Below are positions 1 to 64,000 of a stretch of 64,000 nt of DNA, in pieces. Made by a program: the position numbers and the translations under genes. Source of the DNA: Vitrella brassicaformis CCMP3155 (taxonomy: Eukaryota; Protista; Chromerida); assembly GCA_001179505.1 (NCBI GenBank), contig CDMY01000531.1, positions 1 to 64,000 of the forward strand. Reading direction: 5' to 3'. Position 1 is the first letter of the stretch; each line of letters opens with the position of its first letter. Under the pieces are notes generated by a model, which saw only the letters and a list, made by a program, of their open reading frames with translations, had not been told where the DNA came from and ran no database searches.

Positions 1-585
1 GCTGGGCGCTTGCCTGACGCCTTCTTGAGCCCTCCACCCATGTGCCCGATGCGCTGAGCTCTGCTCGCTCCGGTGCCTTGTGGTGTTGAGGCTTGTTGTT
101 GCTGATGATGCTGCTGTGCTGCCTGAGCGTTTGCTCATGGGCGTGGCACTGTCTGACCACCGGCGTGACCCGTGTGTCAACGTGCCTTTGTGGTGTGGTG
201 TGTGCGGCCTTGTCCCACCCATGCCTTGCGCCCTGTATGCCATTGTGGATGATGGACGGCTCGTGCTTCGTGGACTTTGACGTGCATATGCATGATTGTG
301 ATGCGATTGGGATGGCCTAGCTGCAGGTGCAGACGATGGATGGACATCGGGTGATGATCTCGTTCTCTGAACGATTGATGCCACCCCGCGATGACGAGGC
401 ACACACTTGACACGCATCGACGAGATCCCCATCATACTAGACACTGATGCGTTGAGCGATGCCCTTTTGGCGCATACACGGGTCCCCCATCCAGAGGTCT
501 TGAGTTCGTTTGACTCCCTCTGTGAGGGTGCGACTGGCCGGCTTGGCGGGGATCACAGGCCCCCAGACGCCCCCCTTTCACACCT

Positions 586-1755
586 ATGCGCGCCGTCAAG
601 TCGGTGATTCTGTCCGTCAAATCGTTGATAGCAGTCTCAATCCTGCGCGTTCCGTCGGCGGTTTCGCGGCCGAAACGAATCGGGCATGAGGGGAGACAGC
701 ACCAGCTCCCGCTGCTGCTGCTGCTGCTGGGCTGTGCAGTTCCCTGCACACACACACAGACAGACAGACAGACAGACAGGCCCCACGCACTTACAAGTGC
801 ATTCTTTCGCCATACACATGCATGCCTCTTTCTCGTACTTGAGGTCTTCTCGAATTCACTCCCATTTGTAGCGGCGGCTGCACCGGCTGCACCTGGAGGG
901 TGACTGGCAGGCTCCGCAATGGCTGCTGCACATAAAAAGCAAACAAAGCGATAACAAACGGGTCCACACACTTGGTGACACACAAAAGAAAGTCCCCACA
1001 CACGCGCCCCTCACTTTGTCTTCCTCCTCGAACTGCGTGAGCCAATCGCCAATCGTCAAGCCGACCCAGCTGCCATCGAAAAAGGTCGGAGGGAACGATT
1101 CGAGTTGCTCTAGAAGGGGCAGGATGGCTGGCGGAACCATGTGAAACAGCCCGGGCGTCTTGAGGCAGTCCAATGGGCACACGTAGAAGAACGGCCGTGG
1201 ATGATGTGTTGGTGCCCGACTTGCACGTCTGGGTTGAGCTCGATGAGGTGTGAGGCCATGGATGACGGCCGCCACTCGCTCCACCCCCTGCCCCTCCTTC
1301 CCAGCCAGCACCAAATAGCTTCCCGAGTCTCCTTCTTGGGAACTGGTGCCCATCAGCTGAAGCCAGATCGGGATGCTCACCGGCTGCTTGCTCTCGCCGA
1401 CATCGCCGACTTCCACCTTGACCACCTGACCGCCGAAATCCCTTGTGTGGACGGCGATGTCGTTCTCCAGTCGCTCGCGAGGGCCGATGTTCGTCGCGAT
1501 AGCGACGGGCGGGGTCAGCTCCGGCACAGCATCTCTCGTCAGGACGACGAGAGCCGCGGAAGGATGCCCGTGGCGCACATAATGCGGCAGGATAAAGCGG
1601 CTCTGTATCTCGAATTCGGCTCCGTCAATGTTGGCTTTCACTGCAGCCGACACCACGTGAGCGGCTGAGAGAAGGGTCCTTGATCCGACAAGCGTACCGT
1701 AGCCCACGGGGAAGCCGTTCGAGTCAGTGAGCTGGGCCTGCTTCGCTTTGACCAT
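586..1755 (-). CDS. Trypsin-like (S1/PA clan) serine protease domain protein; core exon 1015-1755, 3' exons uncertain
   Basis: ORF 856..2208(-) read from MVKAKQ (ATG 1755) contains GTLVGSRTLLSAAHVV (TAAH-like) and EGDSGSYLV (GDSGG-like). Donor GTGAGG at 1014. Downstream exon frames (922-795, 744-586) are ambiguous. Confidence 0.65.
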
Positions 1756-1879
1756 GGTCCGTCGGTAGGTTATGGGTTTGACCCCATGAGTAGGCTTGAC
1801 GCACGCCACTGAGAGCGGTTTCACGTACGGGGAGCACCCTAAGGAAGGGAGCTTCACCTCAGCCCTCTCGCAGAAGCAA

Positions 1880-4827
1880 ATGTACCGCCAACTCGCAGGA
1901 GAACAGGTCAGCGATTCTCTGATCTGACGCTCTGTATGGTATGCGCTGTGCTGTGCTGTGCTGTGCTGTTGTGTCCGCTGTGTGCAGAAGCTTGCCAAGT
2001 CGCAGTCCAACATCTCGCCAGGACGTTCGCGCACCACCCTCTCGCCCACCCTTCCCTCCACACGCAAGCAGAACGAGCCGGCCCTTCTCGAGGAGGACCG
2101 TGACGCCGCCTCGTCGCGCGTCATCCAAGGCGGCGGCTCCAATGGTGGCGGCACATCTGGCAGATCCACACCCCGCTCGCGCACACCATACGACTCGGAC
2201 ACCGACAACCTTCTTCTCTCTGGCCCGTCTGGCGAGGCGTCCTATGCGCCGCTGTCCAGCCCACCGCCAGAGCGCTCCAACGCCCCATCGCTGGGCAGGG
2301 CGAGGCCCAGATCTTTCACGCCGCCGATTCACAGGCGGTCGGTGAGTGTGTCGTCGCTCGAGCAGCACCCGCCCGGCGTGGAGAGGGGCAGCGGCAAGGC
2401 CAAGGAGAACAAGGGCGACGGCGCGCCGCCGGTCGTTCGCAGGCACAGCTCGTCGTTTGAGGTGGACGTGGTGATGGGTGTCGGTGTGGCGAATGGCTTG
2501 GGAGCGACCGGTGCGGACGATGAGGGCCACCAGATGGCGGGCGAGTCCTTGCTTGCGGCGAGTGAAGCGGCAGAGATCGTCCGCAACTCCTCAAACGAAG
2601 CCCGTACGTTTCCTTCAACACACACATGCCATAATGGCACCCACCTGCATTGCATTGACGCGTCTGCATGGATTCGGTGTGTGGATTTGACTGACTGCAG
2701 TTGAGGCGCTGAAGGAGCGGTCCAGGCCAACCTCACCGTCCAAAGCGCCCCCTCAGGCGGTCCCCCTCCCCTCCCCCCTCTCACCCCCCGCTGCATACGA
2801 CACATCCGTCGACCCCTCAGAGGCCTCCCTCACCTCTCGAGTCCCAATGCTCCCCGCCGACCGCCCCAACACCGCCACCACCACAGTCTTCCCCCTCAGC
2901 ATCCCCCTTAGTAGCACCAACACAATGGGCGGCGAGGGCGGGCCCGGCCGCACCATGGCGCTCTATTCAATGACGGCAGGCGGCGCCGCCAGTGCTGTGA
3001 AGGAGACCGCGTCGCAGCCCGAGAGTGTGGCAGCTACTAGTGACACGGAGGTGGTGAAGGGTGCAGGCGCGACTGGCGGTGTGGGGCGGCGGGTGGGCAG
3101 CCGGGGTCGGTCGCCATCGCCGAGTGGAGGGATGGGTGTGCTGAGCATGGACGAGATCAAGGAGAAGATCGCAGAGAGGAGCATCATCGAACACGCCGTC
3201 TTCACTTTCAACCGGTGAGTGAAGGAGTGAGTGGTGCAGCCCCGTCGCCCTCGTGCACTCACCACGCCCACACATCTCTTGCTGCTGCTGCTGCTGCTGT
3301 GTGTGGGTGTGTGTGGGTATGTGTGTGTGTGGCTGCCTCAGTTTGGGTGCTGGCGCGACGATAGACTTCCTGGCCCGCCACGATCGCATCGACAAGGACG
3401 ATGCCGTGGCGTTCGCGCACTTTCTGTTCGAAACGCCGGGACTCGACAAGCACAAAGTGAGTCGCCGACCGAGGGTCCACAGAAAGACAGACAAAGAGTG
3501 GACACAGATCTACGACCTGTGTGTGTGTGTGCGTGTGTATTGTGTCAGGTTGGCGACTTCATCGGTCGCGAGGGCGCCTTCAACATGGCGGTGCTCGCGT
3601 GTTTCGTCCAGTTCTTCGACTTCAAGGAGCTCTCCATCGACGAGGCACTCAGATACTTCCTCACGAGATTCAAGCCCGCTGGGTGGGTGGGCATGCCCAC
3701 ACCTGACTGACCTGACTGACGCACACAGACGACTCGCTCGCTCAATGGGCCTGGCCTCTCTCCCTCTCTCTCTGAGTGCTGTTTGTTCTGTCAGTGAGGC
3801 TCAGCAGCTGTATCGCATCCTTCAGCAGTTCGCCGTGCGCTTCGTCAAGGACAACCGCGAGGCAGACATGACGCCCGACGAGGCCCACTTCATGTCATAC
3901 GCCATACTGATGCTGCACACCGACGCACACAACGAACACGTAATCAGCGCGCCCCGCCCCGCCCCGCCCCGCCCCGCCACACCGTTGCGCGCACCTGCCA
4001 TCTTTCGTCTGTGTGTGTGTGTAGGTGACTCGGAAGATGACTAAGGAGGACTTTCTGAAGTCGGTGGCCGGCCAGACGAAGCTCGGCAAGCGGGCGCTCT
4101 CGCAGATCTACGAGCGGGTGGTGGGCGAGCAGTTCCGGCTCGCACTCACCAAAACCGACAAAGTACGTGGGGAGCCTCACACATCCATCCATCCATCCCT
4201 CCATCCATCCGTGTGGTGCTGGGGTGTGTGTGTCAGGTGTACAATCGTCTGTCGCGGGACCCCCGGATCATCCGCGCGGCGACGTCTGTCAACCTGCGCA
4301 TGAGCGGTCTGCATCACGACGTGGACGGCCTCAAGAAGGGCAGCCGCTTCTTCAAGTACTGCAGGAGCGGACGGGTCAAAGTCAGATGGGTCAGGATCTC
4401 AGAGGTGAGCTTGAGCGAGCTGGGAGGGAGGGAGGGAGGGAGGGAGGAGGTCGTGCACATGATGTGTGTGGTGCCGGGCAGGATGAGTCTCGCGTGTTCT
4501 GGAGCAGCAGCGAGACCGACCAGAGGCCGCGCGAGATGCACCTCGACGACGTCATCGACTTCACCGTGGGATCGCATGTAAGAAAGAGGCCGTTCGCTCG
4601 CCATCGCCAAGAGTCACGCGCTCTCACCCCTCCCCTCCGCTCCCCTCCGCTCCCCTCCGCTCCCCTCCGCTCCCCTTGTTTGTTTGTGTGCAGCGGTCGC
4701 CGGTGTTCCGTCGCTTCCACATCCCCGACGAGCAGGACGCCAGGTGCTTCTCACTCCACACCGACCAGCGGACACTCGACCTCTGCGCACCGAATGCGAT
4801 CGACCCCCCCATGCAGGTGTGTGAGAT

Positions 4828-4864
<37 letters not shown>

Positions 4865-7113
4865 GACACGACCTAATGCGACAGACAGAGTGTGGTTGTG
4901 TGTGGTTGTGTGTGTGTGTGTGTGGTTGTGTGTAGGTGTGGGTGACCTTCTTCAGCCAGGCGATCGCCCGCCGGCAGGAGGACAAAGTGCGCGACAAACC
5001 CACCCAGATCCTGTACGCCGAGGAAAAGAAGCGAGAGGTACACATACCCCCCCGACACACACACACACACACGACATGCACACGGCTTGTGTGGTGTGTG
5101 TTTGTTGCGGCTCTTGGTGTGCGCAGGAGGCGCTTCTGCAGCGGACCAAAGTTTGGAAGGAGAAGATCCTGCCGTCCTGGGATTCCTACTGGAACTGCGG
5201 GGCAGTCGCTGTGGCCACCGACCCCTCCCCCCTCCCCTCCCTCTCCTCCCTCGTCACCCGCTACCCCACGCCCACTACCAATCCCCGCTCATCGGCAGCA
5301 GCGGCGTCCGCCACGGCCAGCGGCACTGACACCAACACCAACACGACGCAGTGGGTCGACATTGGCTGCTTCGGCGGCAGGCTCGGAGGCAAGACTCCGC
5401 GCAGCAGCTACCCCAAGACGGCCTTCGTCACCACACGCTCGACCGACTCGCCCAACAGCGACTCTGAGAGCCGATGCGGCCGCCGATCAAAGTCTCCAGG
5501 CCGGCCACTGAGGGGCGCTCTGGTGCCTGGGGGTGGGGGGAAGGGCTCTGGCGTGCCGATGCTCAAGGGGGGCGGAAAGGGTCTGTGTCCGCCAGTGCAG
5601 TCGGTGTCGGTGTTCACGTTTAGTTTGGACCGTGGCCGGCGTTACGAGACGGCGCGATCGCCGCGGCTGGTGGATCTGTGGCTGGAGGGGCTGCCTGAGG
5701 AGCTGAGGCCCAAGCTGTGGCCGCTGGCCATTGGCGACGACAAGGCCGTCAGCCTGGACCTCTACTACTGCCTCAGAGCACAGGTAAACCCATCCATCTC
5801 ATGAGTCCCCTTCATTGATCGGTCACGTCACTTGTGTGCAGGTGACATCGAACAACAGGAAACCCGACGCAGCGGCAGAGAGGGACCCCTTCCTCCCCCC
5901 GGCCCGGCACCACTTCGAGCGCTTCTACAGCGACCTCCCATCCATCCTCCCACACCTCCAGCACCTCCCCGTTGGCCAAGGGTCCTTCCACCCGCTCCCC
6001 ACTCGGCCAGCCGGCACCACAGCTGGCGGGGCGACCATGAGCCCCCGTGCAATGATATCGATCTCGCCGCAGCTGCCTCCGACGATCGGTGTCGGCGTGG
6101 AGCCGCCGCCGGCGATGTTGCCCCCAGGGGTGTCGGAGATGAAGATCCACCAGGCGCTGGTCGAGCTGATGGAGGCCTTCATCATCTTCCGGCCCGATGT
6201 GGGGTACGTCCAGGGGATGGGGCACCTGGCCGCCATGCTGCTGTACCATCTGCAGCCGGCCGAGGCGTTCCGCGGCTTCGTGAGCCTGATCCAGAGCCAC
6301 CACTTTATGGACTTCTTCATGGCCACGCAGGAGAGCAGCCGAAGGCGCGTCAAGATGCGATTCGACTTTTTCGAGGTCCGTTCCGCCGATGCACCTCGAC
6401 ACATACAAGCGTGACTTCATCTTGACGCCTCTGTGTGTGTGTGTGTGTGTGTGTGTTCAGTCTGTCTTTCAGGAGCGTCTGCCTTTGCTGTGGAGTCACT
6501 TCCAGGCGCTGGATGTGACTCCTGACCTATTCCTGATGCCGTGGCTCCTCACGCTCTTCTCGTCAGTGCTCCCACTGCGAACCGTCTGCCGAGTGTGGGA
6601 CGCCGTGCTGCTCAAAGGAGAGGTACACACAAAGGAGAGGTACACACAACCGCCGGACAAGCATGAGCATGCACACCCCTCTTCTCCCTCTCTCTCTCTC
6701 TTTTTGTTGGTGCAGCCGTACGCTTACCAGACGGCATTGGGTTTCCTCCGCTACAAGGAGCATTCCCTGCTGACGGCGTCGTTCGAGGGCTGCATCCGGC
6801 TGCTCAACCCCACGGCCAACAACTGGGATCCATCGCAGGGCGGCGTCTCCACACCGCGGGGCGTGGGCGACATCCAGGTGCCGTCAAGAGCTGACGACGC
6901 CGCCATGTCGTTCGATGAGGACAGATTCTTCAAGTAGGCCGACAGACATCGGAGGGCGAGAGGCTATGGGTTTCGTGATCGGGTTGTTTTCTTGGTTTGG
7001 TGTCTGTCAGGTGTGTGGGCGAGTGCGAGATAGATCCGTCGCTCTTCGGCAATTGGCTGGCGAAGCAGCGGCTGAGTGAGGAGAAGGCCGAGCTCCTCGA
7101 GCTGCTCCTGTGA
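1880..7113 (+). CDS. Sec7 (ARF-GEF) + PH + TBC (Rab-GAP) multidomain protein, multi-exon
   Basis: Spliced exons give Sec7 motifs FDFKELSIDEALRYFLTRFKPAG|EAQQLYRIL and SYAILMLHTDAHN, a PH-like segment (FFKYCRSGRVKVRWVRISE...CFSLHTDQRTLDLCA), and TBC motifs RPKLWPLAIG, RPDVGYVQGMGHL, PWLLTLFSSVLPLRTVCRVWD. First exon MYRQLAGEQ splices in phase to 1988. Last exon 7011-7113 ends ELLELLL*. Confidence 0.9.
4828..4863 (+). repeat. Poly-G tract (about 36 nt) inside an intron
   Basis: Uninterrupted G run following donor GTGTGT in an intron of the Sec7-TBC gene. Confidence 0.9.
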
Positions 7114-8503
7114 CGTCTTTGACGTCATGTGGGGAGCGGAGCTCAGTCAGTCGCCGGCTGCGTGTATGCTTGCAGCCATCCGTCCACCCACCCACCCACC
7201 CGTCCAGTAGACACACACGACATCCATCGCACACACACACCTTACTGTGTGAATTCATTCCTTCATGCCCACTCATATGGATGGCATGAGGCGGGTCCAT
7301 TCCGTTCCATTCCATTCCATTCGGTCCGTGTCTTTTATCGCAGGCAGACAGGGAGGGAGGGAGGCGGGCAGAGTGCACTTCTATTGGACGGAGCAGGTCG
7401 TTGGCCTGGGGTGAGAGGGGCGGGGAGGAAGTCTGTCGTGTCAGTGGCGCGAGCCGAGCGGTGAGAGTGACTTCACGGGGGGGCGGGGGACAGTGAGTGT
7501 CTTTTTCCCTTCAGCCGCTGGCATGCATGGCATGGCACAGCTGTGCGTACCCTCTCGCTTCCGAGGTGGCGATGTGATTGGCACTCGATGTGGCCATCGG
7601 GTGTGCAATCTCGTGGCCATGGCGGAGCTGAGATGGGCGCAAGGGCAGGGCATGGCCGCCAGTGGGAGACAAATAGCATAGCACGGGAGCAGCTTTAGCG
7701 GCTGAGAATGAAGCTTCTGGGTGGGGCGGGGTGGGGTGGGGTGGGTTGCGTGCGGCGAGTGAGAGCATTTTCGGGAGGTGCGGCGCGGCGCGGTGCGGCG
7801 GGTCGAGCAAGCAATCGACCAGCCGGCCGACCAGCGCGGCCCTGTCAATGACCGTGAGGTGAGATGAAGATGGTATGAAGATGGCGGTGTAGTTTATCCA
7901 CAGACGTATGTATCTCGCTGCTAGTGCGTGGTGCGTGCTGAGTGCAGTGCGTGGGTGTGTGAACCAATGAACGAGCGGTGTGATGAGTGCCTTTATCAAC
8001 CAACGCTTGTTACCTTTTTTGTGTACACGTACGTGTGTGTGTGTGTGTGTGTGAATGTGCGTGTATGTCTGTGTATGTGAGATGGACGGACAGGTGCCTC
8101 ACACACGCATACACACACCGACTGACCGAATTATGCCCGAGTGAGTGAGACTGCTGGTTCCGTCAGAGAGGTGTGAACCAGCCAGCATGCTTCATGCTTC
8201 ATGCTTCATGCATGGCTGGCTCATGCTCTTTCCCTTTTTTGTGAGCATATGTATGTCCCTCCTTCCTTATACAGACAGACAGACAGACACATGCGTACCT
8301 ACTTCCTTGGTCAGTCACAGGTGTGTTACGTCAAAGTCATTCAATGACCGTGTGTGTGTGTGGGCGTGGGTTGATGTGGTGGTGGATTTGGTGCATCCTC
8401 TCTCTCTCCATGGCATGTGCGTGTGGGCGTGTGTGCGCGCTCAGTGGACATCTATCCATCCTCCCCCGCTTCATCCACATCGATTATTGGCCTCTGTACC
8501 TAA

Positions 8504-10767
8504 TTAATCCTTCTCCTCCACCAAAATCGCTTGTCTGAAATTTTCCTCAGTACACTCCAGCCACTCCACTCGAAGCTTTTTCTCACCCATGTACCACACA
8601 CGCACCAGATAGCTCCCCGCGCCCATCGCAGTCTTCATCTCCTTCTTCGTCTGCATCAGCCGCCCTCGACTGCTCGTCTCCCACCCACCCCTCCAGGCAC
8701 CCGTCTCCCTCCCCCTCAAGTCGCCCTTTAACACAGCCAGCACCTCCTCTGCCCCATCCTCCCCACGCACCACCACCAGCGGCGTCTCGTCTCGCAGATG
8801 GAAATCCACCTCTTTTTTGAGGAAGTCCTTCAGCCTGACAGGTTTGTCCTTAGACGTGGCTTGGAACCGGTCGCCAGGGCGGGGGTAGCGCACCATGAGC
8901 TGGTGTGGGGGCTGAATTGGGACGTCTACCCAAGGTGACCCTTTGCGTGGGTGCCGCAGGGGATTGATCCAGATGAGCGTGCTCATGCGCCTCTGTTTGA
9001 TTCCCACTTTGCCGATCACCATGGGTTGCATACCATACGTCGCCTGTAAGTCGGGTGTAAGTCGCGGCCTGCATACCATACACACATGTCCAGAAGGAAG
9101 CATTGACGAGAGAATCGACATACATAGCAGTGTGTGTGTGTGTTTGTGTGGGTACCACTTTTTAACCTCCGTCTCGACTTCCATGGCCCTATCGACCAGG
9201 AGCTCCACCTCCTGACCATCCCTCCCAAGGCTGAATGTGTCATACCCATGAGGCCGGTCGCCACTCTTCCTCACGCGCAGGGCCGTTCCTTTGTGCTCCG
9301 CCTCCCACTGGCCCGGCAGGGCGAACCGCCACACCTGGGGCCCCATTCTCGTCGGTGTGGCCCACTGGCTGTGCTTTACCTTGGCTGCGAGCTGCTCCAG
9401 CACAGTGTAGTCGCAGCTCCTGCCGGTGGATCGACGCAAATGCCGGTACAGCACTTCCTGCCAATGAAGGAAGGCAAGCCGCCATGTCTGATGTGAACGT
9501 TATGTGTGAGATACCGTACCATCCTGAGCATGTCTGAGCCGATGTCGAGCCAGTCCTCCATGGGCAGCCACACCTGGTCCCAATCGAGGTACTCCTTCTC
9601 CCACTCCACCGCCTCCTTGTCGAGCAGCTCCCGCAGCTGACCACTCTGCCGGCTCAGAGCGCCGATCCGCCGGAGGAGCACGTCGAAGCCACGAGTGTCA
9701 TCCGTTCGTGGTGATGTTGTGTCGTCGAGAGAAGGGATGACTAGCCTCTCCAGGAGTGGTATGAGCAGCAGCCGCACCTGGTTGCGCCGGTACTTTGGCT
9801 CGTTGTTGGACGGGTCGTCCCGCCAAGTGAGGTTGTGGTGCTCTAGAAATCGTTGCAGGTCCCTCTTGGGGATCTCAAGGAGGGGCCGGATGAAAGACGT
9901 GATCATCCAAAGCGGCAACTCCACCTCTTCGGCCGCATCTTGGAATGCCATGGCCCTGAATGAACGAACCAACGAACAACCACAGCATAGCAAAACCATC
10001 GCAGACTCGATCGATCTCACACACCTGAGGTTGCTGATATGCGCCCCTCTGAGCATCTTCATGATCACCGTCTCCACCTGGTCGTCCGCCTGGTGGCCCA
10101 GCACCACACTACCAATCCTGCATCCACCAGCATCCGGATCTACCGAAAGCCGCTCCATCAGAACCTCCCGCGACCTCTCACGCCGCCACCGTCGAGCCTT
10201 CTCCTGCACGCCACTCGTCAATGTTGACCGCTCTGCATCGGACAACACCTCCACAGTCGCGTTGATCCCCAGTGATTTGGCGAGGTCACAGACGAAGGCG
10301 GCGTCCTCTGCCGACTCATTGCGGATGCGGTGGTCGAAGTGGATGGCCTCCAGACGCAGAGGAGGGTCGAAACGCCCCCTCAGTCTGTGCAGGAGGTGCA
10401 GCAGGGCCACGGAGTCGACTCCGCCGCTGCATGAGACGAGCAGGAAAGCGCCATCAAGAACCCGGCAGTCGTCGCGAAGACGGCTCTCTACACGGTCAAG
10501 AAGCGACGAGGTGAAAGCTGTGGCGTTTGCGGCCTCTGGGACAGCAGAACCGGCCTGCGGCAGCGCATGCTGACGAACGAGCCGTCTTGCCCTTGTGCTC
10601 TGTCGGCGGTTGCCGGCATTTGGGGGGATCAGGCGGCGCCAAGCGAGCTCTCGGCGGTATGGATAGACCTCCCGCTTCATCAGAGCGACGAGGAAGGCCT
10701 GGCAGCGGCAGAACATGCTGACGATGGGAACAATGAGTAGAGCTTCAGAGATTCGCCAGATCCTCAT
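8504..10767 (-). CDS. tilS: tRNA(Ile)-lysidine synthase, probably plastid-targeted
   Basis: PP-loop VSCSGGVDSVALL, HFDHRIR, VLGHQADDQVETVIMKMLRG, RPLL and DPSN...YRRNQVR motifs, plus C-terminal RYPRPGDRF...LKDF. N-terminus MRIWRISEALLIVPIVSMFCRCQA-F resembles a signal peptide followed by an Arg-rich transit region. Confidence 0.92.
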
Positions 10768-11190
10768 GCAGACGCTCCTCCTCACCAGCCAGAGAGGCTT
10801 TGTAAGCACGGGAAAACTCCAAGCTCGCAGATAGGGTTGCAAGATCTGAGCTCGCAGTCTTTCCCGAATCAAAAGAGGGCAGACTGGCTTCTCAGGGACG
10901 TCTGTGATCAGTCATCTACCGGTCAAGCTCAATTTGTCGCAACTATGGAGGTTTCCGTTCGCCATCGCTCATCGCTGCGGACCTGAGGACGTCCTACCTA
11001 CTGATCGCATCTCTCGCTCACCGCCATCGCTTCCTTTCCCTTCCTCCTTTTTCCTTTTCCCTTGGTCAAGCTTGTCATCATCCCATCGATGCAGAGCCTG
11101 TTCGGCCACTGCCGTCCTTTCCGCTGCCTGGCCTTCCTGACACGTTCGCGCCGTCCGGCCAACAGCGAGTACTCGCCGGTGCGTCCCAAC

Positions 11191-11733
11191 ATGGACTGGG
11201 ACGACGACATGGACGACGAGAGCTTCTTCGACGACTGGGACAATGACGCCAAACCGCTGTCCAACCCCTCCCCCTCGCAACCAGCGTCAAGTAGTGCCGC
11301 ACCGGGTGGTGCCAATGCATCCGACAGGGCCGGGCCTTCCCCTCACGACGGCACGGCCAGCACCGCCGCCACGAGCCAGTCCAGCAGCTGCCGCAGCTCG
11401 GCCGGCGGCGAACCTGCCGTCCTCAATGGCGTGCACCACGAGCCGCCGACCGACAAGAGTGTCACACCCCCCAGGACCAAGATGCCCACTGGTGGCAAGG
11501 CACCGTCACGCGGCGGCAGCGGCAGCGGCAGTGGCAGCCAGGACATCTTTGCGGAGCTGGGGATGATGCCGACGTACAAGGCGCCGCTGCGGGCGGATGC
11601 GACTCGGAAGAAGAGGACGTCAGTCAAGACGCTGCTGGGCTGCGAGGACGCGGATGACGACGCAGTGGTGTGGGGGGACGAGGACCTGGCGCTCGATGAT
11701 CCTATAACTCCACCGTCGGCAACGGGGAGATAG
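11191..11733 (+). CDS. Hypothetical low-complexity protein with acidic termini, single exon
   Basis: ORF 11062..11733. MDWDDDMDDESFFDDWD start at 11191, coding-like codon usage, conserved-looking DIFAELGMMPTYKAP segment. Confidence 0.6.
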   Translation: MDWDDDMDDESFFDDWDNDAKPLSNPSPSQPASSSAAPGGANASDRAGPSPHDGTASTAATSQSSSCRSSAGGEPAVLNGVHHEPPTDKSVTPPRTKMPTGGKAPSRGGSGSGSGSQDIFAELGMMPTYKAPLRADATRKKRTSVKTLLGCEDADDDAVVWGDEDLALDDPITPPSATGR

Positions 11734-12446
11734 ACGTGCCGATTCCGTCGATCCATCCATGTCGAAATGCGGGCATGGCTGTGTCTGTCGGTCGGTCTGC
11801 GAGACGAGACGAGGCGAGTGATGGCGAGTTGGGGGCGGGTGCGGTTGGCTGGTGGCTTTTGGTTGGTTGATTGATTGATGAATGAATGGATGGTGCTGCC
11901 ACGGCTGCATTTATGGGTTGTCTTGTGTTGCGAGAACGAATGAGTGAGCGAGCGAGTGTATTTGTGAGGCGAGATTGGTGCCACTGAGCGTGTGTGCTGC
12001 TTGTGTCGTGGTGCGAGTTCGTGTCGCTTCATCAGCGGGGGTGACATGTTCCCTTCAGCTCCTTTACCAGGAGAGCGGAGGGGTGCGTGGCAGCGCCGCT
12101 GATGAACTGTCGCGAGCTCTCGATGCGTCACCCACACACACACAGCCGGAGTTGTGTGTCTGTGGGAATGTGTGTATGAGAGACTGCAATTCGCTTCGCT
12201 TGTAGACACGTGCGTGTGCATGACAAGATGAGCTCTGTGTAGGTAGGTATGTTGAACCAGTCCACCACTGTGTTGGCCAGTCAGTGATATCGCCGATGGT
12301 CCGTCCACACACAAACGCTACGCACACTAGTCACAACACAGACACACACATAAGGCCACCCTCCCTCATGTGGACGTGCAGCTACACAAAGACATACACA
12401 CATACACACATACACACACGAGAAACGATCCATCCAGAGAGACTAG

Positions 12447-14028
12447 CTACCGGCCGGCGATGGCCGTGGCGGCTATGCCCATGTGTGCGGCCTTGCCCTC
12501 CACCGATCTGGCCACTTGCGAGTCGCCCAGGCGTGTGAGCAGCGACCGGAAGTGACCCAGCTCCGACGAACTCAGCATCTTAAACTGAACTGACGCCTGC
12601 ACACACACGCACACACAACACAGGAGGTCAGCACACGTCCGTGTGTGTGTGTGTTTGTGTGTGGCTGTCTGTCTGAGACCTGGTAAGTGCTGAGTAGGGC
12701 GTCGAGGAGCCCCGCCACCTGCTCGTGTGTCATCTTCTCCCCCTCTGTCCTCTCTGTGTCCTCTGTCATCCGCTTGAGGATTTCGGCGAGCAGGTCGGGC
12801 TCGATCGACGACTTGACAAACGCCTGACCGACCGACGGAGGGAGGGAGGGAGGGAGGAAGCATAGCAGACACGGTGGGTGGATGGATGGTGCGTCCGCGT
12901 GTTATAAGCTACCTACCCTTTTGATGGCATCAGGCGTGACGCGCTGCCGCAGATACCGGGCCTGCTCATCGGGATGGTGCCTGTCAACATGGATGGATGG
13001 ATGGATGGAACCATATTAGTGCGTTTATTCACTTGAGTGAGTTCCACACTCGCTGCAGCTCGTATGCGCTCCGTGGGGGGTTCGGGGGCACAGGAGGGAC
13101 CGCCAGCTTGGACAAACGAAGCGCACTAGTGGCCTGCACACGCACACGGGAGCACACACACATAGACACGTGAGCATCAATGTCACAGCTGGACAGAGGT
13201 CTGTTCGGTGGAGACCTGTGTCCTGGCCGAGACTGCCCTGCGTTTGTCCTGCTGCTCGACGATTTGTTTGAGTATGTTGGCTTTGAGCTCGACGGCCTCC
13301 CTGCTCTCGACCTTCCTGGCCACGTGGTAGTCTACCACTGTCTGAACCTGGGCGTGTGACACACATGAACAATCCATCCATCCACACATCCCTCGGCGGC
13401 CGACAGGCGGACTGCTTACTGTCTTGAGGGCCTCGTCGAGCTTCCCCGCACCTTGGCGGCTCATCGCAACGGCACACCTGACACCATACAAACACACGCA
13501 TATACTCGCACCCATGATGCGCTGCATCAGATTCCTGCCTGCCTGCCTGCCTGCCTCACTTGTATGCGGCCTTGATGTTGTCGGGATTGACCTCGAAGGC
13601 CCTGCGGCCGTCCCGTTCGGCATCCTCCCACCGCTCCAGCTTCAGGAAGGCCTGCGACCGGTTGCTGTAGAGAAAGGACAAGAGCTTCGTACCCTCAGAC
13701 ACAGGAGGGCTCGTGGGGGCGGTGGTGGGTTCCTCGACGCCCGGCACTTTGCCCGCCCTGATGAGGAGAGGGGAAGGGCGTGGTCATGTGTGTGACGTGT
13801 TGTGATGGTTGCCCGCCTCCACTCTGCCCACCCACTCCCTTACTCGCACAGGTCGATGCATTCAGAGAACCACTGAACGGCCTCGTCGATGTTGCCCCGC
13901 ATGAAGGCCTCGTTACCCTTGTTCTTGCCCTCAGCGAGCCCCTCAAGCGTCGCTGACACGCGGCCAGAACCCTCCTCCTCTCTCTCTGCACCATTCACCA
14001 TGGTGGTCTCTGCTCGCGCGTCCACTGC

Positions 14029-14059
<31 letters not shown>

Positions 14060-16241
14060 TGGGTGTGTTGGTCTTGCTCTTCTGTGTCGCTGTCGGTTTC
14101 GTCCTCGACAATGACCATGCGCTTGCTGCCCGGTTTGGTAGTGGTGGTGGTGGATGAGGGAGCTGCATCGACTGGTGGCTGCGGTGGCTGTGGCTGGGGG
14201 ACTGGTGCTGCCGGGGGCGGTGCTGGTGCTGGTGTTGGTGGTTTGGCTTTGCTCTGCCGCCGTGCCCTGTCGGCGTCGTCTTCCTCGTATATCTCCTCTA
14301 TCATGACCCTGTTGGTGTGCAAACAGACAGACACGCAGATATCCATCGACACCCACGGCATGAAGGGTCTCGCACCATATCATCTCGCTCACCTGTTGTC
14401 GTGGTATGCGGTGGTGGTGCTGGGTGCAGCCGACGGCATCTTGAGGCCCTCGGGGAAGAAGTCGCTCTCCCCTTCGCCCTGCTCTTCGCTGCCTCTGGGG
14501 ATGGCCACGTCGTGCATTCCCTTGCTCTTGCTCGTGCTGCTGCCGTTGCTGGTGGGAGGGATGGGCTTCAGGCTGGCCCCGCCCCTCTCCCTCTCCCTCT
14601 CCCTCTCCCTCTCCTTGGGTGACTGCTCGGGTGCCTGCTCTTCGCCCTTTTTCTGCCGCTCCAGCGCCTGCAGCCAACAACACGGGTATGGTTTCCTCGC
14701 TCTCTCTTCCGTCTGCATTTGGGTGTTGTCGTCACCTTTTGCGCGGCGTCGAGGTCTTCCTTGAGCTCCTTGAGGTTGGGCTCACGGTCGAGCGCCTTGC
14801 GGAAATCCTTCACCGCATCGCCATATAGACCTAGCAACATCCGGGCCTTGCCACTGACATACAACACACCACACCGCACATACAGCACACCACATCGGGC
14901 CTCTTTTGTGGGTTCTTCTGGCTGGCCTTTGTCGGCTCACCGCCTGTGCATGGCCTTGGTGTATGTGGGGTCGATGGCGAGTGCGCTCTGGCAGTCCTCC
15001 AGCGCCTCAGGAGCCTTCTTCTGCCTGCACACAGGCACACGCCCACACGCGTGAATCCAGCGAGTCAGACCGCCATGTGTATCGGTCTGTCTGTCTCACT
15101 TGAGGTAGACGAGCGCTCGGTTGCAGAATGCGGCAGCGGCGTTGTCGGACTCCTTGTCGAGACTCAGCGACCTGCCGTAGCACTCAGCCGCCTCCTGCAG
15201 ACAGACAGACAGACAGACAGACAGGAAGCGCCTGTCAGGTCAGGTGAGTTCGCTTCTCTGTTGCTCACGTCAAGGTCTCCAGCTTTGAAGGCCTCGTTGC
15301 CCTTCTTCCGCTCATGCTCGGCCGTGAGCTTCCGGTCCCTCTCTGACAGATGCTGATACTGACTGGGAATCGGATTGCAAACCTGAAAACTCACACACGA
15401 AACACAGGTGTGGTGTGCGCGGCGCAGCCACTGATCCATCGCCCCGGCCGATATCGGTACCTCCGATTTGGTGCCATTGAGCACGTCGCTGTGGCCTGCG
15501 GCTTCCTTTGACGCATCCTCGTGTGCCTCCACCTGTCCACCAAAACACCACACACGCTCCATCCATCCATTCATTCTCTTCATTCAGCCCACATCAGCTC
15601 ACATCGAATTTGTCCCATGCGGCATAGTAGTCCTTGATGGTCTTGCCGTCGCGAGCCATCGGCTTGGCCGCCGCGCCGCCCTTCCGCCCACCGCCGCCAG
15701 CACCAGCAGCGCCCTCATCCGTCGCCTCGGCTTCCCGTTGGTCGTCTGTCGGTTCCCTCGCCGGCCGGGTCGTCGTCAAGTGTGACGCCCGGGGCGGCGG
15801 TCGGTCCTGTGACGATACACACAGCAGAGGAGGGTGAAGGCTGTCTGTCTGTCTGTGGGGGTACCTGAAATGCAGCGTCGATGGACAAGTGAGATCTGGT
15901 CTGCTCGGCGAAATTCCTCTTGCTCTCCTCTGTCCATTGGTAGATGTCCTCGGTGGCCGCCGCAATCTCCTCTCGAGTAGGCTCGGCGAACTGACGCATG
16001 CATGACACGGAGCATCACATATGCACATCTGCCTGTGGATGGACGCATCCATGAAGTTATTGGTCACCGTTTTGGTGCAGGTAGGGTCCAGATCTCCGAG
16101 TTTGATGCGGCATTTCTTGAGCAGGTCCGTGTAGACGCTGCCGTCGTCCTCGAGCGCCTTGATCCAGGTCTTGAGTTTTCGAGGGTCCTCGCACTCATCC
16201 ACCGCCTCAAAGGTGATGTCCTCCAGACGCACACCCGACAT
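12447..16241 (-). CDS. SPAG1/RPAP3-like TPR co-chaperone with RPAP3_C domain
   Basis: N-terminus ITFEAVDECEDPRKLKTWIKAL...YTDLLKKC resembles the SPAG1 N-terminal motif (from memory). Also YYAAWDKFDV, two TPR clusters (ERKKGNEAFKAGD..FCNRALVYLK..KAMHRR; KNKGNEAFMRG..YSNRSQAFLKL..NIKAAYK) and C-terminal AFVKSSIEPDLLAEIL...FKMLSSSE. Confidence 0.85.
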
Positions 16242-16458
16242 ACTGGTCCGGACTCCCAGCAGTAGCGGTTTCGTGAAAGCACCCTAGGCCTTCGCAAGCT
16301 GAGAAACGGCCAATAGCGAAAGGTATGCCGCGATGAAGCAACCTGACTCAACACAACCGACGTTTCTTTCTTTGGCTTTCATATCTCTCACCCCATCTGC
16401 CGACGAACCTGCTGCCTTTCCCCCTGGTCTTTCCCCAAGCTTACCAGAGACAAACTAA

Positions 16459-17607
16459 ATGGAGGAGCTGACAAGACAGCTGGATTCCTGCCAGCAGCGG
16501 CTAGTCGAGGAACTCGCCAAAGAGCGGGATGAGCTGAAGGCTGAGCGTGATCATTACAAGGCAAGGCTGGAGGTCGCAGAGGAGCGCAATCGACAGACGG
16601 AGATCTACATCAATGAGCGACTGGACAAGGCAGAAGACCGCATCAAGGCCCTCGAAGGCAAGCCGGCACTCAGCCCTCACGCCCCTCACACCATCGTGTG
16701 GGCGGGCGGTGAGTACTATGGCCGTCTTTGCGACGGCGTTCCTGATGGCAGTGGGCTGCTGCGGACACTGGACGGCTGCCACAAGCTGTATGACGGAGAA
16801 TGGAAGGCGGGCAAGCGTGAGGGTGACGGCATGAGCTACTTCGACACCAACAGCCAAAGCAAACCCAACCCACTGAAGTATCGTGGCCAGTGGAAGGAGG
16901 ACCACTGCCACGGCCACGGCATCGGCTATCACGCCGCTGGCAGGGTATTGTACGATGGCCAGTGGAAGAATGGCCAACACGACGGGCAGGGCACCTACCA
17001 CCAGATCGCATTCGTCTATGGTTTCTACACGGGCGGGTGGGTGGCTGGCGAGATGCATGGCCAGGGCGAGATGACGAACTACACATCGCGTCAAGACGGG
17101 AAATGGCAGCGCTACTCCGGTGCAACTCTCAACGGCCAGCGTCACGGCAGGGGCAAGCTTGAACAGCTCCTTCAGGGTGGCGTCTGGATCTGGGAGTACG
17201 AGGGGCAGTGGGTGGAGGGGAACCGGTGCGGCCAAGGGACGGCCTATTGGCTGAAGGAAGACGGCAAATGCTGCTATGAGGGAGAATGGGCCGATGATAT
17301 GATGCACGGCAAAGGGAAGGCCTTCGATAATAGCGGTGCTACTGTGTTATTCGATGGCGAGTGGCGGCAGGGGAGGTTGCACGCTGGAGTGTTCTTGCCC
17401 GATGACTCCCCAGTGTCGTGGAAGGCGGGGCAGAGGATTTCAAGTGCCGTCAGGAAGAAGCTGGAGAAGTTATGTGGCGAGACTCCTGACTGGCTGCCCG
17501 AAGCTGAGCCGGATGGCCAGACACAGACACGAGGAGGCTTGGCATCTGGCCAGACACGAGGAGGCTTGGCATCTCTGCTCCGGCCGAACTATACACACAT
17601 GCAGTGA
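16459..17607 (+). CDS. MORN-repeat protein with N-terminal coiled coil, intronless
   Basis: Repeated YxGxW...xGxG units (YDGEWKAGKREGDG, YRGQWKEDHCHGHG, YDGQWKNGQHDGQG, YEGQWVEGNRCGQG, YEGEWADDMMHGKG) and a heptad-rich first 67 aa. Confidence 0.9.
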   Translation: MEELTRQLDSCQQRLVEELAKERDELKAERDHYKARLEVAEERNRQTEIYINERLDKAEDRIKALEGKPALSPHAPHTIVWAGGEYYGRLCDGVPDGSGLLRTLDGCHKLYDGEWKAGKREGDGMSYFDTNSQSKPNPLKYRGQWKEDHCHGHGIGYHAAGRVLYDGQWKNGQHDGQGTYHQIAFVYGFYTGGWVAGEMHGQGEMTNYTSRQDGKWQRYSGATLNGQRHGRGKLEQLLQGGVWIWEYEGQWVEGNRCGQGTAYWLKEDGKCCYEGEWADDMMHGKGKAFDNSGATVLFDGEWRQGRLHAGVFLPDDSPVSWKAGQRISSAVRKKLEKLCGETPDWLPEAEPDGQTQTRGGLASGQTRGGLASLLRPNYTHMQ

Positions 17608-18096
17608 GTGATGCGTGAGATCGTACAGCTGAGTTGCATCCTGTCCTTCGATGTGTGTCATATGGTGTAGTGTATCCCTGACAATCTTCGTGTGCGTCTG
17701 CGTGGTGTGTTTGTGTGAGTGTCTCTTGTCGGTAGGCAGTGAATTTTATCTGTGCGCTGGGCTCTGGTGCCGTGATTTCGTTAATGGAGGCAGACAAAGA
17801 CCCATTGAGAGCGAGCAGAGCGTGTGATCGGGAGTATTTGATGTATGTTCAGAACAGTCAGAACAGCGAAGAAATGCATGATTCAGTGCAAGGAGAAGCA
17901 TCGAACCATGGCCGCACCGCACTTGCGCCACACAAGCTATACAAGCACGCCACACCTGTGTCGCTATCTTACCCTTAACCACTGCGCGAAACGATCGGCT
18001 TGTGCGAGCTTAGGGAAAGAAGGGGCGCGATTTTCTTCACTCTTTTGGAGGAGCTGTGAGCTCGATCTCATCGCGGAGAGCGCACCACCAAACGAG

Positions 18097-19110
18097 ATGA
18101 AGATGCCGAGCTGGTCCCTGGCGGCGTCTTTCATCCCCGTGCTGTTGGCACTCGTGCAGCTCCGCGTTCACTCCATGTCTGTGAGGCGTCCACACTCGGC
18201 ATTCATCCCTTCGCCAATGGAGAGGCAAGTGATGCAGAGGAGGCAAAACGGACTGACGCGGGCGAACGTGGAGCCGTCAGAGAGGAGAAGGCGGCACGTC
18301 CTCCCCGCATCACCAGCATCCAGACGCGGCAGATTCGATGAGGTGGCGGCTTCGGCGTTCCTGCTGTTCGGCGGACTCTCGATGACTCCCGCAGCTGCTG
18401 ATGCCGCGACAGGTGGAAGGGGCGGAGGCAGACCTTCTGGATCGTCGGCGGGCCGGTCATCAAGTGCTGGGCGGAGCGCCTCGGCGGGCAAGGCCAGCTC
18501 CGGCGCAGCACGGAGCGTCAGCCCGAAGGCGGCTGCGCCAGAGCCCTCGCGGACGCCATCTTCCCCTCCGCGGCCATCTGCTGAAAAGACGCCCTCTTCG
18601 TCGAGCCGGCCACCGTCTGAGAGTGAGTCGAGCATCAGCAGAAGCGAGAAGCTGAGGGAGGACACCAAGTCGGCAGAGCAGAAGTACCAAGAGCTACTCA
18701 AGAGCGACTCGTTCGGTCCAAAGAAGAGCGCCACCACGCCCTTACCGGCAGCCCCTGGAGGCGGTGCAGCACCCGCACCGGCGGCCCCTGCCCCTGCAGC
18801 CCCGGCCGCTCCCCCCTCCGGCCCTACCAACATCTATGTGCAGCCTGCCCCGACAGTGACCTACTTCGGCGGCCCATCCTTTTTCCCTTTCTGGGGGCCG
18901 CCAGCGCCTGTGTTCCCCATCCCCGTCCCTGTGCCCGTGCCTGCGCCTCAGCCAAGGTGAGTGGACGGACGGAGTGGCAAGACAGACAGACAGACAGACG
19001 GACGGACAGTGGGCCGCTGGCGCATGTGATAATGGGCTCATGTGTGTGTCTTCAGCGTTCGTGTTGAAGAAAACATCATAGTGCGGAATGTGACGGTCGA
19101 CACGCGCTGA
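18097..19110 (+). CDS. Plastid/thylakoid-targeted Gly/Ser/Pro-rich hypothetical protein
   Basis: Signal peptide (MKMPSWSLAASFIPVLLALV), SAFIP motif, Arg-rich transit region, then RRGR+hydrophobic stretch+ADA|A. One intron (18958-19055), last exon SVRVEENIIVRNVTVDTR*. Confidence 0.7.
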
Positions 19111-19581
19111 GGAGACAGGAGTGTGTGCACGCCAGTACGTAGCGTCTTGGTCGTCCTGTGCAGTGCTCTTTCATGCCTAGCGCTCATGCAGTAGCTACTC
19201 TTGACTCTCTGTGCAGTCTGTGTCGAATTCACCCCGTGTGGTATATCGCAGTTGTGCTGGTCTGTTCTGGGCGGTTTTGCAGCCGAGTTTTTGGACACGT
19301 GAGGTGGATTGGGCGAGGTGATTGATGGTCCTGAATGATGTGAATTTCTGTCCTGCAGTGTGTTTACAAACCAACTTCTTAGCTCGCGCAATTCCCTTCC
19401 CTCCCCTCGCGCGTGGCTCCTTCCCCGACCCACACAGACACAGTCTTCCACATTGAGTGATGCGTTCTCGTGTCACTTCCAAGCTGATTGGCGCCGGCTC
19501 GTTCAACTTGGGGTGAGTATTGCCGAGCCCTCCGTTCGAATTCTGCCCAGGCAGATTGCCCTTCGAGACAACAAGCTGACC

Positions 19582-20853
19582 ATGACGATGTCGCCGAGGC
19601 ACAGCGCCCTGCTGTCCACCACACGCAAAACAACCAACGAAGCCACTGCGGTAAGGGCCCGGACCGTGCCCCCACGAGCAGCTCATGGGGGAAGGGCAAT
19701 GTTACAGCCATATGACCATGGTTTTTCATCTCTGTAGGCGTTTGCGAGTCGCCATCGACCGGAGGAGGTCAACAAGTTCCTCGAGCAATGCGGATGGTTT
19801 GCTCTGCTCACTCGCCTGGCGCAGATTGAGAGAAGGTGAGAGGACCGGACGGCATGTGTCATGGTGGAACTCTGCACTGCGATTGGTGCTTGTGCTCGCG
19901 TAGGATATCTGACCTTGAGCGCGACGACGGTCGGCTGCGAACATCAAAGCAGCAAGATGAGGACATCTTCTCGAGGATGGAGAGGCAGAAGGAACTCATT
20001 GAGGTAGTAAGCCGGCCTACCATACCACTGCTGCGCACACCGTCGATCCGTCCGCGTCTCACCCAGGATGCGAAAGGCCTGCTGAACCGCAAGACAGTCG
20101 AGTATCGAGAGGAGATGACTGAACTGCACAGACAAGAGATGCAGAGAGGTGAGTGGGAGAGGCGTGGGCAAAACAAATGAGCGTGCCTTTTCCGTCTTGC
20201 TCTCGCGCAGACTTGAAAGAGATAGCGTCGCTGCCTGACGACGTCATCTCCAGAAACGTCAAACGAGCGTGAGCAACGCAACGCAACGCAACGCGCCCCT
20301 GTCGGCATGGCTGTGTGTGGTGTTGGCATTGGCTGAAGTCTGAAGAAGTTCAAGTCCAACATGCGCACCAGGCGCGTCTCTCTCGACATTGCCAACAAGA
20401 AAATCAATGAATGGAGCCTGCCGCAGGTCCGCACGATGCCTCGATGTCGATCGACCCGATAGCCTCTGCTGTTGTCGTGTCTCTGTCTCTGCAGCTGATA
20501 AAGGAGGTCAAAGAGTCTCGAAAGAGGGCCCGCAGCATTGCGTCAATGACCCTCAGGCAAAGCCTCATGTCCGAAAGCTCACCAGGTCTGCAGTCGACTC
20601 ATCTACCGAACAGAGCGCCGTGTGTATCCCTCCGATTCTGTTCTGTGTCTGCTCAGGTCACCGGCCGACGATTGCCGGCAGGAAGGCGACCAATCCCAAG
20701 CCGTCTGCCCCCCTAATTGAAGCGCCTGTTGCGCTGGCTGTTGGTGATGAGGGCACGCCCTCGCGAAGCCCCCAGCCGCCGTCGTCCTCTGCGAGCGGGC
20801 CGCACCCGCCCCTGTCGCCCAGATCTCAGAGACCCTCGGTCACCCCGAGATGA
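19582..20853 (+). CDS. Hypothetical coiled-coil protein, multi-exon
   Basis: Phase-consistent GT-AG exons: MTMSPR..EATA|AFASRHRPEEVNKFLEQCGW..|ISDLERDD..|DAKGLLNRK..|DLKEIASLP..|LKKFKSNMR..|LIKEVKESRK..|..VTPR*. Confidence 0.65.
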
Positions 20854-21247
20854 ATGATATTGGGAGGGGGGGGGAAGGTCAGGCAAAGAGGGATGCAGGG
20901 ATGGAGCAGAGGTGAATGTGTTGGCGGCGGTGTTTCGACAGGTCGGTTTGTTGTGAGGGGTTGTTGTTTTGTTTTGCTCAATGTGAGTAGCGCGGCGAGA
21001 CCACTGTTCTTCTTTCTTCTCTGGCGAGAGATGCATGGCATGGCGTGTGGCCTTCCTTGGTGTGTGTGGTCTGGCCAACGAAGTTGGATCATTCGAAGCG
21101 AACGACAAGTATCCATGCACTCCTTCAACAACATGAGTGTATGTTTCCACGAGAAATGTATGTATGCACCGTCTCAATCACTATCTACACCTCTCCCCAA
21201 CAGACAGATCCACCCCTTCCTTCCTCTCCCTTGTGTCTGTGTGTGGT

Positions 21248-21791
21248 TTAGTCCTCCACAGCGGGTGGTGACACGGGCAGAGATGTCTGTGGTGTTGCGA
21301 AGTCTGCCGCCAGCCGCCTAGTCCACTCTGCGAGTGCCGCCAACGGGCTGTCTCCCTCATCCTTGGGAGGGAGGGGGAAACCCGACGGCTGCTTGCTCAC
21401 CTCGCGCATTGTGGCCATGAATGTGCGGATGGCATTCTCGGCCTCCGTCGCCCGACGCTCGAGAGACGCAAACTGCAGCAGCATGGAACGGGGGGTGAGA
21501 GAGGAAGGGATGAGAGATCTGACGTGTGGATCTGTCGTAGGGATCACCTGCTCCGCATATTGGCCATTCAGCTCCTCCACGGCGCGAGGCACATTAGGCG
21601 GAAGGCACATTAGGCGCTTATAGTACCGCAACTCCTGCACAAACAGAAACAAAGTCGCTGCAGAAATGAACGCCCCCCTCTTGCCGTGGTGCATCCCCCA
21701 GCCTCACCTGCCTAAAGGCCTCCTCAGCGACGGGACGCTCCTTCAATGCAGCACGAAGCTCTTTGTACTCCTTCATGAAGCTGCTGCTCAT
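21248..21791 (-). CDS. Small hypothetical protein (about 130 aa), 3 exons
   Basis: MSSSFMKEYKELRAALKERPVAEEAFRQ|ELRYYKRLM..YAEQ|FASLERRATE..PPAVED* with canonical splice sites in phase. Confidence 0.65.
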
Positions 21792-21928
21792 CCGAACTGG
21801 CCTTCCTCGCCGTCAACGTGGCGCTGCCTACAGCTACAAGGCGGGCGCCCATTTGGGGAGAGCTGCGTTTACAAGGCAGCGTAAATACGGGTGACGGGTC
21901 GCGCCCCGCCTGAGTTTGAGGATTGAGG

Positions 21929-22942
21929 ATGGAGGGCGCTTCCTGTTTCATTTGTTTGGGCGGCCCGGACGAAGGCAAACTCGAGAAGCCGTGCAGATGC
22001 CGTACCTCGCACCGCAGCTGCCTCGACACGTGGCGCAAGCAGAGTGAGAAAGAATGCCACTGGACGGATTGAATGGAACAAAGAGCACACACGGTGGCTT
22101 ATGTATGCCGTCTACAGGCAAGGACCCCACCCGCTGTGAGATCTGCCAGAGGTGATGGATGCGTCACAAAAAAAACAACAAATCCATCCATCCATCCATC
22201 GTGTGTTGTATCCTTCCTGCAGTGTGTACCTGACCGTCGCATCGCTCACCGTGGCGCTTCCGTCGGTGTCCGAGGTGCTGCGGTTCATGGTCTTCCGCCT
22301 GGCATACCCCATCATCTGCGTGTTGCTGCTGCTGTACATTCCCGTGCCCGAGCAGCCCGTGGCGACGGAGCTCAGCTGCATCGACGCCGTCAAGATTTGC
22401 AACGACTTGATGCACCACCCCAACCCGGCCGTGCACTCCCCGTGGGCAAAGATCTGCCTTCCCTTCAACTACGACGCGTATCATGCCAGATACGAGAAGG
22501 GGACTGCCCATGGAATCAAGGAGGTCATCAGAGGCCGGGCTCTCGTCCCGCCCAGGCGACTGCGCGGCGTCCTGATGGACCTTGCAGTCAAATGGGCCCT
22601 CCCAGTACGTCTTTACGCATTCCAATGGATGGATACCCACCGTCATTGTCACTTCCTTTTGTGCTGCTTGTGTATGTTGTCGGTGCCGTGCAGGAGTTCG
22701 TCATCCTGTTTGCATCGCTGTGGCTCTTCAAGGCACTCGCCGAGGTCGCCCCCCAGCTGCCCAACCCCATCTGGCACATCATGACCATTCGCAGGCTGTT
22801 CCACGGCGTGCCGCACATGCAGTGCTACCTCTATTGGCACCATGCGGCCCGGTTGGGCATCTCTGGCATCTCGCTGTTCCTTCTGCTCACTGCCATACGC
22901 ATCGCGCTGGATCTTGCGATGACTGAAATGGGGGTGCAGTGA
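21929..22942 (+). CDS. RING-CH (RINGv/MARCH-like) membrane E3 ligase, copy 1
   Basis: MEGASCFICLGGPDEGKLEKPCRCRTSHRSCLDTWRKQ|SKDPTRCEICQ, followed by hydrophobic transmembrane-like segments. 4 exons. Confidence 0.8.
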
Positions 22943-23313
22943 GAAGGCAGGTGCAACCAATGGTCCCGCGACAGACAGACAGACAGACAGACAGACAGAG
23001 GCGCCAACACTCAATGCTAAATCGAGTGCATTGATGAGACCCAGAGCAACATGACTGACACACGTATGGCCATCAACACACCATGAATGTCCATGGATGC
23101 AGCACCATGTACTGTGTGTGCGTCTTGAAAAATGGCATGACATCGATCTCAGAAGGGAATATGTATAGGGCAGCTGGGCCCGCAGGATCATCGATCAAAG
23201 TCAGAAAACGCGCCGCCCAAGTGTCATCTTATGGCACCAGCGACAAAACGTCTGTGTTTACATCATCACCACCGTAATAACTGGAGTCTAACGCTAGAAA
23301 GGTGTTTCTTGTG

Positions 23314-24279
23314 ATGGAAGGTGAGAACTGTTTCATTTGCTGGGACGCCGAGAAGGGAGAAAAACTCGAGAAGCCGTGCAAGTGCCGTGCCGCTCATCGC
23401 AGCTGCCTCGACGAGTGGCGCACACTGAGTGAGAATCACCGGGAGGGGAAGGCACGCCGAAGATCACTCTCTGTCCGATGCAGGCCAGCATCCCACCCAT
23501 TGCGAGATCTGCAAGAGGTGAGTGGCGTCACAGCACGGAACTGCCTGATATTTTGTCTTGTTGTGTGCCAGCAAGTACCCCACAGCCGCCCCCCTCTCGG
23601 CGACCCTTCCGACGTTGTCCGAGCTGCGGTGGTTCATCGTCGTCCGCCTCGCCGCACCCCTCCTCGTCCTCATTCCCTTTTTGTTTATCCCCCTGCCTCA
23701 CGATGTGGTGACGGAACTCAGCTGCATCGACCCCGTCAAGGTGTGCAACGACCCCGCCGTGCACTCGGCGTGGGCAAAGATCTGCCTGCGCCTCGACTAC
23801 GACGCGTATCGTGCCATACACGCCAACCGCAACATCGAGGGCATCGACGACAACCGCTTGTTCACCCTGAAGGAGAAGATAATCCTTTGGAGTCGCATCA
23901 CTCCCAAGTGGCTGCGTCAGCTGATTGAGTTTGCAGTGCTGCAGCGGGCCCTGCCAGTATGTCAACACACCGCCCACCCTGTTCTCCTGCATCCATGGTT
24001 GTTTGGGGCTTTGCTGTTCAGGAGTTTCTCATCCTGTTTGCAACGCCGTGGCTCTTGAAGGCACTCGCCGAGGTCGCCCCCCAGCTGCCCAACCCCATCT
24101 GGCACATCATGACCTTTCGCAAGCGGCTCCACGGCGAGCAGCACAGGCATAGCTTCCTTGCCCTCTGTTTTCCTATGGCAGTCAATATGACAGTTCATAT
24201 TGTGCAGTTCATGTTATGGGGCACGGTGGGTCATCTCTATACAACACCAACGCAATATTTGATGCGGGGCTGGGGCTGA
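23314..24279 (+). CDS. RING-CH membrane E3 ligase, tandem paralog copy 2
   Basis: MEGENCFICWDAEKGEKLEKPCKCRAAHRSCLDEWRTL|SQHPTHCEICK. Shares intron positions and TELSCID/WAKICL/KALAEVAPQLPNPIWHIMT blocks with copy 1; the 3' flanks are also similar (23010-23140 vs 24447-24600). Confidence 0.8.
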
Positions 24280-24868
24280 TTGGTGGGGATTGGGTGCCAC
24301 GGCTGGGCAGGGAGGGCAGCTCAACGCTATAATCCGCTTGGTTTCACTATGCGCTTGCGCGAGGCACAATTGGCGAGGCGTGATGGATGGATGAGCTGAC
24401 GAGGCGGATACAATGAACAAGCGATAGACAGAGGGCGACCGATCGGTGCTCAATCGAGTGCGTTGATGAGAGTCAGATCAACACGATGCGTGTGTGTCCA
24501 TTGATTGATACAGCAGCATGTACCTACACATTTGTCATGTACGTACGTGTCATGGGTGATGGGTGTGCGTGTGTGCGTCTTGACACAGAAAAATGGCGTC
24601 ACCTCACGTCGGTATCACACCAAACTGAAGGAGGAAAGAGGAGGGAGGGCGAGCACACCATTGGCCAAAGCCAGCTGTATGAAGAAACGAGTCGCATACG
24701 GGCACACAAAAAGTCTCAGTGCCCTGCCCTGTATACTGGCCTGTCTTAAATACTTGAGCGAAGTTGTAATCGACACACACACACAGATACCCCACCCACG
24801 CACTACACTACCCTCCCCACCCTGTCACGTCCACCCACCCTTCATCAGCCACGGAGTGAGTCGGCCAG

Positions 24869-26265
24869 TCACCCCAGCTGCAGTCTGCCAGCGTCCTGTG
24901 TGGGGCTGTCAGGCCAATCGCTGAACAGCTCCCACCATCTCCTCTCCGCCGCACCACTGCCCTTGCCGCCCTCTCTGCCAGTGGTCGTCATCTGCTGCAG
25001 CTCGTCCTGCGCCGCCGCCAGCCATGTGTCCACCACATTCTCTGAACCGTACCACGAGTCGGGAACGTTAATGCTGTGGTACACACCCGACATTGTCACG
25101 CAACGAGAGCCGTCCAGATAGGCCGACCGCAGCGGCACCACCCCATCGCCGCGAACGCCGTCCCCACTGCCGCACACCACCTCATATGACTGGAAAGCGA
25201 ACCGCTCCAGTGTGCCCCTATCGGCCTGGACGTCGCCCGTCACCGCATCCCCGACCACAGAGACGTAGAAGATCCCTTTCTCCTTGTGAAAGGTCCCAGG
25301 GTACTCGCGGCAAACATAGGTCAGCACACCCCTCGTCATGTCCAGTGCGGGCGGAGGAGGCGGGTAGTGCGGCGAGCCCAATGAGATGACGCCTTGGACG
25401 ATGTCTTGGGTGTACTCGACTGTCGACTCGCCAGTCTCCTCATCCGTCTCGTTGCGCCATGTGCCGTCCCCCATGACCGCCCGAGCGAGCCACCCACCGG
25501 CACTATGGCCCACGAGCACCACCTTCGGCGGAAGAGCTCCCCCCGGCCAATCCCTCCGCCGAACTCGGTCGACAGTGGTGCGGACGCGGTCAAGATACCA
25601 TCGAAAGCCTGGGCCGTCGGGTCTGCACTCACCCGTCCAAAACCGTCTCGTAAGAAAGTCCCTTGCGACCGAAAGCCACTCTCGCCTGGCGATGGGCACG
25701 ACATAGACATTGTAGCCCCGGCGCTCGAGAGCCGCCTTCAAAGAGGTATCCTCGCCCATCTTCATGGGATTGGTATAGTCCAAAGCGTCATTGCCAAAGC
25801 CTGCACACATCGCACATCACATGGACATACAGACAGGACGCGCTTGTCCATGTGTCTGCGCTGGTGCATAGGATGGTGTGCCTTTTGCACCTGGCAGTAT
25901 GACAATGGGATGCTGCTTGAGCGATGGTCCTGCTGCAGCCAGTGAAGGCTGAAACAGCTGCTTGAAACCAAGACGCGTTTGTTGCGCCTGTTGCCGCTTT
26001 GAGAGCACAGAGAGGGGCGAGGGGGAGGAAGGGTGGAAAGCAACAGACCCTGCAGACAGACAGACAGACAGATCAGACACACACATGCCGCCACAGACCA
26101 CGCCTGCGTTTTGTCCTGTCAACGTCTGTGCGTACTTGTTAATGAGTGGAGCGCTGCGGCGCTGCATAGATCTCCCCATGCGATGAGCTCCACCAGCGGC
26201 AGCAGCAGCAGTAGACTTCTCGCGCGGCTTCTCGCTCGCTGTGGTCGCGAACTTGACTCAGGCAT
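24869..26265 (-). CDS. PGAP1-like alpha/beta hydrolase (lipase-like), probably plastid-targeted
   Basis: IVILP|GFGN, VVLVGHSAGGWLAR nucleophile elbow, ISLGSPH, GDGVVP, GVYHSI. The 5' exon MPESSSRPQRARSRARSLLLLLPLVELIAWGDLCSAAA splices to SVAFHP. Confidence 0.85.
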
Positions 26266-26374
26266 AGGTTCGAATGGAGGATCCGAATCCTGACGCATTG
26301 ATGATCGTCGCCCTTCTCAGGCTTTCTGATGAGGCTGTACTTCTGAGGCTTTTAAACTTCACGCTGCTTTCGGC

Positions 26375-26383
26375 TTAGCTCGC
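26375..26383 (+). promoter_or_regulatory. Candidate upstream motif TTAGCTCGC (example instance)
   Basis: The same 9-mer occurs at 19379, 42818(-), 46277(-) and 56972, with close variants at 10821, 18004(-), 32887 and 50185, all in 5' intergenic gaps. Confidence 0.5.
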
Positions 26384-26466
26384 AGACGCGCTGCTGGCGC
26401 CTGGTGTTGTTTCGTGGCATGACGGGCCCGTCCTTGTGGCCCTGGTGGCGCTGATTGATTCTTGCA

Positions 26467-28384
26467 ATGACATCCACGGACTTGAGCAGTGCAGCCACGG
26501 GCCTTCCGCAGGTACCTCCGCAGCACGCCGTCTTCCACTGTCCCTTCCCGCCCATCGCTCCACCGAGAGCCTATGACCATCCCTATGCCCCGCATGCGTT
26601 CCATCTGCAGCCTGATCCACCGCCCCATGGCGGCTGCATCGCCGGCCACATGATGAAGCCCGTGACGGTCCAGCGCGGCGCATACCCATACGGCCCTTGT
26701 GTGCAGCGGGGCGGCATTGTCAGCGGGCGGCAGCCATCGGACGACGGCACACCGCCGGAGAGCAATCAGGATGGACAACCGATGTTGGAGCTCGGTGCAG
26801 CGCAGCTGGCATACAAGAGGACCATCAGCGTGCCGACCGATGGCGGCGGTGATGATGATGGGATGCTGCCGCCGGCACCTCGTGGCATGGGTGGCCTTGC
26901 TGCAAGCGCCTCTGCCCCTGCTGGCGGAGCTGTGGTGCCGTGGATGGGGTATGCAGTGCTGCACAGCAGGGGACGCGGGGCGTGGCGGGGCATCACGACG
27001 CTCAAGGTGGTACCTGAGAGTGAGGCGGTGGTCAGGGGGAAGTACGTGATGCTCAAGGAGGGTGTCCATCACCACGAGGGAGACAAGGTATGGCGTCAGG
27101 CTCTTGGGAGCGCGTGGACCAATGGCGTCATCTGTCTGTCTGTCTGTCTGTCTGTGTCTCGGGCAGGATTTTCGTTTGGCCTTTTGGCGCGGAGAGGAGC
27201 TCAGGATGAAGCTCTACAGTGTCAAGGTGGGCAAGACAGGCAGAGGAACTAGACCTCACTGTGTGTGTGTCCCCATACTTTTTGTCTATGTATCCCATTG
27301 ATCAGACCCTCGGCTTCTCCACCGCTCAGGAGTCCTCCTACCGCTTCTTTGACAACCTTCCCCACTCCCGCCGCTTCCTCGAGCCGCTCAAGGGTGTCAG
27401 CCTCCCTGAGTGGGCCAGGAATCTGGGAATCAGGCGGGCCATACCGGGTGGTTACATCGATGGGATGGCAGGGGAGGATGGCCAGGTAAGATGAGTACAG
27501 ATGGGGTCTGGCGTGGGCATCTTCTGGCCATATGTGTCAGGATGGCATGTATGACGAGAGTGCCCCTCACGAGCAGAGGCAGCCTGTTGATGATGATACG
27601 AGGAAGCGGGAGGATACAAACGAGGTAAAGAGAGACACGAACGCACGACTTCACAGACAGGTACATACCCCTTCACGGACCACAGGTGTCTGACGAGCTG
27701 CCGCTGCCCCAGCGCCACAGCCACAGGAGACGACCACCCGTACCGCCCCGTGGCAAACGACTCAACAAAAGACCCGCATCCCGGTCCCCGCACAGAGGCT
27801 TCGGCGGCAGATTCGTGGCGCGCAAGACCACCGATGACACGCTGCCCTCCCCTGTCTCACCACCCAATGGCCCGGTGCCTCCCCTGCTGTTTGCACTGGG
27901 TTTCCCCCAGCCCAAGAGGCCCATCCTGGTGGATCTGGCAGAGGTCGGTGGCGATGGCAGTGACGATCAGTATCAGCCAGCTGTGGTGGGTGAGGTGCTG
28001 TCTCTGGCGTGGGCCAAGGCGCAGTGCTTCGACGCCCTCTTCAAGGCTGCCGGCTCGGAGCCATCGTGGCAGAGGGTGAACGCCAGCGACGTGGAGACGG
28101 CTGTCGAGCACATTGCCAGCAGGCGACAGGCCAGCGAGCTGCGTGACGTCATGGCAGCCCTCGAGGTGGATTGCCTGCCACTCCCCGAGGAGTTCGCGCA
28201 GCTGGAGAGGATGCTGGGCAGGAGGGAGGGCGTCATCAGAGGTGGCGGCATTGTCCAGGGCCTGGAGGACGTCCCCAGGCCTGTGTGTGAGGGGCAGGGA
28301 GACATGCTGGATGGCGAGAGGAGGATGACTCAGCTGAAGACGGTCCTGGAGGGGGTGAGGAGGGGCAGCGATGAGATGGATTAG
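26467..28384 (+). CDS. Hypothetical protein with Pro-rich N-terminus, multi-exon
   Basis: Long ORFs 26455..27252 and 27686..28384 joined by GT-AG-bounded exons (DFRLAFWRGEEL.., TLGFSTAQESSYRFF..). No recognised domain. Confidence 0.6.
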
Positions 28385-28692
28385 GGGGTGGAGGGAGGGG
28401 GGCATGTATTCATTTCACGTAGCCATCATTAAGATGGCAGTAGGAGACACACACGTGTCCATATGAGTGAACGGGATGAATGCGGCACATCTGGGGGGAA
28501 CGAACGAACGAACGAACGAACGAACGACCCTTGCCACCCACTGTCACCCGGCGCATCCATCCATCCATCCATCCATCCATCATCCTCTATCGTACACCGA
28601 CCACACAGACTACCATCCTTCCCTTGAGATCGAGACCTATCAGCCCATCCATCCACCACCCCCCCACCAGCCACTCCACTCCACTCCTCCCC

Positions 28693-31600
28693 TCACAAAA
28701 CATCAATGATGTCAAGGGTAGAGATGACAATGTAGATCAGCCACAGCGATACGGCAAACAGTGCTGTGACATACCGGGGCCTCGGCGGGCCGCCCAGCTC
28801 TCCCTTGAAGAACACCCTCCTCACCACCAGCATAGCAATGCACACCACAGCACAGCAGGTGAAGACCAGCACGCTGAACCCCAGGCCCTTCTGCGGCACG
28901 GCGAAGCCCCCCTCGGGGTAGGCGTCGATGATGTCCTTTTGGTAGTCTTTGGAGTATTTTCTCTTCCAGGTGTCGGTGGGGCCGAGGATGCTCCAGTAGA
29001 CGGCGCCGATGGTCCAGGGGAGGCCCAGGCCGAGGAACACATTGACCGAGTTGGAGCCCGTGACGTTGCCGATGGAGGCGTCAGCGTAGGGGTCCTGCCA
29101 TGCAGTGCAGGTCACAGGGAGAGAGAGGCGGTGAGGTGAGGTGAGGTGAGGTGAGACATGCACACACACTTGTCGGGACCTACCTACCTGCTGTGCTGCG
29201 ATTTTGGATGCAAAGGTGTCTGGCAGGCTGGTGCCCAATGCGACCAAAGTGATGGCGGTCAACGAGTCGGGAACTGATGTACAATGACGCACACACACGT
29301 AGACACATACAAACACAGACGCAGCATCAAGATGGGTGGCCCGCTTATGCTCACTTCCCAAGACGCATCCCAGCAGCGACGCCAGGTCTCCGATGAGCGC
29401 CGTGCAGAGCCCGATGAGAGCGAGTGCGAGGAAGAAACACGCCCAGCCGTTCCAGATGGATGTGGGCGGGCAGATGATGGCGAAGACGATCTTCCACGGC
29501 AGGGCGACTATGTGCATGATCCATGACATCACCCCGGCCTCTGCCTGCTCCTCCTTGCTGCGCACGTGCAGTGCATCCATCGAGAGACGGGGAGCGCAGG
29601 GGAGGGCAGGGGAAAGAGGGATCGGATCGATGGCTGTGTGGTGTGGCTAGAAAAGGTTGGCTTGGCTGACCTGCCGTTGACCCATATAGCGGCTTTGATC
29701 TGCTCGTACCAGTCGGATGTGCCGAGCTGCACCTTGTGCTTGTTGACGTACAGCATCCCCGCCAAGGCATCCACCGCTCCCCTGAACACCCACATAGAGA
29801 GAGACACGGACCGACAGACGCAGATGGACGGACAATAGGGGCATCCATCTTGCTTTGTGTTGGTTGCATCGTATCACTTGGAAGCGGGGTCAGCGTCGAT
29901 ATAGACGACGGCCACAGCGCGGTCCTCACCGCCGTCGCTCTTTTTGTTGAACTTGACGCCAGCAGGGGAGGGGTTGCTCAATATCACCTGACAGACACAG
30001 ACACAGAGAGAGAGATGTCAGATGTCATCAGGTAGGCATGTGGCCAGGCCCACCCTGAATCGTTCGTTCTTCTCGTAGTCTTCGTCATTGACGACGTCTA
30101 TGCGGATCTTCTTGGTGTGCTCCTCGTGCTCAAACACTATCGTACCCGACTGACCGATGTAGTCCTGCGGAGACACCGCTGAGTCATCTTTGGTCATGTA
30201 GCTGCATTGCCAACACATGGATGGATGGATGGATGGAGAGAGGGGTGTCTCATGACTCACTCGACGGTGATTCTGCCAGCTGTGCCGTTTCGCCGCACTA
30301 CGGTGAGCTCGACGGCCCCCTGGGACTCCACCACACGATAGGTGTCCTGCACACACACCAGCACAGGAGGTGTGTGGAGGGAGGGGTGTGTGTGGGATGT
30401 CTTTCTGTCTGTCTGCTTAACGCTTTCAAAGTCGAGCACCCCCGGGCTGTCGTCATTGAGGATAGTTACGGTGCACTTGGACAACTTGCCCAGACGACAC
30501 TGCAGAAAGGACACAGAGGATCAGGCAGTCGTGAGGCAGGCTGCCCGCACAGATGAGCCCATGGATTATGTGCGCACAACAAAGTCGTCGTGGTCCGTCT
30601 GGGGGTCCTTCAGGTGCACTGTGAACCGCTTGTCGGGCTCCCAATCCTGCCCATAGGACACAAGACACACACGCCATTCATTATCGGCGATGGACCGATC
30701 TTCTCAGCGTCTCACATTGTTGTCGATGATGGGGACTTGGATGATCTTGTCGGTCTCGCGTGGCTCGAAGGTCAACACGCCCTGCCATCCGTCCGCCCAC
30801 ATCACACATGTGTAGACGCTGCGCCGGGCTGTGCGTTGCGTTGCCATATGTGCTGCTGACCTCCGCGGCCACATAGTCTTTTGGTGCCTTGGCATTCCCA
30901 TCCTTGGTGTAGTAGGCCACTGTCGCTTTCCCATCGAGCTGACCAGCACGCCGCACCTCGACCTGCACACACGAAACGGCCCAATACGATCATCCCATCC
31001 GCCACTGTCCCCTCTGTCTCTGTGTGTGGACCATTGCCGACTGACTGACCGCCGCAAATCCATCGCATTCGAGAAAGGCCGCGTGTGGCGTCCCGAACTC
31101 CATCGAAATGAAGCTGTCCAGATCGACCCGCGAACCAAACAAAGACCCCCACTTCCAGGACCGGTCGGTGCGAAAAGGAGTGTGGGGGGCGTGGGGGCTC
31201 GTGACGCTGCCACGCACACTCACCGCCATCTCCGCACCCGAGCCCCCTGTGTCAGCTGCGGCCGCTGCTGCAGCACCGGTCTCGATGTCGAGGGTGGGGG
31301 GCTCCTTGCGGGGTCTGCGTGGGGTCGTCTGGGGGGAGCCGGAGGGGGGAGCCTCCTCTGGTATCGCGCTCGGCTCTTCCAAGGTGGTTAGGGCTCTGCC
31401 GCCAGTGATGTCACGAACGGCCTTGCATCTAACAGGTCAATGGAGACAACATACACACGTGTGGAGGGGTGTGTGTGCGTGTGCCTGTGTGTGTGTGTGT
31501 GCCTGTAGTATGCTCTGGATCTCTTGGTGGGCGACTGCTCGAAGCCCTTCTCCTTCGAGATCAGCTTTGCGATGGTCTCGGCCGGCAGCTCCTTGCCGTA

Positions 31601-32815
31601 CTCACTTCTCAGGCTGACCACAGGCACCAGGACACACACGTGACTGATAGAGGGGTCGACAGATGACCATCCAGACGCACTCACGTGTGTCTCATTTTGG
31701 CGATTTCTTCCTTAGTGACGCCCTGGAAATCGCACTCCAGCTCCTCGATGCGATTTATGGGGGTGCGATGGACCCCGCCGAAGACGCGAGTGAAGAACCC
31801 CTGGTCAGCAGCATACGCCATCAGCACCAGCAAAGGGAAAAACAAAAAAGTCAGCACACCTGCACAAGGAAAGAGACATCGGCCACTCCACTGAGAGAGA
31901 AGAACTCGTTGTGGAAGGATGAGGCAGAGGCACCTACCTTCCCAGACGTCGACAATGTTTGGTGTGGAGACGGCGAGGATGATGTACAGCCATATGTAGG
32001 CGAAGATGGAGGCAAACGTGGTCACACCGAACACCGAGACGTCCTTGATAGCACGAATCTGACACAACCACCGGGAGAAAGAGAGAGAGAGAGAGAGAGA
32101 GTGGCCCCCTCCATGCCATGCCACCACCTTCCACCTCTTCCCCATGTTTCTCACTCACCTGTCCGCTGGGTACAGCCACGATGCACACGCCCACAATGAC
32201 GAACAGATTGTACGCCGCCGACCCCACAATGGTCGACGGGCCCAGCTCCCCAGAGCAGAAGTCATTCCCCAGCAGCTCTATCACCGACAGCAGGATCTCG
32301 GGGGCCGACGAGCCAAGCGCCATCAGAGTCAGATTCTGCGCACACATGACCGGCAGCAAAAAGAGATGGATGAATGGATGGATGTGTCCGACAGAGGGAG
32401 ACACACACAGACGCGCGCGTCTTGTGTGACTGACTGACTGACTGAGAGTCACTGACCGCGACGGTGTCGTTCCAGACTTTGACGTGGAACCGTCTCTTCT
32501 CGCCGTGGCCCACATCCACAAACACCTCCTTCTCCACACTCGTCACGCTCTCTATCGCCGACATGAACACCTGCAGGCAAACAACACAGACAGCCGTCTC
32601 CAGGCGATCTGCCCACCCCGCCCTTCCATCTCCCTCACATCGGCGATGATGGCCACCCCGAGGAAGCCCCACAGCAGGCCCATCAGATACAGAATCGCCC
32701 GAAGAGGTGGCGGCCACTCCTGCTCGCCCACGCCAGCAAACAGCGGCAGAAACAGCCCCGGGCCGCGCGGCAGGTTGCCCGCGCCCACCTCGCAGATGGC
32801 CTCTGAGTCAGGCAT
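28693..32815 (-). CDS. NCX: Na+/Ca2+ exchanger (NCX/SLC8-type) with two Calx-beta domains
   Basis: Alpha-1 repeat [25 protein letters not shown] and alpha-2 repeat [33 protein letters not shown]. Calx-beta motifs [30 protein letters not shown] and [27 protein letters not shown]. Start codon uncertain (32815, 32887 or 32935). Confidence 0.93.
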
Positions 32816-32974
32816 GGCGCGGCACGATGTGGAACGGCTTTCTTCAAGGTAGCAAGGGGGGAGGGGAGCGATTCCCTGGGCGATCATAGCTCGCCGAGCT
32901 AAGAAACCTTTGAAGGGCGTGGCTTTTGGAGGCATTGGCGGTTGTGTTGTCGGTATTGAGCGTGGTTGAGGAGG

Positions 32975-35577
32975 ATGAGAGAGGCCAAGAAGCTGGCATT
33001 GAGTCGGCTGAGCAGCGGTGCCAGCAGTAACAAGAGGCGCCGGCAGTCCCGCTCCTCCGATGCATGTGGGCGGCGCCCGCCTGTCAACCTCATCCAGCTG
33101 GGCGACTGCGAGGTCTGCCGGATACTGCAAGTAAGGAGAAACAAACGCATGAACGCCACCACAGCCCGAGAGCGGCGATGGGGTGGCACGTGCGGGTGAT
33201 GTGACGTTTCTCGTGTGATGTGGTCAGTGGCTGACCCCTCGCGAGATGAGCCGTGTCTCGCTCGTCTGCAAGACCACAAGTCACGCGGTCTCGCTGCCGC
33301 TGGCATGGGCGGCCCTCGAGGCATTGACGGTTCGACGGTGCCTGCGACTGCCCACGCGCACACTGCGCAACGTGGTGGCCCGCTTCAGCACCGTGGCGCG
33401 GCTGGAGCTCGACCTGCCCAGCAACGTGCCCTCCAGCAACCAGGCAGTCGGCATAAGGGCGTTCAGGCTCTTCGCAGGTCAGTCACCACACACTGTCAGG
33501 GGAGTGGCTGGGCTTGGGCTCATGTGTCTGTCGGGTGTTGTCTGTCTCTTGTGTGTGTCCATTCCCCAGAGTCGTTTCGCAACTTGGAGGTGTTGTCGTG
33601 TCACTACCGTCCGTCGTCGGGGTTTGACATGGGCGTGATGGACCAGCTGCTGCTCCGCAACGCCAACAGTTTGAAGGTCGTCAAGCTCATGGCGCCCGGC
33701 GGCGGCTGGCGCGTCAAGAGCGGCGAGGTGCCGTCGGTGCTCAACCTGCCCGCACGCATGCCCAACCTCGAGAAACTCACTCTCAGCGCCCTGTTCAAGG
33801 TGAGTGAGGTGCGGCAGCCAGGCACTCACCCGCACCACAGCCACACCGTCTCTCTCTGTTTGCGTGTTTGGTCTGTCTGATCTATCTCAGATGCCGTCTG
33901 CCGGGTCGTTCGAGGCCCCCCGTTGCCGCGTGATTCGTTTGCTGGACATGGGGCCGTTCAAGCCGCCCTTCCAGCGGACGGTGACGAGCGCCGTTGTGGT
34001 GGGCGAGGTGCGAAACCTCCTGAAGCAAACGGCGCCGTCGCTGCGACGGCTGCAGCTCGACGGAGACGGCAGGCCGGCGCTATTCTCATTCACGACCACG
34101 GACCGCGCGCCATTCTACCCTGTGTAAGCCACACACATGCCCACCCACACACACTCACACAGGGGAGGGGGATGCATCGTTCGTGATGGTGCGATGGTCC
34201 TCTCTCGTCAGGTTGAATAAGATGAATTTGGGTTGGACGACGACGGAGGAGCTGCTGGCCATCGACGATGGGCACCCGAAGCACTTCCCGCAGCTGACCA
34301 AGCTGTCCTTCCACGGCCCCCCCGGCCGCGGCCTCACCGACCTGCACCTGCGGCTCTACGCCAAGCTCAACGAGGTGACGCCGCACGGCGTGTACTTCAA
34401 GTACGGGTCGGTCGAGATAGACTTCCCCGCGCTCGTCAACTTCCGCCTGCAGTTGGCCAAGCACGGCCTCTTCCTCCTGCACACTGACGAGACGGACAAC
34501 CTCCACTACCTCAGCGTTGAAAGTGAGTGGGTACACAGACAGCTGGAGGGCAGGGCACCACTGTCAGAGAGGGAGAGATGGACAGACACGATCATCGTGT
34601 GGTTACATTGGGGCATGTGTGTGTGTGTTGGTGTGTTGGTGTGTCAGGTGCGTTGGACATCCCCTCAGACGAGGAGGAGGACGACCTGGGAGAGGGCCCA
34701 TTGTGCGACAAGACCAGCGAGTGGCAGAAGCGCTTCCAGTACCGATTCATCAAGGGACCACTCGCACCGCCCCAGCCACCACCCGACAGCAACAACGACA
34801 CCGACAACACCCCACCCGACACCCAGCCGTTGTCCTCCGGAGGGGGTCAAGGTCAAGGTGAGCCGTCATCGGCCGACGGCAGGGTAGGTGGTGGGCACCA
34901 TCCCCGGAGTAGTGGGGCAGCGAGTGCGGCTGCGTGTGAGGGTAGCAGCTCGAGTGCGCCCAATGGTGGGTGTGAGGAGGGGTGTGAGGAGGAGGACGAG
35001 GCGAGTTTGCGGGGCAACGGGTACCCGCGGGTGGGGGAGTCGATGAAGGGCTACGACATGTTTTGCTTGGAGATGTGGAACGCCCCCAAGCTGTGCCGCG
35101 ACCTCAGCGACACCACCACTCTACAGGTCAGCTGAGCCACCCGACCTGAGCGACCTGTGAGAAGAGAATGAGGCATGCGTGTGTCTGTCGTGTGTGGGAT
35201 ATGATGCGTTCATTCACCCGTTCAGACACTGTGGAGGCGTTTGAAGCCAGAGCAGAGGTGGGGGGGGAGAGGGAGCCACCACTCACACCGATATGTGCTG
35301 CATACCTCCGAGTGTATGTCTGTGTGTGTGTGTGTCAGGCGTGCGTGGGGCACCGAGATTGTGGAGGCATATAAAAGCGAGCGAAGCAAGGTAAGGTGCG
35401 CAGGCAGCGCAATGGCATCTCGGATTGTATTGGATTGCTCCCACACACGTTTTTCTGTGTACGGCACTGCAGCGTCCGCAATGGCACTTCGATCGCGTCA
35501 AGCCGTGGTGGGAGACGACCAATGGCGCCGGGGGTGCTGCCTCTGCTGCCGACCAGAGCAACTCGAGCTCATCCTGA
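32975..35577 (+). CDS. F-box/LRR-like protein with C-terminal HMG-box-like segment
   Basis: F-box-like LIQLGDCEVCRILQ|WLTPREMSRVSLVCK and LRR-like LExLxL units (NLEVLSC, SLKVVKL, NLEKLTL, SLRRLQL, QLTKLSF). Last exons TLWRRLKPEQR|RAW..|RPQWHFDRVKPWW..*. Confidence 0.72.
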
Positions 35578-36817
35578 TGGATGGACAGACAGACAGACAC
35601 ACTCATAGACACATAGATGCCCTGCCCTTCACACAAACTGGCTGACACACACCACACCCCATCCCATGTCCCATCCTCGCCTTCGCCTCTCCTACTGTCC
35701 ATCTGTCTGTCTGGTTGTCTGGTTGTCTGTCCCTCTACACACCGGCGATTTCATTCCTCAGTGTGTGTGCGTGTCTGAGTCTGTGTGCGTGTATGCGTGT
35801 GGATGCGTGTGTGTGGAGGAGAGAAGAGGATCTGGTGGTTGGGTTGATCAAGTAAGGCTCAGCTGCAAGCGCAGCCAGCCAGGCTGTGTGACTCACTGAT
35901 CACTGACTGGCGAGAAAGAGGAGAACAGAGGACAGAGGACAGAGAAAAGAACCAAACCATCAGATACATGTTGCCAGCAGCAGCGGCAGCGACTGATAGC
36001 ATAGCATAGCTTAGCTTACCGTAGCAGAGGCAGAGAATGACAGACTGACTGACAGACAGACAGACAGACGAGAAGACAGTAAGACAGAAGCCTTTTTGGG
36101 TCAACCCACCTCGCCCACCTCGTCTCGCCCAGGCCGTGGAAGCCATGGATGGATGGATGGACTCATGTCATCATCACACTCACCTCACCACCACATGGCA
36201 CTTTTTTCCTACCAACTGGATAAGGGAGAGAGAGAGAGATGCATCTGAAATGGAGGAGAAGTGGCTCATCTCATGTGTCATGCAGGCCCCCTACGCAGAA
36301 AGGCCACACAAAGCAGAGCATCCCCCCAGGCTTGCTTGTTTGTGTGATTCTTCCTCCCAAGGGGCCTTGCTGACCGACTGACTGATTGCCGAAGTGCGTG
36401 ACATGACGATTTGTTTGGACGGCTGCCGTGTGGTGGCGGTGGTGCTGCTGCTGCTGCTGCTGGGCGTGTCTGCCGGTGTGTAGCTAATATTGGTGTGTCA
36501 GTCAGTGCGTGAGCGGCATGAGCAAGGGCCTGGAGCGAGGGAGCAAGCGACTGTATTCTATTCTATTCTACTCTTCTAATCTAATCTGGCTGTTCCATCT
36601 ATCCACCTTGGTGGCTGCGCTGCATGGCGGACGACCACACGCGATTGATTGCACTCAACAGCATTCATTCTAGGGTCTCTCGGTGTGTCTGTCCATCCAT
36701 CCATCCATCCATTGGAAAGATGCACACTTTGTGGCAAAACTCCCCGCCCACATCACACAGTCACCAGTGTCATCCAACCGCTCTACACACGCCCTCACAC
36801 ACGCACTACTATAGCCG

Positions 36818-39800
36818 TCAGAGGGTCATCTCTGCTGCCGCATCGGTCCCATGAACGGCGGCTGGAACAGCACGCCGGCAGGGCGGCTGGCCGTCATCCG
36901 CTCACTCAGTGGAGACACAGCCTGCATAACACCGCCACACACCCCCCACACCCCCCACACACACACACCAGATCACTTGATGCAATGACTGGATGTGTGT
37001 GCGGTTTTCTACGATGGCCTTACCCGATGCTGGCTCGCCGTCGGCACATTGCGTGTGGTGGTGGTGGTGGTGGTGGTCATGTACTGCGGCACCCGTGCGC
37101 CCAGCGGCCCCGGCGCGACGCCGATGTAGCCCCCTCCGTGATGCAGACGCGCCGACGACACCGGCAGAGGCGACACACAACTGACAGACAACAAGACAAG
37201 ACACCACACACAAGACACACACACACACAAGCTGTCTCTTTCGGCTTCCCTTTCTACGTGCGACGTGTCCACCGACCGCATTAGGTTCTGAGCCATGTGT
37301 ATCTGAGCATGGCCTGGCCGGTGGCCGACGAAGGGCGTGATGGACCGGGGCAGAGCCTGTGGGCCGATCTGACCTACAGATGCAGTGGCTGCGGTGGCTG
37401 CTGGTGCTGGTGCTGCTGTGACGGGCATGGCATAGTGCTGGGGGTGTAGGTGGGGATGGTTGGTCGCGTGTGCGTGTGGGAATTGCCGCGTCTGGAAGGT
37501 CACTCCTGCCGTGGACGACGCCGGCTCAGGTGCAGCCTGACTGCTGTCACACAGACACAGACACATACAGCAGAGAGGACAGGACAGGCACACACAGTTT
37601 CTTCAGTCTCTCTTGAGGGTCGTAAGATTTTTCCACGATCCTACATGAAGGGTGCCTCCCATATCAGCCTCTGTGGCAGCCCTGCCCCATCAACACCCCT
37701 CTCGCCGACCCCCTGGCCCCCTGCTGCTGCCGCTGCCCCTGCCGCCCCTCCCCCCACACCCCTCGACATCGTGCCTTGCTCGACAACAGGCGCAGAGATC
37801 GACTTATCCCCCGACCCACCTGCCCCTCCCCCTCTCCCATCCAGCCCCCGAGGGACCAATGCTGCTGCCGCTGCTGCTGTTGCTGCTGCTGTTGCTGCCG
37901 CAAGCCGCTCCCTCTCGCCCCCTGGTGCAGGAAGTCGCTTCTTGTTGGTGGGCGACTTGGGCTGCTGGTGTCCCTTGTGTCGGGCTGTGGTCTTGGCGCC
38001 TGAAGAAGGGCTCTTCTGTGTGTGGGAGTCGGGCTGCTCGCGGCGACGAAGAGGGGTGGGGTAGCGGGGAGCCGGGGAGCTGCCTCGGTGTGCACCACCT
38101 GCAGCACAGACAGGAAAGGAGCCATGGGTGGGTGGCCTGGCATACCGGGAGGATTGTTGGTGCGTGCTCGTGTGTGTGTACCTTTGAATCTGAATGGCGA
38201 GTCTCCCCCTCCCCCTCCACCACCTGTGATGCCGCCATGCAAACGGCTCATTGGCGGGGCACCCAACGTCCCTCGTGTCATTGGCGGATTCGTACCAGGG
38301 GAAGGGAAGGGCAACATTCGTCGCCCCAGCGCCCCTCCCCCTTCCCGCACGGCCGCCCTCCCACCTATGGTCCCTCTCCCCGGCACCGGAAAGGCAGACG
38401 GCGACCGGTTGTTGGCCACTGCTGCCGCAGGACGATTGCCCCCCGCTGCTGGCGGGGACATGGCCCGACGCTGGGCGGCTACGGGGGACGGCAGGTTCGC
38501 GGTGCGTTTGCCCGCTTTGGTGTCTGGAGGTGGGGGACTGCCGCGAGCGCCAGCGCCGCCCGGCAGCAGCAGCTGGGGCGCCTTGGTCTTGGGTCGAGTG
38601 CCGGTGCCAGTGCGTGTGAGGTCCAGTGGGGAGAGGTTGCGCGCCTTCGACTGCGTGGGCCGGCCACCACCCCCACCCGCACCCACTCGTGGTGCCCCCA
38701 TCCGTATCGCGGGAGGGCTGCCCGACCTGGCGGCCACACGTCGCGGACGGCTCCCTGCTGACCCCGATGACGTCGTGGTGTCCTGGCCGCCCTCAAAGGA
38801 CAGGCTTGGTCGCTGCTGCTGCTGCTGCTGCTGGACGTCATGCTCGATCGGCAGATCACCCACAGGCAGCTCCACACCCACGGCCTGCTCGGCGTGGACA
38901 ATACCAGGCCGCGACGCAGGCCGAGGCGGGAGGAGGGCGTTGTGGTCGCTCTTCTGCGGCACTGTGGTGGTCTGTGTAGTGAGGGCGGCGCCAGCGGTTT
39001 TGTTGCTGGCGACCAGGATGCGCTGGACCACACTGGCGGGGCTGTCAGTGAGGGAATGGGAGTGTGAGGGGCCGGGGGTGGGCTGTGGCTGTGGGTGGGA
39101 GAGGGGGTGGTAGGTGTGCACCATCTGGGGAAGGGGGAAGCCTCGGGGCACCTGCAAACCAAGAGAGACGACTGTAGCCGATGCTGCAGGAAGGAGCATT
39201 GGGGTGTTTGTTGTTTGTGTATACCTGTGGAGGGATCTGTTGAGGGTGGCTGTGTGTGGCGTGCTGTGGATACTGCCGCTGCTGCTGCTGCTGCTGGTGC
39301 TGCTGCTGCTGGAATTGGTACTGCTGATACTGCTGGTGTTGGTGTGGCATCAACATGCCGGCAGCAGGTGGGAGTGAGTGAGCAGCAAAGAACCTCCCGC
39401 CATACGGCATCTGAGGCGGCGACTGCATACCACCAAGTAGTAGGGCAAGGAGGGTGGATGCACCAAGACACATGCTATGGTTGGCTGGCTGGCTGTAAAG
39501 GGTGCTTACCTGTGGCTCGCGCCGAGCGGGCGGCATGGGCAGTGCGTTGGTCGTGCGGGGAACGTTCCAAGTCGCATGCAGCCCACCCTGGCAAGCACAC
39601 ATAAAGAGACAGTGCAGTGCAGATTCATTCATTCATTCCCCTTCCGTCTCACTTGGTGTTGTTGCTGCATGGTAGACTGGTATGAGTTGTGTGGCTGCAT
39701 CGCCTGGCCCCCCTGCCCGCCGCCCTGCGACCCCTGAGACATCCACGACGCCGTACGCGGCAGACCCTCATTTTGCTGCTGCTGATGGCGCAGGTGGTGA

Positions 39801-42763
39801 GGCTGCTGATGGTGGTGGTGGTGGGGAAGGTGCCCGCCCAAAGGCGGTGGCGAGAGCACCGCCCCCCGCCCCCCGCCAATCCCGCCAAGCTTGGGCGCCA
39901 TGACGAGCGGCCCCTGGATCTTCATCTGCTCGGCAAATCGCCCCATGAGGCCTGCATCGGCATGCGAGGCGCCTTTGGGTGCTTTTGGTGTGGGAGCGGG
40001 GTGGGCCTGGGCGTCCTCCTCGACACGCGCCAGTCGTGGGTGGTATCTGGCGTGAGGGTGAGGGTGGGGGTGTGCGTGAGGTAGGGGCATGTGGCCGCTT
40101 TGCTGTGCTGATGCGAGTATGGCGCCTGAGGGTTTGTCCATGCGGCAGAGGTCGTGCATGTACTGGTTGTACTTCTCGGGGATCAGCGGCACCTCCTGCA
40201 GTGCAGTGAGGGGTGGGGGATGGGATGCAAGGAACCGAATCGCATCAGCCCTGTGTGGGGGTGGGTATCGGTCCCACAGCTCCCCGACTTACCTGTAGCA
40301 GCCGCCTAGCCCGGTGCCTTTTCTCTTGCTCGTCGCTCGTCGCTCTTCTGCGATCCTCACGACCACTGACACACACACACAGACAGACAGACAGACAGAC
40401 AAGCCAAAGAGGAGACACAGACGGTCCAATGCAATATCGCCTCCTTTTCCCGTTCGTGCCGCGCACCTCTCCTCTGGAGCATCGTCCTCCCTGCTGATGA
40501 GCGGTGGCGATCCTCTGTCGCTGAGTCCGGCCGACCCGCTGGAGTTGCTGTCGAACCGAAGGCGCTGCAGGTGCTCGGGGATGGCGTCCATCGTCTCGCG
40601 CGAGGCGTCACGAAGAAACGGATGGTTCAGGGCATCTTGCACGCTCCTGCAAGGCAGCCATACACACTCACGCACACACAGACTGCCCGCCTCTACGTGG
40701 GTTTGTGTGTGTGTTGGGGTTTACATCCGCCGTGGGGCTTCCACTTGGAGCAGCCGCATGATGAAGTCTGAAAAAAGGGGAGAAAGAAGGAGGAGCACAG
40801 GACGGCGCAGAGAGTGGTGGCGGCCCACTGGGTGCGGTTGGTGTGCTGTGTGTGTGTGTGTGTGTGTAGGTACCCTTCGCGGCCGGGCTGAGACGGTCTT
40901 GCACGCCCAGACGCTGAAACACGCGCTCATGGTGGCCTGCAGCCATGCACACACACACGCACACACACAGGGAGAGAGGAGAGAATTCCATCTCAACTAC
41001 TTCCGATATCTCCCTTGTGTGTGGATGTGACCGGCGCGGAAGTCGGGCCACCTCCAGTCATCCCGGGGATGATCAGTGGGATGAGCATTCTGACAGGGAA
41101 GAGAAGAAACTGTGTGTGTGGTCTCTCTCTTCGTCTGTCTGTCTGTCTGTGTATGCACGTCGAAGAGTTCGATTGCGAAGAGGAGGTAGAAGGTCGACCA
41201 GCCGAGACACCAGCTGTCCACACGACTGGCGAAGTACGGAATCCCCTGCACACCACCAACCACCACACACACAGACATTCATGCATGACGCACACGTGCG
41301 TGGTGGGTGTGGGGGTGGCAAGACCGACCTCGCGGTGCACTTCGGGCGGTCTGAACTTCTTGCCGATGCAGCCCCGGTAGTCGACAGGCACCTCAACGCC
41401 GTTCGGAGCCATGAGGAAGCGCACAGCCTGACCCACACACCGCATCCATCACACACATCACACAGCAGGCCAATGGCACTGTGCTCAGTGAGTGGGCAGT
41501 CGGACGTACCTGTCCTGGGTCGCAGATGCGCACGTGGTACTTGCCATCGGGTGTGAGGAACAGCAGACAGTTCTCCAGGCTAAAATCTTGCATCGCCAAA
41601 CCTGATTGATGCAGCAGTACCGACAGACAGACACATGGTGAGTGAGTGTTGTGTGTGGAGGAGGAGCGTGTTGTGCGCGTTGTCTTGTGCGTGCCCTGTG
41701 AGTGCAGGAAAGCGAGCCCCTCAGTGGCCTGCCGGAGGAAGGTGCGAGCATACTCCTCCGGCAGACCGCACTTGTGCTTCTTCAACTGCACCCACCATCA
41801 GCACCAGCCACACACAGAGAGAGAGAGAGAGAGTCAGTCCGTCTTTCCAGGCATGCACGCCGCCCTTGAGCGTTAGTTCATCCAGCTGACCAGTTCGAGA
41901 AGGTCATCTCCCGTGGCAAGGTCACTCACCACGAAATGGCACTTCTCGTCCTCAAACACCTCGCTAACGGCACGTATGACACACACACACACGCCGTGCA
42001 CCCCATGTCATTATTATACGTCGTGTGGCTGCTGGTCTGATCCACCCCTCACCCACCCACCGGATGGACATGACATGTGGGTGCCCCTGGAGCAGGCGCG
42101 CGAAGAACACCTCGGCCAAGGGGGTCTCGGGCAGCTGTCGGTCCTTCTCCTTCTTGCCTATCAGGTCCTGCACACCACACACAGCCATGATATGACCACG
42201 ATCTGGTCTGGTGCTGCTGCGGTGGTGCCTTTGGTGGTCAGACTTGCCGACCGACCTTGTGTAGGACTTTGATGGCCACATCGTCGGTGGTGACGTTGCC
42301 GACGCCCTTACACACCTTCCCATACAAACACGACTGCACACACACACACACACACCGCCGGTAAGACGCATCACAGAACCGCAGAAACACATGCATGGGT
42401 CGCACACCACACACTGCAAACGCCGTTTCTGGCAGGCAGACCTGGAGGACTTTCTTGATGGTGTACTCTTCTATCCCGCCATAGATCACCCTCTCGAGCA
42501 GATTCTTCTCCTTGAGCTCCTCAGGCTCCTCCTCCTCAACAACAACCAACTCTGACAATGATGAATGACGACCGAAAAACAGAAATTTTGAACCTCGCCA
42601 TAGCGTCTGCCATTCCTGCGAGGTTCTCTGCCTTACCATGCATTGGTACGTTGCTGCCAAGGGCATGGTAACCATGATAATGATAGTGGAACGGCACTGG
42701 GAGTGGCGGATGCAGTTGTGGATGCGGAAAGTACTGCGCAAACGGGGCGCCGCCTATCATCAT
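36818..42763 (-). CDS. Ser/Thr protein kinase (CAMK-like, non-canonical motifs) with long His/Gln/Pro-rich tail
   Basis: LQ|SCLYGKV, DVAIKVLHK, PLAEV, GHPHV, LAFLHSQG|LAMQDFSLEN, ICDPGQ, FRPPE, DSWCLG, QDALNHPFL. Many low-complexity 3' exons were joined in phase down to QQMTL* at 36818. Confidence 0.88.
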
Positions 42764-43423
42764 GTTGTCACTGGCGGCATGCGATGATGGAATCCGCGCA
42801 CTCTCCCCGACCCATCGGCGAGCTAAAAAGCTCACGATCCACTGTAAACGGAACGGCGGCGGCACATGACAGGCTGTGGCTAGATCCAGTAAAGCAAAGT
42901 AAAGTAATCTGGCGGCGGCAATGGAAAAAATTGTTGAAACAGCACCCCTGTCATCACCTCTCGAGTGAGTCCATTCACACAATCGCCAATGGCATTCATT
43001 CGTTGATGCACTCAATCCAACCAACAGCGGTGCTGGCCGTCTCGTCTAATTGAGCACCAGTGCATGGCATGCCCTCACCCACCTCCTCCCCCAGGCCACG
43101 CCATTCCATTGCACGTGTCACTCACTCATCTGGACAGGTATCCACAGAAAAAGGGCACACGCCGACCGAGGTCACGCCATGGCATGGACAGCGAAGCCAA
43201 GCGACACGAGCTGCCGTGCCCGTCTGTCTGTCTGCACGATGCCTGTGGCATTCATTGGACCGTTCACTAGTTATTCACAGCAGATGGAAGGGGAGCGGGG
43301 AGGAACAGAGGGAAGGAGGGAGGGGCAGGACAAGACAGAGAGGGAGGGAGAGAGAGATGCAGGAGGGAGGCAGATAAACAGGCGAAAAGAACCCGAAGAC
43401 ATGGGGATCGTTTCTTGGTTCGG

Positions 43424-46089
<2,666 letters not shown>

Positions 46090-46426
46090 GGTGGCTTCAC
46101 AGGCACTGCCTCACCGATCAGCAAGCACCGGACGCCTCGTCACAGCCCGTGACGAGTCAGAGGCCGATTTTTCTGCTTTTTCTTGCTGTTTGAAAGAGGT
46201 CACAAGCTCCTAGCACTGCTTCCTGTCCGCGACGAACCTCAAGGTCAAAACGGACCCGGCAGCAGCGGTTCAACTTGCGAGCTAATCTTGCTGGCGGATC
46301 GGCACTGTCTTCGGCGTCGCGCAACTTTCTGAGCTTGTTGTCGTGCTTAGAACATCGCCTCTCACAGCCCTGTGTTGTAGACATCGAAACACGACTCTTC
46401 AGCCTCCATTTGTAGCGTTGCGAACG

Positions 46427-47812
46427 ATGCCTGTGGACCACTCGCACACGAACGGCACCCACCCCAACGGTGTGCCTCCCGTCAACGGCACAGGGGAGGG
46501 CGCGGCCAATGGTCACGGCGTGAGCAGGTCGACGCCCCGCGTCAAGGAGGGCCTGGCGCAGATGCTCAAGGGCGGCGTCATCATGGACGTCATGAACCCC
46601 GAACAGGCCAAGATCGCCGAAGAGGCTGGGGCCTGCGCGGTGAGCTCAGGGGAGGGAGGGAGGGACAGACACACGGCTTGGTGTTTTGGTGTGAGCGATG
46701 ACGTGACGGGGTGTCTACCTTCTGTGTGCTCTGTGGTGTGTGGTTGCTCAGGTGATGGCGCTGGAGAAGATCCCGGCTGACATCCGCGGCAGTGGCGGTG
46801 TGGCGCGCATGAGCGACCCAGGCATGATAGAGGAGATCATGGCTGCCGTGAGCATCCCCGTGATGGCCAAGTGCCGCATCGGACATTTTGTGGAGGCGCA
46901 GATCCTCGAGGAGCTCGGCGTCGACTACGTCGACGAGAGCGAGGTGCTCACCATCGCCGATGAGGACAACCACATCGACAAGACAAAATTCAATGTATGT
47001 CAGATGGGATGACCAGACGGACCAGCCAGCTGTGTGACGATTGTTTGTGTGTGTGTGTGTGGTTGGTGCAGGTGCCTTTTGTGTGTGGGTGCCGTAACCT
47101 CGGTGAGGCGTTGAGGCGGATCGGCGAGGGTGCGTCGATGATCCGCACCAAGGGCGAGGCGGGCACTGGCAACGTCGTCGAGGCCGTCAGACACATGCGG
47201 TACCGACCGACCGACACACACACGCGCCATAGGCACCCAAACACCGCTGTGCTCCATTCGTTCAGCACTGTGAAGCGCGAGATAGCGATGTTGAAGGCGA
47301 TGGATGAGGACGAGATCTACACGTTCGCCAAGAAGATCCAGGCCCCCCTCGAGCTCGTCCGCGAGACACGCGCCAAGGGCAGACTGCCCGTCGTCAACTT
47401 CGCCGCGGGAGGCGTGGCCACGCCCGCTGGTCAGACAACCAACCAACCACACAACCGCCCTCCCTCCCTGTCGCCTCATCTGTGTGTGTGGTTTACTCTG
47501 TGTTGTGTGTGTGTGGATGGTTCAGATGCGGCCATGTGCATGCAGCTGGGTGTCGATGGTGTGTTCGTTGGCTCTGGCATCTTCAAGTCGGGCAATCCCG
47601 CGAAGCGCGCCAAGGCGATAGTGCAGGCCGTGACGCACTACAAGGACCCCAAGGTGCTGGCCGAGGTGAGCCGGGACCTGGGAGAGGCCATGGTGGGCAT
47701 CAACTGCGAGCACCTGGAGCAGAGGTGGGCTGAGAGGGAGGGCGGCAGCACCGTCGCCAAGCCCAAGACACACAGCACGCAGCCATGGGAGGATTTTAAA
47801 GTGCACGCATGA
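46427..47812 (+). CDS. PDX1: Pyridoxal 5'-phosphate synthase subunit PDX1/SNZ
   Basis: [82 protein letters not shown]|[14 protein letters not shown]. Confidence 0.97.
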
Positions 47813-49311
47813 CGAACGTGAGGGCGGGGAGGGTCCATTCCGTGAATGTGTGTGTGTGCACCTGATGTGGAGAGAGTGCAGTTTGTTGCCGTGCTGGTGT
47901 GTTAGCATGTGGGTTTTGGACCAAGTACGGTTGAGAGGGAGGGATTTTGAGGTGCCGTGAACGGGTGCATGTTTGCATGTCTGTGCTGCTGCGGACGTGC
48001 TCTGAGTCAAGCGAATGTGTGGGCGAAGGGCCTAAGCTCCTTTTTCCGTCCCTGGGCCCGTCCCTCGTGGATTGCTTGCCTGCTTGCTCTACTCTGCTCG
48101 GATGGGATGCTGCGAGGCAGATCTCTCTCTGAAGAATGGCGTGGTGTGGTGTGATGCGTGTCACGGCAGGCTGCACAGCAGCCTTCGCGCGCATGAAGAC
48201 AAGACACAGACAGACAGACGGTGCTGATCGCTGATGCGAAACTGGCATCATGGTGGTGTGGTGATGCATGGACTTGCTTGATGGATGGATGGATGATGCC
48301 TTTTATTGCCTTGTGATGGCGGTGGATGGTGGGGGGACGAATCGGATCACCCATGAATTTTTCTCCCCTTATCCTCGCCACTCACTCAGTGACCTCCACC
48401 ACCTACCTATTTGTCCAAACCCCCACGCACTCGTACACGTCACACGTACCTCCTCACTCCTCCTGACTGGTTGATGGTTCCTTCTCTTTGCTAAGGCTGG
48501 TGTGTCAAGTATGTCCTGGTCTGTCGTCGCGGGGACACACCCCTTGTGTGGACCAAGGGTCGTGTCGCCGTGACGGCGGCCGGTGGCATGGATGGCACAC
48601 AAGCCTTAGCAAATGCAGAGGATGGGCGCTGACACGGAAACTATTTCACTCGTGCATTCGAGGCGGCGACGATTTTTTCGCCAGCTCCTGTGACAGCCGA
48701 CGACGCCGAGCTGGTGCGTGGACTGCAGCGGCTATCTCTGGCTGGCTTTGCTTTGGCTTTCCGTCGTGCGTGAAATCGCTGCTGGTTGGACGAGCTCGTC
48801 GAACGGCTTTTTTTCGTTGACTCAGTCGTGCTGCCGTCCGCACACATGCACATGAACGTGACTGTATGCTGGGGAAGAATCAGTCGCACGCACCCACACC
48901 ACACCAGTCGACTCAAAAGGCGTCCCCTCCGCCACACTCTACACATAAAATCAGAGCCCTCACTCTCACCACGTCACATGCCTACCTACTACGGAGCCAT
49001 CTTCTCGTTGCGTCCACCGTGATGGCCTGACAACCACGAGGGAGATTGGTCATCCTGTCCCCAAGGAATGGGCCAGAAACCAATACCCGCAAGCTCTCGT
49101 CAGGCAAGCACAGCGAACACAGCCGAGGAAGCCCCACACACCACACCACAACACAACACAACACAACACAGCTCTCGACCTCTCCCTCTCCACTAGATAC
49201 AATCGACACGCTCACTCACTCAGTCACTCAGTCACTCACCACATCGATCAACACACCCCTCTCCCTGTCCCGCTCCCTCCGCCCGTCCGTCGCTTTCACC
49301 CGTCGGTCCCA

Positions 49312-49479
49312 TCACCTCAGCAGGTCGTCGTCTCTGTTGCGCAGCTCCAGCCCCCAGGGATTCCACCAGGTCTTCTCCTTGCGCCGCTTCTCCTCCAACT
49401 CCCTCTCCTTACGCAGACGCCGCTCCAAGATCTCCAGCTGCAGCTCCTCCTCAAGACTCAACGACCCTAATGGATGGAC

Positions 49480-49515
<36 letters not shown>

Positions 49516-50045
49516 AACCACCACCACCAGCTGCCGACTGCCTGCCTGCCTGGGTGGGTGGGTGGGTGGGTGGTTGGCTGACCTGTCATGCGTTTGACTC
49601 TGAGGGAATTCCGCTTGACGAGGTTCTGCCGCCTCTCCTCTCGCTTCCGCTGCACGTACACGCCGTTGGCCCAGAAAGCCAACACCACACCAAAACACGA
49701 GGCCGCAGCCACCGCCACCTTCGGGTCAGCCTGCACACGAACAAACAGACACAGCCATCCAGATGTAGTTAACTGAACCGCATGCATAATGTGATGAGTG
49801 AGAACCGCTCTCACCCGCGGCACGAATTCGTCGACCATCATCGGGGTGATGCTGCGCGACCACGGCGATGGCGACACTCTCAGTGGCGGCCTTCTGCAGG
49901 GCCTCAAGGCAAGCGGGCGGCTCACGAAAGAAGCGACAGACTGAGTCACCATCTGCTGCTGCTGTTGTGTCTGCTGCTGCTGCAGCGCTGCGGCTCTTCG
50001 GCTGATGAAGCTGACTGCCGCCCAGAGCCAGACATACTGCAGCAT
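49312..50045 (-). CDS. Small plastid-targeted single-TM protein with basic coiled-coil tail
   Basis: MLQYVWLWAAVSFISRRAAA signal, Ser/Arg/Pro transit region (VASFVSRP), TM VAVAAASCFGVVLAFWA, tail EEELQLEILERRLRKERE..WWNPWG. 3 exons. Confidence 0.65.
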
Positions 50046-50283
50046 CCTCCATGGCTTCCGCGCGGCGGATGAGCCGACAGCGAGAGAGATCATCATCCGA
50101 GGACACCAATGAAAACACTGGTGCCAGATGTGGTGGAAGGGCAGTGCTTTAGGCTGCGGGCAAAAGCCTTCCTCCTTCAATGCTAAGCTCGCAGGGGATC
50201 GGCGGGAGAAAAACTCGAAGTGATGAAGATCTGTTGCTGTGGCGTGCTTCTGGCCGTTCCTCTGCCTTAAATCTGTCGAAAGG

Positions 50284-51326
50284 ATGGCTTCAAGTGGCGC
50301 TTCTGCAGCGTCGAGCGCTCCCACTCGAGGCCAGAGGGCGCCGACATTCAGAACGACGTTCGACTCGCCTTGGAGGATACAGTGGTACTGACACAACACA
50401 AAACAGAAACAAGAACAAGGAGGCGATGGGCGGGTGTCTGTGCCATGCCATCCAGGTCTGTGTTGGATGCCAAGAAGACCGAGCAGATCTCCAGGGCCCT
50501 GCAGAGGTCAGGCAGGCACGATCATGGTCCCTGACCATGCACTCATCTCATGTAGACAATTGTATGCATTCTCTCGTCAGTACCGTGCGTGATGTCAAGC
50601 AGCGCGACAAGTCTGCCAAGAGTGTTTTCCTGGTGGGCATCAACCATGTCACACGGGCGCTCGAGAGAGGAGCCTGCGCCGCTGTGATTGTCGGGCGAGA
50701 CAGCGAGTGAGCAGACACACAAGGGGAGGGCGTGATGGGTCGGCGGGGATGACGTGTCGGATGGGTGCATTGTGGGTGGGTGCGTCAGGTACACGGCGCT
50801 GGTGCAGCATCTGCCCGTGCAGGCAGCTCTGGCGGACGTGCCGTGTGTCATCCTGCCAAAGAGGTCAGCCAGATCCAACACACACGCTCACACGTTCACA
50901 CGCTCACCGCGTGTTTGCCTGCCTGCCTGCAGCCTCCCTCTTCGCGAGGCTTTCCTGCTCCCCCGTGTGCTCGCAGTCGGCCTACGATCCCCCTCACACA
51001 ACGAAGCGGCCGCCCCATCCCCATCCCCATCCCCACCTCAGCCCCACCCTCCCTCAGTGCAGCAGCTGCTGAGGACCATCCAGCAGCTGGCCCAGCCGCT
51101 GCAGACGCCTTTCCTGCCCCCCTCTCAGGCATCGGCATCGGCCAGCAAGGCGGTCCTGCACCAGATCCAGTTGAGTCAGCAGGTGACGTCGGCCTATCTG
51201 CCGAATGTCAAGGCGCACCGGCGCGACGAACGGCGAAGGATGCGGCGGAAGAGAAGAAGGGAGGAGAGGGAGCGGGGAGCTGGGGGTGAGGGGTCGGGCG
51301 CTGCTGTTGATAGTATGAGGTTGTGA
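50284..51326 (+). CDS. RPP38: RNase P/MRP subunit RPP38/POP3-like, L7Ae family
   Basis: FRTTFDSPWRIQW|SVLDAK resembles the RPP38 N-terminal motif (from memory). L7Ae core VGINHVTRALERG..VIVGRD..LVQHLP..ADVP..VLAVGL and a basic C-tail. Confidence 0.75.
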
Positions 51327-51483
51327 GTTCCAGCGGTGGGATGAGTGTGTCGGTCTGTCCATATGTGAGAGCTCGTCCATCCATCCATCCACCAGTGCAG
51401 TCTGCCTATGTAGTTTTGTTCTGTCCTTCATTGATCCTGCGCACACGCACCGCCCTCGTTGCAGGTCGGTGGCCGCCGACGTG

Positions 51484-53050
51484 CTAACGAATCCGGGCGA
51501 GTCTGTGAAGGAGCCGAGCGAGTCTGTCCTCCACAGACTCGCCTTGATTCGTGAGCACGTCAGCGGCCACGCACTTGGCGTCTGCAAAAAGAATGCACGC
51601 GTGAGTGATAGTGGTGGTGTCAAGGTCAATCCTGATTACCCGCCAGATTGTCTGCGTTCACACATTCGAACAGATACACTCATGGCTTTATGTGTGTGTG
51701 TGCCATTCATTGTGTGGGCGGTCGGTGCTCTTGATGGTGGCATGATGATAAGCAGGCGGCGGCCTCGACCCACTTTAGCGTGGATGACTATGTGGTCCAT
51801 TCAGTCACGCACGCATGTCAACATGACATGTGGCAAATACAACAACAACAGTCAAAGGCGATTCTTACCCAGACAGACACTCCAACACCCCACCCCCACC
51901 ACCAAGACACACAAAACCACACACACACCCCCAGCGCAAACTCACGCCCCGGCCATGTACTCGTCGAGGAGCTGATTGCGGAGGTGCCGACGGGCCTGCA
52001 CGCAGAGACCGACACGCAGACAACCAAGGGCGAAATACACGCACGAAGATAGCTTTGTGTGTGCGGCGAATTCACTCACCTTGTCCCTGCAGTAGGCTAT
52101 GTTCTCTGGTTTTGCTGTCCTTGTCGCCCTTGATGAGCTCCTCCACACGCCATGGTAGACGATGCGTGTATGTCTCTGCGTGTCTTGATTGATGGCGGAC
52201 GCACTTGGTCTCGAAGTCCTCTACCTCCTCTCTGACCTGAGTACGTCACGGCTGGACAGTGAGCCATGAGGCACATTAACGTGGGTACACATGTGTCAGT
52301 GCGCGTGTGCGTATCGCTTACAGGCCGCCGACCGTGCACTTCTTGGCCAGGTGCGCCAGGCTCTGCATCAGCCGCTGCAGCTCACTCTCCCGCCTCTCCA
52401 ACTTCTCGCGCAGCGCTCGCCCCTCTCCATCATCCCTCGCCCCTTCCGCCCCCATGACCACCTCCGCCCCGCCCGCCCGTCTGCTTCCATCTTGACACGG
52501 CCCTTGTCCGGCTCTCCACGCCCGTGATGGTACGCGACGGCTCGCGTATCTCCTCGTCGTCGCTGAGCTGGTCAGTGGTGATGAAGCGGGACCTCTTGCC
52601 GGGCCGCTGGTCGTCGGGCGCCTCCCTCTTGACCCCCACTGACGATGACGATGAGCCAGAGGGGCGGCCAGGGACATCGGTGTCCTCCATCTTGACCTCT
52701 GTGTTGCCCTCTTGCTGGTGCAGCTTCGACAGGAAGTCTTGCAGCGCCTTCTCGGGGTCACGACCTGCAGAAGCCAGACAGCAGGGGCACCCCTTTCGAT
52801 GAGAGTTTCGGTCATGGTGACGGCCAGTTCTTGTACCAGTGGATGTGTTTGTGGGGATTCGAGCATCGCAGATCCATCATTCCCCTCCTTCCTCTCTGAT
52901 CGCTGCGAGCCTGGCAAGGGAGAGCGACGGGCTGTGGTTGCGGCGGCTGCTGATCAGCGCTGCCTTTGCGACTGCTGCTTGCCACTGCTTGCCGCACGAG
53001 ACCTCCCGAACGCTGAACCTCTCAGGTGAGCGGCAGCCGTGGCGCAGCAA
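51484..53050 (-). CDS. Hypothetical, possibly decaying multi-exon gene (lineage-specific family)
   Basis: Coding-like exons ETLIERG|RDPEKALQDFLSKL..EVKMEDTD..KREAPDD, REKLERRESELQRL, ARRHLRNQLLDEYM. Frames cannot all be joined cleanly and one donor reads ATGAAT. Confidence 0.4.
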
Positions 53051-53456
53051 GCAAGGCATTGAGGCTGACACACACGAATGAATGAATAAATCATCTCCGT
53101 TCGACTTATCATTCTCCTGTTGTCCGTCTGTGTGTGTTTGCATCCGTCAGCTGGCGATGAACATCAGCGGCAGCCTGTGCGCCGTCGTTGATCGTGCGCC
53201 GTGACCGTGGGTGAGAGGAGGCATAGCGGGGACAAGTGGAGCGATAACACGCGCATTGCAGGGTACGTCCGCCCGGCAGAGAGGGAGGATACGACTGCAC
53301 ACCACTGCAGCTCTGCGTGTGTGTGTGTGTGTGTGTGTGCAGACTGTTCCACATCACCGGCGTGTGACGGCCTACGCTCGGCTACGCTGTGGTGTGGTGC
53401 CCGTGGTGTAGGACAGCTCGACTACTCGTCCCTCCCATAGCGACACCCACACGCAC

Positions 53457-54812
53457 ATGGAGATGGACACAACTTTTGGCGTTGAGGCTTTGGTAGTTCT
53501 CGGTCTTCTTGACGTCATACGCCTCCTCGCGTGTGCCGTCCGCGGTGTTCGTCGTCATGCCAGCTTCCCCCTTCTCAATGTCGCTGGCGTGGTGGTCGCA
53601 CATGCAAGACTGATCATCGCCATACTCCTCTGTAAGAAGCGATACAAGCACAGCAATGCAATGGCAGAGTCCCGACTCCTCTCGTCTCCGTGTGTGTGCT
53701 TCTCCCTTCCAGATGTGTACTCGGAGCGGGGTGGTTCTGGGGTCGAGTCGCTGATGGACATATTCCTGAGCCCCTTCTTCCACGCCCTTGCCCTCATCCT
53801 CGCGCTCGTATTCTTCCCTCAGACGCCTCCCGACGCCGACAGACAACACGCCGACATCTTTGAGAGCGTCAAAAAACAATCCGCCGCCATCTCTGAGATC
53901 TGGGGCATCCAGCTGCCCCGCGATTTGCCTCGCCTCTGCTTCATGAATCGCCAGCAAATAGATGACTTGCTGAAGCACGCCCGGATACTGCAGGAGTCTG
54001 CGGTGATGCTTAACAAGCTGCGGCAAGTCGTGGAGCGTGCCATCAATGCCGCCCTCAAGCCGCAGCGCGACATCGCCGCCCGCATCGGCTGCCTGCTGCC
54101 CATGGTGCCGCACCACGATGACGGCACGGATCAGCCGGTGGACGGCGAGACGTATCGCCTGACCTACAAGCACCACGGCGAGTCACCCCACCACGACCCC
54201 CGCGACCTCACATTCGGTCCGTACGAGGCCACATCCATCGCCTGGAAGATCGGCGCATTTCTCCACGACCCGTCGGCTGCCCGTGCGGTCATCGGCGAGT
54301 ACCGCGACGACGACCTCATCGACGACGACCTCATCGACGACGACCTCATCGGCGACTGGCTTGATCCGCGGATCAAGCGCCGTGTGAGAGCCGCCGTCGA
54401 CCATTTCGTCAAGCAGGCGGCCACCAGGACGGCGAGCAACCGGGAGGTGGTGGGCAAGACCGAGAGGGGCGAGGGCGGACGGCCGGGGGGGGTGCTGGCT
54501 CGGTGGTGGGATCGTCTGAGGGGTGTGACGGGGGCTAAGGGTGTGACGGGGGATGGACAAGGCAAGCTGACGGTGCGCGTGCCGGCACTGCAGTGCTTCG
54601 CCATCCACGGAGAAGGACAGCATCCTCACAGGCGTCTCGGCGTGCCCGAGGTGGTGCATCGGGCGATCCTGGACGAGGTGGCCGCATACCGGATTAGCGG
54701 AGTCGTCAAGGGCTTCAACAGCCACTTGAGCGACACCGACTGCCAGTTCCAGTGGGGGCAGCTAGGCTACATCGACGAGTCGGGCTGCTTCGTATCGCTG
54801 GGCATCAACTAG
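53457..54812 (+). CDS. Lineage-specific repeat-family protein with N-terminal TM segments
   Basis: 451-aa ORF with a probable in-frame intron near 53631-53712 and three hydrophobic stretches. C-terminus RVPALQCFAI..RLGVPEVVHRAILDE..VVKGFN..QLGYIDESG..LGIN matches a C-terminal domain I recall from many Vitrella hypothetical proteins. Confidence 0.7.
   Translation: MEMDTTFGVEALVVLGLLDVIRLLACAVRGVRRHASFPLLNVAGVVVAHARLIIAILLCKKRYKHSNAMAESRLLSSPCVCFSLPDVYSERGGSGVESLMDIFLSPFFHALALILALVFFPQTPPDADRQHADIFESVKKQSAAISEIWGIQLPRDLPRLCFMNRQQIDDLLKHARILQESAVMLNKLRQVVERAINAALKPQRDIAARIGCLLPMVPHHDDGTDQPVDGETYRLTYKHHGESPHHDPRDLTFGPYEATSIAWKIGAFLHDPSAARAVIGEYRDDDLIDDDLIDDDLIGDWLDPRIKRRVRAAVDHFVKQAATRTASNREVVGKTERGEGGRPGGVLARWWDRLRGVTGAKGVTGDGQGKLTVRVPALQCFAIHGEGQHPHRRLGVPEVVHRAILDEVAAYRISGVVKGFNSHLSDTDCQFQWGQLGYIDESGCFVSLGIN
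54306..54350 (+). repeat. 15-nt coding tandem repeat x3 (DDDLI)
   Basis: GACGACGACCTCATC repeated three times exactly. Confidence 0.95.
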
Positions 54813-55902
54813 GAAGGATGGGATGGGAGGGAGGGGGGAGCCTGGACGGTCCGTAGCTTAAAGGGGGCTGGGCATGTCGTGTCATGTCTGTCTGTCTGCC
54901 TGTCTGTCTGCCTTGTCGCCTGTCCGTCTGGCCGTCTTGTCTGGTTGTGAGAGCAAAGTGTGCTTTGCCACCTAGGCGGCGCACAAGCAACACGACCCCC
55001 CTCTTGGTCTGTCTGTCCCACTGTGGGTGTCGGCTGGCGGGTTTTTGTGGTACGTTGTGTGGCTTGGTGTGCGCCTGCCTGACGACTGACTGTGGATGAA
55101 CGCCCGGTCAGTGGTGATCTGTTTTGCCTACCTGTGCATTCATACGGCCTCTGCCTGCGGTAAGCGTCGTGTTATGGGGTGTGTTGCTGGCTGGCGCCTT
55201 CCCGTTTCGTGATGCATTGGTTGACGTCTTCTCGTGCTGGCGACCCAATCAGCTCGAGGATGCGTCAACCGATGCCGCGTGAGACGGAAAGACCCTTCCC
55301 GACGCATCCACAAATGGACAACAAATCCCAGTGGGTGGGTGCATGTGTATAGCTTCGTCAGACTTGCATGGCTGTGTGGGGGCGTGGGTGGACGGCGTCG
55401 CACATGTATATACCTAAACACTTAAGGAACATCCCCAAAGGAACATCCCCAAATATAGCTAGCCCTCGATCGGATGCGAAAATCGCCGCCGCCTCTGACA
55501 TGCCCAGAGAGCGCGCGCGTGTGTGTGCGTGTGTGTCCGTTGTGAATGAATGAAGATCGCTAATATACATCTGGATGAATGGATGGACACTTCGGACGGT
55601 ATTTCCGATCAGTGCACCAGCTGCGATTGTCATCTCACGGATGGACGCGCACACGCGCACGCAAGTATGCGTCTCTCGACACGTCTGCCCACCACACGAG
55701 CATTGTCTGCCGGCCGGTCTTTGCTGAACATGTGTGGAAAAAAGGAGGGCCAGACGGGCAGGCAGCAACGTCTCTCTCCTCATCCATCCATCCATCCATT
55801 CTTTCTGTCAGTCCGTCAGTCGCTGTGTGGGTGCTCCCACGTGCAGCCCTCGTGTGGCTTCATGGCCAAAGTTTTATGGCCTTTGCCACGTGCCACAGAC
55901 GG

Positions 55903-56901
55903 CTAGGAGAATGACGAACACGGGCAGCCCGCCGGGGATGAATGCACCCCAATCTTCCGTCGGCACCTTCTTCTCCTTCATGAGCACGTCATACTCCAGC
56001 ACATCCTACAGACACACAAGACAGACAGACAGCACGCACACGTCGGTTGGTTTTCCTGGCTTCTCTCTCTCGGTGTGTACCATGCCGTAGAGGGAAATGT
56101 CGTCGAACACGAAGCCGGCATGATGAGCAAGTCTCTCTTTGTACCTCATTCGAGCACGCCTTGATGTGTAGATACTTTTCTTGGCCGTCGGCTTGCCGCC
56201 TCAGCTTCTAATGGCCCTGCAGGGCAAAATGCATCGAAGCCTGTGAGCGCATTTACGCAGGCAATACTGTCTACCGTGACGGCTGGGCCCGAGCAGAAGT
56301 CGCATTTCATGCTCGCCCACGGTGACGGCAGGGCAGCAGAGCGGGCAGTGTTGGTGTTGGTGGGGGCGGTCTGTTTGTGTGCAGCAGCGAGTGTCTTGCA
56401 CGCCTCCTTGTGGCCTCTGTCACGCCAATCGACCAGCTGACACTCCTGCATGGACACAAGAAGGAAGACAACCCACAGGTCCCCCTCCATTCATTTCTGT
56501 CGTCCATGTGTGTTCCACTGCTGACCTTGGAGCAGTACACACGCCGGTAGCAGCTCCCGCAACGCTGAAATCGACACAAGGCAACACCATGTGCCCCTCT
56601 TTCCCCTATTCGCCTCCTCTCTCTCTCTTGTCGACACCTTCGGCTGTGTCACCCTCTTGGAGCAGACGTCACATACCGACGCAGTCGATACACCATCACC
56701 ACCTCCAGCGACTCACCGCCATCTGGCAAGCCTGCGTGAGCAGATCAATGGATACGGAGAGGAGCCTGGCCGGTACTGCGGTTGGTTTGAACGTACCATG
56801 GTGGCCTTATTCTTGCAGAAGTAGCACTCCATGCCAGCAGCAGCCGCAGAGCTGCTGGACTGGCGCTGCTGCTTGCATTTGGACGTTTTCGCTCGCTGCA
56901 T
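55903..56901 (-). CDS. MYND-type zinc-finger protein, multi-exon
   Basis: Spliced CDVCSKRVTQPK|RCGSCYRRVYCSK|ECQLVDWRDRGHKEACK fits the MYND pattern. Last exon DVLEYDVLMKEKK..CPCSSFS*. The join of the 5' exons is uncertain. Confidence 0.75.
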
Positions 56902-57023
56902 CGTCGGAGATGCTCGAAACAACAAAAATGATGGGGAAAGGGGACGGTATGTAAACGGAACGACTGCAAGCTTAGCTCGCGTTGAGCGGGCGAGGAAGAG
57001 GAGCCGTTCATGCCTGTATAGCG

Positions 57024-58120
57024 ATGGTGATGATGCAGAGGACTCTCTCTCAATTGATAGTCCGTCTTTCCCTTATCTTGCTCACTCAAGCTGTCGGTGG
57101 CGTCCTGGGAGTCGTCACAAGCCTCAAGGCATCATCATTAGCATCGCGAAGGGCGGCTCCCACTACATCTTCTCTCGGCTTTGTCGGATCTTCATTGGCG
57201 AGCGTCAGATCTGCGGACCACCTCGCGCACAAGACTCCCTATCGCTCTGCTCGGCCCCTGTTCTCCGGACCGTCATCGCCTAATGTGAAGCAGCAGCCAC
57301 AGCCGCAGGCGAGCGATACGGTGGATCCGCGCATTGTGGAGCGCGTCAACGCGGAGCTGGGTGCCCGGTTCAACATCGATGTGGATCAGCTGATGAACCC
57401 ACTCAAGGTGCTGGGCCTGGAGCAGGAGCTAGAGACCCTCAACGCCGAGATGGAGACCCTCAAGGCCAAGCCGCAGATGGCCGAGGTGCAGGCAGCCATA
57501 GTCGAGCTAGACCAGACCATCACCAAGAAGTAGAATATCCTCGAGGCCGAGAAGGCCTTGTACGTCAGGGGCTGGCTCAAGGCCGTGTTTCTGGGGAAGT
57601 CAGCACTCGCGGCGGTCATCAGTGGGATGCTGGTGTACAACAACGTGCCTGGCGTGGGTGAGGTGGAGGTGGACCTCTCGCTGCAGTTTTTGGGGGTCTA
57701 GAACTGGTGGCTGTTCATCATCCCTTCATTGTGGGCTCGCAAGCCCGTCAAGAAGGAGAAGAGGGCGCTCGACTGGGCATTTTTGGCCGTCTTGGTGACC
57801 ACACTCGCCGCGCCGTCGTTCACCAAGGTAAGAAGACAGACACGCATCTCTGCTCGTGGATTCATCTCCTTGTGTGGTGTGTGTCGTTCAGAGCCGTCGA
57901 CCATCCAATGGACCAACGCTGCCGTCCTCGGCATCTCTTATGCCATCAGCTCCAGCGCTCCCTTTCCCCTTTTCGACCAGGGCGACGCCCAGCAGGAGGA
58001 GCAGGAGGGCCCCGAGTGGCTGAGCTGGTGAATACACACAGCGACATTCACACATTCACCCATCCATCCACAATGCCTGTCTGTCTGGGTGTGTGCAGGT
58101 GTGGAGTGCGATGGACGAGC
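57024..58120 (+). pseudogene. RPH1-like plastid membrane protein gene with two in-frame TAG codons (pseudogene or recoded gene)
   Basis: Signal+transit leader and coiled coil, then RGWLKAVFLG..LQFLGV*NWWLFIIPSLWARKPVKKEKRALDWAFL, which resembles plant RPH1 WMFTIPSLRAR..KKEKEALN (from memory). TAG at 57531-57533 and 57699-57701. Confidence 0.65.
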
Positions 58121-58696
58121 CCACCGAGAAGGTAGCAGCGTTGTGGGTGGCTCTGCTCCGCGTGCCCGTGGCGAGTCGGCATGCGGCTGCCTTCGGCAAA
58201 CAGGATGTCGTCATGACATTCCGACAGGGCGACATGGCTGCTGCTGACAAAATCGCCGCCATCCTCCTGGGCAAGGAGTACGCTCGATACCTGTCGCCAG
58301 ATGAACGGTGAACACGCACATAAGCTGCACGCACAGACATGATGGCGAGAGGTGGGTATGCATGTTGTCAGGAGCCGCATCGAGTGGCTGACAGGGGTTG
58401 TCGCATCACAGCGGAGCGGCAATGAGTCATTCCTCTCCGGCGTGTGCCCGGCCCCTCGCTGCAACGGGTTCCTGTCCGCCCTGGTATGGCGGTGTCACTC
58501 ATGCGGTGCGCGAGTGGCCCTATGCAGCCTGACGCTGAGACTAGAGCTGCCTGAAGACATGACGAGGTGCCCTGTGTGTGACGCGGCGTACTCGTCGAAC
58601 GTCATCTCTCCCGCTGGCGGGCTGTGCGCGTATTGCGGTGTGGGTGTGTGCCGAGATCGATTAAGCAGGCGGAAGGGCTGCTTTCGTATTGAGTGA
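58099..58696 (+). CDS. Two in-phase exons encoding a Cys-rich zinc-binding module
   Basis: ..YLSPDER|SRIEWL..CPAPRC..RCHSCG..LCSLT..RCPVCD..LCAYCG..*. Intron 58310-58372 is canonical and in phase. No own start codon. Confidence 0.5.
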
Positions 58697-59008
58697 GCTC
58701 TGTGACCTTGACGAGTGCATGGCCGATCGCGTGGCTGAAGACCGCTGCCGTCTGCTCGCCCGGCGTGTCAAGGGACACCACAGCAGCTGCAAACGCGAGT
58801 GACTGATTGAGTGACTTGTGCATCGATCATGTACGTGGGGCACGTGTACGCATAACGTCTATATCGCCTGTACATACGTAATCGTCTGTACACGATCTTG
58901 ATTTGCATCGACTAGCAAACAAAGAAACAAACAAACAAACAAATCTGTTTCATCGTTCATCGGCTGACTGCCTGGCTGAGTGACGGGCTGACGATCAATC
59001 AATCGACG

Positions 59009-61410
59009 ATGGGCGCCTGCACGATGACGCTCGCTCTGCTGTGTGTGTTGGCGTTGCTGGCCGGTCCTTGGTGTGTGTCGTGCCAGCAGCCTCCCTCCAA
59101 CATCGACAGAGGGTCAGCCAGACGCACACAGACAGACAGACAGACACACGCACACAAGGAGTGTATGTCTCCATTCCATATGTGTGTGTGTCTGTCTGTC
59201 TGTGTGCGTGTTTGTATGTGGGTGCAGGGAGTTTGCGTCGGCCACTGAAGGAGAGGAGGTCAGTGACACCACAGACACACACACTCACACACACACACTC
59301 TCACTCTCACTCTCACTCACATGTGAATCATGTTTGTCTCTGTGTCTCTATCTGATCATGTGAATCAGGTGCGCCAAGAGGTCCGTCGACAGGTCGAAGG
59401 GATGGAGGACGCGATTGCCGAGCAGGCACGACTCAGGCAGCGAAGCGGCAATGTCTGGAGCATGCACGGAGCCCCTCTCTTCGTCCCCGCCGTCCCACCC
59501 GCCCTCTCTGCCTCGAGCATGGGCATGATGCCTCCGAGTGGCGTCATGACGCAACCAGCTCCCGGGCAGAACCAACTCAACCTCAACCTCGGCCCCACCC
59601 AGTACAGCCCCTCGCCGTACACCGTCCAGCGCCCAATGTCGTTCCGGCAGATCGACACACCCGCCGCGAGTGTGAGTGCCAGTGACCCTGTGGCCGGCTC
59701 TCTGTTGGCCACCGACGGATTCATGCCAACGACAGCAGTGGGCGATGGTGAAGACGATGGCACGTCGACCAAGAACAACGGCATCATAGGCAACGGCATC
59801 AGCCAGGTGTGCACCACACACAGACAGGCAGGGAGACACACAAACCAAAGTCTATGTGTGACGGATGTCTTTGTGATTGATGTCAGCTTGAGGATGTGGC
59901 GGGCGGCGACAAACAAGAGACACGTGACGAAGACGACAATGGCCAACGAGTAAGTCGATGAAACGAACCTCTCACACACGACACACATGAATGAATGAAT
60001 GAATGAATGAAATGTGTTTGTTGTGTGTTTTCTCAGTCTGATGTGTCAGAGGGTGCGGCAAGTGACGAGTCAGCATCCACAACCACAACCACAACCACAA
60101 TGGCCACCACCAACACCAGCAGCAAAGGGGACGGCCGCTTCACTCCGATGACACTGGTACGCCATCGCATGACTGACATTCTGCATGAAACATGTCTGTG
60201 TCAGAACGCGTTCCATATGTACGTCAAATTTATACTCGGCCTGCAAAACTCGTCGAAAACCGAGGCACGCAGAGACGACACCACAGGGCCTCGATGGATG
60301 CGACATTCATGTTTTCGTGTGATGTGTGCAGCGCCCGCTCAGTGTCGGAGGGCATGCAGACGCAGCTGCGTCGGATCTCATGGGCGGCGGCGGCTTTTGG
60401 GGTGGCGACCCCTTCTTCATCTTCCCGCCCAAGGGTAAACACTGAAGGCGTGCCGACAGCAGAAGCAGCAGATGAATCGATGGATGTCTTATAGGCAAGA
60501 TGATCACCGTGGCCGATCACTTGAGAGAGGTGGCAGTCATGATGATGCGGGGCACTCAGGCCGTTCAGGTGGTGAACTCCGATGAGGAGGGCGAGACCGA
60601 TCCGCGGAGTGGTGAGCAGCACACATGACACACACACACACACACACACACAGTGACTGACACATGTGTTGGTGGCTGTTTGAATGCGTGTGTGAATGCA
60701 GCCAACCTGGCGGGTAATCAGGATTGACGTTGACACCATCACTATCACTCATCCGTGCATTCTTCTTGCAGCGGCCAAGTGCAAGGCCGTCGAGGCCGCT
60801 AACGCGCTGGACAGCAAGGGCGAGTCGCCGCTCACTGGCGTAAGTCAGCACGGATGCACAAACGCATGCAGAGTCTATTCCTTATTCTCTGCGTGTGTGT
60901 TCAGGCGAGAAGAAGGGCTGGCAGACGACACGGAACAAGAGAGGAGAGCGAAAACGAGCTGATAAACGAGGTCTGACACCCAGTCAGACAGTCAGACAGC
61001 CCTTTGCATGTTATGTGTGTTTGTATGTTGTGCAGATGCTCAAGTTCGCTCTGCAGCTTTTTCAGGGCGAAGAGAAGCGCCAAGGCCGCCAGCCGCACGC
61101 CACCTGGACTAAGATGAATGAACTGCTCAGGGCGTTCAAAATCTACGCGAAGGGGGTCATGAGTAAGGACGCACACAAGGAATCATCGTGTGTGCGTGCA
61201 TCCCGTGCATGCATTTTGATTTGCGTGTGTGCGCGTTAAGGCTCGGAGGACTGGTCGGCACCCGCTCCAGCCGCTGCGTCGTCGTCAAGTGCCCCCGCCG
61301 CCGACCAGCCCCCCGCCCAAGAGCAACCCGCAAGCCAGCCGCCCGCCGAGCAGACCGCACCTGCCGAGCAGACCGCACCGCGGTTCGAACTGCCGTGGTT
61401 CATAGGCTAA
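59009..61410 (+). CDS. Secreted/surface hypothetical protein, multi-exon including a 12-nt microexon
   Basis: Signal peptide MGACTMTLALLCVLALLAGPWCVSC. Exons join in phase through DLMGGGGFWGGDPFFIFPPKG|KMITVADHL..|ANLA|AKCKAVEAA..|..NELINE|MLKFALQL..|..FELPWFIG*. Confidence 0.65.
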
Positions 61411-61788
61411 GTGACTGACTGACTGACTACTGAGTGACTGACGCAGGCTGACTGCTGACTGACGCAGCGTGAATGCATGGTCTCTAGTATCGATCCATTC
61501 ACCCTGTCGATCCATCCATCCATGCATCCACCATCCATCCACCAAGCCAGACAGACAAACCTTCACACCACACACCCAGACACACTCTTTCATTCGACCC
61601 CGAGCAAAGGCTGTCAGTGTGTCCTGACCGGGGTGGGTGGCACATCCCAGGTTCACGCGGCGACCACAGCTTAAAGGCTGTATATCGGCCACACACGCGC
61701 CCCTGAGAGGCCAGTCCACCAGCCAGCCGCAAAGGCCCGTCCGTCAGAGTTCACGCCTGCACCAAGGATGGTGCATGACGCGCCCCCT

Positions 61789-61853
61789 GACGGCGGACAC
61801 TTGCACGGACAAACACCCACAACACGCTGCATCACAGTCAACGGGCAGGCATG
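61789..61853 (+). repeat. Dispersed repeat, copy 1 (partner at 63888-63987)
   Basis: Shared blocks GACGGCGGAC, GGACAAACACCCA, CAACACGC, TGCATCACAGTCA and GGCAGGCATG in the same order and orientation. Confidence 0.75.
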
Positions 61854-62515
61854 GGCCTCGATCGACACAGCAACCTGAGCGGGTCAGTTTTTTCGTCACT
61901 TTATGGACATTAATTTCGCGAAATTTGCAGAGGCACTTTGAGGGATGGTAGAGGGCACGTAAACGTCCATCCAGACATGCAGAATGACCACCATTCACGT
62001 GAAATCACGATTGTTTGCCAGTGCAAAGTCCGACATGTACGAAGACCGGAAAGGAATGACAGAAAGGGGAGAAGTGTCAAAGCGACAAAATCATCGATGG
62101 TGACAGACACACACAAATGGATGGATGGATGGATGCATTGATGGATGGATGTGTCTCTCCCTCGGAGTCCCTCCCTCTGATGTGTCTCGTCCTCTCTCAG
62201 GGAGAGGGAGGGACGAACACCCCTGTTGAGGTCGTTCTGCTTGATGAGCGGCTCATGTCCATTCACCATGCCTCGGCGTGCCTGTAGACGTCTCTCCGTC
62301 TGCGTCCGTGTCTCGTCCGTGCTGTCGTGTGTGGGGGTGTGCGCGTGGGTGGGTGGGCGTCTGGCGTCAGGTTGATCTTGACGATGCGGGCCAGGTCGAG
62401 GTTAGTTGGAAGGTTGGCAGTCGACCATTCGGGAAGGTTGTCTTGACGTGTGCCTGACCTGCGATGAGCATTCGTCTTATCGACTGACCTCAGCTCATCT
62501 CGGCCCTGTTGTTGT

Positions 62516-63330
62516 CTATCCACTCCCGGAGGACTGTTGCAGTGCTGCTTTGCTGGACTGCCCCTCCTCCAGGTTGACGTTGAACAGGCAGAGCAGCTCG
62601 CTCAGGAGAGAGGACGAGACACAATCACACGCAGCCTGAAGTAAGTGAAGGACAACCCCATGGACGTGAGCGTGATCTGCCTGTGGGTACCTGCTCCTCG
62701 TCAGATGGATGGGTGCGGCCCTGCCGGTTGCGCGCAAGTCTGCTACAGGTCTTGAAATCATAGTCGAGCTCCTGCGTGCGATGTGCGATGGCCTTCACAC
62801 GGCGGGTGTGATGCGGCTCGCCTGGAGGACACTTGGGCAGCTTGTTGGCGTCAGGCGGAGCAACCTCATCCGTTCATCCATCTCACCGGGCACTTCCTCT
62901 TCCTCGATGAGCGGCTCGTCCTCGTCGTCAGCCAGAGGGCTGGCATCAAGTGGCGAAAGGCTGCCCCTCCCTCGCCGTGCCTGCGGGCGGCCGTCGCCCT
63001 CCTCGGTATCATAATCGTGCTGGGCGTGCTGGTTAGGTTCGTCGAGTGCGTCCATCTCGGCGTCGTTGTGGTCGTCCATGAACTCGCCGTCACGGTTGTC
63101 CACAGAAGGCTCCGAGTGACGGTCCTCATCATCTGAGCAATGGAACAGTTGGAGTCTGAATCAATGACTGTCAATCATTGCTGACCCTGCTGCTCGTCCT
63201 TGATTTTCTGTCGCTTGGTGGCCGACTCAGCGCCTGAGTGAGAGGCAGAAACACAGATGAGTAAATGGATGGTGTGCTTTTGCCATCGCTGCTTCTCTCT
63301 TACCTTCTGATTTGCTCCGCGCTTTGTCAT
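62516..63330 (-). CDS. Hypothetical acidic protein, multi-exon; start and end uncertain
   Basis: Exons SEG|AESATKRQKIKDEQQ|DDEDRHSEPSVDNRDGEFMDD..EEEEVP|GEPHHTRRVKAIAHRTQEL..EEQ| join at GT-AG sites. Confidence 0.45.
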
Positions 63331-63552
63331 CGTGGCCGCGCGGGAAGGCAGCCTCCCATCCAAACGTGCCGACAACAACAACTAATGCCTTAGAAACGTG
63401 CCGACAACACTGTCATTCCTTCTCATTCTCTGCACTCAATTGTAAACGCATGCATGCGTTGCTGGGGGCACCCCCCGCCTTGACTGCGTCTCATTTCCAT
63501 CATCGCTGCATACGCACGTGCATATGTATACATGCGCTCGACTTCGATGTCG

Positions 63553-63823
63553 AAAATCGCTTCTAGCGCAAGAACGAGAAGGCCAATCGGCCAGGTTTTG
63601 AGTGGAGCGAAGACGCCATTCAATTCCCCACAACATAGGCAGATCGGATTTTCGAGAAACGTGTTCTGTGTGGAGTTTTCCCTAGGTCTACGTGAAGCCC
63701 TGTATGTCTGCCGGCACAAAATCGCTTCTAGCGCAAGAACGAGAAGGCCAATCGGCCAGGTCTTTCGCCTGTTAAGTGCCCCAGAGGGAGCCCGAAAACA
63801 TAGGCAGATCGGATTTTCGAGAA
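63553..63823 (+). repeat. Two-unit direct repeat, 165-nt period, with conserved 44-nt and 27-nt blocks and unrelated spacers
   Basis: Block A at 63553-63596 and 63718-63761 is identical; block B at 63632-63658 and 63797-63823 is identical. Confidence 0.9.
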
Positions 63824-63887
63824 CGGGTATTGTCTTGCGACATGCTCAAAAAGGTGGCGATTTGTCATAACCGCTCAGTTTGCTGTC

Positions 63888-63987
63888 GACGGCGGACGCT
63901 TCTATGGACAAACACCCAGCAAAAACCCTTGCCCCCACAACACGCGGGCTGCATCACAGTCAGCAGGCAGGCAGGCAGGCAGGCATG
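63888..63987 (+). repeat. Dispersed repeat, copy 2 (partner at 61789-61853)
   Basis: Same blocks as copy 1, with short insertions and an expanded GCAG run. Confidence 0.75.
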
Positions 63988-64000
63988 ATGCTCATCCATT

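Follow-up and report, generated by a model that had tools for sequence, protein, structure and literature searches.

A probably transcribed, 3'-truncated duplicate with two in-frame TAG codons and its intact paralog in Vitrella brassicaformis CCMP3155

Unprocessed pseudogenes in segmental duplications are the closest described counterpart of the locus reported here. They share with it a DNA-level copy that includes flank, promoter and intron, an intact parent nearby on the contig, lesions of the nonsense, frameshift and truncation kinds, relaxed constraint on one of the two copies, and continued (here probable) transcription. The four marks of such a pseudogene (intact parent, DNA-level copy, disabling lesions and relaxed selection) were all found at this locus, and the sole unusual detail was that the truncation lands precisely on the intron donor of a second duplicated gene fragment, to which it is joined. 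A second system with some resemblance, stop-loss A-to-I editing of mRNA (UAG>UGG), has been described for fungal sexual stages. In both cases a premature UAG takes the place of a conserved Trp codon, and the gene is (here probably) transcribed; here, however, the RNA-derived sequence was unedited, the other UAG replaces a Glu codon, an intact paralog is present, and other disabling lesions accompany the stops.

The window, that is, the whole stretch of DNA that was analysed, comprised 64,000 nt at the start of contig CDMY01000531.1 (hereafter C531). Its segment 57024-58028 is, with high probability, an unprocessed pseudogene, 3'-truncated and probably transcribed, whose end is joined out of frame to part of a second duplicated gene. 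The original prediction had described a plastid gene resembling RPH1 with two in-frame TAG codons, for which editing or recoding was held to be worth testing and a young pseudogene or an assembly error was given as the simplest reading. The parts of the window copy were as follows.

56713..57023, + strand: duplicated 5' flank, the likely promoter, 7.5% divergent from the paralog flank, with TTAGCTCGC at 56972-56980
57024..57827, + strand: exon 1 of the decayed copy, with the hydrophobic leader, the coiled-coil region and the first membrane segments
57531-57533, + strand: TAG#1, in the context AAG-TAG-AAT; GAG (Glu) in the paralog; upstream of all membrane segments of the family
57699-57701, + strand: TAG#2, in the context GTC-TAG-AAC; TGG in the paralog and Trp in 131/131 homologues
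57828..57891, + strand: intron 1, GT-AG, 64 nt, homologous to the 60-nt in-frame GC-AG intron of the paralog
57892..58027, + strand: truncated exon 2, homologous to the paralog as far as ...EWLSW

A single frame with two in-frame TAGs was confirmed, beginning with an ATG at 57024 and covering 57024-58028. Frame 0 of the window copy extended from 56982 to a TGA at 58029 and was interrupted solely by the two TAGs, each of which lies one base off the sense codon of the paralog (GAG>TAG and TGG>TAG, respectively). Translation of the window copy would end after 169 residues, ahead of every membrane segment. The proposed position of TAG#2 at a conserved Trp was borne out by the TGG of the paralog and by W in all 131 homologues, within the family motif LGFWxWWLFIIPSLRARKP; the motif named in the original prediction, GMWSIWMF, was not the one that the family shows. 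The suggestion that Gln or Lys would fit at TAG#1 did not hold, as the paralog encodes Glu (GAG) at this site and Glu is also the commonest residue in the family (62/131; 47%). Further, the AAY context shared by the two stops, which had been listed among the reasons to test for editing or recoding, is a coincidence, because the AAT following TAG#1 is private to the window copy, the paralog having AAG at this place.

Exactly two copies of the gene were detected in the 72.7-Mb assembly of 1064 contigs by searches with protein pieces, DNA and a family profile. The second copy is the intact paralog for which a genome search had been advised; it was found at C531:150986-152902, on the same contig as the window copy and 94 kb apart from it, and contained no stops. 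With the family profile, the window copy scored 168 bits with 2 TAG, and the paralog 191 + 42 bits with 0 stops. The open frame of the paralog comprises 638 codons, corresponding to 618 aa after removal of the 60-nt intron. The spliced sequence was identical to NCBI CEM20875.1 and UniRef A0A0G4FZ29, and the same sequence was recovered as the ORF of an MMETSP transcript. The paralog is intact and expressed. Nucleotide alignment of the two copies over 57024-58028 gave an identity of ~91%. Exact-product look-ups with the first piece of the window copy and with CEM20875.1 returned no contig. Two pattern scans of metagenome contigs for strings specific to the window copy (in exon 2, and at TAG#2 with R for the A) gave no match either; as the scanned collection also lacks contig L028, described below, these blanks carry no information.

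The paralog intron (60 nt, in-frame, GC-AG, in the C531:151793-151852 region) is shown to be spliced by both cDNA and the annotated protein. At the homologous intron, the donor was a canonical GT in the window copy and GC in the paralog.

Comparison of the window with the rest of contig C531 up to 282 kb by blastn showed that the gene copy is part of a larger duplicated segment and that a second, unrelated duplicated segment follows it.

53023..58028, + strand: block A, a copy of C531:144793-151990 in the same orientation, at 81-96% identity with large indels (blastn)
58035..60142, + strand: block B, copied from a different gene and truncated at the 5' end (C531:260316-257860 on the reverse strand, 85-98% identity)
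58027..58028, + strand: fusion point of blocks A and B, with the 2-nt microhomology GG, at the same place as the GTGAAY splice donor in the block-B gene
58028..58098, + strand: the predicted 'intron 2', 71 nt, copied from another gene

The focal gene copy is located at the 3' end of block A, and its 5' flank, its intron and ~4 kb of upstream sequence were co-duplicated with it. Block B contains the stretch previously designated as exon 3 (58099-58311); its homology starts at 58035 by blastn and at 58028, the GTGAAY donor, on the alignment. The 3' truncation at 58027/58028 removes the invariant C-terminal motif ALDxGSGxERG, and the conserved continuation AFKALDFGSGQERG, together with the remaining ~300 codons of the paralog, was absent from the window. 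The wider region 52341-60142 was a patchwork of diverged copies (81-98% identity) from three places on C531, namely ~205.0 kb, 144.8-152.0 kb and 260.3-257.9 kb (reversed).

Two 1-nt slips had been noticed, one at each presumed splice junction. The first proved to be a real lesion of this gene, a 1-nt deletion at the acceptor side of intron 1 (TTCAG/GAGCCG in the paralog vs TTCAG/AGCCG in the window copy). Splicing at the homologous acceptor AG (57890-57891) shifts the frame, and use of the alternative AG (57892-57893) would preserve it at the cost of one codon. At the second slip one G is indeed missing as well, but this site marks the fusion of two unrelated duplicated blocks and not an intron of the gene. 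The parent of 'intron 2' was identified at C531:260325-260253 on the minus strand as a 73-nt phase-0 intron (...LLTAQ/VWSAMDEPTEK). When 'intron 2' is spliced in the window, the product would read ...EWLSW-CGVRWTSPPRR-stop, which leaves the frame and terminates after 11 codons. The claim of retained introns stood for the first intron, which is missing from the cDNA-derived contig described below and from the annotated protein, and not for the second, which belongs to the other, fused gene.

The joint between blocks A and B lies within 2 nt of the splice donor of the second gene, so that a potential chimeric transcript would be one base out of frame. This position may be due to chance, or it may be a hint of the way in which chimeric genes arise here. 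A further reading, of very small probability, takes the locus for a transcribed chimera of two segmental duplications joined exactly at a splice donor. It would be exon shuffling by duplication-fusion caught one base short, with a transcript that might act on the expression of the parent gene or be restored in part through low-level editing or readthrough.

Alignment and dN/dS calculation were performed with the joined reading of the window copy, with X placed at each break, whereas the exons were used separately in the searches; invariance was scored over 131 homologues. In exon 1, the lesions private to the window copy comprised two nonsense changes (GAG>TAG at 57531 and TGG>TAG at 57700), three replacements (Q>K, CAG>AAG, at 57597; F>V, TTT>GTC, at 57696-57698; R>W, AGG>TGG, at 57732) and an insertion of 6 nt (57660-57665). 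Across the homologues, 30 columns were invariant. The paralog kept 26 of these, and the 4 that it missed were shared with the window copy; the changes therefore predate the duplication. The window copy kept 17 columns, had lost 5 by truncation, and carried private changes at 4 (Q>K, F>V, W>stop and R>W), which corresponds to 4/30 private changes at invariant columns vs 0/30 in the paralog. Other private changes of the window copy were found at conserved aromatic and aliphatic positions. By this asymmetry, selection is relaxed on the window copy. Together, the intact paralog and the asymmetric decay at invariant sites support the young pseudogene that had been named as the simplest reading.

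Divergence between the copies was 7.1% in exon 1, 2.9% in exon 2, 21% in the intron and 7.5% in the 5' flank. A pairwise dN/dS of 0.28 was obtained from 28.5 non-synonymous and 30.5 synonymous differences (dS 0.147). This value is below the expectation for a copy that was neutral since its birth and is, on its own, intermediate. The low ratio suggests an initial constrained period or gene conversion homogenising the copies. A mutation bias of the RIP-like type (G:C>A:T) was also considered and was rejected, as the differences between the copies comprised all mutation types.

RNA-derived evidence was provided by the public JGI protein P0040, which led to contig L028 (record 3300017148 / Ga0186167_102874, 2652 nt). 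This contig lacks the intron and is therefore cDNA-derived. Its sample is presumably a transcriptome, judging from the missing intron and from the JGI series to which it belongs. Site by site, L028 was a perfect mosaic of paralog, window copy and paralog, with 0 private variants.

L028 nt 1-372: paralog alleles
L028 nt 408-786: window copy, at 44/44 diagnostic sites (57401-57779), including T57531, A57700 and the 6-nt insertion
L028 nt 825-2652: paralog, 100% identical

Both switch points fell inside stretches identical between the copies (35 and 38 nt), the pattern expected when an assembler merges two paralogues that are expressed together. In the MMETSP assembly, the ORF of the paralog also occurs in unmixed form. 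P0040 accordingly stems from a chimeric transcript contig; the 382-aa P0040 itself and its 179-aa and 47-aa neighbours on L028 are artefacts of the two TAGs of the pseudogene. Three conclusions follow from the mosaic: the TAGs are not genome-assembly errors, transcription of the window copy is probable, and its consensus RNA is unedited at both stops. At 57532 and 57700, where A>G changes had been proposed, the L028 consensus had A at both positions, a consensus being a sequence that hides minor edited fractions.

These data bear on the view that the stops and slips are sequencing or assembly errors, or that the copy is a mis-assembled haplotype of one real gene. Although both slips lie in short G runs (GG>G and GGG>GG) and duplicated blocks are pieced together throughout this region, the copies differ at >60 sites plus indels, which is far above error rates. 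Moreover, the independent contig L028 reproduced the window alleles over 57401-57779 with both TAGs, within a coverage that excludes the two junctions. The assembly error raised in the original prediction is thus unlikely, with the same 44 diagnostic alleles, including those of both TAGs, present in an independent public contig, and an artefact of any of these kinds is highly improbable.

Recoding, by A-to-I editing (UAG>UGG) or by readthrough, would yield a functional second isoform. It would be attractive in that UAG>UGG restores the invariant Trp exactly at TAG#2, in a copy that seems to be transcribed and for which the pairwise dN/dS is below 1. However, the RNA-derived contig had A at both positions, and editing of TAG#1 would produce Trp at a site that is Glu in the paralog. 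Even with both stops repaired, Q>K, F>V, R>W, the acceptor frameshift and the loss of the C-terminal motif would persist. With an intact paralog in the genome and an unedited RNA-derived sequence, the very observations that had been named as speaking against it, recoding is an explanation to which we attach almost no probability.

A genome-wide TAG signal was also absent, and the number of TAGs matched the prediction from neutral decay. Genome-wide, 114 kinase-domain matches showed no TAG-only pattern that would indicate TAG reassignment; ~63% of the matches were without a stop, and the in-match stops comprised ~31 TGA, 13 TAG and 9 TAA. The occurrence of all three kinds is as expected from short introns read through. 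Reading TAG as sense lengthened ORFs no more than reading TAA as sense. In the coding sequence of the paralog, 4.0% of single-base changes create a stop, and TAG accounts for 75/112 (67%) of these. For 30-40 neutral substitutions, 1.2-1.6 stops are predicted, two-thirds of them TAG. Since neutral decay predicts this number of stops, mostly TAG, the two TAGs need no special explanation. In the GC-rich Vitrella genome, in-frame TAGs are an expected mark of decaying duplicates and not evidence for recoding, and by the same rule of thumb similar in-frame-TAG calls in Vitrella are of lower priority.

In the preferred reading as an unprocessed pseudogene, a segmental duplication of ~5 kb within the contig gave rise to a 3'-truncated copy of the CEM20875.1 gene, which retained the promoter, the leader and the first intron and is probably still transcribed. 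Later, the copy gained two nonsense substitutions, the 1-nt acceptor deletion and the 6-nt insertion, and three more of its invariant residues were replaced. At the 3' end it runs, out of frame, into the intron donor of a gene copied from elsewhere, and a full-length product cannot be made from it. The duplication, the lesions and their polarity, the intact and expressed paralog and the TAGs in cDNA-derived sequence were observed directly. The window copy itself is likely to be non-functional, and its transcript is probably a by-product that is not translated or is prone to decay. A pseudogene annotation is therefore appropriate for the locus, which should not be hidden behind invented introns; it has little import beyond annotation hygiene.

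Residual function, in the form of a regulatory RNA for the parent, a peptide consisting of the 169-residue leader and coiled coil, or a nascent chimeric gene, was also weighed. The promoter, start codon and leader are kept, the alleles occur in cDNA-derived data at a level high enough for the assembler's choice, and the fusion falls exactly on a usable splice donor. On the other hand, the chimeric splice loses the frame and meets a stop after 11 codons, nothing in these comparisons shows selection on the truncated product, and transcription is the default for young duplicates with intact promoters. Such a function is therefore very unlikely.

Exon 1 of the paralog belongs to a well-conserved family of membrane proteins of ~250-340 aa from haptophytes, ochrophytes and metagenomes, which was defined here by three word-index protein searches. 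All named homologues, from haptophytes and ochrophytes, are 'hypothetical protein'. The family is characterised by the motif LGFWxWWLFIIPSLRARKP and the C-terminal ALDxGSGxERG. Pfam scans of five pieces and of the neighbouring ORFs gave nothing significant, and the family is without a Pfam model.

RPH1 (At2g48070), after which the gene had been labelled, is listed as GreenCut CPLD33 (PMC2947710); members of the CPLD class are defined by their conservation in plants and diatoms. Among the 120 matches listed per profile search, no named or plant members were found, and the listed matches were algal. The nearest Atlas clusters were of Bacillariophyta and Chlorophyta, which is consistent with the distribution of CPLD without being specific to it. 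The family of CEM20875.1 is possibly RPH1/CPLD33, with a distribution that fits this candidate and proves nothing.

With CEM20875.1 and the algal family, the window copy shares the leader, the coiled coil and the first membrane segments, and it matches the family profile (168 bits). It differs from them in its 2 stops, the 4 private changes at invariant residues, an insertion of 2 residues and the lack of the C-terminal motif. A functional member would be expected to keep the invariant residues and ALDxGSGxERG, whereas in the window copy 17/30 columns were kept and the motif was absent from the window.

The paralog contained ~300 extra C-terminal residues (C531:151991-152902) past the usual end of the family (618 vs ~250-340 aa). 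This extension contained stretches of low complexity and, close to the C-terminus, one more hydrophobic segment, and had 0 Pfam matches.

The leader, predicted to be intact, was indeed kept in the window copy, along with the promoter and the start codon. The annotated first ATG of the paralog was not conserved in the window copy, and the ATG three codons further on (57024) was conserved. The upstream motif that had been pointed out was also present: TTAGCTCGC is located at 56972-56980 and was enriched, with 5 occurrences in the window vs 0.2 expected. The other sites were 19379-19387 (+), 26375-26383 (+), 42818-42826 (-) and 46277-46285 (-), and several TTAGCTCGC sites had TTTAC/GTAAAC ~20-25 nt upstream. 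Genome-wide, the 11-mer GCTTAGCTCGC occurred 346 times vs 33 times for the reversed control. In Vitrella, the TTAGCTCGC/GCTTAGCTCGC motif is thus a candidate element of the core promoter or the transcription start. In addition, the cDNA-derived contig L028 starts 5 nt past the TTAGCT of the paralog.
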